20,000 bases of DNA from an uncultured virus (IMG/VR IMGVR_UViG_3300025771_000019) (lineage: Duplodnaviria; Heunggongvirae; Uroviricota; Caudoviricetes). Below are positions 1-20,000 of the stretch, one piece after another. Both the position numbers and the translations under genes were made by a program. The notes under the pieces were generated by a model. The model did not search any database and was not told the origin of the DNA. It saw only the letters and a list, made by a program, of their open reading frames with translations. The first letter of the stretch is position 1, and every line of letters begins with the position of its first letter. Where the stretch lies: the IMG/VR virus record IMGVR_UViG_3300025771_000019. The stretch is one strand, 5' to 3'.

Positions 1-6
1 CTGCTT

Positions 7-873
7 TTAACTATTTATCTCCAATCTGTACTGATCTTCACACATTTGGTAGATATCTTTCGTGAGTACACAATATTCTGATAATTCATCAACTACTGAA
101 GCAGTAGCATCACCTTCTCTACGATCTTCGAAAACTCGTTTCATTTCTTTGCCGGTAACTTTATCCATAGCATCTAAGACTTCAAGAACACTGAATCCTG
201 TATTACTACCAAGGCATTCATACGGAGTATTACGAGGACCTTCTTCTACAGCCTTTACTATAGCAGCACTAAGATCACAGACGTGTATATAATCGCGAAT
301 GCAAGTACCGTCCCTAGTATCATAATCGTTACCAAAGATGCTAATGTGGGGATATTTTTCAGCAGCCACCATAGCAGCAACACGAATAAGATGGGTTGGA
401 GCACCCAATTGCCGATTAACGCCATCAGTACCAGAGACATTAAAAAAGCGAAAAATAGTATAACCATTGGCTTTCTCCTTAATAATATCTTCAGCAGCCA
501 CCTTACTGCGAGCATAAGGCGAAGCCATCTCCCATGCTGATGATGTACTTGCAAAGATAAAGTTTGGAGTTTTTACTTTGTCAAGCATATTTGATGTGCC
601 CATAGCATTTACACGGTAATACTCCGTGGGCTCTTTAAGTGACTGAGGTACGACACTGCGACCGGCCAAATGAACTACAGCATCATATGTACCATGTACA
701 GCAAAGGGATCTGTGACATCTACGGGCTCAAACATATCCACATATTTTGATATATCATTGTGCTCGCCATGAATATTCGTATCCCAACCATCGACATAAT
801 GGCCATACTCTTTAAGCAGTTTACATACATGGCTGCCAATATAACCCGTGGCACCCGTTACCAGAACTTTCAT
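7..873 (-). CDS. galE: NAD-dependent epimerase, UDP-glucose 4-epimerase (GalE)-like
   Basis: N-terminal GATGYIG Rossmann motif, VVHLAG, catalytic YARSK (YxxxK), and GalE-typical FGNDYDTRDGTCIRDYIHV. Confidence 0.85.
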   Translation of the reverse strand: MKVLVTGATGYIGSHVCKLLKEYGHYVDGWDTNIHGEHNDISKYVDMFEPVDVTDPFAVHGTYDAVVHLAGRSVVPQSLKEPTEYYRVNAMGTSNMLDKVKTPNFIFASTSSAWEMASPYARSKVAAEDIIKEKANGYTIFRFFNVSGTDGVNRQLGAPTHLIRVAAMVAAEKYPHISIFGNDYDTRDGTCIRDYIHVCDLSAAIVKAVEEGPRNTPYECLGSNTGFSVLEVLDAMDKVTGKEMKRVFEDRREGDATASVVDELSEYCVLTKDIYQMCEDQYRLEINS

Positions 874-899
874 ACAATCCTCCTATACATAATAATACT

Positions 900-928
900 A
901 TTCTATAATGTATTTAGCCAAATGTCAA
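900..928 (-). promoter_or_regulatory. sigma70-type promoter for galE-like gene
   Basis: Minus strand TTGACA (928-923), 17-nt spacer, TAGAAT (905-900). Confidence 0.7.
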
Positions 929-929
929 C

Positions 930-937
930 TATAAATA
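930..937 (+). promoter_or_regulatory. T4-type late promoter (gp55 box)
   Basis: Exact TATAAATA 4 nt upstream of the ATG at 942; gp55 is encoded in this window. Confidence 0.6.
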
Positions 938-941
938 AAGC

Positions 942-1460
942 ATGAAACATTTACTATTACTTCCACTGATTATATATCTAACAGCATGCTCGAGTGATAC
1001 CGATTATGCTCTTTCTCGCAAATTGCCAGAATCAAAACAAACTCTAGCTCACAAGGCGTATTTCTGGTATGGCTTGTCAGAAGAAAAAGATCGCCAAACA
1101 ATCAAAGATATTACGGGAGTAGATCCAGTAACTACTGAGTGGTGTGCTGCTTTTGTGAATATGGTGTTACTTGAAAATGAACTACCAACATCAAGATCTG
1201 TGAGTGCTTTCCCACTTATGGCTAGATCATTTATAACTTACGGTCAAGAAGTTACAACTCCCGAAAAGGGAGATATTTTAGTCTTTGAAAGAGGCGAAGC
1301 CGGATGGCAAGGCCACGTTGGTTTTTATGTCAGTCAAACCAAAGATATGTCGACCGGTCAAATTTGGTATAACGTAATTGGCGGAAATCAAAATGATAGT
1401 GTTTCCATACAAAAATACCCAGCCGATAAATTAATCACAATACGTAGAGTTTCACTTTAA
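942..1460 (+). CDS. TIGR02594-like NlpC/P60/CHAP-type cell-wall peptidase with predicted lipoprotein signal
   Basis: WCAAFVN (catalytic Cys), GHVGFY (catalytic His), GGNQNDSV; N-terminal MKHLLLLPLIIYLTA-C lipobox-like sequence. Confidence 0.75.
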   Translation: MKHLLLLPLIIYLTACSSDTDYALSRKLPESKQTLAHKAYFWYGLSEEKDRQTIKDITGVDPVTTEWCAAFVNMVLLENELPTSRSVSAFPLMARSFITYGQEVTTPEKGDILVFERGEAGWQGHVGFYVSQTKDMSTGQIWYNVIGGNQNDSVSIQKYPADKLITIRRVSL

Positions 1461-1673
1461 AGTTCTAGGATCAAATTCTAGTGGTATACATACCGCTTGA
1501 GTGTTTGGCGGGTAATAACCAGATGGCATTTCAAAAAGAGCTGAAGATAAACTTTCTCTTGCTTTAAAACAATCTACGTTCGTTGTAAAAAAGCCCATAT
1601 TTTGTGCGTTAACGTGTAAGGCTTCTTTAGTTGGTAATAACATGACAAGTACTAGTACGTATATAGTATTCAT
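1452..1673 (-). CDS. small hypothetical protein with hydrophobic N-terminus
   Basis: 73-aa ORF directly downstream of the tRNA cluster, AAAAGG upstream, hydrophobic N-terminus, two Cys. Confidence 0.5.
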   Translation of the reverse strand: MNTIYVLVLVMLLPTKEALHVNAQNMGFFTTNVDCFKARESLSSALFEMPSGYYPPNTQAVCIPLEFDPRTLK

Positions 1674-1698
1674 AGCACTGCCTTTTCGGTTGTTAAAT

Positions 1699-1781
1699 TG
1701 GTGCCCGTGGCCGGACTCGAACCGGCAAGCCTAAGCGACACATTTTAAGTGTGTTGAGTTTACCAATTTCTCCACGCGGGC
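1699..1781 (-). tRNA. tRNA-Leu(UAA)
   Basis: Reverse complement GCCCGCG...ACACA-CTTAAAA-TGTGT, long variable arm, GGTTCGAGTCC T-arm, ends CACGGGCACCA with encoded CCA. Confidence 0.93.
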
Positions 1782-1786
1782 TTTTC

Positions 1787-1862
1787 TGGTGCCCCCACAC
1801 GGACTCGAACCGCGGACCTACTGATTACAAATCAGTTGCTCTACCAGCTGAGCTATAGGGGC
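1787..1862 (-). tRNA. tRNA-Thr(UGU)
   Basis: Reverse complement GCCCCTATAGCTCAGCTGGTAGAGCA-ACTGA-TTTGTAA-TCAGT...GGTTCGAGTCC...GGGGGCACCA; 76 nt with CCA. Confidence 0.95.
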
Positions 1863-1875
1863 ATTACTTATTTAT

Positions 1876-1953
1876 TGGCCTGCGCTGAGGGACTCGAACC
1901 CCCGACCTAGTGCTTAGAAGGCACTTGCTCTAATCCAGCTGAGCTAAGCGCAG
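1876..1953 (-). tRNA. tRNA-Arg(UCU)
   Basis: Reverse complement CTGCGCTTAGCTCAGCTGGATTAGAGCA-AGTGC-CTTCTAA-GCACT...GGTTCGAGTCC...AGCGCAGGCCA. Confidence 0.95.
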
Positions 1954-1958
1954 ATTCT

Positions 1959-2066
1959 TTAAGCGTTATCAATAAAACGCTGGAAAATTTTCTCTGGTAT
2001 CATACAAAGCTGTATATAAACAGCCCAGAAACCAATATTCCAAATGATGATTTCAGGCCAGTTCAT
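1959..2066 (-). CDS. putative 35-aa membrane microprotein (MNWPEIIIWNIGFWAVYIQLCMIPEKIFQRFIDNA)
   Basis: Hand-translated; ATGA overlap with the stop of the upstream glycine-zipper gene; fills the gap to tRNA-Arg. Confidence 0.5.
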   Translation of the reverse strand: MNWPEIIIWNIGFWAVYIQLCMIPEKIFQRFIDNA

Positions 2067-2515
2067 TTACGAAACTCCACTTGATACCACTTGCCATCAT
2101 GTTTAAATTTGATGATGCTGTGAGAATAAACTGATTTATTTTGATTTTCATACAGTGTTTTAGTCTCACATTTCTCTTGAAGGCGGTAGCCAACAATTTT
2201 GTCACTACCTTTTTGTGCCTTATCAGCTCCAATAATACCACCAATTACTGCACCTGCTGCAGCACCTTGGTCATTACCAGAAGCGCCTTTACCAAGTAGA
2301 CCACCAATAATCATACCCATCAAAGCACCGCCCGCGGCATCACCTTGTTCATTAGAGTATACGGGTACTTCTACCTCATAACACTCAGTATGCTGAAAAG
2401 GAACTCGCTGAGTTACGTAACGATATTCGTCAGTGATAGTAGCTTGCACTTTATCAGCATAAGCTGGCGCTGCTACCAATAGAGCTAGAGCACTAACTCC
2501 AATCTTTGATATCAT
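2063..2515 (-). CDS. glycine-zipper 2TM domain envelope protein
   Basis: GGALMGMIIGGLLG...GAAAGAVIGGIIGA glycine zipper; signal peptide ending APAYA-D. Start chosen at MISKIGV (2515); the ORF track extends to 2578. Confidence 0.75.
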   Translation of the reverse strand: MISKIGVSALALLVAAPAYADKVQATITDEYRYVTQRVPFQHTECYEVEVPVYSNEQGDAAGGALMGMIIGGLLGKGASGNDQGAAAGAVIGGIIGADKAQKGSDKIVGYRLQEKCETKTLYENQNKSVYSHSIIKFKHDGKWYQVEFRK

Positions 2516-2630
2516 AGACATCTTTATAAACCTTTTCTGTGTCATTGTGGCCGTGGCGATATCCCACAACATATCCAATTACTCCACCAAGGATTGTACA
2601 AATTAAAGCCATTTCTGTTACAATACTCAT
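2493..2630 (-). CDS. putative 45-aa single-TM protein (MSIVTEMALICTILGGVIGYVVGYRHG...)
   Basis: Hand-translated; GGGTGAG SD-like sequence upstream; one hydrophobic segment. Confidence 0.5.
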   Translation of the reverse strand: MSIVTEMALICTILGGVIGYVVGYRHGHNDTEKVYKDVYDIKDWS

Positions 2631-2635
2631 GATGC

Positions 2636-2746
2636 TCACCCTTGTTGAATAAAGTTTGGTTGAATGCTACTACAACCATTGCAGTATTCAAATGGATCTG
2701 AGTATCCAAAAACAGCTAGCATGCCGTCGTATTCTTGTTCTATCAT
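2636..2746 (-). CDS. putative 36-aa protein with CxxC (MIEQEYDGMLAVFGYSDPFEYCNGCSSIQPNFIQQG)
   Basis: Hand-translated; AAGGA SD and a TTGACA promoter directly upstream. Confidence 0.45.
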   Translation of the reverse strand: MIEQEYDGMLAVFGYSDPFEYCNGCSSIQPNFIQQG

Positions 2747-2772
2747 GTTTGATTCCTTCTTATTATTATATT

Positions 2773-2800
2773 AATATAGTACTTTCTTGGAGAATGTCAA
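2773..2800 (-). promoter_or_regulatory. sigma70-type (early) promoter
   Basis: TTGACA (2800-2795), 16-nt spacer, TATATT; the context closely resembles the promoter at 17779. Confidence 0.6.
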
Positions 2801-3177
2801 CCCTTTCTTTGAAATTTTTTCACAAATTCTAAAAGAATTTTCTCCGATCGTTCTCTGGCTTCTTGTTCCCACCAACAAGTGTCATAGTTGTAACCCTTGT
2901 CAAGAAGCTCTCCAAGATTATCATACATGAACTGCTTCACATGAACCATTTCGTGGGCTATACTAGTATATATCTGGCTTATGTTCTTGTTCTTCTTAGA
3001 AATCAAAATTAAATAGTTATCTTCATCAATATCAATACACAGGCCAGACTTATCGTTTACGATCTTATCTTCTGCAACAATCTCAATACTCTTTGGCCAA
3101 GCTGGCAAATTCTCGCAGCAAAAACGAGTAAAGTGAGTTGTGAGTTTTGGATCTAATCCTTTTACCTTAACTTTCAT
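2797..3177 (-). CDS. putative zinc metallopeptidase-like protein (HExxH)
   Basis: IAHEMVHVKQ motif plus a downstream WEQEA glutamate. Confidence 0.6.
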   Translation of the reverse strand: MKVKVKGLDPKLTTHFTRFCCENLPAWPKSIEIVAEDKIVNDKSGLCIDIDEDNYLILISKKNKNISQIYTSIAHEMVHVKQFMYDNLGELLDKGYNYDTCWWEQEARERSEKILLEFVKKFQRKG

Positions 3178-3418
3178 CTCTGTACAACGTAGTTCTGCTA
3201 TTGATTGCTTGATGAATGATTTTCCACTTTACCCATGCTTCCATGCAATGTTCTATTTCTTTATAGAAGATAGCATTGAGCAACCAAACTAAATGCCATT
3301 TACCATTTCTTTTCCTTTCCCACTGAGCTGCAGAAAAAGATTGATTTAACCTGCCACCAATTATAACATTAAAAAGAATAGAAGTGGCAATAATTATTCT
3401 TTTAAAGTACATTTTCAT
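3167..3418 (-). CDS. hypothetical protein
   Basis: 83-aa ORF abutting the gp52 stop and overlapping the next gene, consistent with operon packing. Confidence 0.6.
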   Translation of the reverse strand: MKMYFKRIIIATSILFNVIIGGRLNQSFSAAQWERKRNGKWHLVWLLNAIFYKEIEHCMEAWVKWKIIHQAINSRTTLYRDES

Positions 3419-4759
3419 TTAATCTAATCCCTGTAGATCACTCTCATATTGTTTTGCGGGGGTTGTTTTATTCCAGAAATTTAATTCTGCTTGAGTTGAT
3501 TTAATTTCTTTGGCTAGTTCCTTTACCATTTCATCTGTCAAGCTCATGATATTGATACGTAGCAATCTATCAACGTCAGATTCAATAGCATGTGTATTTT
3601 GTAGTATCTGATCGCCAACATCTTTCTTCTTACGGTTTTTAAACACGATGCGATCGTCAAGTACTGCTTGAATAAATTGCATCTTCACATTAAGCCAACG
3701 AAGATCTTCTTGAGCTTCTTCTCTACGCTTCTCAATTCGTTGTTGTAGTATACCAAGACGATAGTCGACAAAGTCTTTGATTAAAAGACGCTCATCATCA
3801 TACTCACGAAGCTTTCCGTCCGGACCAATTACTGTAAGGTTTTCACTTAATGGCTTACTCAGCTTGAATTTAGAAATAATCTTAGCATCATTCCAGTTTG
3901 CTGAAGTGTTTTGCTTTAATTTGATTTCAAAAGAGAAACCAGTCTTATCACAAAGATCTTCATATGATACGATGTCACCATCATCTTCAAGCTTATCAAG
4001 TACCTTAACATATGATTCACGATCAAAACCATATGGAACTTCAGTAATCATCATTACTGTTTTGGTTTTCTTATGATACTTACCATAAACAATGTGGCGA
4101 TCTTCAACAGGATCATAGTCGACTCGTCCTTTGAACTCAGGAAATGACACTGGAGCCTTGTTGGTTATATTACCATCCGACAAGTATTCACGAACGAGGC
4201 GAGAGAGGTCGTCTACTGATCGTGGAAGGATGTTTGTAGCAAAACCAGTGGCAATACCCTTAGTTCCATTAGCCAATACCAAAGGAAGTACTGGTAGATA
4301 GAATGCTGGTGGTTCGTGTTCCGGATCGGGGTGTGCGGGGGCCAGGTCAACATCGCGAATATACTTCTCAAAGTTTTCGCTTAAGCGCGTGTAAACATAA
4401 CGTGCTGCGCCTGCTTCTTGAACTAGTCGAGTACCAAAGGAACCACGACCCTCGACTAGGCAGACATTGTTATTCCACGTTGCAGCCATTAGTTGCCCGG
4501 CCCCCGCGGCAGACGTCTCTCCATGATTGTACCCATAGTCTGATATAATACCTGCAACAGCGGATACTTTCTTAAAGTCACGCTTTGAGTTGAGGATACT
4601 GCTATAAAGGTAGAACCTTTGGACAGGCTTTAACCCGTCAATCATATTAGGAATCGCTCGTGATTCCACGGTGTACATTGCAAATGATTTCCACTCGTTG
4701 GATGCAACCTTCGAGATTGGATATTCATTTTCTTCAACTGTAAATTCCATCAATGACAT
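3419..4759 (-). CDS. 52: DNA topoisomerase II medium subunit (T4 gp52-like, GyrA/ParC-type)
   Basis: RAIPNMIDGLKPVQR, YNHGETS, GRGSFG, catalytic AARY, LANGTKGIATGFATNI; 446 aa. Confidence 0.95.
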   Translation of the reverse strand: MSLMEFTVEENEYPISKVASNEWKSFAMYTVESRAIPNMIDGLKPVQRFYLYSSILNSKRDFKKVSAVAGIISDYGYNHGETSAAGAGQLMAATWNNNVCLVEGRGSFGTRLVQEAGAARYVYTRLSENFEKYIRDVDLAPAHPDPEHEPPAFYLPVLPLVLANGTKGIATGFATNILPRSVDDLSRLVREYLSDGNITNKAPVSFPEFKGRVDYDPVEDRHIVYGKYHKKTKTVMMITEVPYGFDRESYVKVLDKLEDDGDIVSYEDLCDKTGFSFEIKLKQNTSANWNDAKIISKFKLSKPLSENLTVIGPDGKLREYDDERLLIKDFVDYRLGILQQRIEKRREEAQEDLRWLNVKMQFIQAVLDDRIVFKNRKKKDVGDQILQNTHAIESDVDRLLRINIMSLTDEMVKELAKEIKSTQAELNFWNKTTPAKQYESDLQGLD

Positions 4760-4787
4760 GACGAACCCTTTTTCAATTTATAGTACC

Positions 4788-4816
4788 ATTCTATCACAGT
4801 TTTTGGTATATGTCAA
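4788..4816 (-). promoter_or_regulatory. sigma70-type promoter with extended -10 for gp52
   Basis: TTGACA (4816-4811), 17 nt, TGa-TAGAAT (4793-4788). Confidence 0.7.
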
Positions 4817-5022
4817 CCAAAATATTTTTCAAGCATGTCTAAAACGTCTTGATATTTAGCCATTTCAAGGATTTCTGTTTCCATCGCCTCAAACACATCA
4901 GGGTGCTCGCCAATTCCTGCTGGATTATTAAGATATACTTCGACGTTCATTCTATGTTTTTGAATATGTCCGTGGGCATGAGCCTTCATTGCTTCAATCA
5001 TTACTTCTTGTTCTAGTGCCAT
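4813..5022 (-). CDS. hypothetical phage protein
   Basis: 69-aa ORF with strong AAGGAG SD, located between the two topoisomerase genes. Confidence 0.75.
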   Translation of the reverse strand: MALEQEVMIEAMKAHAHGHIQKHRMNVEVYLNNPAGIGEHPDVFEAMETEILEMAKYQDVLDMLEKYFG

Positions 5023-5033
5023 TATTTTTCTCC

Positions 5034-6854
5034 TTATTGGAACATGTAGTCTTTACGTAATTGCGAATCTTTTCCAAACATCATTTGGAACATACCAGCA
5101 TCGTCAACCGTAACTGTGTCGTACACTGGTTTATTGATAATAGTATCATATTCTTCTTCCGTCAAACTTCCCAAACCTTTGATGTAGCGATGTTTCCACC
5201 CATCTTTGCTTGACTTAAATTCATTCGCCTCTTCATATGTATAAAACCACTTGATTTGAGATCCTTTTGTAGAAATCATAATAGGCGTTCTAGTGATCTT
5301 GACTTTCTTTTCAAGAAGAAGCCGTGGCCAAAACTTGTAAAAGAAGGCAATTAAAAGAGGACTAATGTGGCCGATACCATCATGGTCAGCATCAGTCAGT
5401 GTTGCAATATGTTCATATGTCATATCATCAACTGAGTTTGGATTTGTAATATCCAATCCAAGAACTGAGATCAATTCTGAGAGCTCTTTGTTCTTAAGAA
5501 CATCAGCAGGTTTCATATCCCACGTGTTCATAATAACACCACGAAGAGGATAAGCACCCACCTTATTTGGATCACGTACTTTGAGAAGGAAGCCCATCGC
5601 TGAGTCACCCTCCACAATTTTCAAAGTAGCATCATCCTTATTTGCTGCAATATGCTTAGCCACTTTAACCTTACGCAATTTCTTTTGAGCAAGAGTAGCA
5701 GCTCGTTTGTCTGCAGCGATTTTCTTTGCAAGCTGAGCCTCAATAATCGGATCAATAATAGATGGAGTATTCAGGATCTTACGAGCAAAGAAATCAGCCT
5801 CACGAATGCCAGACGCAATCGCATGTTCCTTTACATTACCCATTGGATTCGTCAGTCTTTCTTTTGTCTGCGAGTCAAATTTTGGGTTAGTAAAGTTCTT
5901 AGCGAACATGACAAACGTGAGACCGTTCTTAATTGTCGACTTGACAACTTCGATTTTATGCTTGCGCTTAATCATAGTTGTAAGTTCTTCAACAATACCA
6001 TTCACGATAAAGTCTACATATGTACCACCTTGTCGTGTATTCACACCATTTACAAATGAGTTGTTACGGAAACCATCTTCAGATGTAGTGATGAAGAATG
6101 AAAGATCTTCAGTTTTCTCGATGATTGCTTCTTCACCAAAAAGCTCAGCATACTTTTTCAGGTTGTTGACCTTGATGCGTCGCTTATTAAAAGAGAATGC
6201 AATTTCAGGGAATGCCATTTGAAGCGAAGACAAACGATCTTCAACTAAAGCAACTGTATCGAGTTCTTGTAAACTGTCGACTTCGAACAAATCGAAATCA
6301 GGAGTAAACCAAACTTCGGTTCCGTTTCCGTCTTTTGGAGTTTGCTTTTCACGAATATCCTCTGCACCATTCTTACATTCAACTGTAAGCATATTGCCGT
6401 TAGACCAAGTCTTACCGACAAACTTAGATGATAAGAAGTTAGTAGCAGCCGAGCCAACACCGTTGGTACCAATAGTTACTCGTTCATCGTCAAAACTTGT
6501 ACCCGCATTAACACGTGTCCAAGCTGCAGTCGCACGAGCAATCTTGTTGTCTGTTGTCTCATCATAAACAAGCTCTTGCGGAATACCACGGCCATTGTCC
6601 GTAATCGTCACCTTATTATTATCTATAGACACGTTGATTTTGTTCGCATACTCAAAGTTTGTGCGAATGGCTTCGTCTATAGAGTTGTCAAGAATCTCGT
6701 CAATCATTTTCGATAGCGCTGGAACATACCGTGAGGTTTTCCATTCACCCATCACAAAACGCTCGACCTGTTCTTGAGCACTAGAGCCCATATACATACC
6801 AATACGTTCTCTGACGTGTTGGCGAGCTGTTAAGATTTTGAACTGTTCAGTCAA
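5034..6854 (-). CDS. 39: DNA topoisomerase II large subunit (fused T4 gp39+gp60 equivalent, GyrB/ParE-type)
   Basis: GHKL motifs EILDNSIDE, DNGRGIP, GTNGVGS; TOPRIM motifs VEGDSA, PLRG, TDADHDG; C-terminal YIKGLGS; TTG start. Confidence 0.95.
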   Translation of the reverse strand: MTEQFKILTARQHVRERIGMYMGSSAQEQVERFVMGEWKTSRYVPALSKMIDEILDNSIDEAIRTNFEYANKINVSIDNNKVTITDNGRGIPQELVYDETTDNKIARATAAWTRVNAGTSFDDERVTIGTNGVGSAATNFLSSKFVGKTWSNGNMLTVECKNGAEDIREKQTPKDGNGTEVWFTPDFDLFEVDSLQELDTVALVEDRLSSLQMAFPEIAFSFNKRRIKVNNLKKYAELFGEEAIIEKTEDLSFFITTSEDGFRNNSFVNGVNTRQGGTYVDFIVNGIVEELTTMIKRKHKIEVVKSTIKNGLTFVMFAKNFTNPKFDSQTKERLTNPMGNVKEHAIASGIREADFFARKILNTPSIIDPIIEAQLAKKIAADKRAATLAQKKLRKVKVAKHIAANKDDATLKIVEGDSAMGFLLKVRDPNKVGAYPLRGVIMNTWDMKPADVLKNKELSELISVLGLDITNPNSVDDMTYEHIATLTDADHDGIGHISPLLIAFFYKFWPRLLLEKKVKITRTPIMISTKGSQIKWFYTYEEANEFKSSKDGWKHRYIKGLGSLTEEEYDTIINKPVYDTVTVDDAGMFQMMFGKDSQLRKDYMFQ

Positions 6855-6886
6855 GATTTTATCCCTTTTGGAAACATTATTAAGCT

Positions 6887-6915
6887 ATTCTATACTATTT
6901 CTTTTGTTATGTCAA
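6887..6915 (-). promoter_or_regulatory. sigma70-type promoter for the topoisomerase large subunit
   Basis: TTGACA (6915-6910), 17 nt, TAGAAT (6892-6887). Confidence 0.7.
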
Positions 6916-6918
6916 CCC

Positions 6919-6993
6919 TTAAATTTCTCCAATCCAATGGGTGCAGTCATCGCAAGGATCATCGAATTGATAACATCGATAGTCTTCGGCCAT
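6919..6993 (-). CDS. putative 24-aa Cys/Asp-rich micropeptide (MAEDYRCYQFDDPCDDCTHWIGEI)
   Basis: Hand-translated; AAAGGA SD 5 nt upstream; two promoter types upstream on the same strand. Confidence 0.4.
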   Translation of the reverse strand: MAEDYRCYQFDDPCDDCTHWIGEI

Positions 6994-7019
6994 GCAGTTC
7001 CTTTCGGTTGTTGGCTCAT

Positions 7020-7031
7020 TATTTATAAATA
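7020..7031. promoter_or_regulatory. palindromic bidirectional T4 late promoter TATTTATAAATA
   Basis: TATAAATA on + (7024-7031, toward gp3) and on - (7027-7020). Confidence 0.6.
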
Positions 7032-7057
7032 CTATCATAGAGTTTCAGAAATGTCAA
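7029..7057 (-). promoter_or_regulatory. sigma70-type promoter, leftward
   Basis: TTGACA (7057-7052), 17 nt, TGa-TAGTAT (7034-7029). Confidence 0.55.
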
Positions 7058-7070
7058 CAGGAAATTTCAT

Positions 7071-7553
7071 ATGATTACAAATTATCTGTCTCCAGTTGGC
7101 TTTGTGGTGTCAATTCAACGACTACCAAATGTAGAATTTTTCACACAAAGAGCCACGATTCCAGGAGTCAACATTACACCTGCACCTCAGGCTGCTCCCA
7201 TCCATCAGTTGTATGCTGTTGGTGATCGCCTTGAGTACCAAGAACTCGACATGAATTTTATCGTGGACGAGTCTATGAATAATTATAATGAGATCCTTGC
7301 ATGGATGGAAGGTATTGGTACTCCAGAAAAGTCGACACAGTTCAGAGATCTTGAGAAAGGTGACGGCACTACATCAGACATCCGCATCGTGATTTCAAAC
7401 TCTAACAAGAATCCAAACATTGAGTTTACTTTCTTCGATTGCTTTCCAACTAGCCTCAGCCCAGTCTCTTTAGATGTGACAGGAACTGACGTCATCTACC
7501 CTGAATGCTCAGTAACTTTCAGGTATACTCGTTTCGAATACAGAAAAATGTAG
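7071..7553 (+). CDS. 3: tail completion / sheath stabilizer protein (T4 gp3-like)
   Basis: NYLSPVGF...PNVEFF...IPG...GDRLEY...FIVDE...NYNEI..W pattern; conserved gp3-uvsY-uvsW-55 order; late promoter upstream. Confidence 0.8.
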   Translation: MITNYLSPVGFVVSIQRLPNVEFFTQRATIPGVNITPAPQAAPIHQLYAVGDRLEYQELDMNFIVDESMNNYNEILAWMEGIGTPEKSTQFRDLEKGDGTTSDIRIVISNSNKNPNIEFTFFDCFPTSLSPVSLDVTGTDVIYPECSVTFRYTRFEYRKM

Positions 7554-7582
7554 TTGACATTTCTATCAAAGTGTGATAGAAT
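7554..7582 (+). promoter_or_regulatory. sigma70-type promoter for uvsY-uvsW
   Basis: TTGACA (7554-7559), 17 nt, TGa-TAGAAT (7577-7582). Confidence 0.7.
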
Positions 7583-7612
7583 GTATTATAAAATGGTTTT
7601 GAAAGGTATGAA

Positions 7613-8050
7613 ATGAGTACTGATGATATAAGTGAGATTTGGGCAAAAGATGCAAACATCGACGAAACGAATCTCGTCGGTGAGTCTAAGAAAATCCCTT
7701 CATTACATAGCAAGTACTATAACATGTACTTCCGAGAAGCGCTTAAAGTGAAGAAGCTTCGTTATGATTACAAGCAACTTGAGCTTGCAAAGAGAGAGTG
7801 GTATGATGGATCTATGGCTGAAGAAGATCTTCGTGAACGCGGATGGAAACCATACCAGAAAAAAATCATTCGTCAGGATATAGATAAATATATCCAAGCA
7901 GACAAGGATATTGTAAATCTAAGTTTAAAGATCGACTATCATACAGCTCGAGCAGATTACTTAGAAGACATTGTGAAAACTATTCATAGTAGAAACTTCA
8001 TTATTAAATCAATGATTGATGTGTTGAAGTTTCAAGCAGGAGAGTACTAG
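7613..8050 (+). CDS. uvsY: recombination mediator UvsY
   Basis: IPSLHSKY, WYDG, YIQADKD and terminal RNFIIKSMIDVLKFQAG pattern; directly upstream of uvsW. Confidence 0.88.
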   Translation: MSTDDISEIWAKDANIDETNLVGESKKIPSLHSKYYNMYFREALKVKKLRYDYKQLELAKREWYDGSMAEEDLRERGWKPYQKKIIRQDIDKYIQADKDIVNLSLKIDYHTARADYLEDIVKTIHSRNFIIKSMIDVLKFQAGEY

Positions 8051-8053
8051 ATT

Positions 8054-9544
8054 ATGAGTGATGTGGTGAATGTTGAGGAAGGAAATGCGGTGCACCTGAA
8101 GGTGACGGCCGATCCCGGCACTCGCCAAGAAATTGCTGAATACTTTTCTTTCAAGCCGTCCGGCTATCAGTTCTCTCCAGCATATAAAAATAGAGTGTGG
8201 GATGGTACCATTCGTTTGTATCAGCCTATGCGCCCAGTACTTTATGTTGGTTTGTTTCCAAGACTGAAAAAGTTTTGCGAAGATCGTGGTTATGAGTTAA
8301 ATGCACCAGCACATCTAATGCATGGAGAGGAGATTCCTGATGACTACGGTTATGAATTGGCTAAAGAGATTGGTTGTAAGTTTGAACCACGGGATTACCA
8401 AAACCAATACGTTGTTGATGCAATCCGGGATTCAAGATCATTGTCCTTGTCTCCTACTAGTTCTGGCAAATCGTTAATCATCTATCTGATACAACAACAC
8501 TATTGGAGAGTTTATGAGCACAGAACACTTATCATCGTCCCAACAATCTCACTGGTTCATCAGATGGCTGGAGACTTTAGGGACTATGGATGCGAGGACG
8601 ACATATACACGATTCAGGGCGGTGTAGATAAGAATACAGATGCTCCAATCGTTATCTCAACTTGGCAGTCACTTATCAAACAACCAAAGGATTGGTTCTC
8701 TCAGTTTGGTGTTGTACTTGGCGACGAAGCTCATTTGTTCCAGGCCAAAAGCCTTCAAAAAATTATGGAAGGTTTAGATCAGTGTTACTATCGACATGGC
8801 TTTACTGGTACTTTAAAATCAGAAGAAAGCAAGACACATCGGCTGGTACTAGAAGGTTGCTTTGGCGGCGTAAGAAGGCACGTGACGACTAAAGACTTGA
8901 TGGATTCAGGTACTGTTGCAGACTTTAACGTTAAAGCAATCGTATTGTCACATCAACAGGATGTAAGAAAAAGCTTTAAGAAAGCGATTGGTCAGATACA
9001 GGTAGCAAGTAAAAAGTATCCTGCTGAAAGAGAATTCATTGTCAACAATCACAAGCGAAACATTTTTATTCGAAATTTGCTTTGGTCTCTCAAAGATCAG
9101 AACAATTTGGTTTTGTTTGATTTGGTTGAAAAGCATGGCAAGATCCTAGAGCCGATGCTAAAGAAAGATGATCGCCAACTCCATTTTATATATGGTGCTA
9201 CAAAAGGCGACGAGAGAGAACGTATCAGACATCTCGTTGAGAATGATCCCATCAAACAACATGATATCCTTGCATCATATGGTGTTTTCTCAACGGGTGT
9301 AAATTTAAAAAAACTTGATAACGTAATCTTCGCTTCTGGTTCTAAATCTGAAATCAAAGTATTGCAATCAATTGGTCGTGCCCTTCGAAAGGGCAACGAC
9401 GCCGATAAGGCGACTCTGTATGATATTGCTGACGATCTTTCGGTGGGGACTTACCAGAACTATACTCTCCAGCATTTCCGGAAACGGATTGAGATCTACG
9501 GTCAGGAACAGTTTGCTGTCAAGATATACACAGTAGAAATCTAA
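8054..9544 (+). CDS. uvsW: SF2 RNA-DNA/DNA helicase UvsW
   Basis: WDGTIRL N-terminal domain, PRDYQ Q-motif, SPTSSGKS Walker A, DEAH, GFTGT, QSIGRALR. Confidence 0.95.
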   Translation: MSDVVNVEEGNAVHLKVTADPGTRQEIAEYFSFKPSGYQFSPAYKNRVWDGTIRLYQPMRPVLYVGLFPRLKKFCEDRGYELNAPAHLMHGEEIPDDYGYELAKEIGCKFEPRDYQNQYVVDAIRDSRSLSLSPTSSGKSLIIYLIQQHYWRVYEHRTLIIVPTISLVHQMAGDFRDYGCEDDIYTIQGGVDKNTDAPIVISTWQSLIKQPKDWFSQFGVVLGDEAHLFQAKSLQKIMEGLDQCYYRHGFTGTLKSEESKTHRLVLEGCFGGVRRHVTTKDLMDSGTVADFNVKAIVLSHQQDVRKSFKKAIGQIQVASKKYPAEREFIVNNHKRNIFIRNLLWSLKDQNNLVLFDLVEKHGKILEPMLKKDDRQLHFIYGATKGDERERIRHLVENDPIKQHDILASYGVFSTGVNLKKLDNVIFASGSKSEIKVLQSIGRALRKGNDADKATLYDIADDLSVGTYQNYTLQHFRKRIEIYGQEQFAVKIYTVEI

Positions 9545-9569
9545 TATTGGTTTGTAACTGATAAATCAG

Positions 9570-9598
9570 ATTATACCAGGCTTTGATAGTGATGTCAA
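9570..9598 (-). promoter_or_regulatory. consensus sigma70 promoter oriented antisense to uvsW
   Basis: TTGACA (9598-9593), 17 nt, TGg-TATAAT (9575-9570). Confidence 0.55.
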
Positions 9599-9631
9599 CA
9601 GTTTTTTTCACAATATATTAACTTTTTACAG

Positions 9632-9660
9632 TTGACATTTCAGTCAATATGTACTATATT
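9632..9660 (+). promoter_or_regulatory. sigma70-type promoter for gp55-47-46
   Basis: TTGACA (9632-9637), 17 nt, TATATT (9655-9660); AGGAGG follows. Confidence 0.65.
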
Positions 9661-9696
9661 ATATCTAAGTAACATTAGGAGGCGCAAAGAAATGCT

Positions 9697-10203
9697 ATGG
9701 CTAAAAGAGCAACCCGCAATTACGTAAACAACAAAGATCTTCTTGAAGCACTCATCAAGTACAAAGAAGAGTGTAGAGAAGCAGAGGATGCAGGAGATCC
9801 GTTGCCACGAGTACCAGACTACATTGGAAAGTGTATCTATCAGATCGCTACTCGGCTTGCAACAAAACCAAACTTCTCTGGATATTCTTATAAAGAAGAT
9901 ATGATTTCAGATGGAATTGAGAACTGCCTACTTTATATCGGTAACTTCAATCCTGAGAAATCTCAGAATCCATTCGCTTACTTCACTCAAATTATTTGGT
10001 ACGCGTTCCTGCGTCGTATTCAAAAAGAAAAGAAGCAGATGTACATTCGATTTAAGTCATCTCAGAACATGTTATCAACAGGTGATACTTATTCTGGAGG
10101 TGAAGAGGTTAATTTGAATCTTACAACAAGTGCAGATTATATGAATACATTTATTGAAGATTTTGAAGATAAGCTGAAGAAAGATAAGGAAAAGAAAAAG
10201 TGA
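9697..10203 (+). CDS. 55: late transcription sigma factor gp55
   Basis: NYVNNKDLL, PNFSGYSYKEDMISDGIENC, NFNPEKSQNPFAYFTQI..AFLRRIQKEKKQ. Confidence 0.95.
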   Translation: MAKRATRNYVNNKDLLEALIKYKEECREAEDAGDPLPRVPDYIGKCIYQIATRLATKPNFSGYSYKEDMISDGIENCLLYIGNFNPEKSQNPFAYFTQIIWYAFLRRIQKEKKQMYIRFKSSQNMLSTGDTYSGGEEVNLNLTTSADYMNTFIEDFEDKLKKDKEKKK

Positions 10204-11264
10204 AGATAGCAATCGTAACAGATATGCATATCGGAGTCCGTGGTGATTCCAAAGTTTTTGCAGATCATCAAGAGAAGTTCTTCTTAGAATGTTTCTTTCC
10301 ATATCTTGACGAGCATGGGATTGATACTGTATTTGATTTAGGCGATACATTCGATCGTCGTAAGTTCATCAACTATGTATCACTTAAGCGTGGTAAAGAG
10401 TTCTTCTTTGATCAGCTTGCAAAACGAAACATTGAGTATCATGCTCTGGTTGGAAATCATACGACATACTACACTAATACGAATGAAGTGAATAGTATGG
10501 ATCTTCTTCTAAAAGAGTATGACAACTTTCACATCTATCAGCACGAAACAAAAGAGTTGACATTTGGATCAACTAAGTTTATAATGGTACCGTGGATTAC
10601 AAAAGACAATAATCAGCATTGCTTTGATAGCATCAAGAACTCAGATGCTCATGTCCTTGCTGGTCACCTCGAGCTAAAAGGCTTTGAGATGATGAAAGGT
10701 CAAGTTTGTACTCACGGTATGGATAAAGATCTGTTTAGTCATTACGAGCAGGTTTGGTCTGGTCATTTCCATCATCCTTCTAAGTATGGTAACATCGAGT
10801 ACCTTGGTGCGCCCTACGAGATGACTTGGTCAGACTATCAAGGAAAGCGTGGCTTCCATGTTTTTGATACAGAATCAAGAGAGCTTACTCGAATTGATAA
10901 TCCATTCCAGATATTCCACAAAATTGAATACGATGATAGTGATATGACAATTGAAGATATTGCTCATCTTGATACCACAAACATCAAAGATGCGTATATC
11001 AAAGTGATTGTAAAGAACAGAACAAATCCCTACATTCACGATTTGTTTATCAACAAACTTGCAGACGCTGGTGCCACTGATGTTAAATCAATCGAAGACA
11101 CCTTGAATATTGAAAGTGAGGGAATGGATGAAATCCTTGATGAAACCCAAGATACGAAGGACATACTTCATGCCTTTATCGATTCTATGGAAACAAAAGT
11201 AGATAAAGTGAGTGTAAAAAGAGTTATTGATGATTTATATATTGAGGCACAAAGTATTGCATGA
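10200..11264 (+). CDS. 47: recombination endonuclease subunit gp47 (Mre11/SbcD-like)
   Basis: Metallophosphoesterase motifs TDMHIG, LGDTFDRRK, VGNH, GHLE, SGHFHH; GTG start. Confidence 0.95.
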   Translation: MKIAIVTDMHIGVRGDSKVFADHQEKFFLECFFPYLDEHGIDTVFDLGDTFDRRKFINYVSLKRGKEFFFDQLAKRNIEYHALVGNHTTYYTNTNEVNSMDLLLKEYDNFHIYQHETKELTFGSTKFIMVPWITKDNNQHCFDSIKNSDAHVLAGHLELKGFEMMKGQVCTHGMDKDLFSHYEQVWSGHFHHPSKYGNIEYLGAPYEMTWSDYQGKRGFHVFDTESRELTRIDNPFQIFHKIEYDDSDMTIEDIAHLDTTNIKDAYIKVIVKNRTNPYIHDLFINKLADAGATDVKSIEDTLNIESEGMDEILDETQDTKDILHAFIDSMETKVDKVSVKRVIDDLYIEAQSIA

Positions 11265-12973
11265 AGATATTATTTAAGGAATTGCGTTATAAGAATATTC
11301 TATCTACGGGAAATTCTTTTACAACAATTCATTTAAACAAAAAGACAAACACTCTAGTGAGTGGTACGAATGGCGCAGGCAAATCTACAATGCTTGACGC
11401 CATTGTATTTTCTTTATATGGTAAACCTTTCCGTAAGATTAATAAGCCACAGCTTATCAACTCTATCAATCAAAAAGAATTACTTGTTGAGATTGATTTT
11501 GTAATTGGCCAAGCTCAGTATATGGTACGCCGCGGTATCAGACCAAACTTGTTTGAAATCTTTAAGAATGGTGAGCTTATCAATCAAGATGCAGCAGCTC
11601 GTGACTATCAAACATATCTTGAGAAAAACATTTTAAGATTAAATTATAAGTCATTTACTCAGATCGTTGTACTTGGTAGCGCTACATATGTACCATTTAT
11701 GGAATTGCCAGCACATGGCAGACGAGAAGTTATTGAAGATCTTCTTGATATTCAAGTCTTTAGTACAATGAATACTCTTCTCAAAGAACGTTTGATCGAG
11801 AACAAAGAACAGATCTCTGAAAACAACTATCAAAAGAATCTTACAGAGTCTAAGATTGAATCTGCTGAAGCTCATAATGCTTCTATTCGTCAGATTCGTC
11901 AAGATGAAGTTGACAAGATCAAGGAGAAAATGAATGAGCATATATCTAAGATCGAAACAGAGAAAGCAGAAATTGAAAGCACTCAAGAAGCTATCGAAGA
12001 GCTTATCAAAACAATCACAGATAAATCAGACGTCAAGTCAAAAATCGACAAAGCTCGAAACCTAAATCAAGAATTGAGTTCTAATCTTCGTAATTATATG
12101 AAAGAGCTCGCCTTCTATCATGATAACGATAGTTGTCCTACATGTAAACAAGGTATTGCTCACGATTTTAAATCAAGTGTTGTTACCGAGAAAAGTAAAA
12201 AGGTTGAAGAACTAGAAGCTGGAATATTAGAATTATCTAATAAGGTAAATGAATATGAAAATCGTATCAATGAAATATCTTCGATTGAGGATAAAACTGC
12301 ATCTCTTAGCTTGCAAATTAGTGAGCATCGAGCAACGATTAAAATTTCAAAGAATGCGCTTATATCTTATAAAAAAGAGCTTGACAAAGCTGAAGAAGAA
12401 GTCGAAGCGGTAGATCAAACTCAACTCAATCTTTTACGAGAAACAATGCAGTCTATCGAGACTCAACAAACCGATCTCTTTAATCATAAAGAAGTCTTGT
12501 CTGTGGTGTCAACTATGCTTAAAGATGGAGGCATCAAATCAAAAATCATTCGTCAGTATATCCCAGTGATGAACAAACTCATCAATAAATACTTGAGTGC
12601 TTTTGATTTGTTCGTTGACTTTCAACTTGACGAGAACTTCAATGAGGTGATTAAGTCTCGTTTCAGAGATGCTTTCTCATACTCTTCATTCTCAGAAGGC
12701 GAGAAGCTTCGCATCACTCTATCAATTATGCTATCATGGAGAACCGTAGCAAAGCTTCGTAACTCAGTATCGACAAACTTATTGGTACTTGACGAAACTC
12801 TTGATGGCGCAATGGATGGTGTAGGTGTTGAAAACTTGATTGAAACTCTACAAAATCTAAATGCAGAAGATAACATCTTCGTTATTAGCCACCGTGGCGA
12901 CCAGTTTGGTGACAAGTTTGAAGGCCATATTAAATTTCAAAAGGTTAAAAACTTCAGTGAAATAGCGGCCTAG
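11261..12973 (+). CDS. 46: recombination endonuclease subunit gp46 (Rad50/SbcC-like ATPase)
   Basis: GTNGAGKST Walker A, coiled coils with CPTC zinc hook, FSEGEK signature, LLVLDE Walker B, VISH. Confidence 0.96.
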   Translation: MKILFKELRYKNILSTGNSFTTIHLNKKTNTLVSGTNGAGKSTMLDAIVFSLYGKPFRKINKPQLINSINQKELLVEIDFVIGQAQYMVRRGIRPNLFEIFKNGELINQDAAARDYQTYLEKNILRLNYKSFTQIVVLGSATYVPFMELPAHGRREVIEDLLDIQVFSTMNTLLKERLIENKEQISENNYQKNLTESKIESAEAHNASIRQIRQDEVDKIKEKMNEHISKIETEKAEIESTQEAIEELIKTITDKSDVKSKIDKARNLNQELSSNLRNYMKELAFYHDNDSCPTCKQGIAHDFKSSVVTEKSKKVEELEAGILELSNKVNEYENRINEISSIEDKTASLSLQISEHRATIKISKNALISYKKELDKAEEEVEAVDQTQLNLLRETMQSIETQQTDLFNHKEVLSVVSTMLKDGGIKSKIIRQYIPVMNKLINKYLSAFDLFVDFQLDENFNEVIKSRFRDAFSYSSFSEGEKLRITLSIMLSWRTVAKLRNSVSTNLLVLDETLDGAMDGVGVENLIETLQNLNAEDNIFVISHRGDQFGDKFEGHIKFQKVKNFSEIAA

Positions 12974-12984
12974 AAAGGATTACA

Positions 12985-13212
12985 ATGCAACACTCTATAG
13001 AAGATCTTATTAAAAGAATAAACGCTATGAAAGATAAAGCGATTCAAGTTCATCGACTTCGAAACGAATTTGCTGAAATTTCCGGTAAAGAATATGATAA
13101 GGAATCCTGTAAGAGGTTGATTGAAGATATTCAAACACTGGCCTTGGGTATTGCTATGGACCGAGAAGGTGATGACATAATTACAGAGATGGATTCTTGG
13201 AAAGAAAAATGA
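12985..13212 (+). CDS. hypothetical protein
   Basis: 75-aa ORF with AAAGGA SD; ATGA overlap with the next gene. Confidence 0.7.
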   Translation: MQHSIEDLIKRINAMKDKAIQVHRLRNEFAEISGKEYDKESCKRLIEDIQTLALGIAMDREGDDIITEMDSWKEK

Positions 13213-13904
13213 AGCTTCTTGATCCTAAAAGATACATTACAACTCACTTACATGACAGAGATACTTATGCTACTATGGTGCACGAGTTTTTCAATCTCGA
13301 CACGTACGGTTGGTGGTATCAAGTAAAGCCAGGCGATATTGTAATGGATATTGGTTCTTGCATTGGAATGTTTACTTGTAAAGCACTCGAACAGGGTGCT
13401 AAACATGTTTATTCAGTAGAACCAAACATTAAACTTCTTCACACTACTATGGTCAATGCTATGCCTGCTATCTCAAGATCGGCAGAGCAAAGAGTAACTC
13501 CTATTAATGCCTTCATCGGCCACTCAGATCACGGGTTTGGTGTTAAAGGAGATGAAGCACCACATAAATCATTTAAAGAGATTATAGAAGAATACGAAAT
13601 AGATCATCTTGATTTCTTAAAAGTTGATTGTGAAGGTGGTGAGTATGATATCTTTATGAAAGAAAACTATGACTTCTTATTCAATAAGGTACATCATATT
13701 GCTATGGAAGTACATCTTGACGTATATCCCGAAGCGCCCGAACGATTTATCAAGATGAGAGATAAATTTATACGAAGATGGCCCGGCCATATTCGGTTTT
13801 TAAAGTTAGAACATAGAAAGAAAACATGGGACGACAACTACATAAGAGGAGACTGGCCAATAGGCTGGGGAAGCTCTTGGATGATCTATCTAACACGCAT
13901 TTAA
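13209..13904 (+). CDS. FkbM-family SAM-dependent methyltransferase
   Basis: VMDIGSCIGMF motif I, VYSVEP, IDHLDFLKVDCEGGEYDI, IAMEVH. Start placed at the ATGA overlap (13209); the ORF track starts at 13197. Confidence 0.85.
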   Translation: MKLLDPKRYITTHLHDRDTYATMVHEFFNLDTYGWWYQVKPGDIVMDIGSCIGMFTCKALEQGAKHVYSVEPNIKLLHTTMVNAMPAISRSAEQRVTPINAFIGHSDHGFGVKGDEAPHKSFKEIIEEYEIDHLDFLKVDCEGGEYDIFMKENYDFLFNKVHHIAMEVHLDVYPEAPERFIKMRDKFIRRWPGHIRFLKLEHRKKTWDDNYIRGDWPIGWGSSWMIYLTRI

Positions 13905-13907
13905 TGG

Positions 13908-13936
13908 TTTACAAAATGGACATTATGTGTTACAAT
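13908..13936 (+). promoter_or_regulatory. sigma70-type promoter for gp43
   Basis: TTTACA (13908-13913), 17 nt, TGt-TACAAT (13931-13936). Confidence 0.6.
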
Positions 13937-13964
13937 GTAAAATATATGATACAAACAGGTGAAT

Positions 13965-16496
13965 ATGTCTAAATTCTACACATCAGTCGAACGCTTTATC
14001 AACGACATTCTAGTTCGTGGTTATGAAAACGGCAGACCATTCCAACGCAAAGTCAAATTCAAGCCAACATTATATGTTCGTGCTCGTGATAACGCCACTC
14101 ACAAATCATTGATTGGTGATGTGCCTCTCGGTGCTACTCGTTTCAATAGCATGATCGAAGCTCGTGATTTCATTACTCAATACAAAGATGTACATGGTTT
14201 CGATATCTGTGGCACTATGAATTACGTCACTCAATTTATTCAAGAAGAATATCCAGACGAGATTGATTTTGACATGTCTAAGATCAACATCTGTTCTTTT
14301 GACATCGAGGTTGATATCTCGAATGGATATGCAGACATCAATGCCGCTGACAAAGAAATCACTTCGATTGCATACAAATCTTCTAAGTCTAGTACATATC
14401 ATCTTCTCGGTCGTAAAGATTTCGACAAGACAAAAACAATTACAGGTATCGATCCAGACGACATCTCGTTTATGAAGTTTGATACCGAGGTGGCACTGCT
14501 TGAAAGATTTATTCAAATCTGGCAGATGGAATATCCTGAAGTTGTTACGGGTTGGAACGTTGAGTACTTCGACATTCAATATATTGTCACTCGTATCATT
14601 CGACTTATGGGTGAAGAAAAGGCTAAGAAGCTTTCGCCTTGGGGTCGTATCTCATCACACTCGATCAACAAATTTGGTAAAGAACAGAAATCATATATCA
14701 TATCTGGCCTGACCATCATTGACTATATGGATGCTTTCAAGAAGTTTGGCTATAAGTACGGTCCACAAGAATCTTACAAACTCGATCATATCGCCCATGT
14801 AGTACTCGGCGAGAAGAAATTGGACTACTCTGAATATGGAAATCTTAACGCTCTTTATGAACAAAATCCACAACTATATCTCGACTACAACCTCAAAGAT
14901 ACTCAGCTCATTCAAAGAATGGAAGATGAATCTGGACTTCTTTCGCTTGTACTTACTGTTGCTTATGGCGGTGGGGTTAACTTCAGTGATGCATTTGGTA
15001 CAGTAGGAATTTGGGAAACAACAATATATCGCCGTTTGATGAAAGACAAAATTGTTCCACATCTTAAAGGTGGACCCGGCGAGCGAGCTGGTGAACTTGT
15101 CGGTGGTTATGTTAAAGATCCAAAAGTCGGCATGCATCCTTGGGTTGTATCGTTTGATTTGAACTCTCTGTATCCACACCTGATGCTGCAATATAATCTA
15201 TCTCCTGAAACTTATGTCGAAGGCGAACGTGAATATGTATCTCAAGAAATGGTACTCGACGGCTCATATCAAAACAAAACTGATTATGCAGTATGTGCAA
15301 ACGGCGCATGTTTCCGTAAAGACAAACTCGGCATCATTCCTGAGATCATTGATGAATATTATAATCGTCGTTCTGGTATCAAGAAAGAAATGCTTGCAGT
15401 AGAACAAGCTATTGAGAATGAAACCGATCCTGCTAAAAAACGACAACTTCAATCTCAGCAGACACAGCTTCATAACAACCAGATGGCTATCAAAATTGCT
15501 ATGAACTCTCTTTATGGCGCCACTGCTAACATCTACTTCCTTTACTATATTAACGATATGGCTGAAGCTATTACAACATCTGGTCAGCTTTCAATTCGAT
15601 ATGCTCAAAAGTCCGTGAACGAGTATCTTAACAAGATTCTCAAGACTGACGGTAAAGACTATATCATCTATATCGATACCGACAGTATCTATGTTGATTT
15701 TGGTCCTCTTGTTAAAGCTTCATTTGGTACTGTTGACATCGATCGTAATAAAGGTGAGGAATTCCTCGATAAGATCTGTAAGATGAAGATTGAAGAAGTA
15801 ATCGAAAACGGTTACAAAGATCTTGCTTCTAAGATGGGTGCATATCGCCAAGCTATGGTAATGAAACGTGAAAAGATTACTGATAAATCTGTATTCATTG
15901 CTAAGAAGCGATACATTATGAATACTCTTAACTCAGAAGGTGTTCATTACGAAACTCCAAAAATCTCTGTAACCGGCCTTGAATCTGTAAGATCATCAAC
16001 ACCGGAAGTCTGCCGTGATAAACTCAAAGAATCTTTCAAGGTTATCATGAATGAAGGCGAAGAAGCAATCCAGCAATTCATTGCTCAATTCAAATCTGAG
16101 TTCTTTAATCTTCCACCAGAAGATGTTGGTCGTAACTCAGGTACTGATAACATCGAGAAGTATACAGTTCGTGGTACTTACAAGAAAGGTTGCCCAATGC
16201 ATGTTCGTGGTTGCATCCTCTACAATAAGTATCTCAAAGAAAATGGTCTGTCGAATCGTTATGAATCGATTACGTCAGGTGATAAGATTAAATTTGTATA
16301 TCTCAAAGTACCGAATCCAATCAAAGAAAATATCATATCGTTCCCAGCGGTTCTACCTAATGAATTCAATCTCAAACCGTATGTGGATTATGAAACTCAA
16401 TTCAATAAAGTCTTCCTCAGTCCTCTTGAGTCTATTCTTGAAGCTCTTGGATGGTCTGCTGAGAAGACAAACACAATAGAGGATTTTTTCGCATGA
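13965..16496 (+). CDS. 43: family B DNA polymerase (T4 gp43-like)
   Basis: Exonuclease motifs [18 protein letters not shown]; polymerase motifs [31 protein letters not shown] at 13965; an alternative GTG lies at 13959. Confidence 0.97.
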
Positions 16497-16675
16497 ATCA
16501 ACAAAGACTTGCCCAACTTGAAGCCGCATGGCGTTATCAAAACACAGTTGTAGAAGCCTTGGAAGCTGAACGAGCACCTGACAAATACGTTACTAAAGCT
16601 AAAAAAGAACGACTGCGTATTAAAGATATGATCGCACACTTAAAGGGAAATATAGAAAATGATGATAGCAAATAG
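16493..16675 (+). CDS. small coiled-coil protein, DUF465/YdcH-like
   Basis: [16 protein letters not shown] resembles the DUF465 LKKxKLxLKDxI pattern; ATGA overlap with the gp43 stop. Confidence 0.6.
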
Positions 16676-16916
16676 GGAAAAACTTGAAGTGCTTACCATT
16701 ACAATGGAAGAGTGTGCAGAAGTAATTAAAGAATGCGCTAAAATACAGCGATATGGCATACAAGGGAATAAAGAAAAACTTGAAACAGAAATTGGAGATC
16801 TAGGATGTATGTTTGACATTCTAGCAAAATATGATATAATCGACTTGGATAAAGTTAAAGAAGCCGCTAAGAATAAACGTGAAAAACTTAAAAAATGGAG
16901 TGATTTAGATGTCTGA
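16659..16916 (+). CDS. MazG-like nucleotide pyrophosphohydrolase
   Basis: MEECAEV...ETEIGDL, the all-alpha NTP-PPase ExxE...ExxD motif. Confidence 0.75.
   Translation: MMIANREKLEVLTITMEECAEVIKECAKIQRYGIQGNKEKLETEIGDLGCMFDILAKYDIIDLDKVKEAAKNKREKLKKWSDLDV
16813..16840 (+). promoter_or_regulatory. internal sigma70-type promoter upstream of the second pyrophosphatase
   Basis: TTGACA (16813-16818), 16 nt, TGa-TATAAT (16835-16840). Confidence 0.5.
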
Positions 16917-17355
16917 TTGGGCAAATGATATTTACATGATGCATAACAAATTTGGTGTGCGTGATTGGTTTGAAGCAAATAAAGATAACAAGGAACTGAT
17001 GCGTAAGTATCTTATGTTCCGTGCTTTAATGTGTCAGGAGGAATTGAGTGAAACTCTTACTGCAATCAATAATGGAGATGCTGAAGAAATCGTTGACGGT
17101 CTTATTGATCTTTGTGTTTTTGCTATTGGCACTCTCGACGTATTCGGTGTTGATGCTAATGACGCTTGGGATCGTGTCTATAGTGCTAATATGTCTAAAA
17201 AGCCTGGAGTTAAGCCGGGCCGCCCTAACCCGTTTGGGCTTCCAGATCTTTTAAAGCCAAGTGGATGGACACCACCAACTCACGAAGGCAACCACGGCGA
17301 TTTTGAAAAAGCTTTGGATGTTATTCCTCAGCCAAAACCCGAAGGTGGCTGGTAA
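16909..17355 (+). CDS. PRA-PH-like / MazG-superfamily NTP pyrophosphatase
   Basis: QEELSE...EIVDGLIDLCVFAIGT...AWDRVYSANMSK...KPSGWTPP pattern. Confidence 0.8.
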   Translation: MSDWANDIYMMHNKFGVRDWFEANKDNKELMRKYLMFRALMCQEELSETLTAINNGDAEEIVDGLIDLCVFAIGTLDVFGVDANDAWDRVYSANMSKKPGVKPGRPNPFGLPDLLKPSGWTPPTHEGNHGDFEKALDVIPQPKPEGGW

Positions 17356-17364
17356 AAAAAGTGA

Positions 17365-17403
17365 AAATGTTACCGTTATCATTTTTTGTTAGCGGTAACA
17401 TTT
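17365..17403. repeat. inverted repeat made of two operator-like 14-mers
   Basis: TGTTACCGTTATCA (17368-17381) and TGTTAGCGGTAACA (17387-17400); arms AAATGTTACCG / CGGTAACATTT. Confidence 0.6.
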
Positions 17404-17415
17404 ATAAACCTTCTG

Positions 17416-17423
17416 TATAAATA
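17416..17423 (+). promoter_or_regulatory. T4-type late promoter
   Basis: Exact TATAAATA in the intergenic region upstream of ORF 17465. Confidence 0.55.
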
Positions 17424-17464
17424 CGGTTACATTGTTATGCCACATTGCAAAAGGAGGTCCCACC

Positions 17465-17707
17465 ATGTGCAGTCCATTTGTACGTAAAGAAGCCAACCGA
17501 ATGAATTGGATCGTTAAAGGTAAACTTATAGATCCATCCTGGTCCGACAGAGACGTCGAAGCTACCTATAATTCATACATAAAGCGATTATGGGGAAACA
17601 ACGAAAACTATGTTCATGAAATTGGATTTGAACAAGCCTGGAAGGCTAGAGAAGCAGAACAACTATCAAAAGAGTTAGAATCAGTCGCTGTCCTAGGATA
17701 CGATTGA
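17465..17707 (+). CDS. hypothetical phage protein
   Basis: ATG at 17465 preceded by AAGGAGGT SD; the ORF track starts at 17432. Confidence 0.7.
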   Translation: MCSPFVRKEANRMNWIVKGKLIDPSWSDRDVEATYNSYIKRLWGNNENYVHEIGFEQAWKAREAEQLSKELESVAVLGYD

Positions 17708-17778
17708 TTTTTTTTTCAACTTTTTTATAAGCCATTGATTTCATTACAAACGTTTTTTCATTTTATTTGAAAAAAGGG

Positions 17779-17807
17779 TTGACATTGCCCTGCAAAAGTA
17801 CTATATT
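17779..17807 (+). promoter_or_regulatory. strong sigma70-type early promoter with upstream A/T tracts
   Basis: TTGACA (17779-17784), 17 nt, TATATT (17802-17807); AT-rich UP-element-like region upstream. Confidence 0.7.
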
Positions 17808-17838
17808 ATTAATATAAGGAAAAACAAAGGAAATCAAA

Positions 17839-18108
17839 ATGCTACTACCAAACGGTTCAATGATCAAAAACGACGTAATCGAATGCTTTAACGCGGCGGT
17901 TGCAGACGAATTCAATACACGTCCTGGTGTTGGTACAACTGACTTCTGGAACTTTGTTGAGTCTGACATGTATCAAGGTCTTCGTATGTTCTACAACTCA
18001 GAATACATTGACGCTTGTTTTGATGTATTAGCTGACGAGTTCGAAGGTAATCTAAACCTTGAGCGTATCGAAATCTTGAAAAAAGATTTTCTAGGTATGG
18101 AGGCGTAA
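17839..18108 (+). CDS. hypothetical acidic early protein
   Basis: 89-aa ORF with AAAGGA SD downstream of the early promoter. Confidence 0.7.
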   Translation: MLLPNGSMIKNDVIECFNAAVADEFNTRPGVGTTDFWNFVESDMYQGLRMFYNSEYIDACFDVLADEFEGNLNLERIEILKKDFLGMEA

Positions 18109-18110
18109 TT

Positions 18111-18290
18111 ATGGAAAAGCTACTTACCGCTGAAGAATACGCCACACTTGACGGACTTCTTCCGCGCGCTGAAGAATACGCCACATACGAAGATTACTGC
18201 AAGCCTCGTCGTGAACTTGGCTTGGGCGTCATTCCCCTCTCTCTTTTCAAAGCTTTAAAAGCAAATCCAATTCCAGCATCGGAGAAGTAA
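18111..18290 (+). CDS. hypothetical 59-aa protein with internal AEEYAT duplication
   Basis: Hand-translated MEKLLTAEEYATLDGLLPRAEEYATYEDYCKP...; GGAGG SD; fills the gap between the flanking ORFs. Confidence 0.65.
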   Translation: MEKLLTAEEYATLDGLLPRAEEYATYEDYCKPRRELGLGVIPLSLFKALKANPIPASEK

Positions 18291-18291
18291 T

Positions 18292-18498
18292 ATGAAATAT
18301 GATGAAAGACACGGGGGTCCATTCGATCGTGGTTCTGCAGACAGCTACTATGGCCGTGGATTAAATCCTCACTATTATAAAGGTGCAACATATCAATCTG
18401 ACAGAGTTGAAATGGCTGATATGACCGCTGAAGAAATAGAAGCATATTATGCTGGTTATGATGATAATGAAGAATCCGGAAACAAAAAAGAGTGGTAG
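18292..18498 (+). CDS. hypothetical phage protein (RHGGPFDRGSADSYY motif)
   Basis: 68-aa ORF, GGAG SD, co-oriented in the early cluster. Confidence 0.7.
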   Translation: MKYDERHGGPFDRGSADSYYGRGLNPHYYKGATYQSDRVEMADMTAEEIEAYYAGYDDNEESGNKKEW

Positions 18499-18531
18499 AA
18501 TTTACGTAATCAATGCATTAATAAATATTAT

Positions 18532-18584
18532 AGGCAGAGGGTAAAGCTCTGCCTTTTTTATGTGAGCGACGGGGTAAATCCGTC
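18532..18584 (+). promoter_or_regulatory. twin hairpins with GGTAAA loops; the first is terminator-like
   Basis: AGGCAGAG-GGTAAAG-CTCTGCCT plus T-run, then GACGG-GGTAAAT-CCGTC just before the GAAGGAG SD. Confidence 0.6.
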
Positions 18585-18604
18585 AAACAAGAAGGAGAAG
18601 TTTA

Positions 18605-19570
18605 ATGGAACTACTCACATTGTGGAGCCTTGTCGGCTTCCTGCTTGCTGCATATGCGGTTATAGCGAACGATTCAGTGCAAACTCTCGGCACGTGGATG
18701 GCATCTAACAATGAGAGATTTAACTATAAAGTACTATGGGCAGCGGCTTCTGCTGTTCTTCTAGCAACACTCTGGTACGGTTGGAGTGTTAATGGTGGCG
18801 ACATTAGTTATGGCCGTTTGAATAAGATCCCGTGGCAAGAAGTACAATGGTACCACGCCGCAGCACCAGCTATTCTTGTTGCTTTAACACGAATTGGTGT
18901 ACCAGTTTCAACATCATTCTTAGTTCTATCAGTATTTGCTTCAACCTTTGTGTTGGAAAAAATGTTGATGAAATCTATTATGGGTTATGGCGTAGCAGCC
19001 TTATTTGCTTACGCAGTATGGTTTGCCATTAATAAGTTTGCTCATAAATGGTTTGATGAAACTCAGCCAGTAAGTGAAGATAATAAACGTTTTTGGCGGA
19101 TTGCTCAGTGGGTTGCTACTGGCGGATTGTGGTGGACTTGGTTGTCACATGACATGGCAAACATTGCGGTATTCCTCCCGCGTCAAGTACCTGTAGATCT
19201 TATGATTTTGATCTCATTTGTATTTGTCGGTGGTTTGTTCTTTATGTTTAGAGAACGTGGTGGTAAGATCCAACAAATCGTTTTGGAAAAACATAACACA
19301 AGATATGTTCGTTCAGCTACGTTGATTGACTTATTCTATTGGTTGTGTTTATACTTCTTTAAAGAGCTAAACGATATTCCTATGAGTACAACTTGGGTAT
19401 TCGTTGGTTTGCTAGCAGGTCGTGAACTTGCGATGGCTACATACTTTGGTAAGAAGAAAACAAAATCTGTATTTCCTCTTGTAGCGAAAGACTTTGGAAA
19501 GATGATGGTAGGACTTGGAGCTTCAGTTGCTCTTGTACTAATGGTACATTACATTATCAATCCAGTGTGA
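18605..19570 (+). CDS. multi-pass membrane protein, distant PiT (inorganic phosphate/anion transporter)-like
   Basis: About 9-10 hydrophobic segments; repeated motifs ANDSVQ / SHDMAN and PVSTS / PMSTT resemble the two PiT signature repeats. Confidence 0.65.
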   Translation: MELLTLWSLVGFLLAAYAVIANDSVQTLGTWMASNNERFNYKVLWAAASAVLLATLWYGWSVNGGDISYGRLNKIPWQEVQWYHAAAPAILVALTRIGVPVSTSFLVLSVFASTFVLEKMLMKSIMGYGVAALFAYAVWFAINKFAHKWFDETQPVSEDNKRFWRIAQWVATGGLWWTWLSHDMANIAVFLPRQVPVDLMILISFVFVGGLFFMFRERGGKIQQIVLEKHNTRYVRSATLIDLFYWLCLYFFKELNDIPMSTTWVFVGLLAGRELAMATYFGKKKTKSVFPLVAKDFGKMMVGLGASVALVLMVHYIINPV

Positions 19571-19599
19571 CATTTTTGTCAAGTAAAAAAATTTTACAG

Positions 19600-19624
19600 A
19601 AGGGGTTGACATTCAACTCCTTTT
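19600..19624 (+). terminator. intrinsic terminator overlapping the tmRNA promoter
   Basis: AGGGGTTGA-CAT-TCAACTCCT followed by T residues; contains TTGACA (19606-19611) with TGt-TATATA 17 nt downstream. Confidence 0.6.
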
Positions 19625-19640
19625 GTGTTATATATAAAAA

Positions 19641-20000
19641 GTGGACGTTGAAACAAGATAAAGACGGATCGGACCGCGGGGCAGTACCGCGCACCTCCAC
19701 CATAAACACATGAGGATATAATGAATTGGGATTGGCACTGGATAAGTTGGTTTAAAGGAACACCTTTTCAATGGGGTGAATTTAGATTTAATAGTGGCAA
19801 TCCATATAAAAGTTATAGATTTGGACCATTACTTATTCGTGTGTTTATGATGGGGGTGAAATAGGATCGACGAACGGAATAGTTGAGTGGAGTTCACCGT
19901 GTTGACCTACGTTATTCGGTCAAACAAACTAAATGCAAACGATAACTTTGCACCATCTGGTTACGCACTAGCTGCATAACACAGGGGGTTGGCCACTTAC
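19641..20000 (+). ncRNA. ssrA: circularly permuted two-piece tmRNA (alphaproteobacterial type), truncated by the window end
   Basis: The acceptor piece comes first (T-arm CGCGG-GGCAGTA-CCGCG, then CACCTCC-A-CCA ending 19702). The intervening segment is 19703-19851. The coding piece starts GGGGGTGAAATAGGATCGAC at 19852, giving a 7-bp acceptor stem with G3-U70. Tag frame 19935-19979 = ANDNFAPSGYALAA-stop. The 5' boundary is approximate. Confidence 0.92.
19721..19864 (+). CDS. putative 47-aa aromatic-rich microprotein inside the tmRNA intervening segment
   Basis: GAGGA SD at 19712-19716, ATG at 19721, MNWDWHWISWFKGTPFQWGEFRFNSGNPYKSYRFGPLLIRVFMMGVK, TAG at 19862-19864. Confidence 0.5.
   Translation: MNWDWHWISWFKGTPFQWGEFRFNSGNPYKSYRFGPLLIRVFMMGVK

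Follow-up and report, generated by a model that had tools for sequence, protein, structure and literature searches.

A predicted small-protein gene under purifying selection in the intervening segment of a phage permuted tmRNA

The window analysed here, 20,000 nucleotides in length, forms the end of a viral contig of 62,138 bp (~29% complete) with PHROG markers of T4-like myophages: a gp43-type DNA polymerase, SbcCD-like gp46/47, late sigma gp55, UvsY, topoisomerase II subunits and a tail tube. At its 3' end, on the + strand like the other window features mapped below, lies a permuted two-piece tmRNA gene in which the acceptor piece precedes the coding piece. ARAGORN predicted a permuted tmRNA* at 19610-20070, past the contig end at 20000, and the Rfam covariance models RF04321 (19641-19979; 120.7 bits, E = 1.6e-23, cut-off 47) and RF01849 (98.1 bits against a cut-off of 50) both matched. 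The acceptor piece (19641-19702; RF04321 model positions 1-62, and ARAGORN) comprises the T-arm, the 3' strand of the acceptor stem (CACCTCC, 19692-19698), the discriminator A and CCA (19700-19702). The coding piece (19852-20000; ARAGORN and Rfam) begins at G1 = 19852 and is ended by the contig end; its complete 3' part is present in a near-identical locus, L240. GGGGGTG (19852-19858) pairs with CACCTCC, which sets G3 opposite T19696, and a G3-U pair is the alanine identity element. The tag reading frame (19935-19979, stop TAA) encodes ANDNFAPSGYALAA, with a hydrophobic ...ALAA end. When permuted tmRNAs mature, RNase P cleaves at G1, the 3' end is trimmed back to CCA and the intervening segment (IVS) is lost.

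Upstream, TTGACA (19608-19613) and TATATA (19631-19636), separated by 17 nt, make up a putative pre-tmRNA promoter (19608-19638), read from the sequence. It was absent from the consensus-scan list because its -10 box has no T at position 6. The Rfam alpha_tmRNA match starts at 19602, and TTGACA followed by an AT-rich box also precedes the tmRNA in loci L240, L284, L248 and L283.

An initial annotation of this DNA had described about 149 nt between CCA and GGGGGTG, closed by a stem that extends the acceptor helix and containing a Shine-Dalgarno (SD) sequence and an ORF whose end and TAG fall within the 5' end of the mature tmRNA; all of this was borne out. The IVS spans 149 nt (19703-19851) between CCA and G1 and is an insertion relative to both Rfam models. 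Its closing stem pairs 19701-19714 with 19836-19849 over 14 bp, including two G-U pairs, in both the minimum free energy (MFE) and centroid folds, and is continuous with the acceptor helix in the MFE structure (RNAfold). The precursor folds at -59 kcal/mol (z -6.7), a value reached by none of 200 shuffles. The identical stem closes short, ORF-free IVSs in L014 (30 nt) and in the second tmRNA copy of L107, and in L107 and one RNA-library contig a 10-nt loop replaces the ORF on this same stem. The SD, GAGGA (19712-19716), lies 4 nt 5' of the ATG with its first three bases in the closing stem, and in the folded precursor the SD (at G19712-G19714) and the AUG are partly paired (RNAfold); CATGAGGATATAATG is unchanged across the aligned spacer-located copies.

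The ORF, MNWDWHWISWFKGTPFQWGEFRFNSGNPYKSYRFGPLLIRVFMMGVK (19721-19864), runs from the ATG at 19721 to a TAG at 19862-19864, beyond G1 and equivalent to tmRNA positions 11-13. It encodes 47 residues, basic and aromatic in character, with five Trp, six Phe and two Tyr, and is supported by orthologues, a profile and an AF2 model. Codons 1-42 (19721-19846) form the conserved core; what follows, codons 43-47 and the TAG, is fixed by the junction and by how the tmRNA begins. Residues I39-R-V-F-M43 are encoded by the 3' strand of the stem. No Rfam family matched inside the IVS. By length alone the ORF is unremarkable, since shuffling the loop with dinucleotides preserved gave an ORF of this length or more in 107 of 2000 trials (~5%); it is its conservation in relatives that leads us to regard it as real.

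To collect those relatives, we scanned viral contigs with a third-position-degenerate DNA pattern for residues 10-21, which identified 31 loci; a protein search with the peptide returned 26 clusters at 73-96% identity. The loci held 32 copies, 31 of them full length, representing 14 distinct ORF nucleotide sequences. Among these 14, variable sites at codon positions 1/2/3 numbered 1/4/14, and outside the stretch used as search pattern 1/4/11 (16 in total, P = 0.004). Summed over 91 pairs, pS was 0.226 and pN 0.026, giving a pN/pS of 0.12. Frameshifts and a lack of codon-level conservation in homologous spacers, which the initial annotation had named as the outcome that would speak against its proposal, were looked for, and none of the 31 full-length copies was frameshifted. 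Across 16 distinct contexts (120 pairs), mean identity was 95.7% for the IVS versus 78% for the acceptor piece and 76% for the coding piece. Since pS is close to the divergence of the flanks, purifying selection explains the conservation of the IVS, and horizontal spread is unneeded; we therefore dropped a horizontally mobile cassette as a required cause (pS 0.23, about the flank divergence). On these comparisons of sequence, we take the spacer ORF to be a real, conserved protein gene under purifying selection. It is present in 18 distinct spacer contexts and absent from the short-loop forms in L107 and L014.

A search for the peptide in viromes, as had been suggested, found homologues at 31 viral loci by pattern and in 41 clusters by profile. 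The orthologue profile, seeded with the window peptide, was compared with 1.84 billion representative proteins and matched 41 clusters at E <= 1e-3 and 12 at E <= 1e-10, over the whole ~42-residue core (family motif WF.G.PF.W...FN.G.PY..YR.GPL.IRV). The matching proteins range from 41 to 209 residues, most of them 41-112, the 209-residue protein being one weak match. The C-terminal half is the most conserved: N24, G26, P28, Y29, Y32, R33 and P36-F42 are invariant in orthologues, and N24, G26 and R33 remain almost invariant in the diverse family alignment. The family is well defined, widespread in aquatic T4-like phages and without prior characterisation. Neither Pfam nor PHROGs had a family matching the peptide. 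In 50,697 GenBank records of isolate phages, blastn with the tmRNA region gave no match and tblastn with the peptide gave a sole match at E = 7, so the gene is absent from these records at those sensitivities.

With the diverse alignment, AF2 predicted a four-strand antiparallel beta-meander (strands 2-7, 16-24, 27-34 and 37-42; pLDDT 88.1); a shallow alignment gave a poor model (pLDDT 49.5). Fold searches returned nothing significant from the PDB (Foldseek, best E 1.2) or BFVD (best E 0.42), and only unnamed clusters from the ESM Atlas (0.79-0.80). The best VIA-align match, to a TolB propeller blade (Z 4.3, rmsd 3.1, 44 residues), was under the tool's noise level; such weak matches to single propeller blades suggest that the modelled protein could self-assemble into a propeller-like ring. 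We rejected a type I toxin-like membrane peptide, as the product is predicted to be all-beta, basic and aromatic with no hydrophobic stretch, and membership of the S23p family, as no Pfam family matched at E <= 1.

We next compared the IVS with those of other permuted tmRNAs. A scan of viral contigs for the G1 motif listed at least 80 loci, and an acceptor end was recognisable in 78 of those and in the window. Among the viral matches listed, 57 distinct IVSs ranged from 27 to 293 nt (median 85 nt), and 101 distinct cellular IVSs with the same motif ranged from 3 to 174 nt (median 34 nt). IVSs of at least 100 nt numbered 16 among the viral matches listed and 2 among the cellular ones, and a sense ORF covered at least 80% of the segment in 9 and 0 of these, respectively. 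Several of the ORFs among the viral matches listed are unrelated to one another, yet they are led by an SD, begin just past the 5' strand of the stem and fill the loop. The comparison of phage spacers proposed in the initial annotation thus showed that long, ORF-filled spacers recur, with a stop position relative to G1 that varies: in 3 of the 8 IVS ORF types among the viral matches listed, the stop lies within the IVS.

Some of these other ORFs are also conserved. Between L036 and L062, the IVS ORF has a dN of 0.16 and a dS of 1.33, and full-length homologues were found for the 97-residue ORF of L057 (54-98% identity) and the 77-residue ORF of L008 (48-92% identity). For the L007- and L031-type ORFs, degenerate scans gave identical contigs only and no diverged orthologues. 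From these sequences, other phage IVSs carry conserved ORFs of different kinds, and the slot is general. A JGI name, "uncharacterized protein Veg", attached to one L057 homologue was set aside, no Pfam match standing behind it. By eye, the IVS ORFs of L008, L031 and L036 look membrane-like.

The gene organization resembles that of known permuted tmRNAs. The alphaproteobacterial and aquatic-myophage forms (RF01849/RF04321; PMC9004378) share with the window the order of acceptor piece, CCA, IVS and G1-led coding piece, a stem extending the acceptor helix, the G3-U pair and the ANDN...ALAA tag, and in myophages also a location in a T4-like phage adjoining early genes. OM43 phage Melnitz and pelagimyophages have two-piece tmRNAs, with a glutamine riboswitch at the 3' domain in Melnitz, and the parts of the Melnitz account consulted mention no spacer ORF (PMC9004378). 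Unlike the 101 cellular permuted tmRNA genes, with their median IVS of 34 nt, the window has an IVS of 149 nt that encodes a protein under selection. The permuted tmRNA IVS is known to accept large inserts, one tRNA-Ala gene and one repetitive element having been described there; that cargo is RNA or repeats, and protein-coding cargo is not mentioned in the main text as seen (PMC11915505). Group I introns in the tmRNA T-loop, some with homing-endonuclease genes, are likewise protein-coding inserts in a tmRNA gene that are absent from the mature RNA (PMC11915505, seen in part). The spacer differs from them in having no ribozyme and no nuclease and in its site, and ordinary tRNA-type processing would remove it; a group I intron was rejected here, as no intron family was among the Rfam gathering-score matches in the window. 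In the portion of the Sinorhizobium meliloti Ribo-seq report consulted, the tmRNA entry is the tag frame only (PMC10117765).

The nearest analogue is the IVS of Coxiella burnetii 23S rRNA with its S23p ORF, which was called selfish, with the suggestion that S23p is not made (PMC4990558). Like the phage spacer, it is a stem-closed, ORF-carrying segment of a stable-RNA precursor that is removed at maturation; host RNA, processing and protein family differ, and the protein of the phage spacer is under purifying selection. In the full texts covered by our literature search, no protein-coding ORF was described in a tmRNA intervening segment. Stable-RNA precursors are usually taken as non-coding and are masked by annotation pipelines, a blind spot for small-protein discovery.

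We think it likely that the IVS loop serves as a slot for genes, on a precursor with two uses, first as mRNA and second as tmRNA precursor. This interpretation builds on what was observed in the anatomy, the selection on the protein, its family, the variable endings and the cargo in other IVSs. Following this logic, one strongly transcribed precursor would be made from the tmRNA promoter, and ribosomes would load at GAGGA/AUG during transcription, while the closing stem still lacks its 3' strand. The product would be a small, basic, aromatic beta-sheet protein of ~42 residues. Folding would then form the stem and the acceptor helix, partly burying the SD and AUG, and the precursor would be matured to the two-piece tmRNA and the spacer discarded; we infer this relative timing of translation and processing. 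A single transcript would thereby be put to two successive uses, and a discarded tmRNA spacer with a selected gene would offer phage genomes an expression site that is both compact and strongly transcribed. The initial annotation had offered a small cargo gene at a highly transcribed site as one option, and the purifying selection, the mostly free-standing family and the other spacer ORFs support it.

The distribution of the family bears on whether the protein acts on tmRNA. A motif scan of viral contigs gave 61 loci; ARAGORN found a tmRNA in 13 and none within 500 nt in the other 48. Of 20 loci scanned with Rfam, 16 had no tmRNA: the 15 complete representatives of the divergent, free-standing subfamilies (15/15) and L250, truncated at its contig end. 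Twenty such loci were also without tRNA genes. Early genes of various kinds adjoin the free-standing members (DNA and RNA ligases, polynucleotide kinase, thymidylate synthases, helicase), with no single recurrent partner. As most of the distant members are free-standing small viral genes, the protein has no need of tmRNA, and as the family mostly stands alone in T4-like aquatic phages, the protein probably acts on its own, with a function that is probably independent of tmRNA.

The subfamily that sits in tmRNA spacers is the one beginning MNWDWHW, and cassettes of this kind have relocated. In L109, two copies flank thyX between a phage lysozyme gene and a purM-like gene, and each of the two junctions carries a 24-nt repeat; in L089, a 14-nt direct repeat flanks the cassette; and in L083 the ORF is kept and the tmRNA is reduced to vestiges. 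In L107, the acceptor piece is duplicated, with the ORF after the first copy and an HNH endonuclease gene on the opposite strand; further on lies a working tmRNA, whose IVS consists of the closing stem described above and a loop of 10 nt. In L247 and in L283, the latter from another subfamily, a family member is located in the 5' leader, immediately before the acceptor piece. In L248, the ORF and a vestigial acceptor-like hairpin precede a complete tmRNA whose IVS carries a different ORF of 43 codons (by eye).

Family members therefore occur at tmRNA genes in three layouts (within the spacer, in the leader 5' of the acceptor piece, or next to a vestigial acceptor piece), which we count against the slot reading: a pure cargo gene does not predict this recurrence, and it hints at a functional tie. 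In such a case, the beta protein would act on tmRNA, SmpB, the ribosome or tag-directed proteolysis and be co-located for joint production. Occupancy of the IVS by the MNWDWHW type in 18 distinct contexts, the leader positions in L283 and L247, the vestigial or duplicated acceptor pieces in L248 and L107 and the basic, aromatic character of the protein all favour such a tie. However, we consider it unlikely, given the 48 of 61 motif loci with no tmRNA within 500 nt (ARAGORN), the 15 complete representatives and L250 without one (Rfam), the varied early genes around free-standing members, the unrelated ORFs in other IVSs and the lack of a fold match indicating RNA or ribosome binding. A more elaborate version, decidedly unlikely in our estimate, has the phage-made beta protein take part in trans-translation or modulate it, after two or more recruitments to tmRNA genes (spacer and 5' leader), with the output of alleles that read on into the mature tmRNA limited by maturation, as late ribosomes run off the cut RNA and their product is tagged. 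If that were true, one RNA would be messenger, stable-RNA precursor and substrate of its own product's pathway.

The initial annotation had built a circuit on where the ORF stops. In that circuit, the cut at G1 would convert the spacer into a non-stop mRNA, so that peptide made late would be tagged and destroyed and output would be coupled to tmRNA maturation or activity. We classified 27 distinct contexts of this ORF type by stop position: the frame reads across G1 in 16, has its own stop within the IVS in 2, lies outside a working IVS in 8 and is cut by a contig end in 1. Of the 18 distinct contexts located in an IVS, 16 have a frame that first meets a stop 11-13 nt (once 25) into the mature tmRNA, which makes the read-through form stable and widespread rather than a one-off accident. 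By sequence logic, a ribosome ending at this TAG would cover G1-G7, and translation and acceptor-helix folding would be mutually exclusive.

The endings themselves, however, do not behave as a conserved design. The tails after F42 are MMGVK, MMGAN, LRGAK/N and MRGSK in tmRNAs, and LKELSK, IVEASSL, MVEANG and LRG outside tmRNAs, where other stops are used; L104, in which the TAG is missing, has the tail LRGVIGIDW. The TAG belongs to the motif GGGGGYGAAATAGGATCGACG / GAAATAGG, an invariant element shared by at least 120 cellular tmRNA loci that contain no ORF. The nearest relative of the window is the L240 group (5 loci), with 367 of 379 aligned bases identical and the promoter, acceptor piece and tag shared. 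A single indel of 18 nt, where the IVS ends, sets the group apart; it reads there ...ATTCG TGTGTTTATG TAAGCACA TGTGTTTATG AT GGGGG. The 10-nt direct repeat TGTGTTTATG occurs twice in L240, and 18 extra bases lie between repeats; the second copy makes a perfect 12-bp closing stem, and the ORF has its own TAA 17 nt 5' of G1 in an IVS of 167 nt rather than 149 nt. L284, too, has its own TAA within the IVS, followed by ~100 nt of additional sequence. The allele compared with the window below is that of the L240 group.

In the window, the 18-nt difference from this sister allele, between the 10-nt direct repeats, joins the 3' end of the ORF to the stem strand and leaves the ORF without its own stop codon; the frame therefore stays open as far as the invariant TAG (tmRNA positions 11-13). 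That the gene ends within the mature tmRNA seems to be a by-product of the way the two are joined, and not a proven switch. The read-through form may incidentally affect how much peptide is made, and the alleles of 149 and 167 nt offer a natural comparison for the effect of running into the mature tmRNA. Removal of the stop by processing holds in the window, by the logic of an RNase P cut at G1, and in the commonest form of the gene, and is not conserved in L240 and L284. Stop loss was not conserved among relatives, and a sensor or feedback circuit as a conserved design is not supported, given the in-spacer TAA of the L240 group and L284, the 8 of 27 contexts outside a working IVS, the other stops used there, the unconserved tails and the 3 of 8 IVS ORF types that stop inside the IVS. 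The stop position in the window and in the 16 read-through contexts speaks for the circuit, which we nevertheless judge highly improbable.

We see a very small chance that the ORF is an attenuation-like leader peptide, in which pausing at the five Trp codons, all within the first 18 codons of an ORF that covers the 3' strand of the stem, would control the closing stem and tmRNA maturation: the whole peptide is conserved, chiefly in its C-terminal half, W3, W5 and W7 are not retained in the wider family, and the free-standing homologues and confident fold point to a protein product. That there is no gene, and the spacer is a conserved structured RNA with a chance frame (as the strong fold and the frequency of such frames in shuffles might allow), is barely credible given the third-position bias, a pN/pS of 0.12, a confident protein fold, no Rfam family in the IVS and homologues (35-66% amino-acid identity) whose nucleotide surroundings are unrelated and lack the stem.

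RNA libraries also contained this region. Contigs assembled from them attest presence only, may include DNA and are not informative on ends, strand or translation, and we gave no evidential value to uncovered stretches or depth differences. Between 17 and 42% of sampled words were contained in 24 runs, 21 of them recorded as RNA. Of four runs examined, X2 and X3 each yielded one 241-nt contig over 19678-19848, that is, T-arm, CCA, SD and ORF, continuing past 19848 as the L284 allele, and one X3 contig carried the short-loop form. Such precursors, or DNA, occur in RNA libraries.

At viral-contig locus L089 (1436-1624), a 14-nt direct repeat lies on both sides of the cassette carrying the small ORF, and the following gene begins within this repeat. 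The cassette retains remnants of both the CCA-side and the G1-side bases, and the repeat-flanked arrangement looks like an insertion footprint.

Duplicated pieces were seen at two further loci. L107 (1061-2047) contains two acceptor pieces, which duplicate 40 nt at 95% identity, with the family ORF after the first copy and an HNH endonuclease gene on the opposite strand (PF01844, 22.6 bits). Downstream of these lies a working beta-type permuted tmRNA, the intervening segment of which is 32 nt long and carries no ORF. At L109 (1474-2434), the small gene stands on either side of thyX (PF02511), in duplicate copies of 137 nt that are 99% identical, and an exact 24-nt repeat occurs at both junctions. 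This repeat provides the final codons of one gene together with the Shine-Dalgarno sequence (SD) and start of the next. A phage lysozyme is encoded upstream of the array.

The ORF also varies in how it ends. One variant in P0004, a protein cluster matching the window peptide, lacks the stop codon at tmRNA positions 11-13, and the gene caller extended the reading frame across the tmRNA as far as the tag's last residue (...ANDETFALAA), yielding a protein of 82 aa. The intervening segment of L284 carries approximately 100 nt of additional, G+C-richer sequence after the ORF's own TAA and before the 3' strand of the stem; RNA-library contigs from runs X2 and X3 have this sequence at their loose ends. 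At L248, a complete permuted tmRNA (tag ANDNFKPELSFDFDGVLEAA, read by eye) lies approximately 300 nt 3' of the family ORF, and its intervening segment carries its own 43-codon ORF with an SD, which by eye is different from and unrelated to the family ORF.

In the window, a 321-aa ORF (18605-19570, + strand) lies directly 5' of the putative tmRNA promoter. Judged by eye from its sequence, its product looks like a multi-pass membrane protein; PHROG and Pfam searches with this ORF returned no match, and among the loci fetched it is common only to L088, which is identical. A terminator-like hairpin of 15 pairs followed by TTATATATAA (19595-19627, + strand) overlaps this putative promoter at its -35 region. 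On the - strand of the window, a phage tRNA cluster at 1699-1953 comprises three genes, Leu(TAA), Thr(TGT) and Arg(TCT).
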